From positions 68,335 through 132,334 of the forward strand of contig CBFGIT010000005.1 in assembly GCA_965648905.1 (NCBI GenBank): a stretch of 64,000 nucleotides of DNA, written 5' to 3'. A model generated the notes under the pieces. That model did not search any database and was not told where the DNA came from. It saw only the letters and a list, made by a program, of their open reading frames with translations. Position numbers and translations under genes: made by a program. Of this stretch, positions 1-64,000 are shown piece by piece. Every line of letters begins with the position of its first letter. Positions within the stretch are counted from its first letter, which is position 1. The stretch comes from a candidate division WOR-3 bacterium (lineage in GTDB: Bacteria > Hydrothermota > Tepidihabitantia > Tepidihabitantales > Tepidihabitantaceae).

Positions 1-567
1 CGTTGCTGGATGTTTGTAGGTGACTACAAGGACTCCTGCAACAAGCGCGACTGGCAGATTCCGTTCAAGGCCGAGGCCAGTGTTGCGCAGTGGATCGTCA
101 TCGAAATGAACGGTGACGGCTTCCACTGGGGTGTCAGGAAGCCCGGTGACTACGCTAGTGACTGCGTGTGGCTGAAGTTCCGCAGCAACTACGATGTCCG
201 GGTCAGTTTTTCCGGGTTTGATAATCTGATTTCCAAGACCCCGGATGACTGTATCGACGATACCATCGAGGTATGGTACGCCTTCAGCGACGATGCCAAC
301 AACCCGCCGCCGTTCGGCGACCCGGCCTGGAAGACGCCGGAAGAGCTGAACCAGTGGGCCATCGACGTGAGGGACAGCTACGACCTGCACTGGACCGGCT
401 GGCTGAAGCACATCTGGTGCCGGATTCACGTCAGCCCGTGCAATACCTCGTGTGAGTACGTCGATCCGAACTGGGCGACAATTAACCTGACGCTCCAGCG
501 CATAAAACCCTGGATCGACCCGGCAACCGGGAACTTCCGCAGCATGCCTCAGTTCCCTTACCAGTAA
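1..567 (+). CDS. Cys-rich beta-strand-rich protein, 5'-truncated by the window; candidate fibre/pilin-like subunit
   Basis: Frame is open from base 1 (RCWMFVGDY...) to TAA at 565-567; 7 Cys and many Trp; 9 nt before the next gene. Confidence 0.5.
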   Translation, partial: RCWMFVGDYKDSCNKRDWQIPFKAEASVAQWIVIEMNGDGFHWGVRKPGDYASDCVWLKFRSNYDVRVSFSGFDNLISKTPDDCIDDTIEVWYAFSDDANNPPPFGDPAWKTPEELNQWAIDVRDSYDLHWTGWLKHIWCRIHVSPCNTSCEYVDPNWATINLTLQRIKPWIDPATGNFRSMPQFPYQ

Positions 568-576
568 GGGAACAGG

Positions 577-2175
577 ATGAGCATAGCTCCCCCTGCCAGA
601 CGGCTATGCTTGTTCATCGGGGCAATCTGGACGTGCGCGCTCGGGTCGCTTTCCGTGACTCCGCAGCTCACTGAGCTGTCCCTGCCTCAAGGCGCGCGTA
701 AGCGACTCAAGTTCACGGTCGTTAACGAAGACCCGCAGAGTACCCGTACGATTCGCTACTACCCGGTGTCGTTCTGCCAGAACGAGGAGGGCGCGTACGC
801 TCTTGCACCAGAATCAGTGTCGCCTTATTCCTGCCACGAATGGTTCAGACTCGACACGGTCGAGCTGATGCTCGGGCCTGGCGAGGGGAAAGAGGTGTTT
901 GTCGAGCTGGTGGTTCCCAGCGGTGCACGCGGAACTCGATTCGGTGCGGTGGCATTCGAGATGCTGCCTGTTCCCGTGCCCGGTGCGTGGGCATCGGCCG
1001 GCCTGGTGATAAGAATGCCCGCGTTCGTCGAGGTCACTATCACCGGCACCCGGGGCAGGAAGAGCATCGAAGTGACCGACATCAAAGTTGAACCGGCCCG
1101 GGCCGTCCAACGGCAACTGCCGGTCGAAGTGAAGGAAGACGCGCTGGCCGTGGTCGTCTCTGTGCGTAACACGGGTGAGGTTTCGCTCCCGGTACGGGGC
1201 AGGCTGCTGTTTCGAGATGAATATCGGCGTCGGTACCGGGAGCTGCCGCTCGGCGCAGGTGGAGCCCTGCTGCCCGGGGCGAAGACAAGGCTGATTTCGG
1301 TCACGCCCAAGGTCAGACCGGGTAGCTACGTGGTTGAGGCCAACTTGAACATGGGAGGTGTCAGTCCGGCCAAGGCGAGTGTCCCGGTCGAAATAACGAG
1401 CACGACCAGCCGCACGGCCGGAGCCTTGAGCTCGGCCCCGGTTCTGGACTTGGCCGTCAGCACCGAGAAGATCGAACTGACTGCGCCGGCGCGGTCAACG
1501 CGCACGAACTATGTTGTCTTCCGTAATGAGAGCAACAAGGAACAGGTGCTCACGGCCGAGGTGACCTATCTGGCTTCGGATGGCAGCGGCCGTGTGATTG
1601 AGAGCGACAATCCGGGACGTCACGCTGACTGCCGGGACTGGATTACGTTCGAGAAGAACATGGTTCGCATTGCGCCCCACTCGAGCGAGGCGGTCCGGCT
1701 CACAATCAAAGTGCCGGATACGACTCCAGGCGGCAGGTACGCCTGTCTGTATTTCGAAGACTCTGCTGCCGTTCCCCAAGACAAGAAAGGTCCGCGTGCC
1801 TCGGTGTCAATACCGGTGTTCCTGACCGTGACCGGCAACTATCCACGCCGGGTCGAGATTGCTCGGGTGAACACGAGCAAGACACCGCTCGGCGTCCAGG
1901 TGAGCTTGGCAAATACCGGGGCGGTTCACGTCCGCCCTAAGGGCCGGGTTCTTGTCCGGCAGGCGATAGTCCCGGGTGCGAGCTCGGACGACAGCTACAA
2001 GAGCCTTGGTTCGTTCACGCTCGACGACGACGTGCTGGTGCTACCGGGCGATACTGTCGTACTGGCCGGGACATATCAGGGCGACGTGCGCAAGGGTCAC
2101 TACCGGCTGGACGTGAATATCGAGTGCGGGGCGGGATTGAGTCTGTTCAAGTCAGAGGAGGTGATCGTCAGATGA
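577..2175 (+). CDS. Exported chaperone-like protein with two tandem Ig-like modules (DUF916/DUF3324- or PapD/EcpB-like)
   Basis: Signal-like N-terminus; internal duplication: LSVTPQLTEL..CHEWF..GPGEGKEV..RNTGEVSLPVRG vs LAVSTEKIEL..CRDWI..APHSSEAV..ANTGAVHVRPKG. Confidence 0.6.
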   Translation: MSIAPPARRLCLFIGAIWTCALGSLSVTPQLTELSLPQGARKRLKFTVVNEDPQSTRTIRYYPVSFCQNEEGAYALAPESVSPYSCHEWFRLDTVELMLGPGEGKEVFVELVVPSGARGTRFGAVAFEMLPVPVPGAWASAGLVIRMPAFVEVTITGTRGRKSIEVTDIKVEPARAVQRQLPVEVKEDALAVVVSVRNTGEVSLPVRGRLLFRDEYRRRYRELPLGAGGALLPGAKTRLISVTPKVRPGSYVVEANLNMGGVSPAKASVPVEITSTTSRTAGALSSAPVLDLAVSTEKIELTAPARSTRTNYVVFRNESNKEQVLTAEVTYLASDGSGRVIESDNPGRHADCRDWITFEKNMVRIAPHSSEAVRLTIKVPDTTPGGRYACLYFEDSAAVPQDKKGPRASVSIPVFLTVTGNYPRRVEIARVNTSKTPLGVQVSLANTGAVHVRPKGRVLVRQAIVPGASSDDSYKSLGSFTLDDDVLVLPGDTVVLAGTYQGDVRKGHYRLDVNIECGAGLSLFKSEEVIVR

Positions 2176-3404
2176 GCCGGACAAGGATTCTGCTGGTGGT
2201 ACTTTCTGTCTTGTGCGTCGGGGTTCAAGGCCAGCAAGCCGACTCTGAAGCGAAGGTCCGGGCGGCTGAGGAGCAGCCCTCGGTTACCAACGTCTTCTTT
2301 GAGACCGACCTGGTTCAGGCACTGCACGACATCTCGAGCCAGACCCGGATACCGATTGTCACTGACGGCAGCGTTGCCGGCATGGTTTCGGTCGAGCTGG
2401 TCAATCTGCCGCTTGAGGAGGCGCTGGCCCGGCTGCTTTACCCGCTGGGGTATGCGTTCCGACGCATCGAGGACTACTATCTGGTCGGCAACGTCAATCC
2501 GGAAAGTCCGTCGTTCTACCTGCTGGCAATTACCGAGGTGCTGCGGCCGAGCTATCTCCGGGCCGAGGACGCCTACAAACTGCTGCCCGACCAGTACCGG
2601 CAGTACCTGAAGGTCAGCCCGGAGACCAACACCCTGGTGGCGGCCGCACCCCGTGGTCTTGTCGACAAAATCAAGCAGGACCTTGCCCGGATTGACAAGC
2701 CCAAACGGAAGGTGCTGATTGAGGCACTGGTGACGGAGATTTCGACTGAAGCGGCCCGCAGTCTGGGGATTGACTGGAGCGGGGTGCTGTTCCGGGGTGG
2801 CGATACGATTTTGCGGAGCAACGCCGACCTCTCCGGCATTGCCGATACCAGTCTCGGCCTGGTGCTGAAGCGCGTCACCGGCCGGCTCGGTGACTGGGGC
2901 TACGGACTGACGCCCTCAATTCAGGCGCTGGTTCGGGACGGCAAGGCCAAGATCAAGGCCAGCCCGAAGCTCGTTACCCTTGACGGCCAGGCTGCGGAAA
3001 TCGTCGTCGGCAAGGAACAGTACTACCAACTGGCGACCGGTGGCGAGCCGTACTACTACCTGCGGCTGGAGAAGATTGAGGTTGGCGTTTCGATGACTAT
3101 CACGCCCTACGTTGCCGACAACGGCGACATCACCGTAATGGCCGAGCCGGTGGTGAGCGACGTGGTCGGTTCAAGCCTGGGGCAGCTTCCGATTGTCAGC
3201 AAGCGCAAGGCAAAGACCAGGATTGTGGTCCGGGACGGCGAGAACGTGGTCATCGGCGGGCTGACCATGCGCAGCGAGCAGACAATTCAGTCGCGCATCC
3301 CGCTGCTCGGCAGCATCCCGATTATCGGGTTCCTGTTCAGCCACACGCGCAAGGTGGTCGAGGACAACGAGGTGGTGATTATCATCACCCCGCGTCTGCT
3401 CTAG
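2172..3404 (+). CDS. Secretin (PilQ/GspD-like outer-membrane channel)
   Basis: ATGA overlap with the upstream stop; signal peptide; N0-like VTNVFFETDLVQAL; KVLIEALVTEI, ASPKLVTLDGQAAEIVVG, VRDGENVVIGGL, IPLLGSIPIIGFLF, VIIITPRLL secretin motifs. Confidence 0.9.
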   Translation: MSRTRILLVVLSVLCVGVQGQQADSEAKVRAAEEQPSVTNVFFETDLVQALHDISSQTRIPIVTDGSVAGMVSVELVNLPLEEALARLLYPLGYAFRRIEDYYLVGNVNPESPSFYLLAITEVLRPSYLRAEDAYKLLPDQYRQYLKVSPETNTLVAAAPRGLVDKIKQDLARIDKPKRKVLIEALVTEISTEAARSLGIDWSGVLFRGGDTILRSNADLSGIADTSLGLVLKRVTGRLGDWGYGLTPSIQALVRDGKAKIKASPKLVTLDGQAAEIVVGKEQYYQLATGGEPYYYLRLEKIEVGVSMTITPYVADNGDITVMAEPVVSDVVGSSLGQLPIVSKRKAKTRIVVRDGENVVIGGLTMRSEQTIQSRIPLLGSIPIIGFLFSHTRKVVEDNEVVIIITPRLL

Positions 3405-3417
3405 ACCGGATTACAGC

Positions 3418-4074
3418 ATGGACACTGGCGGTGAGTCTGGGACAATGACCTCTCGGTTCGCGTTTCTCATATTGGTCGTGGGTCTGCTGGCCTCCGAGGC
3501 ATGCGCCCAGTCCAACACGCTCGTTGACCGACTCGGGGTTCAGACGATGACCTATTTCAAGCTCGGTACGTTCTGCCCGTGCGGCACGGCATTGAAAGAG
3601 GAGTTCGGGACCCGGGTGCCAATCGGCCTCGAGGCCCGGGCCGGCACGAAGTACGGCTTTGGTGCTGGTCTCTCGGTCGGGGTCTGGTGGGCTACCGCGG
3701 GCAAAGACATATCGACCTTCGTGCCGGTTGCGCTGGCCGGACACTACTCCCGGCCTCTGTTGGACGGCGCGGTCGTACCGTTTGGCGGGCTGTTCCTCGC
3801 CTACAACTCGGCTCAGCTCTACTTTGCGGCAGGCGATACGTTTGTTCGCGCCCGAGGCGCGGGTATGACCGGCGGGCTGTTGCTCGGGGTTGAGGCGCCG
3901 TTCGTGGACAAGTTCAACCTGCTGGCTGACTGCCGGTTCGGGTTTGGCCGAGGCGCAATGGAGTTCGATAGACCGGTCGGCGAGATTCCGGCCGGAACAA
4001 GCAATGTCACGTTCTCCAACACCAGCCTGAACCTGGGCATCAGCCTTGGTTTCTCAGACATCTGTCTGTGGTAG
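3418..4074 (+). CDS. Outer-membrane beta-barrel protein (OmpA/OmpW-like); start may be 3445
   Basis: Signal peptide; alternating amphipathic Gly/aromatic strands; C-terminal [10 protein letters not shown]. Confidence 0.6.
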
Positions 4075-4088
4075 GTGACGGCTGCGCT

Positions 4089-4652
4089 GTGTCCGGCCAG
4101 AGTCAGAGCTTGACCTGGCACTCGACGACGATCATCGGGGTGCGACGTTCAGGCCGGGTTGCGATGGCGTCAGACGGACAGGTGACGCTGGGTGAGACCG
4201 TGGTCAAGCAGTCGGCCCGCAAAATCCGCAGTCTGCGCGATGGTAGGGTTCTGGCTGGTTTTGCGGGCGCCAGTGCTGATGCTTTCACTCTGCTGGAGCG
4301 GTTTGAAGCCAAGCTCGACGAGCACCCGGGTAACATTGCCCGAGCTGTGGTCGAGCTGGCCAAAGACTGGCGTACGGACCGGGTGCTCAGGCGTCTGGAA
4401 GCGATGCTCGGAATCATGGACCGCGAGAAGTCGTACGTTGTCTCCGGTTCGGGCGACGTTATCGAGCCGGATGACGGCATCGTCGCCATCGGCTCGGGCG
4501 GTGCCTATGCGCTGGTCGCTGCGCGCTGTCTGCTCGAACACACCAGTCTACCGGCAGACAAGGTAGCCCGCGCCGCGATTGAGGCTGCGGCTGCGGTCTG
4601 CGTCTATACCAACCGCGAAATCACGGTTCAGACAATTCCGGCGCGCGGCTGA
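4089..4652 (+). CDS. hslV: ATP-dependent protease subunit HslV
   Basis: STTIIGVRR (N-terminal Thr nucleophile after processing), [32 protein letters not shown] start at 4089 inferred. Confidence 0.95.
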
Positions 4653-5532
4653 CCGCCGGGTCCCCGCCGTTTTCAGATTCGACCTTGGCAAGGTATGTTG
4701 TTGCGGCCAGACGGGCGAGGCGGCGCACCCGTGCAATGTAGTTGCGTCGTTCTGAAACACTGATTGCGCCCCGCGCCTCGAGCAGATTGAAGTAGTGCGA
4801 GCACTTGATGACGTGGTCATACCCGGGGTATACCAAGCCGAGCTTGAGCAGTCGGCCGGCTTCGGCCTCAGCCCGCTCGAAGAGAAGCCGGTGCAGGCTG
4901 ACGTCGGCTTCCTCGAAGTTGAAGCGTGAGAACTCCTCTTCGTTCTGGCGGTATACGTCTCCCCAGGTGAGCTTCTTGTTCCATTCGACGTCGAAAATCG
5001 AGTCCTTGTTCTGGATGAACATTGCTATACGTTCGAGCCCGTAGGTCAGCTCGACCGGTACTACCGCGAGGTCGATACTGCCGCACTGCTGGAAGTAGGT
5101 GAACTGGGTTATCTCGATGCCGTTCAGTTCGACCTGCCAGCCCAGGCCCCAGGCGCCGAGCGTCGGCGACTCCCAGTCATCTTCAGTGAACCGGACATCA
5201 TTCGCCTTCCGGTCGATGCCGATTGCGTCTAGGCTATCAAGGTACTGGTCCTGAACATCATCCGGCGCCGGTTTCAGGATTACTTGAAGCTGCCAGAACT
5301 GCTGGACCCGGAGCGGGTTGCGGGCATAGCGGCCGTCGCGCGGGCGCTTTGAGGGCTCGCAGTAGACCACGTTCCACGGCCTTGAGTCGAGCACTCTGAT
5401 GAAAGTCGCCGGATTGAACGTGCCGGCCCCCACTTCCGAATTGTAGGGTGACAAGACCGCACATCCCCGCTCGGCCCAGTACGACTCGAGGCGCAGGATG
5501 ATGTCCTGGAAGTAGTAGACCGGCTTGGCCAC
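4621..5532 (-). CDS. glyQ: Glycine-tRNA ligase alpha subunit
   Basis: [59 protein letters not shown] start overlaps the upstream TAG. Confidence 0.97.
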
Positions 5533-6077
5533 TACAGCCCCAGGTCCTGGGCGATTCCCTGCATTGCGGTCAGACACACGCCGATGAACTCCTCAAGGCT
5601 GAGACCGAGACTGGTGCAGGTCTGAATCTGCTCGCGATTGGCACCGGCAGCGAATTTCCGCTCCTTGAACCGACGCATGATGAACTCGGTATCAAGGCTC
5701 GCCAGCTTCCGGGTCGGGTGCATCAGGGCAGCAGCAACAATCAGTCCGGTGACCGGGTCAGCAGCGAGCAGTGCCCGGTCGAGCAGGCTCTCGGCCGGCA
5801 CCGCATGGACGTGCGCCAGTACGGCATGGACAATCTCATCATCCAGGCCCTGCCGGCGCAGAATCTCGGCTCCGGCTCGACCGTGCTGAGTCGTGTCGTC
5901 TTTGGTCTGGTCGTAGTCGAGGTCGTGCAGCAGGCCGGCCAGACCCCACTGTTCATCGTTCGCGCCCAGGCGGCGGGCCAATCCCCTAAGGCACGCCTCA
6001 GTGGCGAGCATGTGCTTGAGCAGGTTCTGGTTGGTGACCATGGAGCGAACCAGGTCCCAGGCTTCGGTGCGGTTCAA
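5532..6077 (-). CDS. HDIG/HD-domain phosphohydrolase
   Basis: [42 protein letters not shown] start after GGAG. Confidence 0.85.
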
Positions 6078-6102
6078 ACCAGTACTCCAATCATAGTGTG
6101 GG

Positions 6103-6130
6103 ATTATAGGAGCGCTGGTCCGGCTGTCAA
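6103..6130 (-). promoter_or_regulatory. Sigma70 promoter for the HD-glyQ operon
   Basis: Perfect TTGACA-N16-TATAAT on the minus strand. Confidence 0.8.
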
Positions 6131-6150
6131 CGCTGCGCATGGTCGGTTCC

Positions 6151-6178
6151 TTGACAGCGGGCACGCGGCAGGGATAAT
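6151..6178 (+). promoter_or_regulatory. Sigma70 promoter for the first cytochrome gene
   Basis: TTGACA-N16-GATAAT, divergent from the HD promoter. Confidence 0.65.
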
Positions 6179-6209
6179 CAGCCACCAAACCAGACGAAAG
6201 GGACCAACG

Positions 6210-6584
6210 TTGAATCATGTCGCGCTGTTCGCACTGTTTGCGTTCGTGATGGTCGGCTGCGGCGGAGCCCCGCAGCAGCCCAAGGCACAGGCTCCGGTCC
6301 AAGACACGTCCGCACCGGTCGTGACCGAGGTATCGTTCAGTCGGGATATTCAGCCGATCTTCTCGGCCAGTTGCATGCCGTGCCATGCTGCCGGCGGCAG
6401 GGCCGCCAAGTACGACCTGACATCCTACGACCGAGTCATGGCCGTGGTCGTTGCCGGTAAGCCTGACTCAAGCGAGCTCTACACGATTCTGGACCAGGGT
6501 AAGATGCCGCCTTCGGGCAAGCTCGACTCGGCCCGGCTTGCGACAATCAAGCAGTGGATTACGGAAGGCGCCAGAAACAACTGA
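6210..6584 (+). CDS. Monoheme cytochrome c lipoprotein (Planctomycete cytochrome C-like)
   Basis: Lipobox MVGC; SFSRDIQPIF..CMPCH..GKPDSSEL..MPP..IKQWITEGA; TTG start at 6210 inferred. Confidence 0.85.
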   Translation: MNHVALFALFAFVMVGCGGAPQQPKAQAPVQDTSAPVVTEVSFSRDIQPIFSASCMPCHAAGGRAAKYDLTSYDRVMAVVVAGKPDSSELYTILDQGKMPPSGKLDSARLATIKQWITEGARNN

Positions 6585-6596
6585 CGCCTCCCCAGC

Positions 6597-6626
6597 TTGA
6601 CAGCGGCGCGGTCACGCACTTAGAAT
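6597..6626 (+). promoter_or_regulatory. Sigma70 promoter
   Basis: TTGACA-N18-TAGAAT upstream of the SD GGAG and 6659. Confidence 0.55.
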
Positions 6627-6658
6627 CAATGGTGCCTGACCACTGAAAGGAGACGTGC

Positions 6659-7024
6659 GTGAGACTCATCCTGGTCTTTGTTGCCGTGCTGGCCATTGCC
6701 TGTCAGAAGTCTGAGCAGGTCAAGACCGACCCGTCGTTCAGGGACGACGTCCAGCCGATCTTTGATGCCAGTTGTGCTACTTCGGGCTGCCACTCAGGCG
6801 CGACCCCGAGCGGCAGCTATGACCTCACCAGTCATGCAGGCACGCTGGGTACGGGAACCGACACGATCCCGAACGTAATTGCCGGCAGTGCTGATTCGAG
6901 CAAGTGCTACCGCCGCATCACCGGTGATGAAACACCCCAGATGCCGCAGGGTGCCACACCGCTTGATAACATGAAGTCCGCGACCATCCGGAACTGGATC
7001 AACCAGGGCGCGAAGAACAACTAG
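6659..7024 (+). CDS. Second cytochrome c lipoprotein paralog, CX4CH heme motif
   Basis: Lipobox AIAC; SFRDDVQPIF..CATSGCH..MPQG..IRNWINQGAKNN. Confidence 0.8.
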   Translation: MRLILVFVAVLAIACQKSEQVKTDPSFRDDVQPIFDASCATSGCHSGATPSGSYDLTSHAGTLGTGTDTIPNVIAGSADSSKCYRRITGDETPQMPQGATPLDNMKSATIRNWINQGAKNN

Positions 7025-7858
7025 ATGATTCTGGCAGCACTCCGCCGCCGGACAGCACTCGTGTTGCTTACCGGCTTTGTGCTCGCCTTTTCCTCTTCGG
7101 GCGGGCCGCCGGACGGCAAGACCGGCCGACCAGGCGAAGGTACGTGCGCTGACTGCCATTCAGGCGGAAGTGGTACGGCCGACTCGACTGAGCTGGCCGG
7201 CTTTGCTGGTGCGGTCTACGTTCCTGACTCGACCTATCACCTGACACTCACGGCTCGGTATCGAGGTGCGACGCGCTGGGGATTTGAGCTGACCGCAGTC
7301 AACCAGAGCGGGGCCCGGGCTGGGCAGCTTACCGTGACCGACCCGACGAACACCCAGTTCTCCAATGCCGGGCCAGGCTACGTGAAGCAGACCAGTGCCG
7401 GTACGTTTCGCGGCAACCCCGGCCCGGTCTCGTGGAGTTTTGACTGGCGCGCTCCGTCGGCGGGCACCGGCCCGGTCAGGTTCTACTGGACTTACAATGC
7501 GACCAACAACAACGGCAGCACGACCGGCGACATTCCCGGACAAGACAGCATGCTCGTGACCGAGTCGTCGAGCATTGTGGCTGAACCGGAACGACCCGAC
7601 CGTCTGTTTGTGCGTTACCAGAACCCGGCCCGTGAGCGCATCGTGCTTGAGTACCAGGGCCGGGCTCGTGAGCCGGTTCGCATCTACTCGACCGAAGGCA
7701 GGCTTGTGCGCCGGCTCAACCCGACTCAGGTCGGAGACATGCTACAGGCGGTCTGGGATGGCCGCGACCGTTCTGGTGAGTTTGTTCCTGCGGCCAGCTA
7801 CGTCATCCGCTTCGGGCGAGAGCTCAAGTCGGTAGTACGGGTCGAGGTTGTCCGCTGA
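7025..7858 (+). CDS. Exported Reeler-like domain protein with CxxCH and a FlgD/T9SS-like C-terminal domain
   Basis: FSSSGGPP..GRPGEGTCADCH; WGFELTA; WSFDWRAP; C-terminal IYSTEGRLVRRL..WDGRDRSGEFV..SYVIR. Confidence 0.75.
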   Translation: MILAALRRRTALVLLTGFVLAFSSSGGPPDGKTGRPGEGTCADCHSGGSGTADSTELAGFAGAVYVPDSTYHLTLTARYRGATRWGFELTAVNQSGARAGQLTVTDPTNTQFSNAGPGYVKQTSAGTFRGNPGPVSWSFDWRAPSAGTGPVRFYWTYNATNNNGSTTGDIPGQDSMLVTESSSIVAEPERPDRLFVRYQNPARERIVLEYQGRAREPVRIYSTEGRLVRRLNPTQVGDMLQAVWDGRDRSGEFVPAASYVIRFGRELKSVVRVEVVR

Positions 7859-7896
7859 CACTTTTCCGGCCCGAGTTTAGCTAGAAGGAGTCCTGC

Positions 7897-8604
7897 ATGG
7901 CCATCCTGTTCTTACTCCTCGCCTTTCCCGGCGCACGCATCGCCAATCTGCCGACCGGACCGGTTATCGACAACGGCACCTGGCTACTCAGTATCTCTCA
8001 CCGGTTTCTGTCGGCTGAAGACAACAGCCGACTTGGCAACCCACTGAACTTTCTCAAGGACGCCAATGTCAGGTTCGCCGCAGAACGCGGATTCGGCTCT
8101 GGCCTGGCCCTAGGCCTGAGCTACACCAACTACAACTACGAACTCGGAGCCAGCGCGCAGTGGGCACCGATTAGTCTGGTCACGGGATACTGCGGAGTCG
8201 GCACCAACCTGATTGAACGCAAGCTGAGTAACACCTGGCTGAACGCGGCAGTTGCCGGCCATCTCGCGCCGGTCAGTCGACTGCATCTTGTTCTGCTGCC
8301 GCGCCTGACGACCAACACCGAGGACTGGTTTCTGTCGTGTGGACTTGGGGCCAAGGCCGACCTGCCGGCAGACCTATCAGTCGGCATCGAGACCGAACCG
8401 GTCATTCTCGGCCCGGAGCCGCAGTCAGGTTCGCGCCTGCTGGCCTGGAACCTTGCGGTTGACAAGGAACTCGGCTGGCACAACTTCACCCTGGTTGTGG
8501 GCAATAGCTGGCACCAGTCCATGCCCGGCTGGTTTGCTCTGGCCAACCGCGATATCTTCAAGGGCGTTTTCCGGGTCGGGTTCAATATCCTAAGAAAGCT
8601 CTAG
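7897..8604 (+). CDS. DUF5777-like outer-membrane beta-barrel
   Basis: ANLPT, LSISHRF, GWHNFTLVVGN, FRVGFNILRKL match my recollection of the DUF5777 pattern. Confidence 0.65.
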   Translation: MAILFLLLAFPGARIANLPTGPVIDNGTWLLSISHRFLSAEDNSRLGNPLNFLKDANVRFAAERGFGSGLALGLSYTNYNYELGASAQWAPISLVTGYCGVGTNLIERKLSNTWLNAAVAGHLAPVSRLHLVLLPRLTTNTEDWFLSCGLGAKADLPADLSVGIETEPVILGPEPQSGSRLLAWNLAVDKELGWHNFTLVVGNSWHQSMPGWFALANRDIFKGVFRVGFNILRKL

Positions 8605-8619
8605 ACGCGAGGAGAGTAC

Positions 8620-9042
8620 TTGAAGTACGAAGCTCAGGTTCGCTGGGCCGGCAGGATGACATTCATCGGCCGGGCCGGCTCGAATCACATCGTGCCGATG
8701 GACTCCGGGCCTGATTTCGGCGGCGACAGCTCGGCGACCAAGCCGATGGAACTGCTGCTCGTGGGCCTGGGTGGGTGCACGGGCATGGATGTCGTATCGC
8801 TCCTGAAGAAGATGCGGGTGGACTTCACCGGCGTTGAAATGAACATCACTGCGGACCGGGCTGAAGAACACCCGGCAGTCTACACCAGAATCGACATCGA
8901 ATACGTTGTAACCGGACACGATATCGATGCCGAGAAGGTCAAGCGAGCGGTCGAACTGTCGCAGCAAAGATACTGCGGCGTGTCGGCCATGCTCAGAAAA
9001 GCCTGCCCGGTCAACTACACTTTCCGCATCGTTCAGGTCTAG
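8620..9042 (+). CDS. OsmC/Ohr (YhfA-like) family protein
   Basis: PMELLLVGLGGCTGMDV ... AVELSQQRYCGV. Confidence 0.9.
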   Translation: MKYEAQVRWAGRMTFIGRAGSNHIVPMDSGPDFGGDSSATKPMELLLVGLGGCTGMDVVSLLKKMRVDFTGVEMNITADRAEEHPAVYTRIDIEYVVTGHDIDAEKVKRAVELSQQRYCGVSAMLRKACPVNYTFRIVQV

Positions 9043-9470
9043 CCGCAGTCCTGTTCGGCTGGACAGCGACCAGCCGACCTGGCAACAGCAAGAAAGGCCT
9101 GGTAGAAGCCGTACAGGGCCGAGGCCAGACCAAGCACAGTCACAGCAAGAAGGAGCATCCTTGCGTCACCAGCCAGACGGGACACGCCCTGAAAGGCACG
9201 GACGAATGCGTAGCCGGTCGCAAGCAGACCCAGGCCGGTCATGACCAGAGCGAGTGTCCGGGAACCGACGCGGACCGGTCGGCGTCGTGCCAGGGACCGA
9301 AAGGCGCAACCGAATCCGTAGAGTGTGGAACAGAGTCCGGCCGCGGTGAAAAGCAGGGCAATCGGGCCGGCCCGAAAGCGGACGATGGCCCAGACAGCAA
9401 CCGCAAACCCAAACAGGCTTACAGCCAGACCGGTGCTGACAAGAAGCGACGATAACCTGGACCTAGCCAC
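9039..9470 (-). CDS. Small membrane protein (about 4 TM)
   Basis: Four hydrophobic segments; start overlaps the ferredoxin gene stop. Confidence 0.55.
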   Translation of the reverse strand: MARSRLSSLLVSTGLAVSLFGFAVAVWAIVRFRAGPIALLFTAAGLCSTLYGFGCAFRSLARRRPVRVGSRTLALVMTGLGLLATGYAFVRAFQGVSRLAGDARMLLLAVTVLGLASALYGFYQAFLAVARSAGRCPAEQDCG

Positions 9471-10329
9471 CAGGAGCCGCGTGAGGAGTTCCCAGCCAGA
9501 GACCTTTGGCCTTGGGGTGTTCCTGCCGGGGCAGGAGTTTGATGGCTCCGGTCGGGCAGGCGGCCATGCACACGCCGCACCCGAAGCAGCGGGTCGGGTC
9601 GATGTAGACCCTGGCCGCGAGATGCGAATAGAACTGGGCGCCGAACTGGCACTGACTCATGCACGACTTGCAGCCGGTGCAGAGGTCTTGGTCTACCTCG
9701 CAGACGTACTCGGCCCGAAAGAAACTCGGCTGGCCCCGGTTCATGATGTACCCCCGGTATGCTCCGCAATCCCGGTCGCAGTTGCACAGGCCGACGACGT
9801 AGGGTGTCATGCCGGTCCAGATGCTGTGAATCAGGCCTTCCTGGTCGAGCCTGCGGATGATGCGTTTTGCCTCTTCCCGGTCCAGGACTTCGAGCGACGC
9901 GGCGGGGTCCGGGAACCGGCCCATGATGTTCCACTGGTCCATGCCCAGGCCGAAGCAGTAGCGGGCATTGGTCTTGCCGGTCAACAGGAATCGGCAGCCA
10001 CAGGGCATCCGTGTAATCGAGGTGGCAAGGTCGAGTACCGCCTCCACGTCCTTCATGGGCAGGACCTGGCCGAAGTGCACAGTCTCGTCGTCTTCCAGGG
10101 CATTGGGGCCGGGTTGCCGCGGGCCCCAATCCTCGGTGCCGGGTTGGCCGGTGGCCGCGGGCAGGACGAAGTTATCCACGAACCGCTGCAGCCACTCAGC
10201 CCGGGTTGGGACCCCGGCCAGTTCCAGCTCCCGGCCTGAAAGCCGGGCATGGATCAGCTCGGCCGAGTAGTTCTTCATTTCCAGATACCACTTCTTGCCC
10301 TCGGCGTGTTTGGTGCAGAACTCACACAT
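9463..10329 (-). CDS. 4Fe-4S dicluster domain protein
   Basis: CTGCKSCMSQC and CFGCGVCMAACP; also MCEFC, CGC and CNCDRDC. Confidence 0.85.
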   Translation of the reverse strand: MCEFCTKHAEGKKWYLEMKNYSAELIHARLSGRELELAGVPTRAEWLQRFVDNFVLPAATGQPGTEDWGPRQPGPNALEDDETVHFGQVLPMKDVEAVLDLATSITRMPCGCRFLLTGKTNARYCFGLGMDQWNIMGRFPDPAASLEVLDREEAKRIIRRLDQEGLIHSIWTGMTPYVVGLCNCDRDCGAYRGYIMNRGQPSFFRAEYVCEVDQDLCTGCKSCMSQCQFGAQFYSHLAARVYIDPTRCFGCGVCMAACPTGAIKLLPRQEHPKAKGLWLGTPHAAPGG

Positions 10330-10345
10330 CGTCGTGCCCCGCGAC

Positions 10346-10981
10346 CTATTGGTTCAGGCTGAAAGGCGGGTAGCGGTCGGTTGCAAGCAGGCAGGAGTAC
10401 CAGAAGACGCGCGCGGTCCAGCGCATCGCCCCGACCACGAAGTCGAAGAGCGAACGCGGGTAACGGCCAGTGAACAGGATGGCAAACCAGGCGATGATGA
10501 CGCAGAAGATGGCCGCGACCTGGAGAAAGAAGAGCACGACAAGGTGCGGCAGCGCGAGCAACCACTTGACCAGAGGCAGCCAGCGGTTGAGCTGCGCAGC
10601 ATCAGGGTACTCGACCGAGAGGTGCACGGCCTGCTCTTCGTCGGTTGAAGGGTATTCGTCGCGCAGCAGCGCAAGGTAGGCAGATACGCGCAGGGCGAAC
10701 CGGTGCAGGGCCAGGTTCCAGTCAAACCACCAGCGAGGATACTTGCGCCGAAAGAGCAGCATCAGGACGACCGGGATGAACACGAATCCGACCGCGGTGA
10801 CGTTGCGCAGGGCGTCTGAGTTACTGCGGCTGTCGCCGCCCCAGTAGAAGAGCAGGGCGAGCACGATGGCGATGGGAATCACGGTGAAGAGCCGGAAGAA
10901 CGAAGTCAGGCGGTTCAGGTTCCGGTCCGGGTAGTCAACGGTCAGGTTCACGGGATAGGGTGTTATGCTATCGGTCATCAT
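10346..10981 (-). CDS. DUF4389 membrane protein
   Basis: Two repeats of LNR..F/W..IP/LPH..LF..YPR..FD....R..RV..Y...D.YP; SD GGAGG. Confidence 0.85.
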   Translation of the reverse strand: MMTDSITPYPVNLTVDYPDRNLNRLTSFFRLFTVIPIAIVLALLFYWGGDSRSNSDALRNVTAVGFVFIPVVLMLLFRRKYPRWWFDWNLALHRFALRVSAYLALLRDEYPSTDEEQAVHLSVEYPDAAQLNRWLPLVKWLLALPHLVVLFFLQVAAIFCVIIAWFAILFTGRYPRSLFDFVVGAMRWTARVFWYSCLLATDRYPPFSLNQ

Positions 10982-11543
10982 GCCTCCTGGTGGCGACATT
11001 AGACAAGAGTCCGCGGAATGTGACAACCGTGTTGCGGCTCAGGGCACGGTCAAAGCTCTCAAGCCAGTGCTCAATGTAGGCCTGGTCGAACCTCGGGTTC
11101 TTGGCCAGCACCATGCGGGCATCCTCGACATCGCGCGGGCGGCCGGCGACGAGCTTGTGGACTACCAAGTCCTCAAGCGTTGCGAATCTTACCGGCGTCG
11201 AACCGATCAAGATTTCGGCCGCTCGGTCGAGAGCCTGGCGCTCATATTCTGAGAACGAAAGGATGAAATCTACGCGGACACCGCTTGACTGGTCTTCAGT
11301 CGGGACGACCATGGTGTCGCGGGCGAACTGCTTCGCATCGGCGGTCAGTGGTCTGAGACCGGCACTGCGGCACATAGCCAGCACGCGGTCGACCTCGTCG
11401 ATGCCCACTCCGAGGGTGATATCGATGTCTTTGGTCATCCGCGGCTCGCCGTAGATTTGGACCGCCTGCCCGCCGATGACCATGTAGGGTATTTGAGCGG
11501 CCCCAAGCTCTCGGGCCAGGCGAGCGAGCAGTTCCTCAAACAC
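10968..11543 (-). CDS. Nucleotidyltransferase (DUF6036/AbiEii-like), putative toxin
   Basis: YMVIGGQAVQIYGEPRMTKDID, VDFI, EDLVVHKLVAGRPRDVED. Confidence 0.8.
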   Translation of the reverse strand: MFEELLARLARELGAAQIPYMVIGGQAVQIYGEPRMTKDIDITLGVGIDEVDRVLAMCRSAGLRPLTADAKQFARDTMVVPTEDQSSGVRVDFILSFSEYERQALDRAAEILIGSTPVRFATLEDLVVHKLVAGRPRDVEDARMVLAKNPRFDQAYIEHWLESFDRALSRNTVVTFRGLLSNVATRRHDDR

Positions 11544-11733
11544 TGTTGAGTGCCCGGGCCAGTTGTATCTTGTGCTCGATGCCTTCGAGCGGGTCAGGGC
11601 GGGGCAGCACGCCAAGATGTCTGGCTTCCTGGTAGAGTGCTTCGACGATGCGCAGGTTCTTCCTGAAGTCAGGCGGCGAGCTGCGCACCAGTTCCAGCTC
11701 GAACTGCTCGAGCATCTGGGCGTTCTTCACCAT
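11536..11733 (-). CDS. Small partner protein, putative antitoxin
   Basis: 65 aa, helical, overlaps the nucleotidyltransferase start by 8 nt; own promoter TTGACT-N16-GATACT at 11740-11767. Confidence 0.65.
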   Translation of the reverse strand: MVKNAQMLEQFELELVRSSPPDFRKNLRIVEALYQEARHLGVLPRPDPLEGIEHKIQLARALNSV

Positions 11734-11808
11734 GCCATCAGTATCCTTGCTGGACCGGCCAAGTCAATGCCGGTTCGCGGGCATTCAGGAGTCTGGTCAA
11801 CGTGCCGG

Positions 11809-12117
11809 CTAGACTCCGGGTTCGCTGCCGCGCTTCTCTTCTTTCTCAAGTATCTTCTTGACCTGCTTTTCTTCCCAGTCGTGGCCGAACAGGCCATAAG
11901 CGCCGAACACGCTGAACGCGTGCGAGGCAAGGCCGATGCCCCAGCCCAGGAGCGGCCAGTAGAACCACCACGTGCCGTGGCCCCGGCGCGTGAACAGGTT
12001 GATGAGAAACAGGCCCAGATTGACAACGAGATAGGTGAACAGGTGGGTGTAGAACGAACGCAGAGCTGCGACCTGTTCACGGGCGCGCGCGACACGGTCT
12101 CTTTCTTCGGCCATCAT
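11809..12117 (-). CDS. 2TM domain protein
   Basis: FYTHLFTYLVVNLGLFLIN..WWFYWPLLGWGIGLASHA..WEEKQVKK; SD AAGGAGG. Confidence 0.85.
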   Translation of the reverse strand: MMAEERDRVARAREQVAALRSFYTHLFTYLVVNLGLFLINLFTRRGHGTWWFYWPLLGWGIGLASHAFSVFGAYGLFGHDWEEKQVKKILEKEEKRGSEPGV

Positions 12118-12294
12118 TCCTCCTTAGTGGCGTCAGATACTAAAGACCATCCGGACGCAGTGTAATCAGCGACTGAGTCCGAACGGACATGGTCACGCCC
12201 AATTATGCCGCTGCCTGCCGGACGCGTCAAGGAACGGCACGGGTTGACCCTGGGCCGCGGGTCGCTAGACTGAGAGACTGAAGACCAGTCAACC

Positions 12295-12780
12295 ATGAGA
12301 GAAACCGGTCGAGTTACGAGCGTTCTGGACGGCCGCGCCGAGGTTGAGGTGACGGCGCAGGCCGCGTGCGGGCACTGCGGCGCCCATGGAGTATGCAACT
12401 GGGCCGGGGTCAAGGTGCGACGGGTCCTGGCGACGAATCAGGCAAACGCCCGGCCCGGCGATGCGGTCGTGCTTGACGTGGCCGAAGGCGGCCGCATGAG
12501 GTCGAGCCTGGTGGTTTTCGGGACCCCAGTGCTCTTGATGCTTTCCGGCGTCCTGGTCGGCGGGCTGGTCTTCGGGCGCGACCTGTGGGCCGGCGTGCTG
12601 TCCGGCGTCGGGCTTGGAGCCGGAGTGCTGATTGTGAAGCTGGTTGACATATCGGTCAGCCGGTCGGGCCGGTCTTTGCCCGTGATTGTTTGTCTGGCAG
12701 ATGAAAGCGAACCCAAAGGAGTTACCGGTGATGAGACTTGTGACCGCAATACTCGCTGCCGTGATGGCCGCTCAGGTTAG
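12295..12780 (+). CDS. SoxR-reducing system RseC family protein
   Basis: ETGRV..ACGHCGAHGVC..ARPGDAV, two TM helices; promoter TTGACC-N16-TAGACT at 12244-12271. Confidence 0.8.
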   Translation: MRETGRVTSVLDGRAEVEVTAQAACGHCGAHGVCNWAGVKVRRVLATNQANARPGDAVVLDVAEGGRMRSSLVVFGTPVLLMLSGVLVGGLVFGRDLWAGVLSGVGLGAGVLIVKLVDISVSRSGRSLPVIVCLADESEPKGVTGDETCDRNTRCRDGRSG

Positions 12781-13654
12781 CGCCCAGCCGCTGCCGCCGC
12801 AGACCAATCCTGAGCACGGCAGCGCATCGTTCTGGAAAGACGTCAAGTTCACGCCCGACACGACCGACCCGGCCGGCCGGCGCGGAACCTGGTCAGGCTG
12901 GTTCCATCAGGATAACATCGATGTGACCCGGCTCAAGGACGGCGTGGTGCGGGCGAAGATCGAGGGCAAGTGGCAGGACCTGAAGGTGGTCGAACTGCCC
13001 CAGGAGTTTTGCGACTGGAACTTCGAGCGCCGGCGCGAGCAGCTCGGGGCAATCAAGCGGCTCATGGCCGCGCCCGAGGACGGACGGATGACCCGGCCCG
13101 AGGTGGCCGGGCCGCACAACGCGATTGTCGCAAGCCACGGTATGAAACGGAACGACTCGGAGTTCGCCATCAACAATGCGGTCAAGGGCACGGGCTGGTT
13201 GCCCAGGCCGGAGAAGCTGCCTGAGATGCTGGCGCTGCTGAAGAAGACGTGGGACGACTCGATGGAGTCAAAGCTCGCGCTGCTCGAAAGTCTGTACACC
13301 AAGGCGACCGACGTCTTCGACCGGACCAAACAGGCTTCGCTCGAACTCTACTCGACACCCGGCTTTGAGACTCATACGTTCCTGAACCAGATGGTCGATG
13401 CCGGGGTCGCGGTCGTCTTCCTTGACCTGCCCAAGTCGTACGAACTGCGCTGCATTGCCCAGATGCTTCATCCTGAGGACCCGGGGCTGTCCGAGTATGA
13501 AAAGCAGGTGGTCGAGTACATCAACCTTGTTCACGACTACTTTCACGGTCGGGCGCCGCGCAAGTCAATCGGGGTCATCTACCACGTGGTGCAGGTCTTC
13601 GACAACTCGCCGGGCAAGTGGCGGGGGCAGCGCGTGGTCCCGCCTAAGCCCTAG
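12731..13654 (+). CDS. Exported pyridoxamine-5'-phosphate oxidase-like (FMN split-barrel) protein
   Basis: Signal peptide MRLVTAILAAVMAAQVSA; HNAIVAS, INNAVKG, THTFLN, SYELRC, VHDYFH, QVFDNSPG. Confidence 0.55.
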   Translation: MRLVTAILAAVMAAQVSAQPLPPQTNPEHGSASFWKDVKFTPDTTDPAGRRGTWSGWFHQDNIDVTRLKDGVVRAKIEGKWQDLKVVELPQEFCDWNFERRREQLGAIKRLMAAPEDGRMTRPEVAGPHNAIVASHGMKRNDSEFAINNAVKGTGWLPRPEKLPEMLALLKKTWDDSMESKLALLESLYTKATDVFDRTKQASLELYSTPGFETHTFLNQMVDAGVAVVFLDLPKSYELRCIAQMLHPEDPGLSEYEKQVVEYINLVHDYFHGRAPRKSIGVIYHVVQVFDNSPGKWRGQRVVPPKP

Positions 13655-13752
13655 CCGCGGCCGGACTGAAGACAACCACCGACTCCTGAGCCCGGAGACC
13701 GGCCGGCAGTCTCTGGCCTTGACAAAACCCGGCCCGGCGTTATCTTAGACTC

Positions 13753-14361
13753 GTGCCCGAAGGCAAAGAGCTCCAGGTTGCGCCGATTGCGCTGCCGGTT
13801 CCGGACGACGAGCTGGTGCGTCGGGCCCAGGCCGGCAACACCGAGGCGTTTGAGGAGCTGGTCCGGCGCTACGAGCGCAAGGTCTACAACATTACTTACC
13901 GTATGCTCGGCAACGAACAGGATGCGAGCGAAGCGCTCCAGGATGCGTTCCTGCGCGCCTACCGGTTCCTGCCCAAGTTCCAGTTCAAGTCGTCGTTCTA
14001 CACCTGGCTGTATCGGATTGCCACGAACGTGAGTCTAAGCAGATTGCGCGGTCGCGAGCGGGTAGAGACCGTGTCGCTCGACCAGCCGGTCGGCGAATCG
14101 GGTGACATTGCGCTGGACATCCCGGACTACAAGTACACGCCCGAGCGACTGATGCAGCAGCGCGAGCTGAGGCAGGCGCTGCAGGACGCGGTGAGCGAGC
14201 TGCCTGAAGACTACCGGTCGGTCGTTGTGCTGCGCGACCTCGAAGATTTGAGCAACGAGGAAGTGAGCAAGGTGCTCAAGCTTTCGGTTGCTGCGGTCAA
14301 GTCGCGCCTGCACCGGGGCCGGCTGGTGCTGCGTGAGAAGCTGGCCAAGTACCTCGAATAA
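13753..14361 (+). CDS. ECF RNA polymerase sigma factor
   Basis: DDELVRRAQAGNTEAFEELV, QDAFLRAYR, SFYTWLYRIATN, VKSRLHRGR; promoter TTGACA-N16-TATCTT ends 6 nt before the GTG. Confidence 0.93.
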   Translation: MPEGKELQVAPIALPVPDDELVRRAQAGNTEAFEELVRRYERKVYNITYRMLGNEQDASEALQDAFLRAYRFLPKFQFKSSFYTWLYRIATNVSLSRLRGRERVETVSLDQPVGESGDIALDIPDYKYTPERLMQQRELRQALQDAVSELPEDYRSVVVLRDLEDLSNEEVSKVLKLSVAAVKSRLHRGRLVLREKLAKYLE

Positions 14362-14370
14362 GGAAAGAAG

Positions 14371-14655
14371 ATGCACAGTGATGATGATTTCGTCGGCGAG
14401 TGCCGGGAATGTGAGGAACTGCTTGAGACGATTTCCGAGTTCCTGGAAGGCGAACTGACCGATGAGATGCGGCGGGACCTGCTGGTCCATGCGCAGTCCT
14501 GTTCCCGCTGCGCTGCCCTGTTGCACAGCCTGAGGCGGCTGGTCGGCTACTGCCGGGTCGAGCCGGGCGAGGATATGCCGGCCGAGGTGCGCCAGCAGCT
14601 TTGGGTGGCAATCAGGCAGGAAATCTATTCTGAGGACGATTCGGCCGGCACCTGA
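14371..14655 (+). CDS. Zinc-binding (zf-HC2) anti-sigma factor
   Basis: C..LL..ISEFLEGEL..HAQSCSRC (HxxxCxxC). Confidence 0.85.
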   Translation: MHSDDDFVGECRECEELLETISEFLEGELTDEMRRDLLVHAQSCSRCAALLHSLRRLVGYCRVEPGEDMPAEVRQQLWVAIRQEIYSEDDSAGT

Positions 14656-14667
14656 CCGCTGAGGTTG

Positions 14668-15747
14668 ATGCGCGTTCTGGCCGCGATGAGCGGCGGGGTC
14701 GATTCTGCGGTTGCCGCAGCTCTGCTCAAAGAGCAGGGCTGGGACGTGGTCGGGGTTACGATGCTGCTCCACGAGGACGACATGGGCCGGCTCAGGCTGG
14801 ATGGCCGGGGCTGCTGCGGGAGCCAGGCGGTGCGCGATGCCCGGCGGGTTGCGGCACGACTCAAGATTCCCCACTATGCCTGGGACCTGCGGCGCGAGTT
14901 CGAAGCCGCGGTCATCAAGGACTTCTGCCATGAATATGCCCGGGGCCGGACCCCCAACCCCTGTATCCGCTGCAACGACCGGATGAAGTTCGGGGTTCTG
15001 CTTGAGCGCGCCGGCCGGCTTGACGCAACCCACATTGCCACCGGCCACCATGCGCGGCTGGACCAGGTTGACGGCAAGTGGTACCTGCGCACCGGCAAGG
15101 ACCAGGGCAAGGACCAGTCTTACTTTCTCTACACGATGACTCAGGAACAGATGAGCCGGGTCCTGATGCCGGTCGGCAGTCTGACCAAACCTGAGGTCAG
15201 GGACATTGCCCGACGCTACCGGCTGCCGGTTGCCGACAAGCCGGAGAGTCAGGAAGTCTGCTTTGTTTCAGACCGCGACCACGTTTCATTCCTGAAGGCC
15301 CGAAGCCCTGAACTCAACCGGCCCGGGCCGGTACTGGATGAGCAGGGACAGGTGCTCGGTGAGCATCAGGGCGCTGTTGGATTCACGGTCGGCCAGCGCA
15401 AGGGGCTCGGGCTTGCCCTGGGCGAGCGGATGTACGTTACCCGGGTGGACGCAGCCGCCAACCTGGTTGTGCTCGGGGCCGGGCGCGAAGTCCGGGGCCG
15501 CGTGGTCGAGGCGGCAGACGTGCGCTGGACCAGCGGTAGAGAGCCGGAATCACCGGTGCGGGTCCATGCCCGGGTGCGCTACCGGAGCGCAGGCGGGCCG
15601 GCCCTGGTCGAGCCGCTGCCTGATAGACGCTGCCGCGTCTTATTCGACCGACCCCAGTGGGCGCCCACTCCGGGCCAGGCGGTCGTGTTCTGGCTCGGAG
15701 ACTCGGTGCTGGGGGGCGGAACTATCGAGTCGTGGCGCCGGGAATGA
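14668..15747 (+). CDS. mnmA: tRNA 2-thiouridine(34) synthase MnmA
   Basis: AMSGGVDS, TPNPCIRCN, ATGHHA, KDQSYFL, KPESQEVCF, TPGQAVV. Confidence 0.96.
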   Translation: MRVLAAMSGGVDSAVAAALLKEQGWDVVGVTMLLHEDDMGRLRLDGRGCCGSQAVRDARRVAARLKIPHYAWDLRREFEAAVIKDFCHEYARGRTPNPCIRCNDRMKFGVLLERAGRLDATHIATGHHARLDQVDGKWYLRTGKDQGKDQSYFLYTMTQEQMSRVLMPVGSLTKPEVRDIARRYRLPVADKPESQEVCFVSDRDHVSFLKARSPELNRPGPVLDEQGQVLGEHQGAVGFTVGQRKGLGLALGERMYVTRVDAAANLVVLGAGREVRGRVVEAADVRWTSGREPESPVRVHARVRYRSAGGPALVEPLPDRRCRVLFDRPQWAPTPGQAVVFWLGDSVLGGGTIESWRRE

Positions 15748-15807
15748 GCTTCGGATGAACCGGGTATATCTTCGCATCAATATCTCTAAAGACCAATCGG
15801 AGGAATC

Positions 15808-17376
15808 ATGATTGCATTGTTGCTCGCAGTTCAGGCGGTGACCGTATCGTCTCAGGTTGACTCGGTCGTGGTCTATCCGTATCAGGTGCTGGTGGTGCGC
15901 AGCGCAACGGTCAGCGTGTCGGGTTCAGGTGAGCTCTCCTTTCCGGGTCTGCCCGGCGGGCTTGACGACAACAGCGTGCGGATTCGGGCCCGAGGCGTGC
16001 GTATCGGCGAAGTCCAGGTCAAGCCCGGGTACATGGCTGAGCCGACCCCGGAAGTCAGACGACTTGAAGCCCGGCTCAAAGAACTTGAGGACCAGCTCAA
16101 AGGTCTGGACGACGAAGCCGCAGTGCTGAAGGCCAAGGAGGATTTCCTCAACTCAATCAAGCTCGGCTCGCCGGAGATTATCGCCCGCGAGCTGCAGCAG
16201 GGCAAAGTCGCGCCTGAGTCGTGGCGTGGGGCCCTGGTCTTTGTCGGCGATGAACTGATGAAGGTCAAGGCGCGGGCCGTGAAGCTGGCCCGGGAAAAAG
16301 ACGAGCTGGGCAGGAAGGTCGAAGCCGCCCGCCAGGAATACACGGCAGCCAAAGCTGCGGTCGAGAACCGCAAAGAGGTCAGGTTCGACTACTCGGCTGA
16401 GCCGGGAACATACTCGGTTCAGCTCAGCTACGTGATTCAGAACGCCGCGGCCTGGACCCCGTACTACGAGCTCAGGGCGCGTCCGGACGCGGCCAAGGTC
16501 GAGGTGAGCTACTTTGCCAAGCTGACCCAGCGCACCGGCGAAGACTGGACTGGAGTCAAGGTCGTGCTGTCGACCATGCGGCCTTCAGTTGGCGACGTTG
16601 CGCCTGAGCCGCGGCCTTGGTACCTGTCGTTGCTTGAGCCGGTTTCGACCCGGCGTCGGGCAATGACGGAGGCGGCGCCGATGATGGCACCGGGCGGATA
16701 CGCGGGCGGCGTGATGGACAAGCTGGCAGCCGAGGAAATCGAGCCGGTCGAGACCGGTATCTCGCTCCAATACGCGATTCCGGGCCGGGTCAGCCTTGCA
16801 AGCGGCGAACCGGCCAAGAAGCTCTCTTTGCAGCAGGTCAGCCTGCCCGCGGAGTTTGAGTACTACTGCCTGCCCAAGGTTCGGGAACAGGCGTTCCTGA
16901 CCGGCCAGGTTGCCAACTCAAGCGCGTTTGTGTTCCTGGCCGGCAGCGGCAACACCTATGTCGGCGACGAGTACACCGGCTCGATCTATGTGCCTGCGGT
17001 TGCGCCCCAGGAATCGATTCGACTCAGCTTTGGCGTGGATGAGCGGGTCAAGGTCAAGCGCGAACTGGTGAAGAGCTTCAAGTCCAAGTCCGGACTCTTT
17101 GCCAAGACCGAAAAGGCGAGTTTTCACTACCGGACCACGGTTGAGAACTACCTGGCCAGGGCAGTAACAGTCAAGGTCGTGGAACAGGTGCCGGTCTCGC
17201 AGCAGGCTGAGGTCAAGGTCAGCGTCACCAGAGTCGAGCCTAAGTTCCTCGAAGAAGACAAAGACGCAGGCACTTACACCTGGAAGCCGACGATTGAGCC
17301 TCGGGCCAGGTTCGAGGCGAACATCGAGTTCACGGTCGAATACCCGGCAGGCAGACAGGTCAACGGTTTGTACTGA
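15808..17376 (+). CDS. DUF4140/DUF4139 (MuiA-like) exported protein
   Basis: VDSVVVYP, coiled coil, LSYV..AAWTPYYELR, QRTGEDW, LSFGVDERVKVKR. Confidence 0.85.
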   Translation: MIALLLAVQAVTVSSQVDSVVVYPYQVLVVRSATVSVSGSGELSFPGLPGGLDDNSVRIRARGVRIGEVQVKPGYMAEPTPEVRRLEARLKELEDQLKGLDDEAAVLKAKEDFLNSIKLGSPEIIARELQQGKVAPESWRGALVFVGDELMKVKARAVKLAREKDELGRKVEAARQEYTAAKAAVENRKEVRFDYSAEPGTYSVQLSYVIQNAAAWTPYYELRARPDAAKVEVSYFAKLTQRTGEDWTGVKVVLSTMRPSVGDVAPEPRPWYLSLLEPVSTRRRAMTEAAPMMAPGGYAGGVMDKLAAEEIEPVETGISLQYAIPGRVSLASGEPAKKLSLQQVSLPAEFEYYCLPKVREQAFLTGQVANSSAFVFLAGSGNTYVGDEYTGSIYVPAVAPQESIRLSFGVDERVKVKRELVKSFKSKSGLFAKTEKASFHYRTTVENYLARAVTVKVVEQVPVSQQAEVKVSVTRVEPKFLEEDKDAGTYTWKPTIEPRARFEANIEFTVEYPAGRQVNGLY

Positions 17377-17499
17377 ACCGGTGTGTTTCCCGGCCTGAGC
17401 CGGAACAGGCTGGGACGCACAGACAGACGGCAAGTGCCGAATCGGCAGGACTGCACGAGACGCCGGGCCCGGTTGCGCTGGCCTGCGCAGTACGTGACC

Positions 17500-18260
17500 T
17501 GACCGGCAAAACAAACCGCAAGAACCAAAGCCAAGACCGCGACCCAAACCGCGACAAGCGCCAGGACAAGCGCCCGCGCAAACACCTAATCAACTGCCGA
17601 CACAACCGCTCGGCAGTCTGCTCAAGCTGCTGCCCGACTTTCTGCTCGTGACACCGCACGCGGCTTCTGGCGCGTGACTGCTCAGGACAACGCTTCGGGC
17701 AATGCCTGAGAAAGCACATCCGGCATCAGGTGAAGCGAGACCAGAGAAAAGACCCGCACAACCGTGCTTCCAACCGCAAATCAAGATACTCCCTGGGGTA
17801 CGGCCTCTAGATGGCACAGGTACCGTGTAAGTCATTGCCATTGTGAGTATTAGAATCTGATAGCTCGTGCTGTGGGCAGTGCCCCGCTAACCCGAGCCAG
17901 AATCGAGCGGATAACAGATTGACAAGCAAGGCGTTACGCGCCCAAGGCAGGACTGCCAACCGCGGCTCGTAACCGTCAGGCAGGCGGTTCCCCAAAGCCT
18001 TTCTATTGTTGCTTCAGCCGGCCTGACCAGCGTCATTGTTCGAGTCGATTGTCTCGGCGATTCTTGGGACATGTCAGACATGATTCTCGGCGGAGATTCA
18101 GACGGCATCTGGCTCCAGACCCCTGTCAGAACGCGCCTTGGGACGCTGGCTGGCGCGGCAGCCGTGATTGCAGTTGTCACACTGCCCGGCACTCCAACCG
18201 GCACTTCAGAAGGCACGACCAGCGGCATTTCTCAAGGCATGACCGGCAGCATTGTATAAG
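17500..18260. repeat. Non-coding region with two degenerate 12-bp-periodic arms around a palindrome-containing core
   Basis: NYGC phased every 12 nt at 17594-17705; GACAAGCGCC at 17553/17565; GGCA at 18188/18200/18212/18224/18236. Confidence 0.6.
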
Positions 18261-18370
18261 GCCCGAGAAGTGGCCCCGCCTTTGGCCGGTGCTGATTGTG
18301 CCGGAGCGTTAGGCGTGACGGTGTAAGTGGCCAATGCCCAATTGGTCGCAATGACGTCGAGCACCCTGGC

Positions 18371-21300
18371 CTACTCCTCCTCGAACTCGTGGGTGTCGAA
18401 CTTCAATGTCCGGCAGTTTTCGGTGACGATGCGGACGGTCTTTTCCGGCACACCGTCAGGCACGGTGGCGCTGATTTCGAGGGTTACTTCTACGTCCGCA
18501 CCATCGAGCGTCGTGATGTGCTGGAGCACTTCCTGGGCAATCTGGCCCGCATCTCGGGCCATCCTGGTCGGGTCAAGGCTGACTGTGGCGTGGAACCGCT
18601 TCGGCCTGGCCGCTGCCTTGGGCGGCTCTGGTTCGTCCGTTCCGCGACCAGTGCCCGGAGTCTGGCCGGTGCTGGTTCCAGTCACAGTGGTTTCGCCCCG
18701 CCTCCTTGCATCCTCGTCCAACTGTGCCTGCGCGATGTCCGGCTTGACCACGACGCTTGACTCGCTCGCAATCACCCGGCAGCGCGTACCTGCGGCCAAT
18801 CCTGAGTACCGCTTTGTCCTTTCGTCCCAGTTCTGCGCGTAGGCGAACGTGTCAGTTTTCCAGGTGAGCTGGGACACGCCGTCGGCGATAGCTTCGAGCA
18901 GAACCTCAGAATCACGCAGCCGGGGCAGATACAGATATCTGGCAAAGTCTTCGGCCAACTGCCGGACACTCACATGATTCCCCCGCCACAGCGGGATGCG
19001 GTCAAGTTCGATGCGCAGGCGCGTGCCGCCCATTTCAGTGAGCATGGCCTCGTCCCGGACAAGTCGTTTCGAAGCCCGGGGCCCAAGAGAGTCCTGCGCC
19101 TGCAGTCGGACTTCCTGCCATTCTACCGGGTCCTTTGGGTCTTGCTGGGTCGGCACGAGCAGCCATTGGTAAGTTTCGGGCAACCGTACTTTGACCGTTT
19201 CCCGCGCCCGTTCGAGCTTGGTCTCGACCTGGCGCAACTGGAACTGGTCGAGGTTCAACTCCTCGCGGTCACGACTGATTGACTCCCATGCCATGACCTG
19301 CCTGACTGCTGTCTCAAGGTCCTGAAGCTTGACCGCGTCCGGCGCGAGGAAGACGAGCGTGTTCTTGTATTCGCGCGGGCCGTTGCCGCACTTGTCGAGG
19401 ATGGCCGCAGCCTCCTTGCGGGCCGGGCTGTCCTTGACCTTGGTTGAATGGGTGTATGCCGGGCCGAGGATGACCAGGCGGCAGCCTTCTTCGTCCGGCA
19501 CGTCGGCGCTTGAGACGCAGGCGTGTACCCGGACGAACTCGCCCCGATGCCGTGCGTCAGTCTTGAGCAGTTTCTCGATTTCGGCGTGGACGTCTTCTTG
19601 TTTCTGCTGTCCGGCCCGGTCCTCAGCCAGACGCGCGACCGTGGGCTGCAGCGAGTACCAATGGCGGCTGCCGTCGACATAGAGATACGTCGCCCGGTCG
19701 GTCAGACGCCGGAGCGCGTCGCCAAAGATTGCGGGGCTTTCGCCCGGCTGGGCACAGCCGAGCCTGATACGCCGGTCGTCGATGCCCTTGTTCGGGGCCT
19801 GCGTCAGCGGTGCTGTGCCCAGAAAGATGGTCCGGGCAACGCGGCGGCAGGCCGAGTAGCGACCGAGGTCCGTGTTCTCGCCGTCGAGAGCAAGCGGTTG
19901 CGAGTGCGTGCCGTCGACGTCGTTGTCGATGACCGCGTCCCATTGCTGCTCCAGATAGCGGGTCAGCTCTGACTTCACGACCGGGTCATCGATCGGAGCC
20001 GTGGCGGGCATGATGAGCAGGTTCGGGTCGTGCCTTTCCCAGAGTGTGTGGATAACCGAAGCCATCAGGCGCAGGACTCCGCGGGTGCACTGGAACCGGT
20101 CGAGCGTGGACCAGTCGTTGTACAGCCGGTTGAACAACTCCGGGTGTATCGGATAGGCTGCAATAATATCCCGCTCATAGGCTGCTTCGCGGCAGTAGGA
20201 CGGAAACTCCTGAGGCTGGGCCCGGTACATCTCGGAGAAGGCGCGGGCGACCGCATCGCGCATCACAGCCTGGTCCCGGCCGGTAATCGGCTGGAACAGC
20301 CGGCGCCGAACAATCTCGAACCCTTCTACCTGACTGGCAGGATGCCACGGCTCTTCGACCCGCTGGAGCGCGTGCTGCAGGCTGTCGATTGCCCGGCGTC
20401 CCTGGTCCCCGCCGATTTCGTTCTCTGAAGCAGGCACGCTGACCACAAGCATTGTCTTGTCCACGACCTTGGCTGCTTCGCTCAATGCCTGGGCAAAGGT
20501 AAACTGTACGTCAAATGTACCAGCGGGCAGGTCGGCGTCGTCGTGCAACTGCCGGGCATAGGCAATCCACTCGTCAATCAGGATGAGGCAGGGCGCGTAC
20601 CTGGCAAAGAGCTTGTGCAGGGCATCGCCGGGATTGGTGGCGGTCTTGTCCGCATCAGCGACGAGCTTGTACCCCTCCTTGCCGCCCAGTTGCCAGGCAA
20701 TTTCGCCCCAGAGCGTGCGGACGATGGTCCCGTCTGGTTTCTCGTGCTTCTTGCCCGGCGCAATCTTCGTGCCGACGATGACTGCCCGCTTCACGTTCTT
20801 CGGCAGGGTCAGGCCTGCTTCACTCAGGACTGCATCGATTCCGGGCAACTGCGACGCGGCCACGCCGGAGAACAGGTGATACAGAGCCAGTAAGGAGTGG
20901 GTCTTGCCGCCGCCGAAGTTGGTCTTGAGACGGACAACCGGGATGCCGGTGCCGCCGCTCAGCCGCCTGACCGCGGGCAGAAGCAGGCCGGTCAGGCCCT
21001 GAGTCAGGAACGTCCGGCGGAAGAACTCGGTCGGGTCCTGATATTCGGCCGACGCCTGATTCTGATAGACCTGCCAAAGGTCGGCAGCAAACTCGGCCTT
21101 CTGGTAGTTGCCCGAGGCAACATCCGGGTGCGGGGTGACGACCTCGCGCCACGGCTTCAGGCCGGCCAAAGGCGTACCACTGATAGCCATCTCCGTCTGG
21201 CGCCGCGTTGCGCTCCGGCGCTGTTCGTCGAACTTCACCCGCAGCACTTCATCGCGCTGTTTCTCCACTTCGGCGGCCTGCTCGGCGGAAACTGCCTGCA

Positions 21301-21655
21301 GCAGCCGGGCAATGCTGTCGAGCGCGCGATAGGTATCGTCGTAAGAGAAGGTGTCCTGGTGCGCCCACTTGATTCTCACTTCACGCAACTCGCTCACCAG
21401 CGAGCGCTCGGCATGGCCGAGCACCCGCTTGAACACCTTGTTCCAATGGTCCCACATCACAGCCAGCAAGGCCTGGGCGTCCCACTTTACGCCCCGGTCT
21501 TTTTTCGGATACTGGTCCTCGTGCAGGGAGTCCTTTGCGAACTCGACCCACGAATCACCCAGCACTGACCTCATCTCGCGCTCGACAAACGGCGCAAGCC
21601 CTGCGACAAGCAAGTCCAGGGCTGCGCCGACTCGCTGCTGATTAGTCAAAGCCAT
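18371..21655 (-). CDS. DUF499 AAA+ ATPase with N-terminal Swt1-like HEPN domain
   Basis: ELREVRIKWAH (RX4H); PWREVVTPHPDV..EFAADL; Walker A TNFGGGKTHS; Walker B LILIDE; YPIHPELF; FQCTRGVLRL. Confidence 0.9.
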   Translation of the reverse strand: MALTNQQRVGAALDLLVAGLAPFVEREMRSVLGDSWVEFAKDSLHEDQYPKKDRGVKWDAQALLAVMWDHWNKVFKRVLGHAERSLVSELREVRIKWAHQDTFSYDDTYRALDSIARLLQAVSAEQAAEVEKQRDEVLRVKFDEQRRSATRRQTEMAISGTPLAGLKPWREVVTPHPDVASGNYQKAEFAADLWQVYQNQASAEYQDPTEFFRRTFLTQGLTGLLLPAVRRLSGGTGIPVVRLKTNFGGGKTHSLLALYHLFSGVAASQLPGIDAVLSEAGLTLPKNVKRAVIVGTKIAPGKKHEKPDGTIVRTLWGEIAWQLGGKEGYKLVADADKTATNPGDALHKLFARYAPCLILIDEWIAYARQLHDDADLPAGTFDVQFTFAQALSEAAKVVDKTMLVVSVPASENEIGGDQGRRAIDSLQHALQRVEEPWHPASQVEGFEIVRRRLFQPITGRDQAVMRDAVARAFSEMYRAQPQEFPSYCREAAYERDIIAAYPIHPELFNRLYNDWSTLDRFQCTRGVLRLMASVIHTLWERHDPNLLIMPATAPIDDPVVKSELTRYLEQQWDAVIDNDVDGTHSQPLALDGENTDLGRYSACRRVARTIFLGTAPLTQAPNKGIDDRRIRLGCAQPGESPAIFGDALRRLTDRATYLYVDGSRHWYSLQPTVARLAEDRAGQQKQEDVHAEIEKLLKTDARHRGEFVRVHACVSSADVPDEEGCRLVILGPAYTHSTKVKDSPARKEAAAILDKCGNGPREYKNTLVFLAPDAVKLQDLETAVRQVMAWESISRDREELNLDQFQLRQVETKLERARETVKVRLPETYQWLLVPTQQDPKDPVEWQEVRLQAQDSLGPRASKRLVRDEAMLTEMGGTRLRIELDRIPLWRGNHVSVRQLAEDFARYLYLPRLRDSEVLLEAIADGVSQLTWKTDTFAYAQNWDERTKRYSGLAAGTRCRVIASESSVVVKPDIAQAQLDEDARRRGETTVTGTSTGQTPGTGRGTDEPEPPKAAARPKRFHATVSLDPTRMARDAGQIAQEVLQHITTLDGADVEVTLEISATVPDGVPEKTVRIVTENCRTLKFDTHEFEEE

Positions 21656-21658
21656 AGA

Positions 21659-24547
21659 TTACTCCTCTCCGAACAGCCTGCCGGTCTCAGCTCGCCGGCT
21701 CGACTGGGCCAGCTCCAATATCTCAGGCCAGGCGATGACAAGGCTATTGTATGCCAACGCCTCTTTGGCCCACTGCTTTCGCTCGCAGATAGAATACAGC
21801 CGGTAAGCCAGCGCCCGCGCTTCCTCGCTCTTGCCCGCGCCCAGTTTGGCTACCAGCGCGGCCGCGGCCTGCCTGCCACCCTGCTCCAACGCCCGAATCA
21901 ACTGCTGGGTGCACTCCCAGACAGTCAGACGCTTATCCTGAACAGGGTCCCAGTCCTCGGGCAACTCATCGCGCTCGAGCAGTCGCACTTTGCCCGCCTT
22001 GGCGACAAGGACTCCGGCCTCTGCCAGCCCGTTCACCGCGGTATTCATCGCCCGGGCCAGCACGTCGGCCTGACCAAACTCGCCTTCGTCCATTCCATGC
22101 TGGCCGAACCACGCAACGCAGAACCGTGTGTCCCTATCCAGCTCGCCCTCCTGCTCGGCAAGATAGGCATCAAGCTCCTGATTGATTATCTGCAAAGCGG
22201 TGCGCACCGACATCGGCCCGCCATCAGCCTCAACCACCTTTGAATACCGCGAGAACACGGCCATCCCCGGCCCGATTGCGGCCTGCGCGAAGTCCACGGG
22301 CGCGACATTCCCCTGCTGCAGCTTGGCCAGGGCGTCCGGCAGTTCCTTCTTCAGCCTTGCGCCAAACTCCTTCCGCGTGGCAATCGGCGCATCTGAAGGA
22401 CGACGACGGCAGACAAGGACGATGCTGGACGCAAGTGCATTGGAGTTCTTCCCGACAAGACGGCGGTCTAGCTCAGTCCGCGTCGGCCATGTGCCGGTCA
22501 CTGCGAAGCCAGCCTGCTTTGCAGCATCGAGAAACGCGTCCCATCCTGTACTGGCAACGCCCTCATCGCCTTCGCTCTCAGACTGCTTAAACGCGTAGTA
22601 GATTGTAACCGGGAACGCGGGATGCGCCTGTTCGGCCAGACGGTGCATCGCCTCGGTCATTCCATCGAGAAAGAACGCCTCCGCCTTGTCCTTACTCCCG
22701 TGGCGGTAGGGCGTGGCGACGAGTTCTTCCGCCTTGGGCACGGCGAGGGTGGCGAACAAGTCAGGAAACACCGGCTGTAGCGAACGCCGCAGCCAGACGT
22801 AGAAGAAGTCGGACAGGTCGGCGTAACCTATGTTGTCAAAGTACGGCGGGTCGGTTGAGACTACCCTGAAGTTCTGTGGAACGTACGACTGTGCGACAGC
22901 CTGCGCCGCGTGACCGGCCCAGGTGGACTCTGTTCCCTGAAGCCCGGTGGCGATCGACGTGATGCCTCCATCAAAGTTGCCACTTGAGTCCGAAAGTGCA
23001 TTTGTCTCAGCGAAATCCCAAACCATGGGTATGGCCTGTCTGCCGAAGGTATTGCGAGCGTGTTCCCTCAAGGTAGCCCACGCGCAGATTGTGGAGTTGC
23101 GGTCTGCGAGCTTGTCTACCGCAAGTGCAAGATACACCGCGACCGCGTCGGCGTAGGCGGTTGCGCCGGTTCCGCCGTCGCGCAAGGGGACGCCGTCATC
23201 GGGCAGGCCGGCGATTACTGCGTCGCGCTTCGCCATCTCGCGTGCTTCCTGCACCAAATCCGAAAACGTCGTCAGGGCAACAAGCTGGCGGGGCGTGAAG
23301 AGGTCGGCGAAAGTCTCCATGCCGTAGAGCGGCATCTGATCGCGAGCCTTGCCGTGCAGTGGTGCCTCCGGCTTCCACGCCGGCTGAGCACTGTGCGGCG
23401 CAGCCTCGTGCTCAGGCGTTGGCGGCAGGTACACTCGTCCACGATTGCCTTCGGCTACGATGGCCATCAGCCGCGCTCCCATACGCCCGGCTCTGCCTTC
23501 GGCTTTGATGTAGTCGCCTGCAATCACTGAACCCGACATCAAGCAGCGGAAGTTGGCGCCGCGCGCGAGTTTGGTCCCATTCTTCGCCGCCTCGGCGTCT
23601 TTGGGTCTGCCGACCTTCACCGTGAAGCGGTAGCCGTTGCCTTCTATCACCGGCTCGACGTAGGCTTCTTTGCCTTCTCTGGTCGAGAGCATGAAGGTCG
23701 AGACAAGTGGTACGTCTATGTTCCTGAAAGCGGGATTGGGACTCTTGACCGTGCGTGCCCAGAGCCAGGCGATGACCGTGAGTTCCTTGCCAACATATTG
23801 CTTCAGATCAGGCCGGTCTTTGGCCATTTCGGCCGTGACCTTTACCTTTGGGTAGAGATGACCGATTCGCTTCTCGGCCTCGTCCCGCATCCACTGGCCG
23901 TAGTAGCGCACGTCTTCGGCAAGGCCCTGCGCTCCGCGCCAGGTAGACGTGATGTGCGCCCGGCGTGCCTCAGGGTTCACCGGCGGTCTGCCTGCGAACC
24001 TGGGCGGGATTTCGATCATCGCCTTACAGATAAGCACCGCGACTGGGTTTAAGTCGCTGGCATAGGCTTCAAGTCCGAGCCGCTGCGCCTCAAGCGGCAG
24101 GGCACCGCCGCCGGCAAAGGGGTCGTGGAAGGCGGGAAGTTTGTCCGGGTTGAAGAGCTCCTTTGCCCGCAGATGGTTGGCGTTCTCGGCACAGGTGCGA
24201 CGCCAGCTTTGCCTGATTTCCTCTCGCGCCCGCTCCAGCACGGTCTCATTGGTGGTGTTCTCCCACAGCACGAGGTCCTCTATGATGCGGAAGAGCCGCT
24301 CGCGTTCTTTCTCCTGTGCCTTTTCGGTCGGGAACAGGTCAGGCCAGGCCGAAGGGTCGTCCACCATCTGCGCAAATATCACGGCCCGCGCCGCAGCCAG
24401 TGGACGGCGTGCCCACCAGAGATGGAGCGTGCTTGGGTGTCCGTGGCGAATGGACTTTTCTCGCGCTGAGGCCTCGTTGATTGCCTCAAGCGGCAGGGCG
24501 ACTTCGATGAGCTTCTTGCGGTATGGCAGGGTAGGGTTATCGCTCAT
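21659..24547 (-). CDS. DUF1156 adenine DNA methyltransferase
   Basis: [20 protein letters not shown]; motif I DPFAGGG; motif [20 protein letters not shown]. Confidence 0.92.
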
Positions 24548-24550
24548 GGC

Positions 24551-26164
24551 TCAGGGCCTCCATTTCGGATGAGTTCTGAGTGCTGGCTTGGTCGCGCCGC
24601 GCTTGGCCGGTTTGTGTTGGGTTTGGCCCATTTGTGGCCCATTTCGCGGAACTGACGGACGAGCCATTTGAGCCATTTGTGAGCCATTTCCTGGATTGTG
24701 TCCGGCAGAGCCATTTGAGCCATTCTTGAGTCGTTTCTTCGGAACACGGTAGGCGGAACCGCGTCCGGCTCCGACCGGCTCCAGCAACCCCTTGTTCACC
24801 AAATCCTCTAGGTCACGCTTGGCCGTTGGCCGGCTCGTATCTGCCGCCTCCTGGTATCGGGCGTTGGTCAATCTGCCCTCGGTCTTGGCCACCGCGATCC
24901 CTTTCATCTGGCGTTCGTTCAGCCCGGCGGCTTCAAGCACTTCGGTGGTCAGCCAGTCACGCCACATGGTCTGGATGAACTGGCCGCCGTCTTGTCTGAA
25001 GTCGGGCTCAGGCAGTTCGGCTTTGCGGCAGAGGTCAATCATGTCGAGGATGCCGGTGCCCGCTTTCTCGATGTAGCGGACGAGATAGAGCGGGTCGGCA
25101 ATCAGCGGGTTGCGGGGAATCGAGGCATGAGGCTTGCGCAGGAGCTCGGGCGTGAGCGCGGGCGGCAGTTCACCGGGATTCCAGACTTCGAGCCGGTCAG
25201 CAAAGAGCATCACCTGGACACTGGCATTCGAGCTGTAGTCGCGGTGCGCGACCGCGTTCACGATGGCCTCAGCCACGGCGTCGCGCGGCAGTTCGTAGGT
25301 GACCGGGGCCTGCGGTCCGGCTGCGCGCGTGCCGACCGTGCGGGTAATCCTGGACATCACGAAGTCGACCGCCTGGTCAACCAGCTCGAACACGTCACCC
25401 CGGTACACCTGGTAGGACGGAATCGGTTTGCGGACCTCGGTCCCGTGGAAGTGCAGGCATTTTACCTCTGACGTAATCAGGAATCGCTGGGGCTGCCTGC
25501 TGAAGAGGAGCACCGCGGCGCGGGTCGGCCGGTCTCCGTCGAGCAGGTTCATGTGAGCCAAAGCGTCCGGCAGCGGCGTCCCCGGTCCGAGTGGATATCC
25601 GCGGGCGCGCTGCGCCCGCGCCAGGAATCCGGCGACCTTTTCCTCAGCGATGTCCTCCAGCGACGCATCCGGACAGGCGGTGGCGTCAAACGGCCGCTGG
25701 CTGATTGCTCCCTGCTCCAGCAGGTACGTGACAAGGCTGGCGTAGACCAGTCGGTTCAGGTCGGCAGTGCCGACAAACCTGCGTCGGACAAGTTGCTGCT
25801 CGGCCTTGCGGATGAGCTGGAGCATCTTCGGCTCACGCACCGAGTCATCAGACCCCTTCACGTAGACGAGTCGGCACTTGCCCTGCTCGGTTGCCCGGTC
25901 AAATTCGCGCTCGGTCGCGGACAGCCCGTCTTCGCCTGCGGCTCCGTACTCATTGCCGAACAGGCCGAGGTACACGTCGCACCGGTCCACCTCAGTCAGG
26001 TACACCGCGCGCGCCACGCGGCTCCCGGCCGGCTGCTCCTCGAACAGAAACAGGTCGAAGAAGCGGCCGAGCAGCGGGTCACCACGCAGGTAACCAGCCA
26101 GCGCCTCACGTTCGGGCTTCATCTCTTTCTGGACGTTGCTGACGAAAATGCGCAGTCTCTTCAT
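24551..26164 (-). CDS. DUF4062 (TIR/NDT-like) + RecG-C/HATPase_c_4 + HTH protein
   Basis: RIFVSNVQKEM..CDVYLGLFGNEYG..SATEREF; EAIVNAVAHRDY; NPG; YIEKAGTGI; LNERQ..TAKRDLEDLV. Confidence 0.85.
   Translation of the reverse strand: MKRLRIFVSNVQKEMKPEREALAGYLRGDPLLGRFFDLFLFEEQPAGSRVARAVYLTEVDRCDVYLGLFGNEYGAAGEDGLSATEREFDRATEQGKCRLVYVKGSDDSVREPKMLQLIRKAEQQLVRRRFVGTADLNRLVYASLVTYLLEQGAISQRPFDATACPDASLEDIAEEKVAGFLARAQRARGYPLGPGTPLPDALAHMNLLDGDRPTRAAVLLFSRQPQRFLITSEVKCLHFHGTEVRKPIPSYQVYRGDVFELVDQAVDFVMSRITRTVGTRAAGPQAPVTYELPRDAVAEAIVNAVAHRDYSSNASVQVMLFADRLEVWNPGELPPALTPELLRKPHASIPRNPLIADPLYLVRYIEKAGTGILDMIDLCRKAELPEPDFRQDGGQFIQTMWRDWLTTEVLEAAGLNERQMKGIAVAKTEGRLTNARYQEAADTSRPTAKRDLEDLVNKGLLEPVGAGRGSAYRVPKKRLKNGSNGSAGHNPGNGSQMAQMARPSVPRNGPQMGQTQHKPAKRGATKPALRTHPKWRP
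24624..24725. repeat. GAGCCATTT/GGCCCATTT short repeats in the 3' end of the DUF4062 gene
   Basis: About 7 copies between 24624 and 24725. Confidence 0.65.
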
Positions 26165-26167
26165 CGG

Positions 26168-29100
26168 CTATGCCTTGTCGGTCCGGCTCCTGCCCCGGGC
26201 GAGCAGTTCGCTCAGACTATAGTTCACGCTCGTGACGCCGAAGTCCGGCTCGCGCTGGAACGGCGACTTGATGTAGATAGGCTCGCTTGCAGTCTGGCCC
26301 GCGACCGGCACGATGGCGAGGATATACTCGTCCGGTTTGTTCAGGCCGGTAAGTATCTCGTTCTTGGTGATGGTCACGGTGTCGGCGTTCTCGGCCCGGC
26401 CTTTGACTTCGATGAAGAGCAGCCTGCCGGTGTTCGGAATCGCCGACTCGATATCATAGCCCAGGTTCTGGTCGGAAACATCCTGGGGCAGGCGGCCAAG
26501 TCGCCGCTCGGTTGCCATCACCGCGGCCATTGCCAGTTGCTCGACCGCTTTTCGGTCAGCCTCAGCCCGGTCGTGAACTGCCGGAGCTTGGCCGCTCAAC
26601 CGGTCGATCAGTCCCTGGGGCACGACGAGCGCACCGCCGATGACTACGGGCGGCAGGGGCGAGATGCTGCGCTCCTGTTCAAGTTCCTCAAGGCGCTTCT
26701 GCATCCGCGCCTGCAGTTCGTCCGCGCGCTGGCGGGCCTTTCCAGAGTTCATCCTGGCATTGGGTTTGCCCGCGAGTTCCTGTTCCTTGAGTTGGTTCGC
26801 ACGATGGTCCCAGTAGTTGATCTCTTTGGACAACCGTTCTTTGACGGCCTGGGAAGTCCGGGAGATGAGGTCGAGCTTGGTGCGCCTGACTTCTTCGAGG
26901 TGGCGGGGGATAAGGTGCTCGGCCGCGTATTGCAGAATCGTCGACTCGTGGTCGCGCGTCAGCCAGTCGGCCTCCAGCTCACCGGCTATCAAACGCCGGT
27001 TCTCTTCGCTGATTGGGGCGTAGTTCAGGTACGGAGCCGAGCCGGCGTTCCTGACGTTGCCGTCGCGGTCGATTTCCATGAACTGCAACCGCTTGGAGAC
27101 GATTCGCCGCGTGCCGTCGCGGTTCAACCGGCCGTCCTGCAGCGCGTGTTCGAGAAAGAAGAGCATCCGCACCCGGTCTGAGGTATCGGTCGGGTCAACC
27201 AGTACCGCACCGCGCTTGAGCACGTCGCGGTCTCTTTCCAGCAGCAGGTCGATAGTCGCATCCAGCAGGGGATGGCCCGGGCAGACAAACTCGGCCATCG
27301 GTTTACCGGAGAGGCTCATCAGTTCCTTGTCAAAGCAGATGCGCTCGTAGCGTGACAGCAGGGGTGTGCCGACACCGATGAGCCGGTCCCGCTGGCGTAA
27401 GGCGGCTGGGACGTGCTTGATTTCGAACCGGCGCGGCTCGCGTTCGTGGATGGTGCCGCCGAGGCGGCGAAAGGCCTCGATGAAGAAAGTGCGGATGAAG
27501 TGCGGCTGGAGCCGGCGCGCCTCGGCCCGCTCCATGTCTTCGCGCACGCGTCGCACCTTGGCCGCATCCATCGCATCATGAGCCAGGGCCCGCTCTTCGA
27601 GCAGGTCACACAGGTGCTCGTGGTCGAGCTTCTCGTCGATGACCTGATTCAGCCGGGCCTTGACTTCGGGCCGGTCACCGTAGCGAATCGCCTCGATCAG
27701 CAGCTTGCGCAGTTCTGTGCCCTCAAACGCCTTGCCGAGCACGTCGAACACGCCGCCACCCAAGGCTTCGCGCTCGGTTCTGAGTTTCTCCAGCAGTCGG
27801 TAGTAAACATCGCCCTCGCGGGTTTCGTGGGCGACCAAACTCCACATATGGCAAACCTCGGTCTGGCCGATGCGGTGAATGCGGCCGAAACGTTGTTCAA
27901 GTCGGTTCGGGTTCCAGGGCAGGTCGTAGTTGACTAACAGGTGGGCACGCTGGAGGTTGATGCCCTCGCCGGCCGCATCGGTGGCAACAAGGATATGTAC
28001 GTCCTTGTCTTGGGTGAACAACTCCTGCATCTTCCGGCGTTCTTCGCGGCCGAGCCCGCCGTGAATGACCACGACTTCTTCGGCACGGCCCAGCAAAGAC
28101 CGTATCTTGCTGACCAGGTAATTGATGGTGTCCCGGTGTTCGCTGAAGATGATGAGTTTGCGGCGCAGGCCTCGGGCATCGAACATCTGGGTGCGGTTCT
28201 GGATCAGGCGCGACAGTTCTTCCCACTTCCGGTCCGTGCCCTGCCGGCGGAGTTGTCCAGCCTCGGCTTCAAGGGTCTTGAGAGTGGCGATTTCGGCCTC
28301 AAGCTCGGCAATGGTGCGGGCTGCTGAAGCCTGTTCAACTATCGTGTCTTCGAGCTGCTCGACTTCGTCATCAGGCGCGTCGTCCAGGTCGAGCAAGTGC
28401 TCTTCGTCAATGTCAGGCAGGCCGCTGGGTTCTTCGAGTTCTGCGTCACGGCCGCGGCGCAGGAGCTTCGCTTCGCGCAGCCGTTTCTCCAGCCTTTCGC
28501 GGCGGCGCTGCAGCGACTTGTAGATTGCCTCGGGCGAGGACGCCAGCCGGCGTTGCAGGGTGGTCAAGGCAAAGCCGACGCGGTTGCCGCGACGACCTTC
28601 GCCTTCAGCAGCGAGCCGGTCAGCGCGGTTCATCTCATTGCGCACGTAGTCGGTGACGTGGGCGTAGAGCTGCGCTTCGGCTAGCGACAGGTCGTACTTG
28701 ACGGTGTAGGCCCGGCGCTCAGGAAAGAGCGGCGTGCCGTCGAACTTTACGAGCTGCTCTTTGACCAGCCGGCGCATCAGGTCGTGGGTGTCGGTCACGT
28801 GTACGCCGTCCCGGAACCGGCCCTCGAACCGGTCGGCATCGAGCAGAGCCATGAACAACTGGAAGTCTTCTTCTTTACCGCTGTGCGGGGTCGCGGTGAG
28901 GAACAAGAGGTGCCGAGTCCGCTCGGGCGAGCCGAGTAGTCTTCCCAGCTTGTAGCGCATCGTTTCCTTGACTTCGTTGCCGTAGTAGTGGGCCGACATC
29001 TTGTGTGCCTCGTCGACCACGATCAGGTCCCACTCGGTCTGCTGGAGCATCGCCTGGATGCGCTCGTTGCGGCTCATGTGATCGAGCCGGCTGATGACCA

Positions 29101-29701
29101 GCGGCTTTTCCAGATACGGGTTGCCGGTGGCCGATTCTTCGATGGTCGCGCTGGAGATGATTTCGAACTGGAGGTTGAAGCGCTGTCGCAGCTCGTCCTG
29201 CCATTGGGTCGCCAGGTTGCCGGGGCAGCATATCAGGCAGCGCTTCAGGTCGCCGCGGATGAGGAGTTCGCGCATCAGGAGGCCGGCCATAATCGTCTTG
29301 CCTGAACCAGGGTCGTCGGCCAAGAGAAACCGCATCGGCTGGCGCGGCAGCATCTCTTCGTAGACCGCGGTTATCTGGTGGGGCAGGGGTTCGACCAGGG
29401 ACGTGTGGACCGCGAAGAGCGGATCGAACAGGTGGGCGAGCCTGATGCGGTGGGCCTCAGCGACCAGCCGGAGCAGAGCGCCGTCACCGTCGAGGCTCCA
29501 TGCCCGACCCGGCTGCACGACCTCCAGGGCAGGTTCGTTGTCCCGGTAGACGAGCTGGCTGCCGAGCGCACCGGCCGGGTCTTTGTACGTCAGCTCAACG
29601 ACATTCGACCCGTGCCACTTGACATCCACGACCGCGACCGGCACGCCGGGCAGGATTCCCTTGACTTGTGCGCCACGCAGCAGGTCTTCTAGTCTTGCCA
29701 T
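26168..29701 (-). CDS. SNF2-family helicase with C-terminal DUF3883 nuclease domain
   Basis: LLADDPGSGKT, DEAH, TATPH, NYDLPWNP, QRFGRIHRIGQ; GYDIES..FIEVKGR. Confidence 0.92.
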   Translation of the reverse strand: MARLEDLLRGAQVKGILPGVPVAVVDVKWHGSNVVELTYKDPAGALGSQLVYRDNEPALEVVQPGRAWSLDGDGALLRLVAEAHRIRLAHLFDPLFAVHTSLVEPLPHQITAVYEEMLPRQPMRFLLADDPGSGKTIMAGLLMRELLIRGDLKRCLICCPGNLATQWQDELRQRFNLQFEIISSATIEESATGNPYLEKPLVISRLDHMSRNERIQAMLQQTEWDLIVVDEAHKMSAHYYGNEVKETMRYKLGRLLGSPERTRHLLFLTATPHSGKEEDFQLFMALLDADRFEGRFRDGVHVTDTHDLMRRLVKEQLVKFDGTPLFPERRAYTVKYDLSLAEAQLYAHVTDYVRNEMNRADRLAAEGEGRRGNRVGFALTTLQRRLASSPEAIYKSLQRRRERLEKRLREAKLLRRGRDAELEEPSGLPDIDEEHLLDLDDAPDDEVEQLEDTIVEQASAARTIAELEAEIATLKTLEAEAGQLRRQGTDRKWEELSRLIQNRTQMFDARGLRRKLIIFSEHRDTINYLVSKIRSLLGRAEEVVVIHGGLGREERRKMQELFTQDKDVHILVATDAAGEGINLQRAHLLVNYDLPWNPNRLEQRFGRIHRIGQTEVCHMWSLVAHETREGDVYYRLLEKLRTEREALGGGVFDVLGKAFEGTELRKLLIEAIRYGDRPEVKARLNQVIDEKLDHEHLCDLLEERALAHDAMDAAKVRRVREDMERAEARRLQPHFIRTFFIEAFRRLGGTIHEREPRRFEIKHVPAALRQRDRLIGVGTPLLSRYERICFDKELMSLSGKPMAEFVCPGHPLLDATIDLLLERDRDVLKRGAVLVDPTDTSDRVRMLFFLEHALQDGRLNRDGTRRIVSKRLQFMEIDRDGNVRNAGSAPYLNYAPISEENRRLIAGELEADWLTRDHESTILQYAAEHLIPRHLEEVRRTKLDLISRTSQAVKERLSKEINYWDHRANQLKEQELAGKPNARMNSGKARQRADELQARMQKRLEELEQERSISPLPPVVIGGALVVPQGLIDRLSGQAPAVHDRAEADRKAVEQLAMAAVMATERRLGRLPQDVSDQNLGYDIESAIPNTGRLLFIEVKGRAENADTVTITKNEILTGLNKPDEYILAIVPVAGQTASEPIYIKSPFQREPDFGVTSVNYSLSELLARGRSRTDKA

Positions 29702-29722
29702 CGATGCTTTTCCAGGAGCGCT

Positions 29723-29750
29723 AGTCTAGGCATGTCGACTGAGAAGTCAA
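29723..29750 (-). promoter_or_regulatory. Sigma70 promoter of the restriction-like operon
   Basis: TTGACT-N16-TAGACT, ending 21 nt before the ATG at 29701. Confidence 0.65.
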
Positions 29751-29929
29751 GCGCCCGCTGGCCGCCTTGGAGCCGATGTTGCGTCAACCTGGAAGGCCGC
29801 AGTGCACCGAACCGGCAAGACGAGGAAACGAAGTCCGGGCGTGAGCGTCCGGGCGAGCCGGATGACCAGGTCCCCAAGGCGATACCGAGGAAGGAGCGCG
29901 GCGGCCAGACTCGGTCAGAACCGGGGTAG

Positions 29930-30154
29930 TTAGAGAAGAGAGGCGAACTGGTCGACGGTAAGCCCGGACGCACGAATCAGGGACCGGAGCGTGCCTTTGG
30001 CAGGTTCGGGGTGGTCGGGTACTGACAGGCGTCGGTGAGGAGGCGACCGGTGACGCAGGATGATGTGGCTACAGGTTTGATGGTCGATTTCGTAGCCGAG
30101 CTTGCACAAGGCCTTGACCGCGTCGCGGCCCGAGACCAGCGGTAACTTGCTCAG
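29930..30154 (-). CDS. hicA: HicA-family toxin (CTG start or degenerate)
   Basis: SKLPLVSGRDAVKAL..GY..SHIIL..VPDH..KGTLRSLIR. Confidence 0.8.
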   Translation of the reverse strand: MSKLPLVSGRDAVKALCKLGYEIDHQTCSHIILRHRSPPHRRLSVPDHPEPAKGTLRSLIRASGLTVDQFASLL

Positions 30155-30363
30155 ACCGCCACCTCGACTACTTCTTCGATGATTGCTGGAGGGATCGGTT
30201 CGTTGTGCTTGGCCAGGCTGGTCAGGTAGCCTTGAATCGCGTCGGCGATATTGGCTAATGCCTCGTCGCGAGTCTTGCCCTGAGAGATGCAACCGGGCAG
30301 GGATGGGCACTCGACGACAAACACGCCGTCCTCGTCCTGTTCGATGATGACTCGGTATTTCAC
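30151..30363 (-). CDS. hicB: HicB-family antitoxin (short)
   Basis: EQDEDGVFVVECPSLPGCISQGKTRDEALANIADAI; promoter TTGACG-N17-TACACT at 30379-30407. Confidence 0.9.
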   Translation of the reverse strand: MKYRVIIEQDEDGVFVVECPSLPGCISQGKTRDEALANIADAIQGYLTSLAKHNEPIPPAIIEEVVEVAV

Positions 30364-30443
30364 ATTGGCTCCTGGTTCAGTGTAGTGGCAGGGGGCGGGT
30401 ACGTCAAATCAGTGCAGCGTGCTTCTGGCCGCGGCGTCGGGGG

Positions 30444-31769
30444 CTAGAGCTTGCGGACCTGGGGGCGGAGGAGGGAGACTGTGATGAGGCTGGCGAGGAC
30501 AACCGAGCCGCCAGCAATCGTGGCCGCAGGTGCGCCGAAGCGCTGGGCCACGCTCCCGGCAAAGAAGCTGCCAATCGGGAACATGCCGTTGAAGGCAAGG
30601 GTGTAGACCGACATGACCCGACCCCGCATCTGGTCCGGGGCGAGGAGCTGAATCATGGTGTTGGTCAGGGATGCGACCGTGGTCTGGCAGAATCCCATGA
30701 GCACCATTGCCACAAGGGCCAGGCGCAGGTCGCGTACGAATGAGAAGACGATGAGCAGGACCGAGAGCAGGAAGGTGACGATGGTGAGGAACAGGCCGCG
30801 CCGGGCAGTGCGGCTGACCGTGGCAAGGGTGAGCCCGCCGGCGACCGCGCCGATGCCGAGCGAGGTCATCATCAGGCCGTAGCCGCCCGCTCCCGAGCCG
30901 AGGACGTCGCGGGCAAAGACCGGCATCAGCGGCAAGTAGACGATGCCGAATGAGCTGAAGACCGCCATCATGATGATGAGGGTCAGGATGTTTCTGTCGG
31001 CCCGGACCAGTCTGAGGCCCGAGAGCATGCGCTGCCAGACCGTCTCGCTGCTTCTCGTCGGCCTTGGGCCGTCGAGCCGGATGAGCAGGAGTGCGCCGAT
31101 GATGGCGAGAAAGCTGACGCTGTTGACGCCGAAGCAGCCGGCCGGGCCGATGATGCCGACGAGCACACCGGCCAGGGCCGGACCAATGACCCGGGCCGAG
31201 TTGAACATCGTCGAGTTGAGCGCAATGGCATTGAGTACGTCGCGGCCGCGAACCAGCTCTGGAACCATGGATTGAACCACCGGTGAGTTGACCGTGACAA
31301 CAAAGCCGGCCAGGGCCGAGATGATAAGGATGTGGGTGATGGTGACAACGCCGGTCCAGGTGAGAACCGCGAGCAGGAGTGCGAGCACGGCGAGAATCGT
31401 CTGAGTGATAATCATCAGGTTGCGCTTGTTGTAGTGGTCGGCAAGCACGCCCGCAGGCAGGGAGACAAACCAGGCCGGCAGCCAGGCAACGGTCGAGTTG
31501 AGCCCGACGATGAAGGCGGAGTTGGAAAGCTGGAGCACAAGCCAGCCTGAGGCGATGCTCTGAATCCAGGTGCCGATGAGCGAGATAAACGCACCGAACC
31601 AGTAGAGCCGGAAGTTGCGATGCTGGAACGCGGCAAGAGTCGGCGGCAGGAAAGACCGGAACCGGGCCGGGGTGGTGTCCAGGGCCTGGGTGTCAACAGG
31701 AATCGTGGCCAGGGACGGCTCGTGGTCAGGACGAGCTTGAGAAGGCGAGTCGTTGTCAGTGCTGGACAA
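30444..31769 (-). CDS. MFS transporter (MFS_3/DHA3-like)
   Basis: AFQHRNFRLYW, GVLADHYNKRNLM, NSARVIGPALAG, MRGRVMS; about 12 TM. Confidence 0.92.
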   Translation of the reverse strand: MSSTDNDSPSQARPDHEPSLATIPVDTQALDTTPARFRSFLPPTLAAFQHRNFRLYWFGAFISLIGTWIQSIASGWLVLQLSNSAFIVGLNSTVAWLPAWFVSLPAGVLADHYNKRNLMIITQTILAVLALLLAVLTWTGVVTITHILIISALAGFVVTVNSPVVQSMVPELVRGRDVLNAIALNSTMFNSARVIGPALAGVLVGIIGPAGCFGVNSVSFLAIIGALLLIRLDGPRPTRSSETVWQRMLSGLRLVRADRNILTLIIMMAVFSSFGIVYLPLMPVFARDVLGSGAGGYGLMMTSLGIGAVAGGLTLATVSRTARRGLFLTIVTFLLSVLLIVFSFVRDLRLALVAMVLMGFCQTTVASLTNTMIQLLAPDQMRGRVMSVYTLAFNGMFPIGSFFAGSVAQRFGAPAATIAGGSVVLASLITVSLLRPQVRKL

Positions 31770-31832
31770 GGGGCAGATTCTAGCGCGGTTCGGGCAAGTG
31801 TAAACCCGGGCAGCGTCGGGCTACATGCGCGG

Positions 31833-34364
31833 TCAGTTCTGGACTTTGAGTCCGAGCATCCAGCGGAACGCGAACTGGTGATTGGGTCTGGTCAGGTCGT
31901 AGCGCCAGAGGGGAAAGTCGGCGTAGACTGGCCCGAGGCGCAACCTGATACCGGCGTCCAGTTTCGGCTGCCAGAACAGGTCAGGGTCAAGGCGGTCGCT
32001 CGCGTTGCCGATGTCAAAGAAGGGCTGGATGAGTCGGACCGGCGCGAAGTACAAGTTTGCTCCCCAGGCATGACGGCCGTGGAGGTACTCGCCGGCGAAT
32101 CCTCGGATGTTGGCGTCGGCGTCGTAGTGCCAGCGCTCCTGACCTGAAGTCCAACCGAGGTAGCCCCAACTGACCGGTTCCTCGGGAGTGGCGATGAGTC
32201 CGCCGGAGAGGTAGAACTGCTCCTGGGCTGGTGTGTTGCCGCTGATAGTTCCGGCAAAGACTCGGAGCGTGACCGCGGAGTTGACATGCCAGCGGAAGGT
32301 GTGAATCTGCTCGATGCTCGCCTTCCAGTAGCTGAAGTCGCCACCGAGTTCGGGCAACCCCCAAGCCAGATAGAGTCGCTGGCAGCCTTTGAAATTGCGG
32401 AGTTCGTAGGTATGGGTGAGTCTTGTCCGCAGGTCAGAGAAAGCGGCCGAGTCCCAGGCGCGGCGGTCACGCAGGCGCAGGTCGTACAGGCTCAGGAACC
32501 GGTAGCCGAGTTCTGCGGTCAGTTGCGGCGGTCGAAAGACCGGGCCGAGTTCATAGACGAGATTGGCCCGGGCTCCAGCTTCGACACCAGAGCGGTCAAG
32601 CCCGACCATGAACCGGAGCCGGTTGGTGATGAACTCAAGCGGGGTCGAGTAGCTCAGGCTCGAGTGCCAGTCTCTCAGTCTGGTCGAGTAGGTCTGGCTC
32701 AGCATCCACATGTGGCGGCCGCGCAAGGGGCCCGCGTCAACAAACAGCCGGCCCATGAGCCAGGCCTGGAGCTGGAAGCCGTGGTAGTTGTCAAGCCAGA
32801 CATAGGGGCCGTAGAAGATCTGGTAGGTAGAGAAACTCGGCAGGCCCATTATCGGTCGCACTTCGACCCGGCACAGGTTGAGTCGGGAAGGGATAAGGGT
32901 GTCGGCCGGGTCTTCAGTTGCATGTCGGGCAGAGAAGCCGGGGAAAGAGTGCTCGAAGTCGGTTGGCGTCGGATGTCGGCCACGAGTTGAGTTGAGGTAG
33001 CCTTGCATCAGGCTATCAAATCGGTACGAGCCGAGTTGCTGCTCAGTTGCGTGCAGGAGCAGTCCGGGTCTTGAGAGGTTCCAGGCTGCGAATCCAAGCG
33101 GGTCACGGCAGGTGAGCGGGTTGCGACACAGGGTGTGGTTTGAGGCAGCGATGTAGTAGCTGGCACGGTGGAAGTACGTGGCGCTGAGCCCGGGGAATAG
33201 AAAGAGAAGAAGCGGCTGGTCCACAAGGTTTGTGCGTCCATACCGGGAAGCGAGGTACCGCATCTCAGCATGGGCAGCCGGGCCCAGGGCAAGCCAGGGG
33301 CTTTCAAGCATATCAACGCCGGGACCGAACCACTGGAGCGCAATCTGGCGGGCAAGGGTCTGTTCGAACAGGCGCGTGCCAGGAATCGGGCGCTGGGCCA
33401 GGATTACCAGGCCAGGATAGGAAGCGTCTACTGCGGCGATGCCCGCAGCCTGGACTACGGTGAGTTGTTCATACGGGTAAGGGCTATACCAGTCCGAGTA
33501 GTGCCGGACAATGTCGGCGATGCGGTCCATGGTTTCAGGCCATTCCCAGTTAGACCGGCCCGGGCTGAGCAACTGAATCGCGGTGCCGGCAACTGAGTCG
33601 GCAAACGTGACAAGTCCAGACCCGGCAAACAAGGCGAAGTCAGGGACGTTTCGAGCGACGAAGCGATGGGTTATATCAGCGTCCGGTTCTGGCCGACAGG
33701 GTAGAGGTCGGCCGGTTGCGACAACGTTCAGGTCAGCCGGAGCTGTGATTGAGACGTCGTAGTCGGCAAACTCGGCCGGCGGATAGCCGTGAACGTGGTA
33801 GCCGTCGACACGCCAGCCTGACTTATGGTACCGGGCGATTTTGGGCAGGCAGTGGGCAAGAATGCAGTTGCGGTTGCGTCGCCCGATTTCACCGGACAAC
33901 TCAGGCAGGGTGACGGTGAAGTCGAGTTTGAGCACAACCGAGTCGCCGGGTGTGAGTGGGGTGGTGAGGTTCACTTCAAGCTCGGTTTCGTGGATTTGGT
34001 GCGCAAGGCCGACACTGCCCGTCTCAATCCGGGTTACAGTAAGCCTGCCGCGGGCTGAAGTTGGTGCGAGCGAGAAGGCAAACCGGTTCTGTTGTTCCAG
34101 TTCGCGGCCATAGGCAGTGCCTGGATGGGTGAAGGCATTGGGGAAGACGTGGAACCAGACGGCGTCGAGTGTCTGGTCAGTGAAGTTGCGGTACGTTACG
34201 GTCAAGGTTCCGAACAGGTTCTGGCAGGGCTGGTCGAGATGCAGTGAAGCAACGTAGCTGACCGGTGCCGGACCGGCCAGGGCTGAGGAGAGTAAGGACA
34301 GCGCCAGTACTGTTGTGGGCAGCTTGAGGCCCGGTAGCATAAGGGGCGGATGGCCCCGCATCAT
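31833..34364 (-). CDS. Inactive M1-aminopeptidase-like domain fused to an Omp85-like beta-barrel; start may be 34340
   Basis: Signal peptide; YRN..L..VWFHVFPNAF, FADYDVSI, YPYEQL; HEXXH replaced by RQIAL; C-terminal FYLSGG..NIRGF..FFDIGN..DAGIRL. Confidence 0.65.
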   Translation of the reverse strand: MMRGHPPLMLPGLKLPTTVLALSLLSSALAGPAPVSYVASLHLDQPCQNLFGTLTVTYRNFTDQTLDAVWFHVFPNAFTHPGTAYGRELEQQNRFAFSLAPTSARGRLTVTRIETGSVGLAHQIHETELEVNLTTPLTPGDSVVLKLDFTVTLPELSGEIGRRNRNCILAHCLPKIARYHKSGWRVDGYHVHGYPPAEFADYDVSITAPADLNVVATGRPLPCRPEPDADITHRFVARNVPDFALFAGSGLVTFADSVAGTAIQLLSPGRSNWEWPETMDRIADIVRHYSDWYSPYPYEQLTVVQAAGIAAVDASYPGLVILAQRPIPGTRLFEQTLARQIALQWFGPGVDMLESPWLALGPAAHAEMRYLASRYGRTNLVDQPLLLFLFPGLSATYFHRASYYIAASNHTLCRNPLTCRDPLGFAAWNLSRPGLLLHATEQQLGSYRFDSLMQGYLNSTRGRHPTPTDFEHSFPGFSARHATEDPADTLIPSRLNLCRVEVRPIMGLPSFSTYQIFYGPYVWLDNYHGFQLQAWLMGRLFVDAGPLRGRHMWMLSQTYSTRLRDWHSSLSYSTPLEFITNRLRFMVGLDRSGVEAGARANLVYELGPVFRPPQLTAELGYRFLSLYDLRLRDRRAWDSAAFSDLRTRLTHTYELRNFKGCQRLYLAWGLPELGGDFSYWKASIEQIHTFRWHVNSAVTLRVFAGTISGNTPAQEQFYLSGGLIATPEEPVSWGYLGWTSGQERWHYDADANIRGFAGEYLHGRHAWGANLYFAPVRLIQPFFDIGNASDRLDPDLFWQPKLDAGIRLRLGPVYADFPLWRYDLTRPNHQFAFRWMLGLKVQN

Positions 34365-35062
34365 CTCGCGGCCGGACTGCCCTGGCTGAACTCACGGCGG
34401 CAGGCAGCCTCAATTTCCTGGACAAGCTGGCGGTCCAGTCCGGATTGCACCGCAGCCTGGGCCTGTTTCTTCAACTCGCACTCAACTGTGTCCGGCTTCG
34501 CGGTTTCGTTCCCGAGCAAGCCGCAGCAGGTTCGGGCATAGGCCAGATAGTTGCGGTCCGACCTGGGACTGACTCGGACAGCATGCAGCAGGTTGCGGAC
34601 CTGTTGTTCGACCCGGACGACCGTGGCCCAGTAGGCGCGGTCGCGTTCCAGACGTTCCTGGATGCGTCGGGCGCGGAGCTGCTCACGCAAAGGCCTTGGG
34701 TCGCGTCGACGGGCCGGCGGTGCCTTGGGCGGGGTCGGCTCGGGTGTCGGCGGTTCTTCAGGCGCTGGCGGCGGAGCGTCGGTCTGGGCTGGTGCTGCGG
34801 TGGTTGTGGTCGGCAGCACGTCGGCGATTCTGTCCCAGGTGGCGTTGCAGGCGGCAAGGTATCCGGTGAGAGTGCGCAGCGTCGGGTTGGGCACAAGTCC
34901 TCTTTCCAGACGCAGCACGTATTTGTAACCGTGGGTCGGGTCGAAGCCAAGACGCCGGGCCAGTTCGGTTTGAGAGACTCCGGCCTTGAATCTCAGTTCC
35001 CGCAATCTCTGTCCGAGCCGGTCCATGCCGGCGAGCGCAGGATGGGCATGGCGTCCCATCAC
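34361..35062 (-). CDS. XRE-family HTH protein with Pro-rich linker
   Basis: LGQRLRELRFKAGVSQTELARRLG..RLERG..NPTLRTL; promoter TTGACA-N16-TAGCAT at 35099-35126. Confidence 0.8.
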   Translation of the reverse strand: MMGRHAHPALAGMDRLGQRLRELRFKAGVSQTELARRLGFDPTHGYKYVLRLERGLVPNPTLRTLTGYLAACNATWDRIADVLPTTTTAAPAQTDAPPPAPEEPPTPEPTPPKAPPARRRDPRPLREQLRARRIQERLERDRAYWATVVRVEQQVRNLLHAVRVSPRSDRNYLAYARTCCGLLGNETAKPDTVECELKKQAQAAVQSGLDRQLVQEIEAACRREFSQGSPAAR

Positions 35063-35160
35063 GTGACCTCGGTGACTCTGATGTCCATTTGCGGGTAGAT
35101 GCTACGGCTTCGGGCCGGCTTGTCAAACCCGGCAGAGATTCAGCCGGCCGATTGTCGGGC

Positions 35161-35219
35161 TTGACCTGAGACTGGTTTGCAAGTAGTCTGTTGACAGAGG
35201 CTTGGTTCCGTGGTAGATT
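35161..35219 (+). promoter_or_regulatory. Tandem sigma70 promoters upstream of pal
   Basis: TTGACC-N17-TAGTCT (35161-35189) and TTGACA-N17-TAGATT (35191-35219). Confidence 0.55.
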
Positions 35220-35323
35220 ACTGCATTGAGAAGACTTGTCTCTGTGTCCGGCGGACTTGACAGTTCAGGCCGTTCCGTGACCAAGGCATCTGCGAAGACT
35301 AGACAAACCAAGGAGGACTGTCG

Positions 35324-35815
35324 ATGAGAACCACAGCCAGAGTCGTAAGCATCCTCTTGGGCGTAACGTTCGTGCTGACCCTGGTCGGCTGCCCCAAGAA
35401 GGCTGTCAAGAGAGAAGAGCCGATTCCGCCGCCGCCCCCGCCTCAGGTTGAGGAGCCGAAGGAACCGGAGTTCACCTGGAATCTGGTGACGATTAACTTC
35501 GATTTCGATAAGTCGGACATCAGGCCGGGCGACGCAAGTAAGCTCCAGGATAACTACGCTCAGATGAGCAAGGCAGCGGACATGGGCCTGAAGCCGACGG
35601 TTACGATCGAAGGCTACTGCGACCCGATCGGCACTTCTGAGTACAACATGGCACTCGGCATGCGCCGGGCCGAATCGGCCAAGTCCTATCTGGTCAAGCT
35701 GGGTGCTGATGCCGGCCGGCTGTCAACAATCAGCTACGGTGAAGAGAAGCTTGTGACGCAGGACCCGGCTCAGTTCGAGCTGAACCGGCGCTGCGAGTTC
35801 AAGGTATCGAAGTAG
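35324..35815 (+). CDS. pal: Peptidoglycan-associated lipoprotein (OmpA domain)
   Basis: Lipobox LVGC; INFDFDKSDI, IEGYCDPIGTSEYNMALGMRRA, ISYGEE, NRRCEF. Confidence 0.9.
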   Translation: MRTTARVVSILLGVTFVLTLVGCPKKAVKREEPIPPPPPPQVEEPKEPEFTWNLVTINFDFDKSDIRPGDASKLQDNYAQMSKAADMGLKPTVTIEGYCDPIGTSEYNMALGMRRAESAKSYLVKLGADAGRLSTISYGEEKLVTQDPAQFELNRRCEFKVSK

Positions 35816-35842
35816 CAGGCGACTAGTCTAGTCTAGTGACTG

Positions 35843-36595
35843 ATGACGGCCGGTAGGCCTCGACTGCGCGCCAGGGTGTTGCTGGGTGCAGGCCGGGGTC
35901 TGCTGGCCGTCGTTGTTCTATCCGGTTGCAGCATCCAGCGAGCTTATGTCAGACGCGGGCAGTTGATTGATTCGACGGCAGTGCGGGTTGACCGGATCGA
36001 GCAGAGGCAGCTCGAACAGGACCAGAAGCTGGCCCGGCTCCGGGCCGACCTCCTGACTCAGCTCGATGCCCTCGACCAGCGTTTCCAGCAGTTGAGCGCG
36101 CAGATTATCGACATGACCCAGCAGGTCGACCGACTCGGTCGTCGGCCGTTCCGCCGACCCGAGCTGTCCGAATCGCTGCCCGGCAAGGATACCTCAGTCG
36201 TGCCGGACGACACAACCGGCCGGCGCGAGGAGCAGGCCTACAGCACCGCATACCTCGACTACATGAAGGGTAAGTACGAGCTGGCCATTACCGGGTTCGA
36301 GGACTTCATCCGGCGATTCCCGAACAGCGACAATGCCGACAATGCCCGGTACTGGATTGGCGAAAGCTACTACTCGATGGGCCGGTACGATGATGCCGAG
36401 CGCGAGTTCCGACGGGTGCTGGCTGACTGGCCGGAAGGCAACAAGGCGTCCGGGGCCGCCTACAAACTCGCCCTGGTCTATCTGGCCCAGAAGCGCAAGC
36501 CCGAAGCCCTGAGCCAGCTTCGCAAAGTCATCAAGAACTATCCTGGAACCAGTGAAGCCCGTCTTGCCCAGGACCGGCTTCAGTCCATGGAGTAA
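35843..36595 (+). CDS. cpoB: Tol-Pal protein YbgF/CpoB
   Basis: Coiled coil then TPRs (AYSTAYLDY..FP.S..ADNARYWIGE); follows pal. Confidence 0.88.
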   Translation: MTAGRPRLRARVLLGAGRGLLAVVVLSGCSIQRAYVRRGQLIDSTAVRVDRIEQRQLEQDQKLARLRADLLTQLDALDQRFQQLSAQIIDMTQQVDRLGRRPFRRPELSESLPGKDTSVVPDDTTGRREEQAYSTAYLDYMKGKYELAITGFEDFIRRFPNSDNADNARYWIGESYYSMGRYDDAEREFRRVLADWPEGNKASGAAYKLALVYLAQKRKPEALSQLRKVIKNYPGTSEARLAQDRLQSME

Positions 36596-36601
36596 CTGGT
36601 A

Positions 36602-37327
36602 ATGCCGGTACCGGCTCAGGCGACCGGCGGTTTCTTCGGTCCTTTCATTCATGCCGGCTGGTTTGCCCAGACGGTCATCGTGGTGCTGCTGCTGCTTTCG
36701 ATTGTCACCTGGGCAGTGGCAATCCGCAAAGCGCGTCAGTTGCGACAGGCGAGCCGTCAGACCCGGCAGTTTCTCAATGTCTTCGGCTTTCGGACCCGGC
36801 TTGGTGACTATGAACGTGTGGCCATGGAGTTGAAGAGTACGCCTTTGGCCAGCCTGCTGCTGGCCGGAGTCAAGGAGTTCAACGCGGTCCGGGCCGAGTT
36901 CGGCAACAGCGCGGACGGGCTTGAGCTAATGCAACAACTGATGCCCAATATTACCGAGGCGATGGAACGGGCCAGCTCGCGCGAAACCGATCGGCTGGAG
37001 AGCTCGATGACCGTGCTTTCCGTGACGACCATGGTCGCGCCTTTCCTCGGGCTGCTTGGCACGGTCCAGGGTGTGCTCAGCACGTTCCTCGGGCTGCGCG
37101 GCGTACAGATTCCGACCCTGCAGACAATCGCGCCCGGCATCTCGGATGCTCTGGTGACAACCGTGATGGGGCTGGTCGTGGCGATACCCGCAGCCTTCTT
37201 CTACAACTACTTTGTGGGGCGGATTCGGCTGCTTCAATCGGAGATGGACCGGTTCTCGTCTGAGCTGACCGGCATCTTCAGGCGGGAAATGGTCTTCTCG
37301 CCGCGGAACGACCGCTCCTCACGCTGA
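36602..37327 (+). CDS. tolQ: TolQ/ExbB proton channel
   Basis: APFLGLLGTVQG, IAPGISDALVTTVMGLVVAIPA. Confidence 0.88.
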   Translation: MPVPAQATGGFFGPFIHAGWFAQTVIVVLLLLSIVTWAVAIRKARQLRQASRQTRQFLNVFGFRTRLGDYERVAMELKSTPLASLLLAGVKEFNAVRAEFGNSADGLELMQQLMPNITEAMERASSRETDRLESSMTVLSVTTMVAPFLGLLGTVQGVLSTFLGLRGVQIPTLQTIAPGISDALVTTVMGLVVAIPAAFFYNYFVGRIRLLQSEMDRFSSELTGIFRREMVFSPRNDRSSR

Positions 37328-37740
37328 TGTCCGGACCGCGCGAGCGCCGGCTCAAGTTCCTGGCCGAGATGAACGTTACCTCGCTGGCCGACGTCAGCTT
37401 CACCTTGATGGTCATTTTCCTGATTGCCGGGGTGTCGACTGCGTTCAGCCGGATGCAGGGGATCGACCTGGAGTTGCCCCGGACGAGTTCGGTTCAGCCT
37501 CAACCCAAAGAAGGTCTGGAAATCAGCATCAAGGCCGACGGTTCGATATTCGTCGGCCGCAAGGCAGTGTCGTTGTCCGGGTTCGCGCGGGCGCTCGGGG
37601 ACCAACTGGCGAGCGGCAACTACGACCGGGTCTATCTCCGGGCCGACAAGAAAGTCGACTACGGCACGGTGATTGCGGTGCTCGGCGAGGTCCGCGAGCA
37701 GGGCATCACGAACATCGGGCTCGTAGCCCTGCCGCGCTAG
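37327..37740 (+). CDS. tolR: TolR/ExbD
   Basis: EMNVTSLADVSFTLMVIF, LRADKKVDYG. Confidence 0.88.
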   Translation: MSGPRERRLKFLAEMNVTSLADVSFTLMVIFLIAGVSTAFSRMQGIDLELPRTSSVQPQPKEGLEISIKADGSIFVGRKAVSLSGFARALGDQLASGNYDRVYLRADKKVDYGTVIAVLGEVREQGITNIGLVALPR

Positions 37741-37757
37741 GGGCGGGTTTTCGTCCG

Positions 37758-38342
37758 ATGAGACGGGAGCTTCTCATCTCGTTTGCCGGTCACGTGGTGT
37801 TGGTTGGGCTGGTGGGAGTGCTCACCGCGAACCGCGTTATCAAGGACCAGCGCCGACCGATAACCCTCTCAATTCAGGTCGTCAACCCGGGTACACCGTT
37901 GCCTAAGACCGAGACCCAGGGGCCAAAGCTGGTTGAGCCCAAACCTCAGGTCCAGACCGTGCCCAAGACCGAATCCAAGCCTGAGCCCAAGCCGAAACCG
38001 ACCAGCGGCAACCAGGTCAAGCGCATGGGTCTGGGCGCACGCATCGAAGGGGCGGACGCTCTTGGCTACTCTTACTACCTGAACGCGATTCTTGCGCGGA
38101 TTGCCGAGAACTGGTTTGACCCTTACCTTGGCGAGGCGCGGCGGATTTCGACGACCATGGTCTTTGTCATCGAGCGCGACGGCTCCCTGCGGGACATTCA
38201 AGTGGAGAAGAGCTCAGGCGACCAGGTCTATGACAATGCGGCGGAGCGGGCACTCAAGGTGCTCGACCGGCTGCCGCCGCTGCCGCCCGAGTTCAAGGGC
38301 CCGCGGCTCAAGCTTCACCTCGAGTTCGAACACACGCCCTGA
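37758..38342 (+). CDS. TolA/TonB-family protein
   Basis: SFAGH TM motif, Pro/Lys linker, YYLNAI..NW..SSG...DNAAERA..LPPLP. Confidence 0.85.
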   Translation: MRRELLISFAGHVVLVGLVGVLTANRVIKDQRRPITLSIQVVNPGTPLPKTETQGPKLVEPKPQVQTVPKTESKPEPKPKPTSGNQVKRMGLGARIEGADALGYSYYLNAILARIAENWFDPYLGEARRISTTMVFVIERDGSLRDIQVEKSSGDQVYDNAAERALKVLDRLPPLPPEFKGPRLKLHLEFEHTP

Positions 38343-38385
38343 CCGAGCGCTGAGCGCTCAGTCCTGATTCCCGGCCACGTCGTTG

Positions 38386-38444
38386 TTGACTTCCCGGGCG
38401 GACAGAGGAATATAGAGCGATGACCCGCAGACCGGCTGCCGATT
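38386..38444 (+). repeat. Degenerate copy of the dnaE promoter and first 8 codons (partner at 41118-41176)
   Basis: TTGAC..CCGGGCG..GAGGA.TATA..ATGA..GCAGA..GCCGATT in both copies; TTGAC-to-ATG distance is 34 nt in both. Confidence 0.6.
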
Positions 38445-38507
38445 CAAGTCGTTCCCGAGTGGCCACAGATGTTCGCAGGGTCGACGGCGGTGACGCCCCA
38501 GGAGTTC

Positions 38508-38535
38508 TTGACACTGGTGTACACGGTGCTATACT
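38508..38535 (+). promoter_or_regulatory. Strong sigma70 promoter of the three-gene cassette
   Basis: TTGACA-N16-TATACT with extended -10 TG; palindrome GTGTACAC in the spacer. Confidence 0.7.
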
Positions 38536-38563
38536 ACATAAGGCAGTACAGTAGCGTATTCAG

Positions 38564-38944
38564 GTGAAGCTCTCCAGAACCGCCTTCTACAGCCGGTATC
38601 CGGCGTTCATCGACTACAAGAACACGGACATTGAGGTCCGGCTGTTTGAGTACTTCGCTCAGGAAGACACGGTCAAGAAGATGACCTGGGCGATCGAGGA
38701 TATGAACGCGGCGCCCCTGGCAGCAGTAGTGCGGGACCTGGATGGGATTCTCGAAGAAGTCTTGCTCAAGCGCATGACCAAGGCTGACCTTCGGCGGAAT
38801 CGCCGGGTCCGGCAGTTCTGTGGGGCGCTTGCTTGTTACGTGCTGGGTCTGTGTGGCTACGAGCCAGATCGCTCCAGCCGCACGAGCATAACAAGGTCCA
38901 AGTACTTCAGGTCAACAACAAAATACCGGAGGAGAAGCCAGTGA
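38564..38944 (+). CDS. Hypothetical basic protein, possibly DNA-binding
   Basis: 126 aa; PLAAVVRDL..RQFCGAL..GY..FRSTTKY; GTGA overlap with the next gene. Confidence 0.65.
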   Translation: MKLSRTAFYSRYPAFIDYKNTDIEVRLFEYFAQEDTVKKMTWAIEDMNAAPLAAVVRDLDGILEEVLLKRMTKADLRRNRRVRQFCGALACYVLGLCGYEPDRSSRTSITRSKYFRSTTKYRRRSQ

Positions 38945-39864
38945 GTGACAAGCAGTGGTTGGCGGCTAGGATCAGAGACACGCTCAAATTACTGCCGGGT
39001 GACGGGTCGGCGGTTGAGCGATTCCGCAGAGACGTAAGGGGCAAGTTCGAGGAGCGATTCAACAAGGGGAAGGGGAACCTCTGTGTTCACAGCGAATCAA
39101 GAGGAGGCGTCCTGCACGTCCCGAACAGGCGCCAAGAGGTCGGTGCCTTTGCGGCTTGCAACGAAAAGACTCTGTCCACAGAGTGGGCGTTGATCCGCGC
39201 GCTCTTCAACACGAGATTCATCGCTCTGTCGAGTCCCCGGAAGAAACTCGCAGCGATCGCTTTTGAGGCACCGCTTCTCCGTAAGGCCCGGGGCGAGAAA
39301 GGCGAGGGGCATCGAATTTTGGCCTGCGACCTGGTCTACGTCCTCGGGCAGGCATCCCTGTTGGTTGTAGAAGTCAAGGACAGGACGGCAACGGCCACCA
39401 ACATCGATTACGGACTCCTAGAGGCTGTCGCCTATGGCCAGTTGCTGAAGTGCCTCGGAGAGCAGGCTAAGGATGACCTATGGGCGGAGGTCAAGGACTG
39501 CCGCGTTCGTTACCAGCCTAGCCTATCCTTGCCCGTCGGTCCTCCCGATGGCAAGTCGCCGATTCAAGTGCAGATCTCCCTGGCGGGAACTAGGCGCTAC
39601 TTCGACGAGCAGCTAGCTGGTTCGCGTCGGAATGTGAAGCTAAGCCGGGAGCGTGCCAGGGGCATCGAGCAGGCCTTGGCCGGGTCTGACTTCCCATTCT
39701 ACGGGTACCTCGTCATCGAGTCCCGGTGCTTGCATGAGAATCCGTTCCGGCTGACTGAACAAGATCGCCGGGTAACATGCTTCTTGCCGACCCTGAAGAC
39801 GCGTGCTGCCCGATGCTTCGGCTCGCTTCGCGAACTAGAACGACTTCAGGCGGGGCACCCGTGA
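38941..39864 (+). CDS. PD-(D/E)XK-like nuclease
   Basis: AFEAPL..ACDLVY..VVEVKD..LLEAVAY; GTG start at 38941; several CTA Leu codons. Confidence 0.6.
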   Translation: MSDKQWLAARIRDTLKLLPGDGSAVERFRRDVRGKFEERFNKGKGNLCVHSESRGGVLHVPNRRQEVGAFAACNEKTLSTEWALIRALFNTRFIALSSPRKKLAAIAFEAPLLRKARGEKGEGHRILACDLVYVLGQASLLVVEVKDRTATATNIDYGLLEAVAYGQLLKCLGEQAKDDLWAEVKDCRVRYQPSLSLPVGPPDGKSPIQVQISLAGTRRYFDEQLAGSRRNVKLSRERARGIEQALAGSDFPFYGYLVIESRCLHENPFRLTEQDRRVTCFLPTLKTRAARCFGSLRELERLQAGHP

Positions 39865-41102
39865 TGTTGCTCGTCCACCGCGGTTCGCACGAGGTCGGCG
39901 GGTCGTGCGTTGAGCTGAGGGCAGACGGAAAGAGCCTGCTGTTGGACCTTGGTCTGCCTCTGTCGGCGAATGGGCCAGGGGATGTGCGGTTACCAGACGT
40001 GCCCGGGCTGGCCGACGGCTCGAATCCGAACCTGCTGGGTGTAGTCATCTCGCACCCACACCAGGACCACTGCGGGCTGCTGGAGAAGGTGCATCCGGGC
40101 GTACCCGTGTTTATGGGCAGGCAGGCCCATGCCCTGTTGAATGCGTCTGCGTGGTTCACAAGAACCCGATGCTGGCCTGGCCGCGTGACCGACTACCAGG
40201 ACGGGCGGCAGTTCAAAGTCGGACCATTCACCATCACGCCGACATTGAATGACCATTCGGCCTTCGACTCGTACTCACTGCTGGTCGAGGCCGAAGGGAA
40301 GAGCGTGCTCTACACCGGAGACTTCAGGATGCACGGTCGCAAGTCCGGCTGGCTGCGCCGCCTGTTGGTGCGTCTGCCCGGAATGCTCGATGCCCTGATT
40401 GTCGAGGGAACATGCGTCGGCCGAATGGAAAAGGGGCGACCCGAGATGGAGCGCGAGCTTGAGGAGAGAATCCTTAGTTGCATCCGCGACACGAGGGGTA
40501 TCGTGCTGGTGTGGTTCTCGGGTCAGAACATCGACCGGTTCGTGACGTTCTTCCGTGCCGCGAAGCGGGCAGGGCGGATGATGGTGGTTGACCTGTACAT
40601 GGCCAGTATTCTGGATGCCCTAAGGCTGAGCAGTGTCCCGAGTCCGCGTGATAAGGACCTGCTCGTGTATCTCCCGTGGGCCATGAAGCAGAGAGTGAAG
40701 CACGAGCAGCGGTTCGACCTGGTGCAACCATACTACGGCCGGCGTCTCTATCCAGAGGCACTTGCGCAGCAGGCGGGTAAGCTCGTGGTGATGTTCCGTC
40801 CCTCAATGCGGCGCGACCTTGAGAAGGCTGACTGCTTGGATGGCGCACGAGTTGTCTACTCGCTCTGGCACGGGTACCTGGAGCAGGACAGCACCGGCCT
40901 CGAGGCGTGGTGCCACAGACGCGGTATCGAGTTTGAGCAGTTGCACACGTCCGGTCACGCCTCGGCCTTGGACCTGCGCCGGTTCGTGCGGCTGCTCGCG
41001 CCCCGCAAGGTCGTGCCCGTCCACACCTTCGAGCCAGAGCTGTTCAGAGGCTTCTGCGAGAACGTAGTCGTCGCCGACGATGGCAGGGAGTTCGAGATAT
41101 GA
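39861..41102 (+). CDS. MBL/beta-CASP metallo-hydrolase, RNase J-like
   Basis: HRGSHEVGGSCVE, HPHQDH, DHSAFD, YTGDFRMHG, EGT, HTSGHA, VPVHT. Confidence 0.9.
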   Translation: MMLLVHRGSHEVGGSCVELRADGKSLLLDLGLPLSANGPGDVRLPDVPGLADGSNPNLLGVVISHPHQDHCGLLEKVHPGVPVFMGRQAHALLNASAWFTRTRCWPGRVTDYQDGRQFKVGPFTITPTLNDHSAFDSYSLLVEAEGKSVLYTGDFRMHGRKSGWLRRLLVRLPGMLDALIVEGTCVGRMEKGRPEMERELEERILSCIRDTRGIVLVWFSGQNIDRFVTFFRAAKRAGRMMVVDLYMASILDALRLSSVPSPRDKDLLVYLPWAMKQRVKHEQRFDLVQPYYGRRLYPEALAQQAGKLVVMFRPSMRRDLEKADCLDGARVVYSLWHGYLEQDSTGLEAWCHRRGIEFEQLHTSGHASALDLRRFVRLLAPRKVVPVHTFEPELFRGFCENVVVADDGREFEI

Positions 41103-41151
41103 GCCGGGCCGTGCTGGTTGACAGCCGGGCGAGGCGAGGATATAACAGTTC

Positions 41152-44100
41152 ATGAGCAGCAGAGCCGTGGCCGATTTCGTTCATCTGCACAACCACACCG
41201 AGTACAGCCTGCTCGATGGCGCGTCGCGCATCGAGGAGGTGGTCAAACTTGCGGCCCAATACGGCATGCCGGCGCTGGCGATCACCGACCACGGGAATAT
41301 GTTCGGCGCGGTCAGATTCTACAAGGCGGCGCAGAAGGCCGGGGTCAAGCCGATTGTCGGTATCGAGACCTACGTGGCACCGCACGACCGGCGCGAGCGG
41401 AAGATCCACGCCGACATCCCGGAATCGAGTTTCCACCTGACCCTGCTGGCCCGGGATGAGACCGGCTACCACAATCTGATGAAGCTGTCGTCCCACGCCT
41501 ATCTTGAGGGATTCTACTACAAACCCAGGATTGACAAGGAGCTGCTGGCCACATATTCAGGAGGACTTATCGGTCTCTCCGGTTGCCTGAAGGGCGAGGT
41601 GAACTACTACCTCCGGCGCGGGGACACAGACAAGGCAATGCGGGCCGCGGCCGAGTACCAGGAGATTCTGGGCCCTGAGAACTTCTTTCTTGAGGTGATG
41701 CGCTGCAGCGGCTCGTCGGAGGAGGAGAAAGTCGTGGCCGGTCTGGCCGAGCTCGGCTCGACCCTTGATATTCCGTTGGTCGCGACGAACGACTGCCACT
41801 ACCTGCGGCCGGAGGATGCGCGGGCGCATGATGCCTTGGTCTGCATCCAGACCGGGAAGCGGTTGAGCGACACGCAGCGGATGAAGATGACCGAGCATCG
41901 GCTTCATTTCCGTTCGCCGGCCGAGATGCGCGAGCTGTTCGCGGACATGCCGGAGGCGGTGCGGCGGACGTGCGAGGTCGCGGACCGGTGCAATCTGCAG
42001 GTCGATTTCTCGCACGTTCGATTCCACCTGCCGAGCTTTCCAGCACCCGATGGGTTTGAGGGTTCGTTCGACTACCTGAAGTATCTGGCGGAAGCGGGCC
42101 TGAGGCGGCGCTATCGCCACGTGACGGCTGCGGTCGAGCAGCGGCTGGCGCACGAGCTGGACGTGATTAAGCGGATGGGTTTTGCCGGCTATTTCCTTGT
42201 CGTCAAGGATATCATTGACTTTGCCCGGGCGAAAGCGATTCCGGTCGGGCCGGGCCGGGGTTCGGCCGCAGGGAGTCTGGTGCTCTACTGTCTGGGTATT
42301 ACCGACATCGAGCCGCTGGGTTATGGTCTGCTGTTTGAACGGTTCCTGACCACCGAGCGCGTGACGCTGCCGGACGTGGATATCGATTTCTCTGATGCGC
42401 GGCGGCAGGAGGTAATCGACTACATTCGACAGCGGTACGGGGAGAACTCGGTGGCGCAGATTATCACCTTCGGCACGATGCAGGCCCGGGCCGCGGTGCG
42501 CGACGTCGGCCGGGTGCTTGATGTTCCGATCGGCGAGGTTGACCGGGTTGCCAAGCTCGTGCCGCCGAACATGGAGCTGGAGGTGGCGTTGCGGAGCGTG
42601 TCCGAGCTGCGCGAGGCAGTGGAGGAGAAGCCTGAGTACCGGGAACTGATGACGATCGCGCGCAAGCTCGAAGGGTTGAACCGACACGCTTCGATTCACG
42701 CTTCCGCGGTCGTGATCGCGCCCCGACCGCTGGTGGAACTGGTGCCGCTGCATAAGTCACCAGACGGTGATATCTGTACCCAGTTCGACATGTACTCGCT
42801 GGAGGACGTCGGGTTGCTGAAGATGGATATCCTGGGCCTGAGAACCTTGACCGTGGTCGAGGAAGCGGCTCGGCTGATCAAGGGCAGCGGCGGACATCTT
42901 AATCTCGAAAATCTGCCGCTTGATGACCCTTTGACGTTCCGGATGCTGCAGCGAGCGGACACGGCGGGCGTGTTTCAGCTTGAGAGCGCGGGGATGCGGG
43001 ACTTGTGTCGCCGGATGGTGCCGGAGCGGATTGAGCATATCATCGCGCTGATTGCCCTGTACCGGCCCGGCCCGATGGACCTGATTCCCGCTTACCTGGC
43101 ACGCAAGGCCGGTCAGGAGCCGATTGCCTATGAGCATGAGTTGCTCGAACCGATTGCCCGGGAGACTTACGGGATTCTGATTTACCAGGAACAGGTGATG
43201 CAGGCGGCTCAAGCGCTGGCCGGGTACAGTCTGGGCCACGCCGACCTGTTGCGGCGGGCCATGGGTAAGAAGAAGCCGGAGGAGATGGCGGCACTGCACG
43301 AAACCTTCATTCAGGGGTGCCAGAAGTACAATCGGATGCCGGTCGAGCAGGCGGAGCGGATATTCAATCTGCTCGCCAAGTTCGCCGGCTACGGGTTCAA
43401 CAAGTCCCATGCGGCCGGGTACGCCCACCTGTCTTACATCACGGCGTACCTGAAGGCCAACTTCCCGGTCGAGTTCTTCGCCGCGGTGCTGACCAGCGAG
43501 CTTGGTGATTTCAAGAAGCTGGCCAAGTTCGTGAATGAGTCGAGACGGGCCGGCGTGCCGGTCAAAGGGCCGGATGTCAATCAGAGTCTGGTTACGTTCT
43601 CGATTGAGGAGAAGAGCATCAGGTTCGGGCTGGCCGGGGTGAAGAACCTGGGCACGGGCGCCAGTGAGTTCATCGTCAATGAGCGGATGGCGCACGGGCC
43701 CTATGAGAGTCTGCTCGACTTCCTGGTGCGAACCAGAGGACAGGTGAATCGCAAGGCGGCAGAATCACTGGTCAAGGCGGGAGCGTTCGACCGGTTCGAG
43801 CCGAACCGCAAGGCCCTGCTCTCGTCGCTGGACTGGGAGATGAGCCGGGCGGCGTCCGAGAAGCTGCGGTTCCTGGAGAAGCAGATTGACATGTTCGGAG
43901 CGACCGAAAGTCCGGTGCGTCGGCAGTCAGAGGAGAAGTTCGACACTCACGACCTGCTGGCCTACGAGAAAGAAGCGTTCGGGTTCTACTTCACGTCCCA
44001 TCCGCTCGAGCCGTTCCGGGCCGAGTACGAGGCACTGGGGCTTGCGCCCATCGCCCAGATTGAGACGATGAAAGACGGTGACGCAGTGGCGCTGGGAGGA

Positions 44101-44685
44101 GTCATTACAGCGCGCCGGACGCGCAAGGACAAACGGGATCGGGAGTACGCTATCATCACCGTGGAGGATTTTGACGGGACGATTGAGGTGCTGGTGTTCT
44201 CGGACCAGCTTGAGGCTTGCCGGGCCACGCTCAAGGTCGACAACCTGGTTGCGGTTCAGGGTACGGTCAAGGTTCGGGCCGCGGATGGCGGAGCGCAGGC
44301 CGGTGTACCCCAGGTATGGGCCGAACGGGTGATGTCATTTGCCGACAGCGCGCGCTGTCTGAAGGGTGTTGCCATCGAAGTGGGCGAACAGGAGTTCGAC
44401 GAACTGTCGTTAGTCAAGTTGAGGGAACGCCTGGCCGCGCACCCGGGCAACGGTCTGGTTCGGCTCGCGCTGCTGGGTACGGATGGTTCGAGTCGGCTGT
44501 TTCGGTTTGACGAGTTGAAGGTTGAGCTGAACAACACGTTGGTCAGCGAGCTGCGTGAGGTGTTCGGGCCGGATTCAGTGAAGCTCTGGGGCGAGCTGCC
44601 TGGCCGGCCCGCGTCCAGGCGGAGTGGCCGGCCCGAGAACTCAGGCCACCGGGGAAAGCCGGGTCGGACCGACCGCCGTGCATGA
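41152..44685 (+). CDS. dnaE: DNA polymerase III alpha subunit
   Basis: FVHLHNHTEYSLLDG, GPGRGSAAGS, PDVDIDF, KMDILGL, YGFNKSHAA. Confidence 0.98.
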   Translation: MSSRAVADFVHLHNHTEYSLLDGASRIEEVVKLAAQYGMPALAITDHGNMFGAVRFYKAAQKAGVKPIVGIETYVAPHDRRERKIHADIPESSFHLTLLARDETGYHNLMKLSSHAYLEGFYYKPRIDKELLATYSGGLIGLSGCLKGEVNYYLRRGDTDKAMRAAAEYQEILGPENFFLEVMRCSGSSEEEKVVAGLAELGSTLDIPLVATNDCHYLRPEDARAHDALVCIQTGKRLSDTQRMKMTEHRLHFRSPAEMRELFADMPEAVRRTCEVADRCNLQVDFSHVRFHLPSFPAPDGFEGSFDYLKYLAEAGLRRRYRHVTAAVEQRLAHELDVIKRMGFAGYFLVVKDIIDFARAKAIPVGPGRGSAAGSLVLYCLGITDIEPLGYGLLFERFLTTERVTLPDVDIDFSDARRQEVIDYIRQRYGENSVAQIITFGTMQARAAVRDVGRVLDVPIGEVDRVAKLVPPNMELEVALRSVSELREAVEEKPEYRELMTIARKLEGLNRHASIHASAVVIAPRPLVELVPLHKSPDGDICTQFDMYSLEDVGLLKMDILGLRTLTVVEEAARLIKGSGGHLNLENLPLDDPLTFRMLQRADTAGVFQLESAGMRDLCRRMVPERIEHIIALIALYRPGPMDLIPAYLARKAGQEPIAYEHELLEPIARETYGILIYQEQVMQAAQALAGYSLGHADLLRRAMGKKKPEEMAALHETFIQGCQKYNRMPVEQAERIFNLLAKFAGYGFNKSHAAGYAHLSYITAYLKANFPVEFFAAVLTSELGDFKKLAKFVNESRRAGVPVKGPDVNQSLVTFSIEEKSIRFGLAGVKNLGTGASEFIVNERMAHGPYESLLDFLVRTRGQVNRKAAESLVKAGAFDRFEPNRKALLSSLDWEMSRAASEKLRFLEKQIDMFGATESPVRRQSEEKFDTHDLLAYEKEAFGFYFTSHPLEPFRAEYEALGLAPIAQIETMKDGDAVALGGVITARRTRKDKRDREYAIITVEDFDGTIEVLVFSDQLEACRATLKVDNLVAVQGTVKVRAADGGAQAGVPQVWAERVMSFADSARCLKGVAIEVGEQEFDELSLVKLRERLAAHPGNGLVRLALLGTDGSSRLFRFDELKVELNNTLVSELREVFGPDSVKLWGELPGRPASRRSGRPENSGHRGKPGRTDRRA

Positions 44686-44711
44686 ACACGACGTCCGGGC
44701 CGAGAGGGGAC

Positions 44712-45509
44712 CTAGCGCCGAATGACGAGGGCCAGGTTCCGGCCGGTTGGTGATGCGGAACGGACCGAGAAGAAGTCGGTTGACGATTCCATGGTGCAAC
44801 GGTTGAGCCCGGGCAGGGACGTCAGTCCCAAGGTCTGAAGCAGGTGGTCGTTGGCCCTGCGGAGCGAGAGGAGCCAGGCGGGCCTGCTGCCGGGAACCGG
44901 GCAGAAGAGGCCGGCTGAGTCCGGGAACGAGTTGAACGCGACTCGGACATCCGGGCCCACCTGGTAGCACTGCTCGCAGACGCAGGGGCCGAGGCTGTAG
45001 CACAGGTCAGGCAGGGGTACGCCCAGGCGCAGTGACAGGTGACGGGCGAGTTTCTCAGCCAGGCGGGCAGCAGTTCCGCGCCAGCCGCAATGGGCGATGC
45101 CGATACCCTGCAGGTTCCTGTCCCAGACAAAGACCGGCAGACAGTCGGCAACTTTGACACCGAGCGCGATGCCGGGCCGGCCGGTAAACAGCGCATCGGC
45201 GTCAACGGTCTCGGGCATCATTGCATCAGCGTTGCTGACTTCGACCACGGTATCGGAGTGGGTTTGGCGCACGGTCATGAGCATGGGCAGGCGTAAGGCA
45301 GTCTGGACCCGGCGCAGGTTCTCGGTGACGTTGTCGGCGGCGTCGCCAACCCGGAATGAGACATTCAACGACCGGTACGGTCCGGCAGAAACGCCGCCAC
45401 GGCGGGTGATGAACGCGAGCGTCAGGCCTGGTCGAGGTGACGTGGAGTAGTAGTCAAGCCCGGCTGTGCTGAGTCGACGCCACATCTCCGGACCGCGCTC
45501 ATCGCTCAT
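44712..45509 (-). CDS. pgeF: PgeF/YfiH purine nucleoside phosphorylase (laccase-like)
   Basis: TRRGGVS..SLN, QTHSD, ADALFT, VADCLPV, AHCGWRG, FFSVR. Confidence 0.9.
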   Translation of the reverse strand: MSDERGPEMWRRLSTAGLDYYSTSPRPGLTLAFITRRGGVSAGPYRSLNVSFRVGDAADNVTENLRRVQTALRLPMLMTVRQTHSDTVVEVSNADAMMPETVDADALFTGRPGIALGVKVADCLPVFVWDRNLQGIGIAHCGWRGTAARLAEKLARHLSLRLGVPLPDLCYSLGPCVCEQCYQVGPDVRVAFNSFPDSAGLFCPVPGSRPAWLLSLRRANDHLLQTLGLTSLPGLNRCTMESSTDFFSVRSASPTGRNLALVIRR

Positions 45510-47245
45510 TGCTCCGTGCTCAGTCTGGTGGCAAGGTCGCGGATGGTGAGCTGGATTGAGTTCCTGCCCGAGTACTTGTGGCGGTTGACCGTGTAGCAGA
45601 TGTCCAGGTGATTCTTCTCGCCGACGCGGAGATGGAGCAGGTCGCTGCTTCGGCCCCAGGCAATTGCCTCGAGTACGCGGGTTCCGGACCGGACTCTGAA
45701 CTTCAGGTGGTCCTTGCCAACCCGTCTGGGGTAGCCGACAACTTCGAGTCCGAGCGAGGCAAGGAGCGGTTCGGGATTGTCCGGGCCGAAGGGTTCGAAT
45801 CGGTCCAAGGCGGCAAGCAGAGCGTCGTCAATCTGGTCCAGGCCTGCGACCGCCTCGACCTGGAGACTGGGCTGGTAGACCTCTTCAGGCATCCGCTCGG
45901 CGTATTCCAGCAGGGCCTGCTCAAAACCGGACAGCTTGTCCGGCTCGACCACCAGGCCAGCCGCGTACCGATGCCCGCCGAAGCGAACCAGATGTCGGGC
46001 GCAGTGCTCGAGCGCCTCGTGCAGGTTGAACCCGGTTATCGAACGGCCCGAGCCCTTGCCTTGACGGTTCTTGAGCGTGATAACGATGCAAGGACGGTAG
46101 AACTCCTCGACCAGCCGTGCGGCCACGATGCCGATGACGCCTTCATGCCAGTTGTTGCCGGCGACGACCAGTGCGCGACGGTCGGCAAGGCGTCTGGTCC
46201 TGAGGGTTTCGATTGCCTGATTGAAGGTTTGTTCTTCGAGCGCCTGGCGATGGCGATTAAGGTTGTCCAGCCCGACCGCGAGCTGACGGGCCTCGACGTC
46301 GTCCTCGGTGAGCAGCAGCCTTACGGCCTGCTCAGCCCGGCCGACACGGCCGGCGGCATTGATCCGCGGGGCAAGCATGAATCCGACTTCGTGGCTGGCA
46401 AGGTCTGCGCTCCTGAGCCGGGCAACTTCAATCAGGGCCCTGATGCCCGGGCGACAGCTTTGCCTCAGGCTCGCGAGCCCAAGCCGGGCAATGACTCGGT
46501 TCTCGTCGACCAGCGGGACGACGTCGGCCATCGTGCCGAGACCGACCAGGTCGAGGAGCGAGGTCAACTCGGACTTGGGACGGCCAAGTGCCGCAAGCAA
46601 AGACCAGGCGAGCTTGAACGCGACCCCGACGCCGGCCAGTTCCCGAAAGGGGTAAGCCGAGTCCGGCCGCTTGGGATTGACGAAGGCGAGTACGGGCAGT
46701 GAGGCGGGTGAAGTTCCGGCCTGCAGTTCGTGGTGGTCGGTGACGATGACTTCGATGCCGGCAGCGTGCGCTGCGGACAGCGCGTCCCGGTCGCTGGAGC
46801 CGCAGTCGTTGGTAACCACCAGACTGACGTCATGCTGACGACAGAACTCAACGGCGCGGAGCGAGAAGCCGTAGCCTTCGGTTGTGCGCGCCGGCAGGTA
46901 GTGGAGCACGTCGGCCCCGAGACGCGAGAGAACCGAGACAAGCAGGGCCGTGCCGGTTACGCCATCGACGTCGTAGTCGCCATAGACCAGGACCCGCTCG
47001 TGTCTTCGCGTCGCGGAAATGAGCCGTTCGGTTGCCCGGGCAATGTCGGGCAGAGAGTCGGGCTTGTGCAGCGCTGCCGCCGAAGGGGTGAGGAAAGCAT
47101 TGATTTGGGCCGGTGTCTTGAGCCCGCGGTGGCAGAGCAGTTGTGCCACGAGAGTTGGTACACCGGCAGCCTGGGCGACTTCTGCGATGCTGCTTCCGCA
47201 CTCGGTCGGCAGATGCCAGCGATGGGTCGGGGTTACTGAGGGCAT
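45506..47245 (-). CDS. recJ: Single-stranded DNA exonuclease RecJ
   Basis: YGDYDVDG, TDHH, LGTMADVVPL, PRINAAGR, GSGRS, FGGH; ATG at 47245 inferred, close to TTGACT-N16-TAGACC. Confidence 0.96.
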   Translation of the reverse strand: MPSVTPTHRWHLPTECGSSIAEVAQAAGVPTLVAQLLCHRGLKTPAQINAFLTPSAAALHKPDSLPDIARATERLISATRRHERVLVYGDYDVDGVTGTALLVSVLSRLGADVLHYLPARTTEGYGFSLRAVEFCRQHDVSLVVTNDCGSSDRDALSAAHAAGIEVIVTDHHELQAGTSPASLPVLAFVNPKRPDSAYPFRELAGVGVAFKLAWSLLAALGRPKSELTSLLDLVGLGTMADVVPLVDENRVIARLGLASLRQSCRPGIRALIEVARLRSADLASHEVGFMLAPRINAAGRVGRAEQAVRLLLTEDDVEARQLAVGLDNLNRHRQALEEQTFNQAIETLRTRRLADRRALVVAGNNWHEGVIGIVAARLVEEFYRPCIVITLKNRQGKGSGRSITGFNLHEALEHCARHLVRFGGHRYAAGLVVEPDKLSGFEQALLEYAERMPEEVYQPSLQVEAVAGLDQIDDALLAALDRFEPFGPDNPEPLLASLGLEVVGYPRRVGKDHLKFRVRSGTRVLEAIAWGRSSDLLHLRVGEKNHLDICYTVNRHKYSGRNSIQLTIRDLATRLSTEQ

Positions 47246-47246
47246 A

Positions 47247-49088
47247 CTAAGGTCTAGCCGGGCCCGGGCCGGAGTCAAGTGAGTCGGTGTTCGGTGAGAC
47301 TCTACGGGAGCGGACCGCGCTCAGTGCTGACCGGGCCGGTTCGTGGTCTGAGTCAAGTGCGAGCGCGCGTGAGAGCCAGTAGTCGGCGGACCCGAGACTG
47401 TCCAGGCTGACGTAGACAAGACCGAGCAGGTAGGGAGCTTCGGCGTCGGTCGAGTCAAGTGATATGGCGATGCGGTACATCTGGGCAGCGCGGACGAAGG
47501 CGCGGTGAGCAATGGCCAGGCGCGCACCAGCCAAAGCCGCGGGCAGTCTTGCCGGGGTACGGCCGGCAGCAAGGCGAGCAAGCGGTGCGAAGGTGCTGTC
47601 AGCCTCGGCTACACGGCCGGTCGCGGCCAGTGCCGTCACGATGCTGTAGCGGGCCCAGGGGTTATCGGGTTGGTAATTCAGCGCCCGGCCGAATGCGGCT
47701 ATCGCCCGGGCCGGTTGCCGTTGCTCGAACAGGACGTTGCCGGATTGAATCCAAGCCTGCGCTGAATAGGTGACTCGGTCCACGGGTACGAGCAGCGAAC
47801 CGATGTAGACGAACAGGGCAACGGCACTGCCAGCCGCGAGGGCACGATAGCGTCGGGCTCGCGCCTGCTCGATAAGCTCGCTCAATCCGAACCCGGCAAA
47901 CGCGAGCAGGAGAGGAATTACCGGCGCCCGCAGCCGGGAGAGCACATAGAAAGCCAGTGCTGAGGCAAGATAGGCTACGACGAGGGCGAATACCGGCAAG
48001 ACCCGGTGGCGCTGGGGCCAGGCCCAGTACATGCCGATGAACCCTAAGGCCAGGATTGCGCCGAAATTGATGAATGCGAGCTTGAGTGCGGTTGAGGTAG
48101 CACGGGCGGTCTCCGGGTAGCAGGTGTTGGGTACTTCGTAGTTGGCGAGGAATAGCAGCAGCTTGCGGCCGAGCAGTCGCAGCCAGGAACCGGGGTGCCT
48201 GATGATGAAAGACAGGCCCCGGTGGAACCAGAAGGCCGATGCTCTTGACCAGGAGAGTTGTCGACCGTCGATGAAGCGGCTCGTGCGCTTGAGCCGGTCA
48301 TGGGAGAACGGGCCTTTGCCTTCGAGCTCGGGGGTCGGTTGCCAGGTTCCGTCTGCGAGCGGGTTGTTGCCGTAGTAGAAGTTCAGGCCCGAGTGTGCGG
48401 TGAAGACGACCGGGTCGCGTGCAACAATCAGGTTGCGCACCGGGACTGAGGCGATCACAAGGGACGCGGTTCCAATCACGACCGCAAGGTTACGCACGCG
48501 GGCAGAGCGTTTCTGCCAGACAGCCGTAACCAGAAACGCGAGCAGAAGCTCGGGACGGCAGACAACGGTGAGGCCCCAGGCGATTCCGGCCAGCGCGTGG
48601 CGCCACCAGTGCTGACCTGCGGTCAAGGTCAGCCACAAGGCCGATAGACTGAGCAGGACGGTGACTTCGACGTAGAGCAGCGTGCCCGAATAGAAGACGA
48701 GGATACCAGTGAGCGCAAGGCCGAACGACGCGAAGGTTGCAGCCCGCGCACCGAACATCCGGCGGCAGACTGAGTAGAGCAGCAGGCAGGAGACACCGGC
48801 CATTCCGGCCTGTGCCAGTTGCACGGCCAGTAGACGTACGCCAAAGACCCGATAGATTGCGGCCAGTAGGTAGGGATACAACGGTCGCAGAAAGAATACC
48901 TCTCTGCCCGACAGGTTGTTGCTGATGATGTCCAGGGCCTGGCGGTGATAGTACCAGGAGTCTACGAAGTAGCGGGAGAACGCCGAGAACGGCTGGCCGC
49001 GCATCTCGAGCACGAACCATAGCCGCAGACCAACGGTCAGAACCACGGCGCTGGTCGGACCCAGCCAGCGGAATCGAGACTGCTTCAC
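47247..49088 (-). CDS. GT-C (PMT/ArnT-like) glycosyltransferase with C-terminal TPRs
   Basis: DSWYYH..PLYPYLLA, multiple TMs, NFYYGNNP.ADG, RLRAP, TPR tail. Confidence 0.8.
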   Translation of the reverse strand: MKQSRFRWLGPTSAVVLTVGLRLWFVLEMRGQPFSAFSRYFVDSWYYHRQALDIISNNLSGREVFFLRPLYPYLLAAIYRVFGVRLLAVQLAQAGMAGVSCLLLYSVCRRMFGARAATFASFGLALTGILVFYSGTLLYVEVTVLLSLSALWLTLTAGQHWWRHALAGIAWGLTVVCRPELLLAFLVTAVWQKRSARVRNLAVVIGTASLVIASVPVRNLIVARDPVVFTAHSGLNFYYGNNPLADGTWQPTPELEGKGPFSHDRLKRTSRFIDGRQLSWSRASAFWFHRGLSFIIRHPGSWLRLLGRKLLLFLANYEVPNTCYPETARATSTALKLAFINFGAILALGFIGMYWAWPQRHRVLPVFALVVAYLASALAFYVLSRLRAPVIPLLLAFAGFGLSELIEQARARRYRALAAGSAVALFVYIGSLLVPVDRVTYSAQAWIQSGNVLFEQRQPARAIAAFGRALNYQPDNPWARYSIVTALAATGRVAEADSTFAPLARLAAGRTPARLPAALAGARLAIAHRAFVRAAQMYRIAISLDSTDAEAPYLLGLVYVSLDSLGSADYWLSRALALDSDHEPARSALSAVRSRRVSPNTDSLDSGPGPARP

Positions 49089-49861
49089 GCGCCGGGAAGC
49101 ATGACCTGGGGGCGGCCGGTCCCCGGGTGGCGCGTGAGCAGGGGCTCGACGCCATAGGCCAACTGAACGAAGTCCCGGGTGATGACCTGGTCTGGGGTAC
49201 CGCGGGCGAGTATTTTCCCCTGGTGCAGGAGCAGCACCCGGGAGCAGACGAGCGCCGCCAGGTTCAGGTCGTGGGAGAGAAAGACGATCGTCTTTCCCTG
49301 ACGGTTGAGCCGGGCAAGTATTCGTGTGATTTGCAACTGGTGAGAAATGTCAAGATGCGAGGTGGCTTCATCGAGCAGCAGCAGCTCAGGTTCCTGGGCC
49401 AGCGCTCGGGCCAGAACCGCGCGTTGCTTCTCTCCGGCCGAGATGGCGTTAATGCTTGAGTCAGCCAGTTGACTTGCGCCTGCCAGTTCCAGCGCCTGAG
49501 CGACGATGTCCATGTCCTTCTGGCCCGGCCGTTCGAACCGACCAAGAAACGGATTGCGGCCCATCGTCACGACTTCTCGCACCGTGTAGTCAAAGGCGAA
49601 GAAACTCTCCTGCGGCACCAGGGCACAGAGCCGCGCTGTCTCGCGTCGCGGCAGGCCGGCAAGGTCGCGCCCCAGGAGCCAGACCCGGCCCCGGGCCGGC
49701 CGCAACAGACCGGACACGAGGCGCAGGAGCGTAGATTTGCCGGCCCCGTTTGGTCCGATGATGCCCAGGAACTCGCCTTGTTCAACCTCGAGGTCGAAGT
49801 CACGGAACAGGTCAGCCTTGGAGAAGCTGAACGACAGTCCTTGCACCTCGATTGCTTTCAC
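49085..49861 (-). CDS. Cobalamin/Fe-complex ABC transporter ATPase
   Basis: GPNGAGKS, ISAGEKQR, LLLDEATSHLD, HDLN. Confidence 0.92.
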   Translation of the reverse strand: MKAIEVQGLSFSFSKADLFRDFDLEVEQGEFLGIIGPNGAGKSTLLRLVSGLLRPARGRVWLLGRDLAGLPRRETARLCALVPQESFFAFDYTVREVVTMGRNPFLGRFERPGQKDMDIVAQALELAGASQLADSSINAISAGEKQRAVLARALAQEPELLLLDEATSHLDISHQLQITRILARLNRQGKTIVFLSHDLNLAALVCSRVLLLHQGKILARGTPDQVITRDFVQLAYGVEPLLTRHPGTGRPQVMLPGA

Positions 49862-50811
49862 AGCTTCCGCCTCAGCAGGTAGATGAAGAACGGAACGCCA
49901 ACGAGGGCAGTCACAACCGAAAGCGGCAGCCCGCCGGGGACGACGTTTCGGGCGACCACGTCGGCCAGAAGCAGGGTCCCGGCACCGGCAAGAAACGAGC
50001 CGGGTAACAGGCGGGCGTGGCCCGGCCCGAGCAGCATCCGCACGACGTGCGGTACAACAAGACCGACAAAGCTGATTGCACCGGTGAACGAGACGACCAG
50101 ACCGACGAGTACGGAGGAGATGAGGAATACGGTCCGGGTCAGACGGCCGGTGTCTACGCCGAGACTCTGGGCGGTTTCTTCACTCGTGCTCATGATGTCA
50201 ATCTGGCGCGAACATGACCAGAGCCAGCAGCAGCCGGCACTGCTCAATGCTCCGGCGAAGACGAGAAGCAGAAGTGACGGTACAGTGAACACTGCGGACA
50301 GATGCCCCATCGTCATAAAAACCGCTTCGCCGACAGTACGGCGCGAGAGGACCATCATGAGCATCACCAGGCTGGAGAACAGGAAACTCATGATTACGCC
50401 GGCCAGGACCAGACCGGTGACCGTGACCCGGCCGCGGACACGCGCCAGCATCCAGACGAGCACCATCGCTACACCGGCGCCGAGCAACCCGCCCAATGGT
50501 GCGAACAGACTCGTGGTCCGGCCCAAGGCTGTGACCAGCACTGAGCCGAATGCTCCGCCGCTGGCAACGCCGAGCGTGAAAGGGTCGACGAGCGGGTTCT
50601 GCAGAAGCCCCTGCAGGGACGCACCGACCACGGCCAGCACCCCGCCGGCAAACACGCCGAGGCCGAGCCGAATCAGCCGGAGCGTGAGCAGTGTCCCGGC
50701 GTTTTCCCCGGACAGCCGGCCCGGCCCGATTGCTGTCGAGGCAAGCACGGCCAGCAGCAGGAATGTAGTTAGCCCGACCCAGACCAGAGGCCTCTGCTGC
50801 CCGGCTCTCAT
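49858..50811 (-). CDS. FecCD/BtuC permease
   Basis: QGLLQNPLVDPFTLGVASG, GAISFVGLVVPH, GVPFF. Confidence 0.92.
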   Translation of the reverse strand: MRAGQQRPLVWVGLTTFLLLAVLASTAIGPGRLSGENAGTLLTLRLIRLGLGVFAGGVLAVVGASLQGLLQNPLVDPFTLGVASGGAFGSVLVTALGRTTSLFAPLGGLLGAGVAMVLVWMLARVRGRVTVTGLVLAGVIMSFLFSSLVMLMMVLSRRTVGEAVFMTMGHLSAVFTVPSLLLLVFAGALSSAGCCWLWSCSRQIDIMSTSEETAQSLGVDTGRLTRTVFLISSVLVGLVVSFTGAISFVGLVVPHVVRMLLGPGHARLLPGSFLAGAGTLLLADVVARNVVPGGLPLSVVTALVGVPFFIYLLRRKL

Positions 50812-50821
50812 TGCCTTCTTC

Positions 50822-51646
50822 CTATGCCTTGACCCTTGAATTCAAGAGCCGCGCGAGCAGCTCCACCCCTTCGGCGATTCTGGGCCCGGGGCGGAAGAAA
50901 AGGTCTTCATCGAGCCCGTCATACACCTGGTCGGTTCTGACTGCGCGGATTCCCGACCAGCCGATTCGGGCTTTGACTTCGGCCGCGGTCGCACCCGGGT
51001 GCAGGATGAGCATCACCTGCGGGTCGGCTTCAACCACGGCTGCGCCGTCCACCACCGGGTACTGCTGGAGCGCAGCCGCGAACACGTTGCGGCCGCCGGC
51101 CCGGGCGACCAGCTCGTTGATGAACGTTCGCGAACCAACCGTCATGAGCGGAGACGAGGAGATTTCGACATAGACGCCCGGCGTGTCCGGGCAAGCCACT
51201 ACGGCATCGAGCCGATGCTTCAGCTCGAGCACGAGGGACTCAGCCTTGGCTTCGACGTCCAGTTTCCTGCCTACCGAATGGATTTCGTCGAATACGTCGT
51301 CGATGCTGTTGGGTTGCGAGACGTAGACGGTGACCTTGAGTTCACGCAGCTTCTCAATCAGGGCCTGATGCATGGGTAGTGTGGCAAAGACGATGCCGGG
51401 CTTGAGTGCAACAATTCGCTCCAGGTCCGGGGCTGAGAAGTCGCCGACTTTGTATACCCGTCGTGCCTCAGTCGGATAGTCACACTGATTCGTGTTGCCG
51501 ACCAGCGTCCGTTCAGCGCCGAGCGCGTAGATGATTTCCGTGACACTCGGAACCAGCGATACCACGCGCCGCCCGTCGGTCTGGTACTGCCTGCCCGGAC
51601 ACGAGCAAAGGAGCAGAAGAGCCGCAACCAGCTCGGCCCGTTTCAT
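50822..51646 (-). CDS. BtuF-like substrate-binding lipoprotein
   Basis: RVVSLVPSVTEIIYALG, CDYP, ERIVALKP, RPGPRI. Confidence 0.9.
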   Translation of the reverse strand: MKRAELVAALLLLCSCPGRQYQTDGRRVVSLVPSVTEIIYALGAERTLVGNTNQCDYPTEARRVYKVGDFSAPDLERIVALKPGIVFATLPMHQALIEKLRELKVTVYVSQPNSIDDVFDEIHSVGRKLDVEAKAESLVLELKHRLDAVVACPDTPGVYVEISSSPLMTVGSRTFINELVARAGGRNVFAAALQQYPVVDGAAVVEADPQVMLILHPGATAAEVKARIGWSGIRAVRTDQVYDGLDEDLFFRPGPRIAEGVELLARLLNSRVKA

Positions 51647-52485
51647 TCGTCAACCCGGGTCTGGGTGTCCGGGCCCTCGTTGTCATCCTGGTCTGGACGG
51701 GCTACGGCGGCAAGTCCGGGTTCGTTCACTTTGTGAGCGGATACGACGAAGACAGTGTGCGCGACCATCCGGTCGGCCGGTCTGATTCCGGAAGCGCGCA
51801 CGAGGATCCGGCGCTGGAGGGTCTCTTCGACCTCGATGCGGGCAAAGCCCTGCATCTCCAGGGCCGAGACCGTCCGCCGGACCTGCTCAAAGGTCGGGCT
51901 TATGGAGATGAGCACGTGGCCGCCGCGCAGAGCCCGGTGCGCGGCCGGAATCAGGGTCCAGGGTTCTGGAACGTCGAGCAAGACCGCATCGACGTCGGAC
52001 TGGTCGAAACCTTCCTGCTCCGGGTCGCGGACGAAGAAGTCGCAGTACCGGTCGAGTCCATACCGAGCGACGTTCTGTCGGGCGTTGGCGCTGAACTCGG
52101 ACCGCCGTTCGTAGGAGTAGACTCTGCCGTCGGGCCGGACGAAGTTCGCAAGAATCGTGGTCAGCGCTCCGGAACCAGAGCCGGTTTCAATCACCCGGGC
52201 GCCGGGGAAGACCTGGGCACGGGTGAGCATGGTTCCGACGTCTTTCGGATAGACGATGGTGGTCGTGCGTTTGACTTTGAGGGCGAGGTCGTCGAGTCCG
52301 GGTCGCAGCAGGAAGAAAAGGAACCCGAGGTGGGTGCGGATAGCGGCGCCGTAGTCGAGCCCGACGATCCGGTCGTGACGGATTTCGCCCCGATGGGTCG
52401 AGAAACCACCGCCGGGCTGGACTCGAACAAGGTAGTTGATACGGTCCGAATGATAGAGCAGTACGAAGTCGCCGGGCTGAATCAT
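51643..52485 (-). CDS. trmI: tRNA m1A58 methyltransferase TrmI
   Basis: RTTTIVYPKD, ETGSGSG, YERR, LDVPEPW, RMVAHT. Confidence 0.9.
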   Translation of the reverse strand: MIQPGDFVLLYHSDRINYLVRVQPGGGFSTHRGEIRHDRIVGLDYGAAIRTHLGFLFFLLRPGLDDLALKVKRTTTIVYPKDVGTMLTRAQVFPGARVIETGSGSGALTTILANFVRPDGRVYSYERRSEFSANARQNVARYGLDRYCDFFVRDPEQEGFDQSDVDAVLLDVPEPWTLIPAAHRALRGGHVLISISPTFEQVRRTVSALEMQGFARIEVEETLQRRILVRASGIRPADRMVAHTVFVVSAHKVNEPGLAAVARPDQDDNEGPDTQTRVDE

Positions 52486-52491
52486 CGGTGG

Positions 52492-52566
52492 ATTCTAGAA
52501 GCACGATGTCCTAAGTCAAGCGGACTGCGGCACTAAGCTTGACTGACAGCGGGTTTCGGCTAGTCT
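52492..52566. promoter_or_regulatory. Divergent sigma70 promoters for trmI and mreB
   Basis: Minus strand TTGACT-N16-TAGAAT (52492-52519); plus strand TTGACT-N16-TAGTCT (52539-52566). Confidence 0.65.
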
Positions 52567-52576
52567 TTGCCTGCGC

Positions 52577-53614
52577 ATGGTCTCCCTGTTCAAGAGCATT
52601 GCCGAGAGGTTCACCAACGACATCGCCATTGACCTTGGTACTTCGTCGACTCTGATTTACGTCAAGGGCAAAGGCATCGAGTTGCGTGAGCCCTCAATCG
52701 TCGCGATTGACGATACGACCCACGAGGTCGTTGCCGTCGGCACTGAGGCCAAGCGGATGCTGGGTCGTACGCCCGAGGGTATCCGTGCCATCCGGCCGAT
52801 GAAAGACGGAGTGATTGCCGACTTCGGGGTTGTTGAGGTAATGCTCAAGACCTACATCAGCATCGTTCAGAAGAAGAAGCTCTTTGTCCGGCCGCGGGTC
52901 ATTGTCTGCGTTCCGTCGGGAATAACCGAGGTCGAGAAGCGGGCGGTGCGTGATTCGGTTGAGGCATCGGGTGCACGGGAGATATACCTTGTGTCCGAGC
53001 CGATTGCCGCGGCGATCGGCGTTGGTCTGCCGGTCGAAGCACCAACCGGCAATATGATCATTGACATCGGCGGCGGCACGACCGAGATTGCGGTCGTCGC
53101 ACTCTCGGGCGTGGTCAACGCTGCCTCAGTCAGGGTGGCGGGCGACGAGATGGATGAGGCGATTATCAACTACATCAAGAAGAACTACAACCTCATCATC
53201 GGCGAGCAGACCGCGGAGAATATCAAGATGGCGATCGGCTCGGCCTATGCCACCGGCAAAGAAGAGACGATGGACGTCAAGGGGCGGGACCTGGTCTCGG
53301 GCATTCCCAAGACCATCAAGATCACAAGCACCAAGGTTCGGGAATCGCTGGAGGAGCCGGTCTCGTTGATTGTCGACGCCGTGCGGCTGGCACTGGAGAA
53401 GACTCCGCCCGAACTCGCGGCCGACATCGTTGACCGCGGCATCTACATGGCCGGCGGTGGTGCACTGCTGCGCGGTCTCGACCTGCTCATCAAGGAAGAG
53501 ACGAGCCTGCCGGTATTTGTCGCCGAGAATCCGCTGGAGAGCGTGGTTCGGGGGGCGGGCCGGATTCTTGAGAACATCGGCGTCAACGAAAAGCTCGTCT
53601 TCCGCAGCAAGTAA
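52577..53614 (+). CDS. mreB: Rod shape-determining protein MreB
   Basis: IDLGT, RPMKDGVIADF, DIGGGTTE, GGGALLRG. Confidence 0.97.
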   Translation: MVSLFKSIAERFTNDIAIDLGTSSTLIYVKGKGIELREPSIVAIDDTTHEVVAVGTEAKRMLGRTPEGIRAIRPMKDGVIADFGVVEVMLKTYISIVQKKKLFVRPRVIVCVPSGITEVEKRAVRDSVEASGAREIYLVSEPIAAAIGVGLPVEAPTGNMIIDIGGGTTEIAVVALSGVVNAASVRVAGDEMDEAIINYIKKNYNLIIGEQTAENIKMAIGSAYATGKEETMDVKGRDLVSGIPKTIKITSTKVRESLEEPVSLIVDAVRLALEKTPPELAADIVDRGIYMAGGGALLRGLDLLIKEETSLPVFVAENPLESVVRGAGRILENIGVNEKLVFRSK

Positions 53615-53662
53615 CCGGGCAGGCAGGGCCATGCCCGGCGCAGGTTTCGAACTCCACAGCTC

Positions 53663-54526
53663 GTGACCAGACGTTCTTCCTTCAACTGGCAGGACCGGGT
53701 TGCATGGGGGATTCTGGCTTTGGGCGTGGGCATACTGCTTGCGCCGGCGCGGCTCAAGACCGGGCTGCTGCTGCCGGTGCAGACCGTAGTTCATGCGCCG
53801 AATCGTCTGCTCGCCGGTTTGACCGCGAACGTATCCGGTCGGGCGCGGGAGAACGCGCGGCTTGCGCGGCTTGCTGCTGAGCTCGCAGTCGAGAACGCCC
53901 GGCTCCGGGCCCTGGCACACGTCGATAACCGAGCGCCGAGTGACACCCTGTTGTTGATGCGGGCGACGGTCATCGGCCGGGACCTGGCCACGTTTGAACG
54001 GTACTTGACAATCAGTCTGGGCAGGCGCAGCGGTGCAAAACCGGGTGACCCAGTCATCACTGCCGATGGTGTCGTCGGCATTGTGACGGCGTGCGGCGAC
54101 CATCAGTCAATAGTTCAGACCCTGATTTCGCCGTCGGCCCGGGCGGCGGTGATGAACCTCCGCTCGCGTACCCCCGGGGTCGCCAGACCGGACCGGAACC
54201 GATTGCTTGACGTCAGCTACCTTCCCAGGGACGCTGACTACCAGGTCGGCGATACCGTTGTTACCGCGGGCCTGGGGCGGGTCTTCCCCAAGGGGTTACT
54301 GGTCGGCATCGTGGTACCGATGCCCGAAGGGAGCCCGGTCGCGCAGACCGAGCTGTTCAAGCCGGTCAAAGTCAGACCGTTCGTTGATTTCTCGCGGCTG
54401 GATGCTGTCTTTGTGCTGCGTCTGCCTGAGGCGGCGCCGGTTGCCACCGGGTCTGACAGCCGGTCACGGATGTGGCTTGAGAATCTGGCGCCGGATGAGG
54501 TGTCGCCGCCCGAGGAGGAGCAATAG
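53663..54526 (+). CDS. mreC: MreC
   Basis: ENARL coiled coil, GVVGIV, GDTVVTAGLGRVFPKGL. Confidence 0.9.
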   Translation: MTRRSSFNWQDRVAWGILALGVGILLAPARLKTGLLLPVQTVVHAPNRLLAGLTANVSGRARENARLARLAAELAVENARLRALAHVDNRAPSDTLLLMRATVIGRDLATFERYLTISLGRRSGAKPGDPVITADGVVGIVTACGDHQSIVQTLISPSARAAVMNLRSRTPGVARPDRNRLLDVSYLPRDADYQVGDTVVTAGLGRVFPKGLLVGIVVPMPEGSPVAQTELFKPVKVRPFVDFSRLDAVFVLRLPEAAPVATGSDSRSRMWLENLAPDEVSPPEEEQ

Positions 54527-54614
54527 GGGCCAAGTCAAGGGGGAGAATGCCGAGGGCAGACGGCGAAGTGCACGGCGGTGGTCCGAGCCATGAAATACAG
54601 GGGAACGAGCACCG

Positions 54615-55061
54615 GTGAGATTGGTGTTGATGCTCGTCCTGCTGTACGTGATGTGTCTGGTACAGGTTGCCGCCGGGCCCTACTTCCCGCAGCTCGCGCT
54701 CGTCAGTGTGATTATCCTGTCCTGGAGATACGATTCGGCTTCGTCGGGCTGGGCTCGACTGGCCGCGACGCTCCTGGGTGCGTTCGCCGGTCTCTGCCTC
54801 GACTTGTCGTCACCGGGTTCGGCCGGACCCAACCTGCTGGTTCTGGCTCTATCCGGCTACGCCGCAGCCTCGCTCAAGCTCGTCATCTACCGCGGACGCT
54901 GGGCCGTGACGTTGCTCTGTCTTGCCGCCCTTGTGGCCAGGTGGCTGCTTCTCTCGGTCGGCGGCAGCCTCGCCGCCAGTCTCGCAGCGCACGCCGTGTC
55001 GTCGGCACTCACGCTGGTTCTGGTCTATCTCGGGACGCGATTCCTCGCCGCATCCCCGTGA
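54615..55061 (+). CDS. mreD: MreD
   Basis: Hydrophobic; GAFAGLCLDL; lies between mreC and mrdA. Confidence 0.8.
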   Translation: MRLVLMLVLLYVMCLVQVAAGPYFPQLALVSVIILSWRYDSASSGWARLAATLLGAFAGLCLDLSSPGSAGPNLLVLALSGYAAASLKLVIYRGRWAVTLLCLAALVARWLLLSVGGSLAASLAAHAVSSALTLVLVYLGTRFLAASP

Positions 55062-55065
55062 CACA

Positions 55066-56823
55066 GTGGAACACCGGTTCGTTCGTCTGACCCAGGCTCT
55101 CGCCGCTCTGTTCGCAGTCCTGATTGTCCGTCTGGCGCAGTTGCAGCTCGTTCAGGGCCGCCGCTATTCGTACCTGAGCGACCGAAACCGGATTCGGCAG
55201 GTCGTGCTGCCGGCACCGCGCGGTCGCATACTCGACCGGAATGATCGGGTGATTGCCGAATCGAGGCCGTCATTTACCTGCACGGTCGTCCCGACCGAGC
55301 TTGCCGACTCGACCCTCGGCCTGCTGGCTCGATTGCTGGAAGTGCCGGAGGAGGAGTTGAGCCGACGTATCCGGCCGGTGGCAGCCTATGCTTCGCCGGT
55401 CAAGGTCAGGCGTGACCTCTCCCCGGCCGAGGTCTGCCGCATCGAAGAGAACAACTTCCGGCTCGGCGGCGTGCATCTGCGTATTGACCCGGTTCGGAGT
55501 TATCCGGCTGGTGAGGCGTATGGCCATGTGCTTGGTCACCTCGGCGAGGCTTCGGATGAGGACCTGCGCCGGGACACGACGCTGCGGCCGCTTGACCTGG
55601 TGGGCCGTTCCGGGATTGAAGCCGAGTACGAACGACTGCTGCGTGGTCGGGACGGGTCCGAGTACGTCGAGGTTGACGTCAGGGGCCAGGAAGTCAGGCC
55701 GCTGCGCGAGAAACGTCCGGTCCCGCCTGTCCCGGGCAAGGAACTCCACCTCGCTCTTGACGACCGTATCCAGCAGCTTGCGGCCGAGCTGACCAGGGGC
55801 TACGACCGGGCCGCAGTTGTCGGACTTAAGGTCCGAACCGGCGAGGTGGTCTGCCTGTTGTCAAGGCCGACGTTCGACCCGGGCGTCTTCATCGGGTCGG
55901 TTGATACTGCTGTGTGGAACCGGCTCATGAGCAATCGCTCGAAACCGTTCTTCAACCGGGCGATTTCCTCGGGTTACCCACCGGGCAGCACGATGAAACC
56001 AGTAGTTGCGCTGGCTGCGTTGCGCCGGGGAGTGATCAGTCCGACCACGGTGCTCGACCCGTGCCACGGGTCATACCGGTACGGTAACCGCACGTTCAAG
56101 TGCTGGGCCAGCCACGGCGCGGTCAACCTCATTGAGGCGCTGGCAGTCTCCTGCAACAACTACTTCTATCAAGTCGGTCTGCGTCTGGGAATAGATAGTC
56201 TCACCGCCTTTGCCCTGCAGGTCGGCCTGGGCCGAACCACAGGAATTGACCTTCCGGGCGAGCGGGCCGGGAATATCCCGACCCGTGCCTGGCTTGATCG
56301 GCGTTACGGCAAAGGGCGCTGGGGAGCAGGCTCAGTCCTCAACTTCGCCATTGGCCAGGGCGAGGTGCTGGTGACCCCGCTCCAACTTGCGGTCTTCTAC
56401 GCAGCGGTTGCCAACAACGGCATCGCCTGCCGGCCTCATGTCCTGGACCGTGCCGACTCGGCCGGGCAGGAGGTATACCGTGCTCAGATACAGACCACGC
56501 GCCTGCCGGTAAGTGAGGCCGACATCAGGCAGGTGAAGGCAGGTCTAGACCGGGTGGTCGAATACGGCACAGCCGCGGCAGTGCGGATGAAAGAGGTCGC
56601 GATTGCCGGCAAGACCGGCACGGCCCAGAACCCGCCCCGACCTGACCACGCCTGGTTTGTCGGCTATGCGCCGGCCGACGACCCGGAGATAGTGTTTTCA
56701 GTGCTGGTTGAGAACGCCGGCCACGGCGGCAGTGTCGCCGCACCGATTGCGGCCAGACTCATCCGCGCCTGGTTCTTTCCCGACGAAGTGACGGCCAGCC
56801 AGTCGGATTCTGCCAACCAATGA
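55066..56823 (+). CDS. mrdA: Penicillin-binding protein 2
   Basis: APRGRILDRN, PGSTMK (SxxK), SCN, KTG; GTG start at 55066 inferred. Confidence 0.95.
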   Translation: MEHRFVRLTQALAALFAVLIVRLAQLQLVQGRRYSYLSDRNRIRQVVLPAPRGRILDRNDRVIAESRPSFTCTVVPTELADSTLGLLARLLEVPEEELSRRIRPVAAYASPVKVRRDLSPAEVCRIEENNFRLGGVHLRIDPVRSYPAGEAYGHVLGHLGEASDEDLRRDTTLRPLDLVGRSGIEAEYERLLRGRDGSEYVEVDVRGQEVRPLREKRPVPPVPGKELHLALDDRIQQLAAELTRGYDRAAVVGLKVRTGEVVCLLSRPTFDPGVFIGSVDTAVWNRLMSNRSKPFFNRAISSGYPPGSTMKPVVALAALRRGVISPTTVLDPCHGSYRYGNRTFKCWASHGAVNLIEALAVSCNNYFYQVGLRLGIDSLTAFALQVGLGRTTGIDLPGERAGNIPTRAWLDRRYGKGRWGAGSVLNFAIGQGEVLVTPLQLAVFYAAVANNGIACRPHVLDRADSAGQEVYRAQIQTTRLPVSEADIRQVKAGLDRVVEYGTAAAVRMKEVAIAGKTGTAQNPPRPDHAWFVGYAPADDPEIVFSVLVENAGHGGSVAAPIAARLIRAWFFPDEVTASQSDSANQ

Positions 56824-57995
56824 GACGCCCGGACATCACGATTGTCGTCTGTGCCCTGCTGCTCGGCCTTGCCGGCGTGCTCACGGTCTTCTCTGCCGGC
56901 GGCACGTTCTATTTCGTTCGCCAGCTTTTCTTCCTGCCGGTTGCGGCCCTGGCGGCGTTCGGCGCTTACCTGCTGCCCCGGCGCGTGCTGCTGGCCTTGG
57001 CCGAGCCTCTTTATGCAGTTGCGCTGCTGGCCCTGGTCGCGGTGCTGCTGGCCGGAACCGGGCCCGGCTCGAAACGGTGGTTCGTACTGGGCCCAATCTA
57101 CGTCCAGCCGTCTGAAGCTGCCAAGCTGGCGGTTGTTGTCATCCTGGCCAAGTATCTGAGCATCAAACGCACCATTGGGTTCACGTTTCGTGACCTTGCC
57201 GTTCCGGTCCTGCTCGTGTTGATTCCGGCGGTGCTGGTGATGGCTGAGCCAGACCTGAGCACCGGCCTGACTTTCGGGGCAGCACTCGCAGCAATGCTCT
57301 ACTGGAGCGGGCTGCGGCCATTGCACCTTCTGCTCTTGTACACGCCGGCGATATCGTTCGCTGCCGGTTTCTCGCTCTGGACATGGGTTCCATTCTTCGT
57401 CTTCCTTGCTGTGGTCACGATTGCCCGTTCGGGAATCAGGAAGTCACTTGCGGCGCTTGCGGTTAGTGCCGGATTCGGCCTGCTCTCGCCGGTAGTTCTC
57501 TCGATGCTTAAAGAGTACCAGCGCGCACGGATCCGTGCCTTTGTTGCACCCTGGTTTGACCCGCACGGCGTGGGCTGGAACGTTATCCAGTCGCAGATTG
57601 CCATTGGTTCGGGTCGGCTCCTGGGCAAGGGTTTCCTGCGCGGCACTCAGAAGCGTCTTGGGTTTCTGCCCAACCGTCACACCGACTTTGCGTTCTCGAG
57701 CATTGCTGAGGAGTTCGGTTTCATCGGGTGTCTGGTGCTGCTCGGTCTTTTCGCACTGCTGCTGTATCGGTTCCTGCGCACGGCCCGGTACTCTCGGGAC
57801 AGCTTCGGCGCTGCACTTTGCGTCGGCTTTGCGGCCTTTGTTGGTTATCAGGTGTTCATCAACGTGGGGATGCTTCTTGGTCTGATGCCGGTTACCGGGA
57901 TTCCTTTGCCGTTCATCAGCTACGGTGGTTCGTCGCTTCTGCTCAACGCTACAATGGTCGGTCTGGTGCTCAACGTGTCGGCTCGGCCTGAATGA
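56820..57995 (+). CDS. rodA: RodA (SEDS)
   Basis: QPSEAAK, EPDLST, QSQIAIGSG, HTDF, TGIPLPFISYGGS. Confidence 0.95.
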   Translation: MRRPDITIVVCALLLGLAGVLTVFSAGGTFYFVRQLFFLPVAALAAFGAYLLPRRVLLALAEPLYAVALLALVAVLLAGTGPGSKRWFVLGPIYVQPSEAAKLAVVVILAKYLSIKRTIGFTFRDLAVPVLLVLIPAVLVMAEPDLSTGLTFGAALAAMLYWSGLRPLHLLLLYTPAISFAAGFSLWTWVPFFVFLAVVTIARSGIRKSLAALAVSAGFGLLSPVVLSMLKEYQRARIRAFVAPWFDPHGVGWNVIQSQIAIGSGRLLGKGFLRGTQKRLGFLPNRHTDFAFSSIAEEFGFIGCLVLLGLFALLLYRFLRTARYSRDSFGAALCVGFAAFVGYQVFINVGMLLGLMPVTGIPLPFISYGGSSLLLNATMVGLVLNVSARPE

Positions 57996-58013
57996 TGTTC
58001 TGCCTGATTGCCG

Positions 58014-59111
58014 ATGACTGACATTCGTTCTCTTACCCGGGCGCAGCTTGAGGGGTACTGTGCTGAGCGTTCCTGGCCCCGCTATACTGCTGCACAGGTA
58101 CTTGCCTGGTTGTGGCAGAAAGGGGTCCGCACCTTTGACGAAATGACCAATCTGTCAAAGGAGAAACGGGCCCGGCTTGCTGCGGATTTTTCCTTGGGCT
58201 GGTTAGAGCTGGAGCAGGTGCTGGCTGACTCGGACGGCACGAAGAGATTCACGTTCCGCCTCGCGGATAACGAGGTCGTCGAATCGGTATTCATCCCGGA
58301 CCAGGAACGCCGGACGGTCTGCATTTCGTCACAAGTCGGCTGCGGATTGGGGTGTGCGTTCTGTGCTACGGCGCGGATCGGTCTTCGTCGTAACTTGGCC
58401 TGGCACGAGATGTGTCTTCAGGTTCTTGCGGTCCGTGAGCAGGTCCGTGGGGCAGTGTCCGATGCCGGTGCGCCGCCCCTGACCAACGTTGTCTTTATGG
58501 GCATGGGTGAGCCGTTTCTCAACTACGATGCCGTCATCGAGGCAATCAGGGTAATGAATCACGATCAGGGCTTGGGTATTGGCGCCCGCCACATCACGGT
58601 CTCAACCGCGGGTATTCCAACGGGCATCCGTGCCTACGCCCGATTTCCGCTCCAGACCCGGCTGGCAGTTTCGCTCAACGCATCGGACAATGAGACCCGT
58701 TCCCGACTCATGCCGGTCAATCGTGACCACCCGCTTGAGGAACTGATGGCCGCGGTTCGGGAGTTTGTGCGCATCAAGGACAAACGAGTGACGTTCGAGT
58801 ATGTGCTGATTGACGGCGTCAACAACCGGGACCAGGATGCGGTGCAGCTTGCCCGGTTGCTCCGGCATGTGCCGTGCAAGGTCAACCTGATACCGCTCAA
58901 TCCATTTCCTGGCGGTCGGTTCCAGGTACCGGCTCCGGCTGAGGTCGAGCGTTTTGCCGCGCAGCTCTATCCGCTCCTGCCGGCAGTTACGATTCGCCGC
59001 AGCCGGGGCGCGCGAATCCTTGCTGCCTGCGGCCAGCTCGCCGGCAGCGGCTACCGGGCCACGACAACCCGAGTGATTCCGGAAGAACCTCGACCCCGGT
59101 CCGCTACCTGA
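58014..59111 (+). CDS. rlmN: 23S rRNA/tRNA m2A methyltransferase RlmN
   Basis: CISSQVGCGLGCAFC, MGMGEP, AACGQL. Confidence 0.95.
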   Translation: MTDIRSLTRAQLEGYCAERSWPRYTAAQVLAWLWQKGVRTFDEMTNLSKEKRARLAADFSLGWLELEQVLADSDGTKRFTFRLADNEVVESVFIPDQERRTVCISSQVGCGLGCAFCATARIGLRRNLAWHEMCLQVLAVREQVRGAVSDAGAPPLTNVVFMGMGEPFLNYDAVIEAIRVMNHDQGLGIGARHITVSTAGIPTGIRAYARFPLQTRLAVSLNASDNETRSRLMPVNRDHPLEELMAAVREFVRIKDKRVTFEYVLIDGVNNRDQDAVQLARLLRHVPCKVNLIPLNPFPGGRFQVPAPAEVERFAAQLYPLLPAVTIRRSRGARILAACGQLAGSGYRATTTRVIPEEPRPRSAT

Positions 59112-59170
59112 GCTACGAAATAGACACCGGGCGCGAGCCGGCTCAGGTCGACGGATGCGGCTTGACTCGG
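59051..59170 (-). pseudogene. Remnant of a T9SS-like C-terminal sorting domain, antisense to the rlmN 3' end
   Basis: Translates SVDLSRLAPGVYFV..TRVVVAR*, resembling the CTD of 59325-61919; no upstream gene body. Confidence 0.5.
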
Positions 59171-59324
59171 ATGCCGTTGAGTGTCTTTCTGGCCCCGCGC
59201 GGGAAGTTTGTGTCGCCTCGCAGGCTCAGGTTGTCGACTTCCATCTTGTCGGCTGGTTCTAAGGCTGCGGGGCAGATTTGACTTCGGCCTGGCACGGTCT
59301 ATTATTTCCTTGAGGCTTCCGTCC

Positions 59325-61919
59325 ATGAAAATACACACACTCGTGGCTGCACTACTGTCAATCTTCCTGGCGGGTGCGACCGTTCTGGTTCAACCGGCCA
59401 GGGCTGAAGCGCTTGGCGGCGATGCCGCCTGCATCGGTATTGTTGCTCCGGCCGGGACTGCGGACAGCGGTTTTGTCGAAGTGCCCCGGGCAATAGTGAC
59501 GAATCTCGGCGCCGACCCGGTCAGCTTCCATGTTCGCATGACGATTGGGGGGAGTTTCGTTGACTCTGCCCTGGTCAGTAGTCTCGGTTCTCAGGAAATC
59601 GACACGGTCACGTTTCAGCCTTGGACACCTGAGCGGAACGGCACTTGGCCGGTACGTTGCAGCACGATGCTGGCCGGCGACCCTAACCCCTCAAACGATG
59701 CACGCGATACGACGGTTGTTGTTCGGGCCTGGGACGTCGGGCCGTCGGCGATTCTTGTCCCGGCTGATTCGGTCGACTCGGGTATGGTTCTGCAGCCGTG
59801 GGTACAGATCCGCAATCACGGCACTGAGCCCGCCACCTTCCTTGCTTACCTGACTATCGGTTCCTGGCGAGACTCGGTTAGTGTCGTCGACTTGCAGGTC
59901 GGTGAGAATCGTGACGTAGTGTTCAACAGCTGGGCCGCCATCTATCCTGGTCCGAGTGTCGTGCGATGCAGCACCGCCTGGACCATGGACCCATATCCTG
60001 CCAATGACACTTTCAGCCGGCGTTTCTTCGTGCGCGGAACCGTAGGTAACACTGATGTCGCGGCTGAGCGGATTGTCCAGCCGGCGCCGGTCGTGCTTGA
60101 AAGCACGATCGTGGTCCCTGCGGGCGAACTAGTCAACAGAGGCAACCACGCAGCCGAAGTGGAGGTCAGGTTCCGCATGTCGGTATTAGGTTTTGATGTC
60201 TACAGCGACAGCGGGAGTCTGTTCCTTGGTCCTGGGGAACGTGACACCGCCTACTTTTCGACCTGGCTTGCTGCTCCGGCCGGTTTCTATACGGCAGTAT
60301 TTGCAGTCAGTGCTGCCAACGACACCAATCCTAGTAATGACGTCATTGTGACCGAGATCGAGATTTCGACCGACCTGCACGACGTCGGTACATCAGCGCT
60401 GGTCAGGCCGGTTGGTACGATGCGTGCCGGTGCAGTCAGACCCGCGGCCTGGGTCAAAAACTACGGCACTTTGCCCGAAACGTTCCACACCGTATTCTGT
60501 GCTCGGCGGGGAGGGAACATCGCGTACGCCGATTCCGTGCGTACCGTCACTTTGCCGCCCGGCGACTCGGTTGAACTGGAGTTCCGCGTCTGGGACGTGA
60601 CCGCGGGCAACTACACGGTCTCCTGCTCGACTATGCTCTGGTCAGACCAAATCCCGACTAACGATCGTCTGACTGCGAACTTGGTAGTTGAGACCCTACC
60701 GATGCCGCTCGGATGGCGTGAGATGCGTCCGATACCGCTTGGGGCGAAAGAGGTCAAGGGCGGCGGCAGTCTTACCTACCTTCGGTCCAACGGCATGGTC
60801 TACGCGCTCAAGGGCAACAAGACGTCAGAGTTCTACCGATACGTGCCGGCCAAGGATTCCTGGTTTGCTCTGCCCGGCTTGCTGCCCGGCTCGGAGAACA
60901 AACCGGCGGACAAGGGCGCATCGCTCTGCAGCGACGGCGAGCGCTACATCTATGCCACCAAAGGCAACAACACGCTGGACTTCATGCGTTACGATGTCGC
61001 CACCGACAGTTGGCGCGTCCTCTCGCCGGTTCCGCTCGGCCCGAGTAACAAGAAGGTCAAGGGCGGAACCAGGCTCGAATACGTCACGCGCGGCGAGTCG
61101 AGCTACTGCTACCTGCTCAAAGGGTACAAGAACGAGTTTTATCGCTTCGACATCCAGAGCCAGCGCTGGGAGTCGCTGCCGTCGGCCCCGGTCGGAACTT
61201 CGGGCAAGAACGCCTACAAAGAAGGCTCGTTCATTGTCTACGACGGAAGCGCCAGAATCATCGCGGTCAAGGCGTCATACAACGAGGTGTTCGGCTTTGA
61301 CTTGGCGGTCAACAACTGGTTGACCCGGCAGTACCAGGACCTGCCCTTGTACGGACGGGCCAACAAGAAGAAGAAGGTCAAAGACGGCGGCAGCGGCACC
61401 TGGTGTGAGAACTCGATGGTCTGCCTCAAAGGCGGCAATACCCAAGAGACATGGCGGTTCTTCCCGGAGCGCGACTCCTGGTACGAGCTCGATACGATTC
61501 CCCAGGTCGGCATCACCGGCAGCAAGAAGAAAGTCAAGACCGGCGGTGCGGTGGTTCACGCCGGTGAAGGGATTGTCTACGCGCTGAAAGGCAACAAGAC
61601 CCGCGAGTTCTGGCGGTACCGGATTCCAGGTATCGTCGGCGTTGCCGAAGAGCGGTTGTCTGACTTACCGCTGGCCCAAGCCGGGCTGGTTTCGGTCTAC
61701 CCTAACCCGGCGCGCCGGTTCGCGTACCTACGTCTTGCCGGTCCGGACCAGTGCGACCTGGTCCGGCTCTATGACGCGCGCGGCGGTCTGGTCAGTGAAT
61801 TGCCGGCGCGGTCCGGAACCATCCGGCTGGATTGCAGCGGGTTCGGCTCAGGCGTCTATTTCGTCTGCCCGGCCCAAACCCCACGCCCGCTTTCAGCGCG
61901 ACTCGTGGTTCAACACTAA
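59325..61919 (+). CDS. Large exported protein: 4 CARDB-like Ig repeats + Kelch-like propeller + T9SS-like CTD
   Basis: Signal peptide; repeats DV...I..P..V.N.G..F..W...G...V.CST...D..P.ND; repeats Y.LKGNKT.EF.RY; VYPNP..LYDARG..GVYFV. Confidence 0.8.
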   Translation: MKIHTLVAALLSIFLAGATVLVQPARAEALGGDAACIGIVAPAGTADSGFVEVPRAIVTNLGADPVSFHVRMTIGGSFVDSALVSSLGSQEIDTVTFQPWTPERNGTWPVRCSTMLAGDPNPSNDARDTTVVVRAWDVGPSAILVPADSVDSGMVLQPWVQIRNHGTEPATFLAYLTIGSWRDSVSVVDLQVGENRDVVFNSWAAIYPGPSVVRCSTAWTMDPYPANDTFSRRFFVRGTVGNTDVAAERIVQPAPVVLESTIVVPAGELVNRGNHAAEVEVRFRMSVLGFDVYSDSGSLFLGPGERDTAYFSTWLAAPAGFYTAVFAVSAANDTNPSNDVIVTEIEISTDLHDVGTSALVRPVGTMRAGAVRPAAWVKNYGTLPETFHTVFCARRGGNIAYADSVRTVTLPPGDSVELEFRVWDVTAGNYTVSCSTMLWSDQIPTNDRLTANLVVETLPMPLGWREMRPIPLGAKEVKGGGSLTYLRSNGMVYALKGNKTSEFYRYVPAKDSWFALPGLLPGSENKPADKGASLCSDGERYIYATKGNNTLDFMRYDVATDSWRVLSPVPLGPSNKKVKGGTRLEYVTRGESSYCYLLKGYKNEFYRFDIQSQRWESLPSAPVGTSGKNAYKEGSFIVYDGSARIIAVKASYNEVFGFDLAVNNWLTRQYQDLPLYGRANKKKKVKDGGSGTWCENSMVCLKGGNTQETWRFFPERDSWYELDTIPQVGITGSKKKVKTGGAVVHAGEGIVYALKGNKTREFWRYRIPGIVGVAEERLSDLPLAQAGLVSVYPNPARRFAYLRLAGPDQCDLVRLYDARGGLVSELPARSGTIRLDCSGFGSGVYFVCPAQTPRPLSARLVVQH

Positions 61920-61991
61920 GAGACCGACAACCGGTTCCTCTCCACTCCTACACGGCGTCGGCGCAAGGCCGGTCGCGATGTGCCGGCAGAC

Positions 61992-62351
61992 TCAATTGTG
62001 GCTTGGGCGTTTGACTTCGGTCATCACCTGGGTCAGACCGACCGCGTGGCCGTTGTCGAACCGCGGCCGGGTCGACGTGCGCACGCGCCGAAAGTCGCCG
62101 TACTTGCCGGCCAGGCGGATGACATAAGAACTGACCTCGCCGGTCAGGGCCAGGCGCCAGCGGTCCTGCAGCGAATGCAGGTCCTCATGATGCACCAGCG
62201 CAACGAGCGGCATGCCGATCAGCTCATCGGCCTTGAACCCGGTGGTGCTTTCGACCAGTGGACTGACCGCGGTGATTCGACCCTGAAGGTCAAGGTCAAA
62301 CTCAATCCGGCGGGGCTTGGTTACAGGCGGTGTTGCGACTTGGTTCCCCAA
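61992..62351 (-). CDS. Stand-alone PAS domain protein
   Basis: DLQGRITAVSP..GF..DELIG..LVHHED; SD AAGGAG; promoter TTGAAT-N17-TATAAT at 62388-62416. Confidence 0.75.
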   Translation of the reverse strand: MGNQVATPPVTKPRRIEFDLDLQGRITAVSPLVESTTGFKADELIGMPLVALVHHEDLHSLQDRWRLALTGEVSSYVIRLAGKYGDFRRVRTSTRPRFDNGHAVGLTQVMTEVKRPSHN

Positions 62352-62478
62352 CGATTCTCACTCCTTCCCCCGTGGTTGATGTAGATAATTATACCTTGAA
62401 CCGAACCCTGATTCAATTCTGACCGCCGGCTGCCACTGCTCCGCGCCCTGGTTCCAGCACTGCCTGCTCCTGCTCGTC

Positions 62479-62627
62479 CGTCCTCACTTCTGTTGTCTTG
62501 CACTTTGACATCTGCCTTCTGCATTCTGAAATCGCTATTCTGCATTCATCCGCCTTCCGCCCCGTCCTGTCTTCCGTCATCTTGCACTTTGGCATTTGCC
62601 TTCTGCATTCTGAAATCTCTATTCCGC
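62479..62627 (+). repeat. 7-bp-periodic (ATTCTGC-like) 45-bp repeat, copies 1 and 2
   Basis: 62499-62543 and 62583-62627 match at 41/45; spacing is 84 nt. Confidence 0.8.
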
Positions 62628-62662
62628 ACTCTGTCTTCTGCTTCGCGGGCTGCGGTTGCGTA

Positions 62663-62983
62663 CTAGGCTTTGAGAATCGAGATGACCCGGTCGACAACCT
62701 CGTCCAGCTTGGACCGGTTCACTGAGCCGACCCGGTAGAGGACAATCCTCTGGTCGGTCGTGAAGACGCGGTTGGGCCGGACATTGCTGGGCTGACGCAG
62801 CCCGCCCTGCTCAAAGTCGGCCTCATCCAGCGACACAGCGTAGCGGTCGTGTACGGCCTGACTCGTTATCTGGCATAGGATTAGGTCTTCGCCCTCAAGC
62901 TCGGCCAGCACCAGGGCCGGCCGGCGCTTGGCCATGCTCAGGTCGGAGAACGGAAAGGGAACCACAACAACGTCCCCCCTCAC
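62663..62983 (-). CDS. PemK/MazF-family toxin
   Basis: RGDVVVVPFPFSD..KRRPALVL..CQITS. Confidence 0.9.
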   Translation of the reverse strand: MRGDVVVVPFPFSDLSMAKRRPALVLAELEGEDLILCQITSQAVHDRYAVSLDEADFEQGGLRQPSNVRPNRVFTTDQRIVLYRVGSVNRSKLDEVVDRVISILKA

Positions 62984-63174
62984 AGGTCTTGCCAGGCCTC
63001 GTCCTCCTCAGGTCGCAGCCAGTCCTTCTTCAGACTCGACTCGCTCGCCACGGCCGTGGTCATCCCGTCACGGATGACCCTGGCCTTCAGGAAACGCACG
63101 AAATCCGCCACCTCATCCAGCACGGAGTCCGGCACGCTGTCTATTTCGCGCAGCAGTGATTCACGTTTGGTCAT
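62980..63174 (-). CDS. DUF2281-like antitoxin
   Basis: LDEVADFVRFLK..ASESSLKKDWLRPEEDEAWQDL; GTGA overlap; promoter TTGACA-N17-TATTCT at 63208-63236. Confidence 0.8.
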   Translation of the reverse strand: MTKRESLLREIDSVPDSVLDEVADFVRFLKARVIRDGMTTAVASESSLKKDWLRPEEDEAWQDL

Positions 63175-63270
63175 GTAAGCGGCCTATCTAACTGTCGGGC
63201 CTGAAAGAGAATAGGCCCACGCCCTTATCCTGTCAAGCTGTAGTACCCGCCCGGGCTCAGGAACGCCGCT

Positions 63271-63413
63271 CGTCTTCACTTCTACCATTCTGCACTTTGA
63301 CACTTGCCTTCAGCATTCTGAAATCTCTATTCTGCCTTCATCCGCACTCCTGCCTCCTTCCGTTCTTTCTTCGCCTCTGTCATTCTGCACTCTGCAATCT
63401 GCATTCTGCCTTC
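63271..63413 (+). repeat. 7-bp-periodic repeat, copy 3 plus heptamer tail
   Basis: 63291-63335 matches copy 1 at 41/45; further CATTCTGCAC/TCTGCAA/TCTGCAT units at 63381-63413. Confidence 0.8.
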
Positions 63414-63446
63414 GTCCTACCACCACGTCCATCCCCTGACTGGTAA

Positions 63447-64000
63447 GGGGGGTGATGTCCTATACTTCCTGTAAATTCGCGGGTGGTTTTGACTGGAAAG
63501 AAAGAGGGCGTAAGCTCCATGGTCAATGTCCGTTAACCGCCGGCAGTGGCCGGCAGAAAGGATACTTACGCCGTGAAGAGAATAGCACCGAGTGAACGCG
63601 TGCGCAAGCAGATCGAAGGTCTGCTTGAGGACAAGACGTCCAACCAGAGCCAGGACGAGAAAGAACAGAGCCTCCTCATTCTGGCCATCAAACGGATCGT
63701 CCAGGAAGTGGTGGAGAAAGAACAGGCCAGCTTCCTCGGTCGGGAGCGCTACGAGCATCAGGCCGAGGGACACGGCTGGCGCAACGGCTACGAGCCGAGA
63801 ATTCTGCGGACGGCGGTCGGCAAGGTGCCGGTAGAGGTACCGCAGACCCGTGGTACGGCACAGCCGTTCCGGTCCCGGCTGCTGGACGAGCTGGGTGGTC
63901 GGACCGGGGCGTTGGAGCGGCTGGCAAGCGAGATGTATGCCCGGGGGCTTTCGACCCGTGACATCGAAGAGGCCTTTGTCAGTGCGACCGGGGAGCAACT
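63447..64000 (+). mobile_element. IS256-family insertion sequence, left end (truncated by the window)
   Basis: Probable terminal repeat GGGGGGTGATGTCC..TTCCTGTAAATT near 63447-63477, followed by the transposase. Confidence 0.75.
63573..64000 (+). CDS. IS256-family transposase, 3'-truncated (absent from the ORF track)
   Basis: Open frame: FLGRERYE..RNGYEPR.LRTAVGKV.VEVPQTR..MYARGLSTRDIE. Confidence 0.9.
   Translation, partial: MKRIAPSERVRKQIEGLLEDKTSNQSQDEKEQSLLILAIKRIVQEVVEKEQASFLGRERYEHQAEGHGWRNGYEPRILRTAVGKVPVEVPQTRGTAQPFRSRLLDELGGRTGALERLASEMYARGLSTRDIEEAFVSATGEQ

Follow-up and report, generated by a model that had tools for sequence, protein, structure and literature searches.

Gene content and organization of the locus

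The window, that is the whole stretch of 64,000 nucleotides analysed here from a candidate division WOR-3 bacterium, opens with four tightly linked genes encoding a pilin-like subunit (ORF1), a chaperone-like protein (ORF2), a secretin (ORF3) and a small exported protein (ORF4) (Table 1). ORF1 ends at 567 and is followed by a 9-nt gap to ORF2, ORF2 and ORF3 share an ATGA overlap at 2172-2175, and 13 nt separate ORF3 from the first ATG of ORF4 (3418), which ends at 4074; both the ORFs and their spacings are exactly those given in a preliminary description of this DNA. For ORF4 the ATG at 3445 is the likelier start because a signal-peptide-like stretch opens there.

Table 1 Features of the cassette at the start of the window
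Feature	Position	Strand	Remarks
Pilin-like subunit (P0004), 240 aa	1..567	+	First 52 codons, with a signal-peptide-like start, lie in the 156 nt upstream of the window
Predicted donor strand, subunit residues W70-V80	52..84	+	Hydrophobic positions alternate
Chaperone-like exported protein with two tandem modules (P0001), 532 aa	577..2175	+	WxLIP/EcpB/CfaA-like
Compact secretin (P0002), 410 aa	2172..3404	+	STN, Secretin_N and secretin domains; cassette-linked clade
Small exported protein, probably a beta-barrel (P0003), 209 aa	3445..4074 (alternative start 3418)	+	Accessory

The preliminary description had placed the 5' part of the operon outside the window, however the operon proved to be complete, with just the beginning of ORF1 missing, which starts at G000:C5:68179 behind a Shine-Dalgarno-like site. 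The next gene upstream is btuB, which is divergently transcribed and controlled by a cobalamin riboswitch and was rejected as a cassette member on both grounds. Downstream, hslV (4068-4652) was rejected because relatives have other genes in its place. No usher, ATPase or prepilin gene adjoins the operon, and the upstream sequence, in which the same description had proposed to look for an usher or a standard T2SS/T4P/Tad set, contains neither.

The subunit has a pilin-like predicted fold

Neither Pfam nor NCBIfam contains a match to the subunit, a sequence search with its profile against solved chains gave a single chance signal-peptide match, and profile comparison detected no homology to EcpA or to the pilins of sister loci (probability 15% for the latter). 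The family comprises 323 clusters at 50% identity (E<=0.001), with no Pfam family common to the 147 members scanned; WxL and SCPU clusters came up in the family search as no more than sub-0.9 leads.

The structure model of the subunit (pLDDT 93.4) has an N-terminal arm followed by a beta-sandwich resembling that of chaperone-usher (CU) pilins at residues ~84-217. In a fold search against 48,161 chains CU pilins or adhesins took each of the 10 best places (Z 7.0-8.3). CsuA/B came first (Z 8.3, rmsd 2.8, 114 aligned), with a score close to what the tool regards as common among unrelated sandwiches. Pilus or fibre subunits made up 28 of the 31 top rows, and TasA and cannulae were among the matches. 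WxL pilins are absent from these lists, which does not exclude kinship, and Foldseek returned nothing at E<=0.001, its best match being CfaB at 1.1e-3. By its predicted fold the subunit would thus be classed as a CU-type pilin, with middling scores.

In the monomer model (pLDDT ~92) residues W70-V80 of the arm are not paired with any other strand. Across the family positions 70, 72, 74 and 80 are hydrophobic in 68, 83, 96 and 95% of members respectively and position 78 is Ala in 73%, with the in-between positions 71, 73, 75, 77 and 79 being hydrophobic in 6-17%. The arm motif is absent from 24 long family members that show a tip-adhesin architecture. The unpaired, alternating arm together with these armless, tip-like paralogs would fit an incomplete fold that is completed by a donor strand. 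The structure prediction called for in the preliminary description returned a CU-pilin-like model with a free N-terminal arm.

The description of the subunit as disulfide-stabilised did not hold as a family trait, with all five scored cysteines missing in 10 of 147 homologs and the long adhesin-like members lacking C107 and C199. Residues C65 and C199 covary (odds ratio 10.8, kin not being independent), which suggests an inter-subunit disulfide as a lead; against this pairing, 39 members have C65 without C199. Disulfides are accessory to the system.

A tandem chaperone without a membrane anchor

ORF2 is internally repetitive, BLAST aligning the two parts with 23% identity across 252 columns (E 1e-10). 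Its match to WxLIP_PGBD/DUF916 is weak and under cut-off (1.5e-4), and of 10 chaperone family members scanned one passes the cut-off of PF06030, the ORF2 protein lying below it. Searched against solved chains, the chaperone profile matched WxLIP (E 3e-7) and EcpB (9e-4). The structure model matched WxLIP and CfaA with target TM of 0.46-0.53, a fold assignment that rests on Foldseek, where ciliary ASH-type repeat proteins head the list at poor TM-scores. In none of 48 chaperones did the last 80 residues contain a hydrophobic stretch of 19 residues that could form a C-terminal membrane anchor. Judged from these comparisons ORF2 is a tandem duplicate of a two-domain periplasmic Ig chaperone, WxLIP/EcpB-like and without a membrane anchor, in agreement with the two chaperone-like Ig modules first noted in this exported protein. 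Complex prediction with chaperone residues 23-532 and subunit residues 20-240 scored 0.00 in two runs and speaks neither for nor against binding.

The secretin belongs to a separate clade

The identity of ORF3 as a secretin is confirmed by Pfam (PF00263, 1e-40, over cut-off), with weak STN and Secretin_N matches. It falls under every NCBIfam cut-off, scoring 154 against 284 for the PilQ equivalog and 148 against 351 for GspD, and matching the HofQ models below cut-off while being of HofQ size. It also matches the phage secretin pIV (7ofh, 414 aa) at E 2e-34, the two being close in size. In filamentous phage, pIV lets a filament through.

In a tree of 42 cassette-type secretins and 42 others of the same genomes the cassette secretins formed their own clade (support 100/99), and a topology joining them to the WOR-3 PilQ set was rejected (p-AU 0.0005). 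Secretins of two genomes (G149 and G157) also cleared the 1e-90 threshold, but neither a chaperone nor a subunit gene lies next to them; they were not counted as members and were left out of the tree. The window's genome encodes a separate secretin in each of its type IV and Tad loci. Elsewhere G153 has a clade secretin apart from its chaperone (L159), G217 has an extra one without a chaperone on its 3-kb contig, and in G226 and G228 (completeness not given) the linked secretin is the only one seen, though ATPases are present.

Conservation of the cassette and its neighbours

Among 50 subunit loci the chaperone and then the secretin follow in 40, directly adjacent in 39, and the other 10 stop at contig edges, the chaperone-secretin junction lying on another contig for four of them; several of the loci are close relatives and kin are not independent. 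This survey of homologous neighbourhoods found the linkage kept in WOR-3, Zixibacteria, Ignavibacteria, Thermotogota and Bacillota records. Within 201 genomes of the phylum the same 11 carry the subunit, the tandem chaperone and the clade secretin; in a 12th the cassette is present in divergent form. Tandem subunit paralogs also occur in family loci. A subunit homolog (WP_324668112.1) is present in the cultured Geochorda subterranea, the envelope of which is diderm according to PMC11456536.

Sister WOR-3 loci have a single chaperone and a different barrel-like protein of ~600 aa, an arrangement that suggests a pore swap. The barrel protein might be termed usher-like from its architecture; profile comparison with EcpC detected no homology.

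ORF4 has no match in Pfam, NCBIfam or PDB-sequence searches. The alternation in its sequence and the aromatic residue at its C-terminus indicate that it is probably a small beta-barrel, and to that extent the original reading as an outer membrane barrel stands; its place in the cassette is weaker than first proposed, ORF4-type genes being present in four loci, all in one WOR-3 family, and replaced or absent elsewhere. The fourth gene is accessory to the system. A barrel-like gene does often follow the secretin, with a ~305-aa family in 12 loci, one member of which is weakly PorV-like, and in one locus (L056) a FadL-like barrel is fused in one ORF with the secretin.

Ushers (PF00577) were found in none of 48 genomes, the E. 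coli control being positive, and tblastn with EcpC found nothing in the window's 99.6% complete genome; very divergent ushers could escape both searches. ATPases of the T2SSE family (type II/IV) are encoded elsewhere in all 48 genomes, and the window's genome has a second PilB/GspE-like gene 27 kb upstream, with no PilC beside it. When the 50 loci were searched with that genome's own PilB, PilT, CpaF, PilC, PilD, PilM, pilin and TadB, one opposite-strand PilC was the single match. No sortase was noticed among the recurring neighbour families.

Comparison with known systems

Chaperone-assembled pili of diderms are known to need an usher, which combines assembly catalyst and pore in one, and the known users of secretins are machines driven by ATPases, together with filamentous phage. 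The best subunit fold matches are alternate and archaic CU pili (CFA/I, CS17, ECP, Csu, CupE), with which the cassette shares a chaperone related to EcpB and CfaA, a two-part tip adhesin and the lack of an ATPase. It differs from them in having a secretin at the usher's operon position with no usher found in 48 genomes, in its tandem chaperone, and in its subunit, which is larger, has an additional hairpin region at the N-terminus and carries a conserved KxWIDPxTG tail. The secretin machines (T4P PilQ, T2SS GspD, Tad RcpA, T3SS SctC, HofQ, phage pIV) use the same pore family as ORF3, however the cassette secretins are a separate clade whose loci lack ATPase, platform protein and prepilin bar the one opposite-strand PilC.

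The WxL/Elr pilus of Enterococcus faecalis and other Bacillota likewise has no usher. Its chaperone (ElrE, a WxLIP with DUF916-DUF3324) is homologous to that of the cassette, small pilins that have a donor arm at the N-terminus are combined with large tip proteins carrying a C-terminal pilin domain, and operons without a tip protein occur. The host there is a monoderm with a single membrane-anchored chaperone and a sortase-anchored fibre, in contrast to the doubled, anchorless chaperone followed by a secretin, and its pilins carry the WxL domain, whereas none of the 147 cassette subunits matches Pfam WxL (PF13731, E<=0.05). According to the preprint (bioRxiv 10.64898/2026.10.17.759780) the WxL/Elr pilus is confined to Bacillota, mostly Bacilli, a sortase/LPxTG wall anchor is optional in its definition, and ElrD polymerises given just its chaperone. 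The environmental fibrils TLP-1a/b (CryoSeek, PMC11494351), TasA and archaeal cannulae are donor-strand fibres, as is predicted for the product of the cassette; TLP-1b is of similar size to the subunit (237 residues; Z 6.7, rmsd 3.6, 138 aligned), none of these has a sequence match to it, and the words "secretin" and "operon" have no occurrences in the main text of the TLP-1 paper (PMC11494351).

A proposed chaperone-secretin assembly pathway

Gene content and order, the chaperone and secretin families, the separate secretin clade and the lack of a detected usher, all of which are computed, together with the model-predicted pilin-like fold and free N-terminal arm, lead us to think it probable that the subunit, doubled chaperone and secretin build a periplasmic donor-strand-exchange pilus that leaves through its own secretin and not through an usher. 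The steps are modelled on CU and WxL pili. Sec would export the subunit and the chaperone, a chaperone strand would complete the subunit fold, and the incoming subunit would displace that strand with its own W70-V80 arm, so that folding energy would drive growth and an ATPase would not be needed. Long armless members with an acceptor core would cap the tip where present, the window's genome having none, and the thin fibre would then pass through the secretin. In what is the most speculative step, the second chaperone module could serve as a second loading site of the kind usually given by the periplasmic domains of the usher. The function is likely to be adhesion or biofilm matrix. The hybrid pathway of the preliminary description, with a chaperone-bound subunit exiting via a secretin, is thus largely supported, the upstream sequence and the gene linkage both favouring it and passage through the secretin being inferred. 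The secretin gate would have to open without a motor, which speaks against the pathway.

It is unlikely that the secretin instead exports single subunits or chaperone-subunit complexes for polymerisation outside the cell, as with curli or TasA, with the small barrel acting as surface anchor or shuttle. The behaviour of ElrD, the barrel-like genes that often follow the secretin and the TasA and cannulae fold matches are in line with such a route; many loci nevertheless have no barrel gene, a 510-residue chaperone with its cargo would be a bulky secretin substrate, and no energy source for monomer export is encoded nearby, whereas periplasmic polymerisation brings its own. We regard as improbable a secretin serving a type II or type IV machine encoded elsewhere, for which the chaperone-folded protein would be a dedicated substrate to push out. 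The absence from the 50 loci of any ATPase, peptidase or prepilin match, scores far under the PilQ and GspD cut-offs and the way the secretins track the cassette and not the host type IV systems weigh against it, despite the ATPases in every genome, the second PilB/GspE-like gene and the lack of a second visible secretin in G226 and G228. Slightly less probable again is that the subunit forms no pilus and is a beta-sandwich protein of periplasmic, sheath or S-layer-like type, the secretin having a separate job such as HofQ-like DNA or solute passage, since the middling fold scores, the HofQ-like size and sub-cut-off matches and the unlinked secretin of G153 are countered by the pilins dominating the fold list, the conserved unpaired arm, the tip-adhesin-like and tandem subunit paralogs and the tight co-occurrence of the three genes.

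For a periplasmically assembled pilus leaving by its own secretin we found no precedent in a literature search for chaperone-built pili with a secretin exit, and this exit route appears to be undescribed so far. There is perhaps an even chance that it represents a separate pathway, in which the doubled soluble chaperone would itself be the assembly platform and catalyse donor-strand exchange between a pair of loaded subunits, with the fibre ratcheting outward through a secretin that works without an ATPase. This would be a new use of the pore, found in five or more diderm groups, and a single ancient core of chaperone and pilin would have several exits that can replace one another (usher, barrel with two transthyretin-like domains, secretin, none). 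If true, catalysis would be separated from the pore, polymerisation alone could open a secretin and the WxL-type chaperone would extend to diderms, and the minimal cassette of three genes makes the proposal testable in the laboratory.

Organisation of the cassette

The four open reading frames (ORFs) and their spacings, as given in a preliminary description, match the sequence, in the order subunit, tandem chaperone-like protein, secretin and small barrel-like protein. The 5' part of the operon had been placed outside the window; this applies only to the start of the first gene, which lies 156 nt before the window and yields a product of 240 aa, and the operon itself is complete. The upstream sequence holds no usher or T2SS/T4P/Tad gene set; the neighbour there is btuB, which is transcribed divergently behind a cobalamin riboswitch, and the cassette is therefore regarded as complete. 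Here it is followed by hslV, and in relatives by different genes. One chaperone at 98% identity and one subunit at 58% bear the name of candidate division WOR-3, which makes a WOR-3 host most likely. Elsewhere in the window a single run holds two small ORFs for cytochrome c of the Planctomycete type, both starting like lipoproteins, together with a DUF5777 barrel and a heme-motif protein whose tail resembles FlgD.

Coordinates of features at and around cassette and sister loci (L, locus; G000:C5, contig CBFGIT010000005.1 of the WOR-3 genome under study, where the window spans 68335-132334)
Feature	Location	Strand	Remarks
Cobalamin riboswitch ahead of btuB	L001:15138-15314	minus	about 690-860 nt upstream of window
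Cytochrome c and DUF5777 run	window 6200-8604
Second PilB/GspE-like ATPase gene	G000:C5:40566-42254		27 kb upstream
T9SS-like sorting-domain proteins	G000:C5:47072-54373; L029, L032, L033, L039, L041, L056
AraC-like ORF	L029:6333-6683, L031:5159-5596, L034, L049, L052, L059
FadL-like barrel and secretin in one ORF	L056:12356-14665		Zixibacteria record
Sister cassette with two small exported pilin-like ORFs	L148-L150, L152-L158 (e.g. L149:6667-10367)		other WOR-3 genomes

Linkage and distribution

The cassette is real and conserved. We surveyed the neighbourhoods of 50 subunit loci. Ten of them belong to WOR-3; the remaining 40 emerged from a single pattern scan across species genomes and carry the labels Zixibacteria, Ignavibacteria, Thermotogota, Bacillota or unclassified. 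The proposed linkage of subunit, chaperone and secretin was kept in 40 of the 50, with the secretin after the chaperone (directly adjacent in 39). The other 10 stop at a contig edge, the chaperone-secretin junction being found on another contig for four of them, and none of the 50 had enough sequence yet lacked a secretin. At L060 and L074 transcription of the chaperone gene runs away from the subunit genes. Counting against linkage, a secretin of the cassette-linked clade adjoins unrelated genes in one genome (G153), and an extra clade secretin in another (G217) has no chaperone on its 3-kb contig. Of 201 phylum genomes sampled, 11 have the subunit, and those same 11 also have the tandem chaperone and the clade secretin; G146 holds a divergent copy of the cassette, and G149 and G157 score above the secretin threshold with the cassette absent. 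Because several genomes are kin, these linkage counts are not independent.

A second, divergent secretin-like gene lies directly after the cassette secretin in L067, L070, L071, L048, L163, L162, L060 and L062, and the two may possibly form a hetero-oligomeric pore. In L049, L052, L059, L067, L070 and L071 the stretch ahead of the subunits holds one more chaperone, of a single module, and further exported ORFs. Upstream of the cassette, six loci have a small AraC-like helix-turn-helix ORF, so labelled from sequence, and genes for large exported proteins that end in T9SS-like sorting domains are often found near cassette loci. The fourth gene is accessory: its own small barrel-like family occurs at four loci, at 12 others the secretin is followed by a member of a weakly PorV-like family, and in one record a FadL-like barrel and then the cassette secretin share a 770-aa ORF.

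Subunit and chaperone

Structure prediction for the proposed subunit (pLDDT 93.4) gave a pilin-like beta-sandwich from residue 84 to 217 and an arm, residues 58-83, without a strand partner. The ten best fold matches among 48,161 solved chains were all chaperone-usher pilins or adhesins, led by CsuA/B (Z 8.3, rmsd 2.8, 114 aligned) and followed by FimG, CsuE, FimH, CS17, CS20, CfaE, CupE and CfaB, and 28 of the 31 top rows were pilus or fibre subunits; the scores were middling, with a best Foldseek E of only 1.1e-3, again for a CFA/I pilin. Across the family, residues 70-80 alternate hydrophobic and polar, as donor strands do according to section 8 of bioRxiv 10.64898/2026.10.17.759780. A profile search (E<=0.001) placed 323 clusters at 50% identity in the family, and the 147 aligned members have no Pfam family in common. 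In 24 longer members (322-743 aa, some shortened by contig ends) only the core is present, C-terminally and without the arm motif, and the tip adhesins of chaperone-usher and WxL pili are built alike. The genome under study has one copy each of subunit and chaperone and no adhesin-like paralog at E<=0.01. The subunit had been called disulfide-stabilised; cysteines are indeed common (C65 84%, C107 61%, C199 60%, C203 48%) but not universal, with 10 of the 147 lacking all five scored.

The chaperone consists of two homologous modules, and this internal homology together with profile matches bears out the tandem chaperone-like architecture claimed for it. Its 48-row profile matches the Enterococcus WxL pilus chaperone WxLIP (E 3e-7) and the chaperone-usher protein EcpB (9e-4). 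In a model with pLDDT 88.5 the target TM was 0.46-0.53 against WxLIP and CfaA. No other match reached a higher TM-score, and the first-ranked rows of that search were ciliary repeat proteins that score poorly by this measure. ElrE of the WxL system has a C-terminal membrane helix, whereas none of 48 cassette chaperones does.

Secretin, ushers and motors

The cassette secretin (410 aa) has STN, Secretin_N and secretin domains and scores under the PilQ, GspD, MshL, HofQ and SctC cut-offs. In an 89-row tree without duplicates and two fragments, 38 linked and 4 then-unplaced secretins lie on one side of a well-supported branch (SH-aLRT 99; 100/99 without five long rows), apart from 47 others representing part of the same genomes' remaining secretins. 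With the long rows removed, a topology that unites the cassette secretins of WOR-3 and the PilQ proteins of the same group was rejected (p-AU 0.0005). The genome under study (99.6% complete) has three secretins, those of a type IV pilus locus (beside pilT), a Tad locus and the cassette, and gave no PF00577 usher and no match to the usher-type EcpC; an usher was found in none of 48 genomes, 10 of them with completeness figures.

The most likely mechanism is a probable one in which subunit and chaperone would be exported by Sec, the chaperone would complement the subunit, donor strands would be exchanged at the periplasmic face and the fibre would be extruded via the secretin, powered by folding energy. 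Export first, with assembly outside the cell, seems unlikely. It is more improbable still that a type II/IV motor acts in trans. Type II/IV ATPases, which speak for such a motor, are present in 48 of 48 genomes. The absence of an usher or ATPase partner noted earlier holds beside the cassette, and in the 50 loci, many of them short, there was no prepilin motif and eight type IV/Tad proteins of the genome under study found one opposite-strand PilC and nothing else. That no pilus is made at all is the least probable reading; the pilin-like fold of the subunit speaks against it. A second PilB/GspE-like ATPase gene stands among response regulators, with no PilC or pilins adjoining.

Sister loci and relation to known systems

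Weaker chaperone matches occur in another 46 of the 201 genomes. Of 11 examined, 10 combine small exported ORFs with a chaperone of one module and a protein of 580-690 aa, which has a barrel-like N-terminal part and two C-terminal SdrD_B/transthyretin-like domains. This protein is a candidate divergent usher; homology to EcpC was not detectable, and proteins like it are also encoded in Acidobacteriota, Pseudomonadota and other groups. The family was found in none of 12 secretin-type WOR-3 genomes, and its C-terminal domains alone were matched in 5 of 50 genomes searched. In ushers, domains of the pore have a docking role. A single chaperone with this barrel versus a doubled chaperone with a secretin hints at exits that can be exchanged for one another, the second module perhaps taking the place of the pore's docking domains.

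The proposed working resembles that of chaperone-usher and WxL pili, but the cassette lacks the usher of the former and the WxL domain and membrane anchor of the latter, and differs from type II/IV systems in having no linked motor. The main text of bioRxiv 10.64898/2026.10.17.759780, whose supplement could bear on distribution, reports the WxL system only from Bacillota and contains neither 'secretin' nor 'diderm'. Full-text literature, thin in subscription journals, yielded no description of such a cassette, which is apparently unpublished. The cassette would thus add a further form of donor-strand pilus assembled with the help of a chaperone, and may even represent a pathway of its own.
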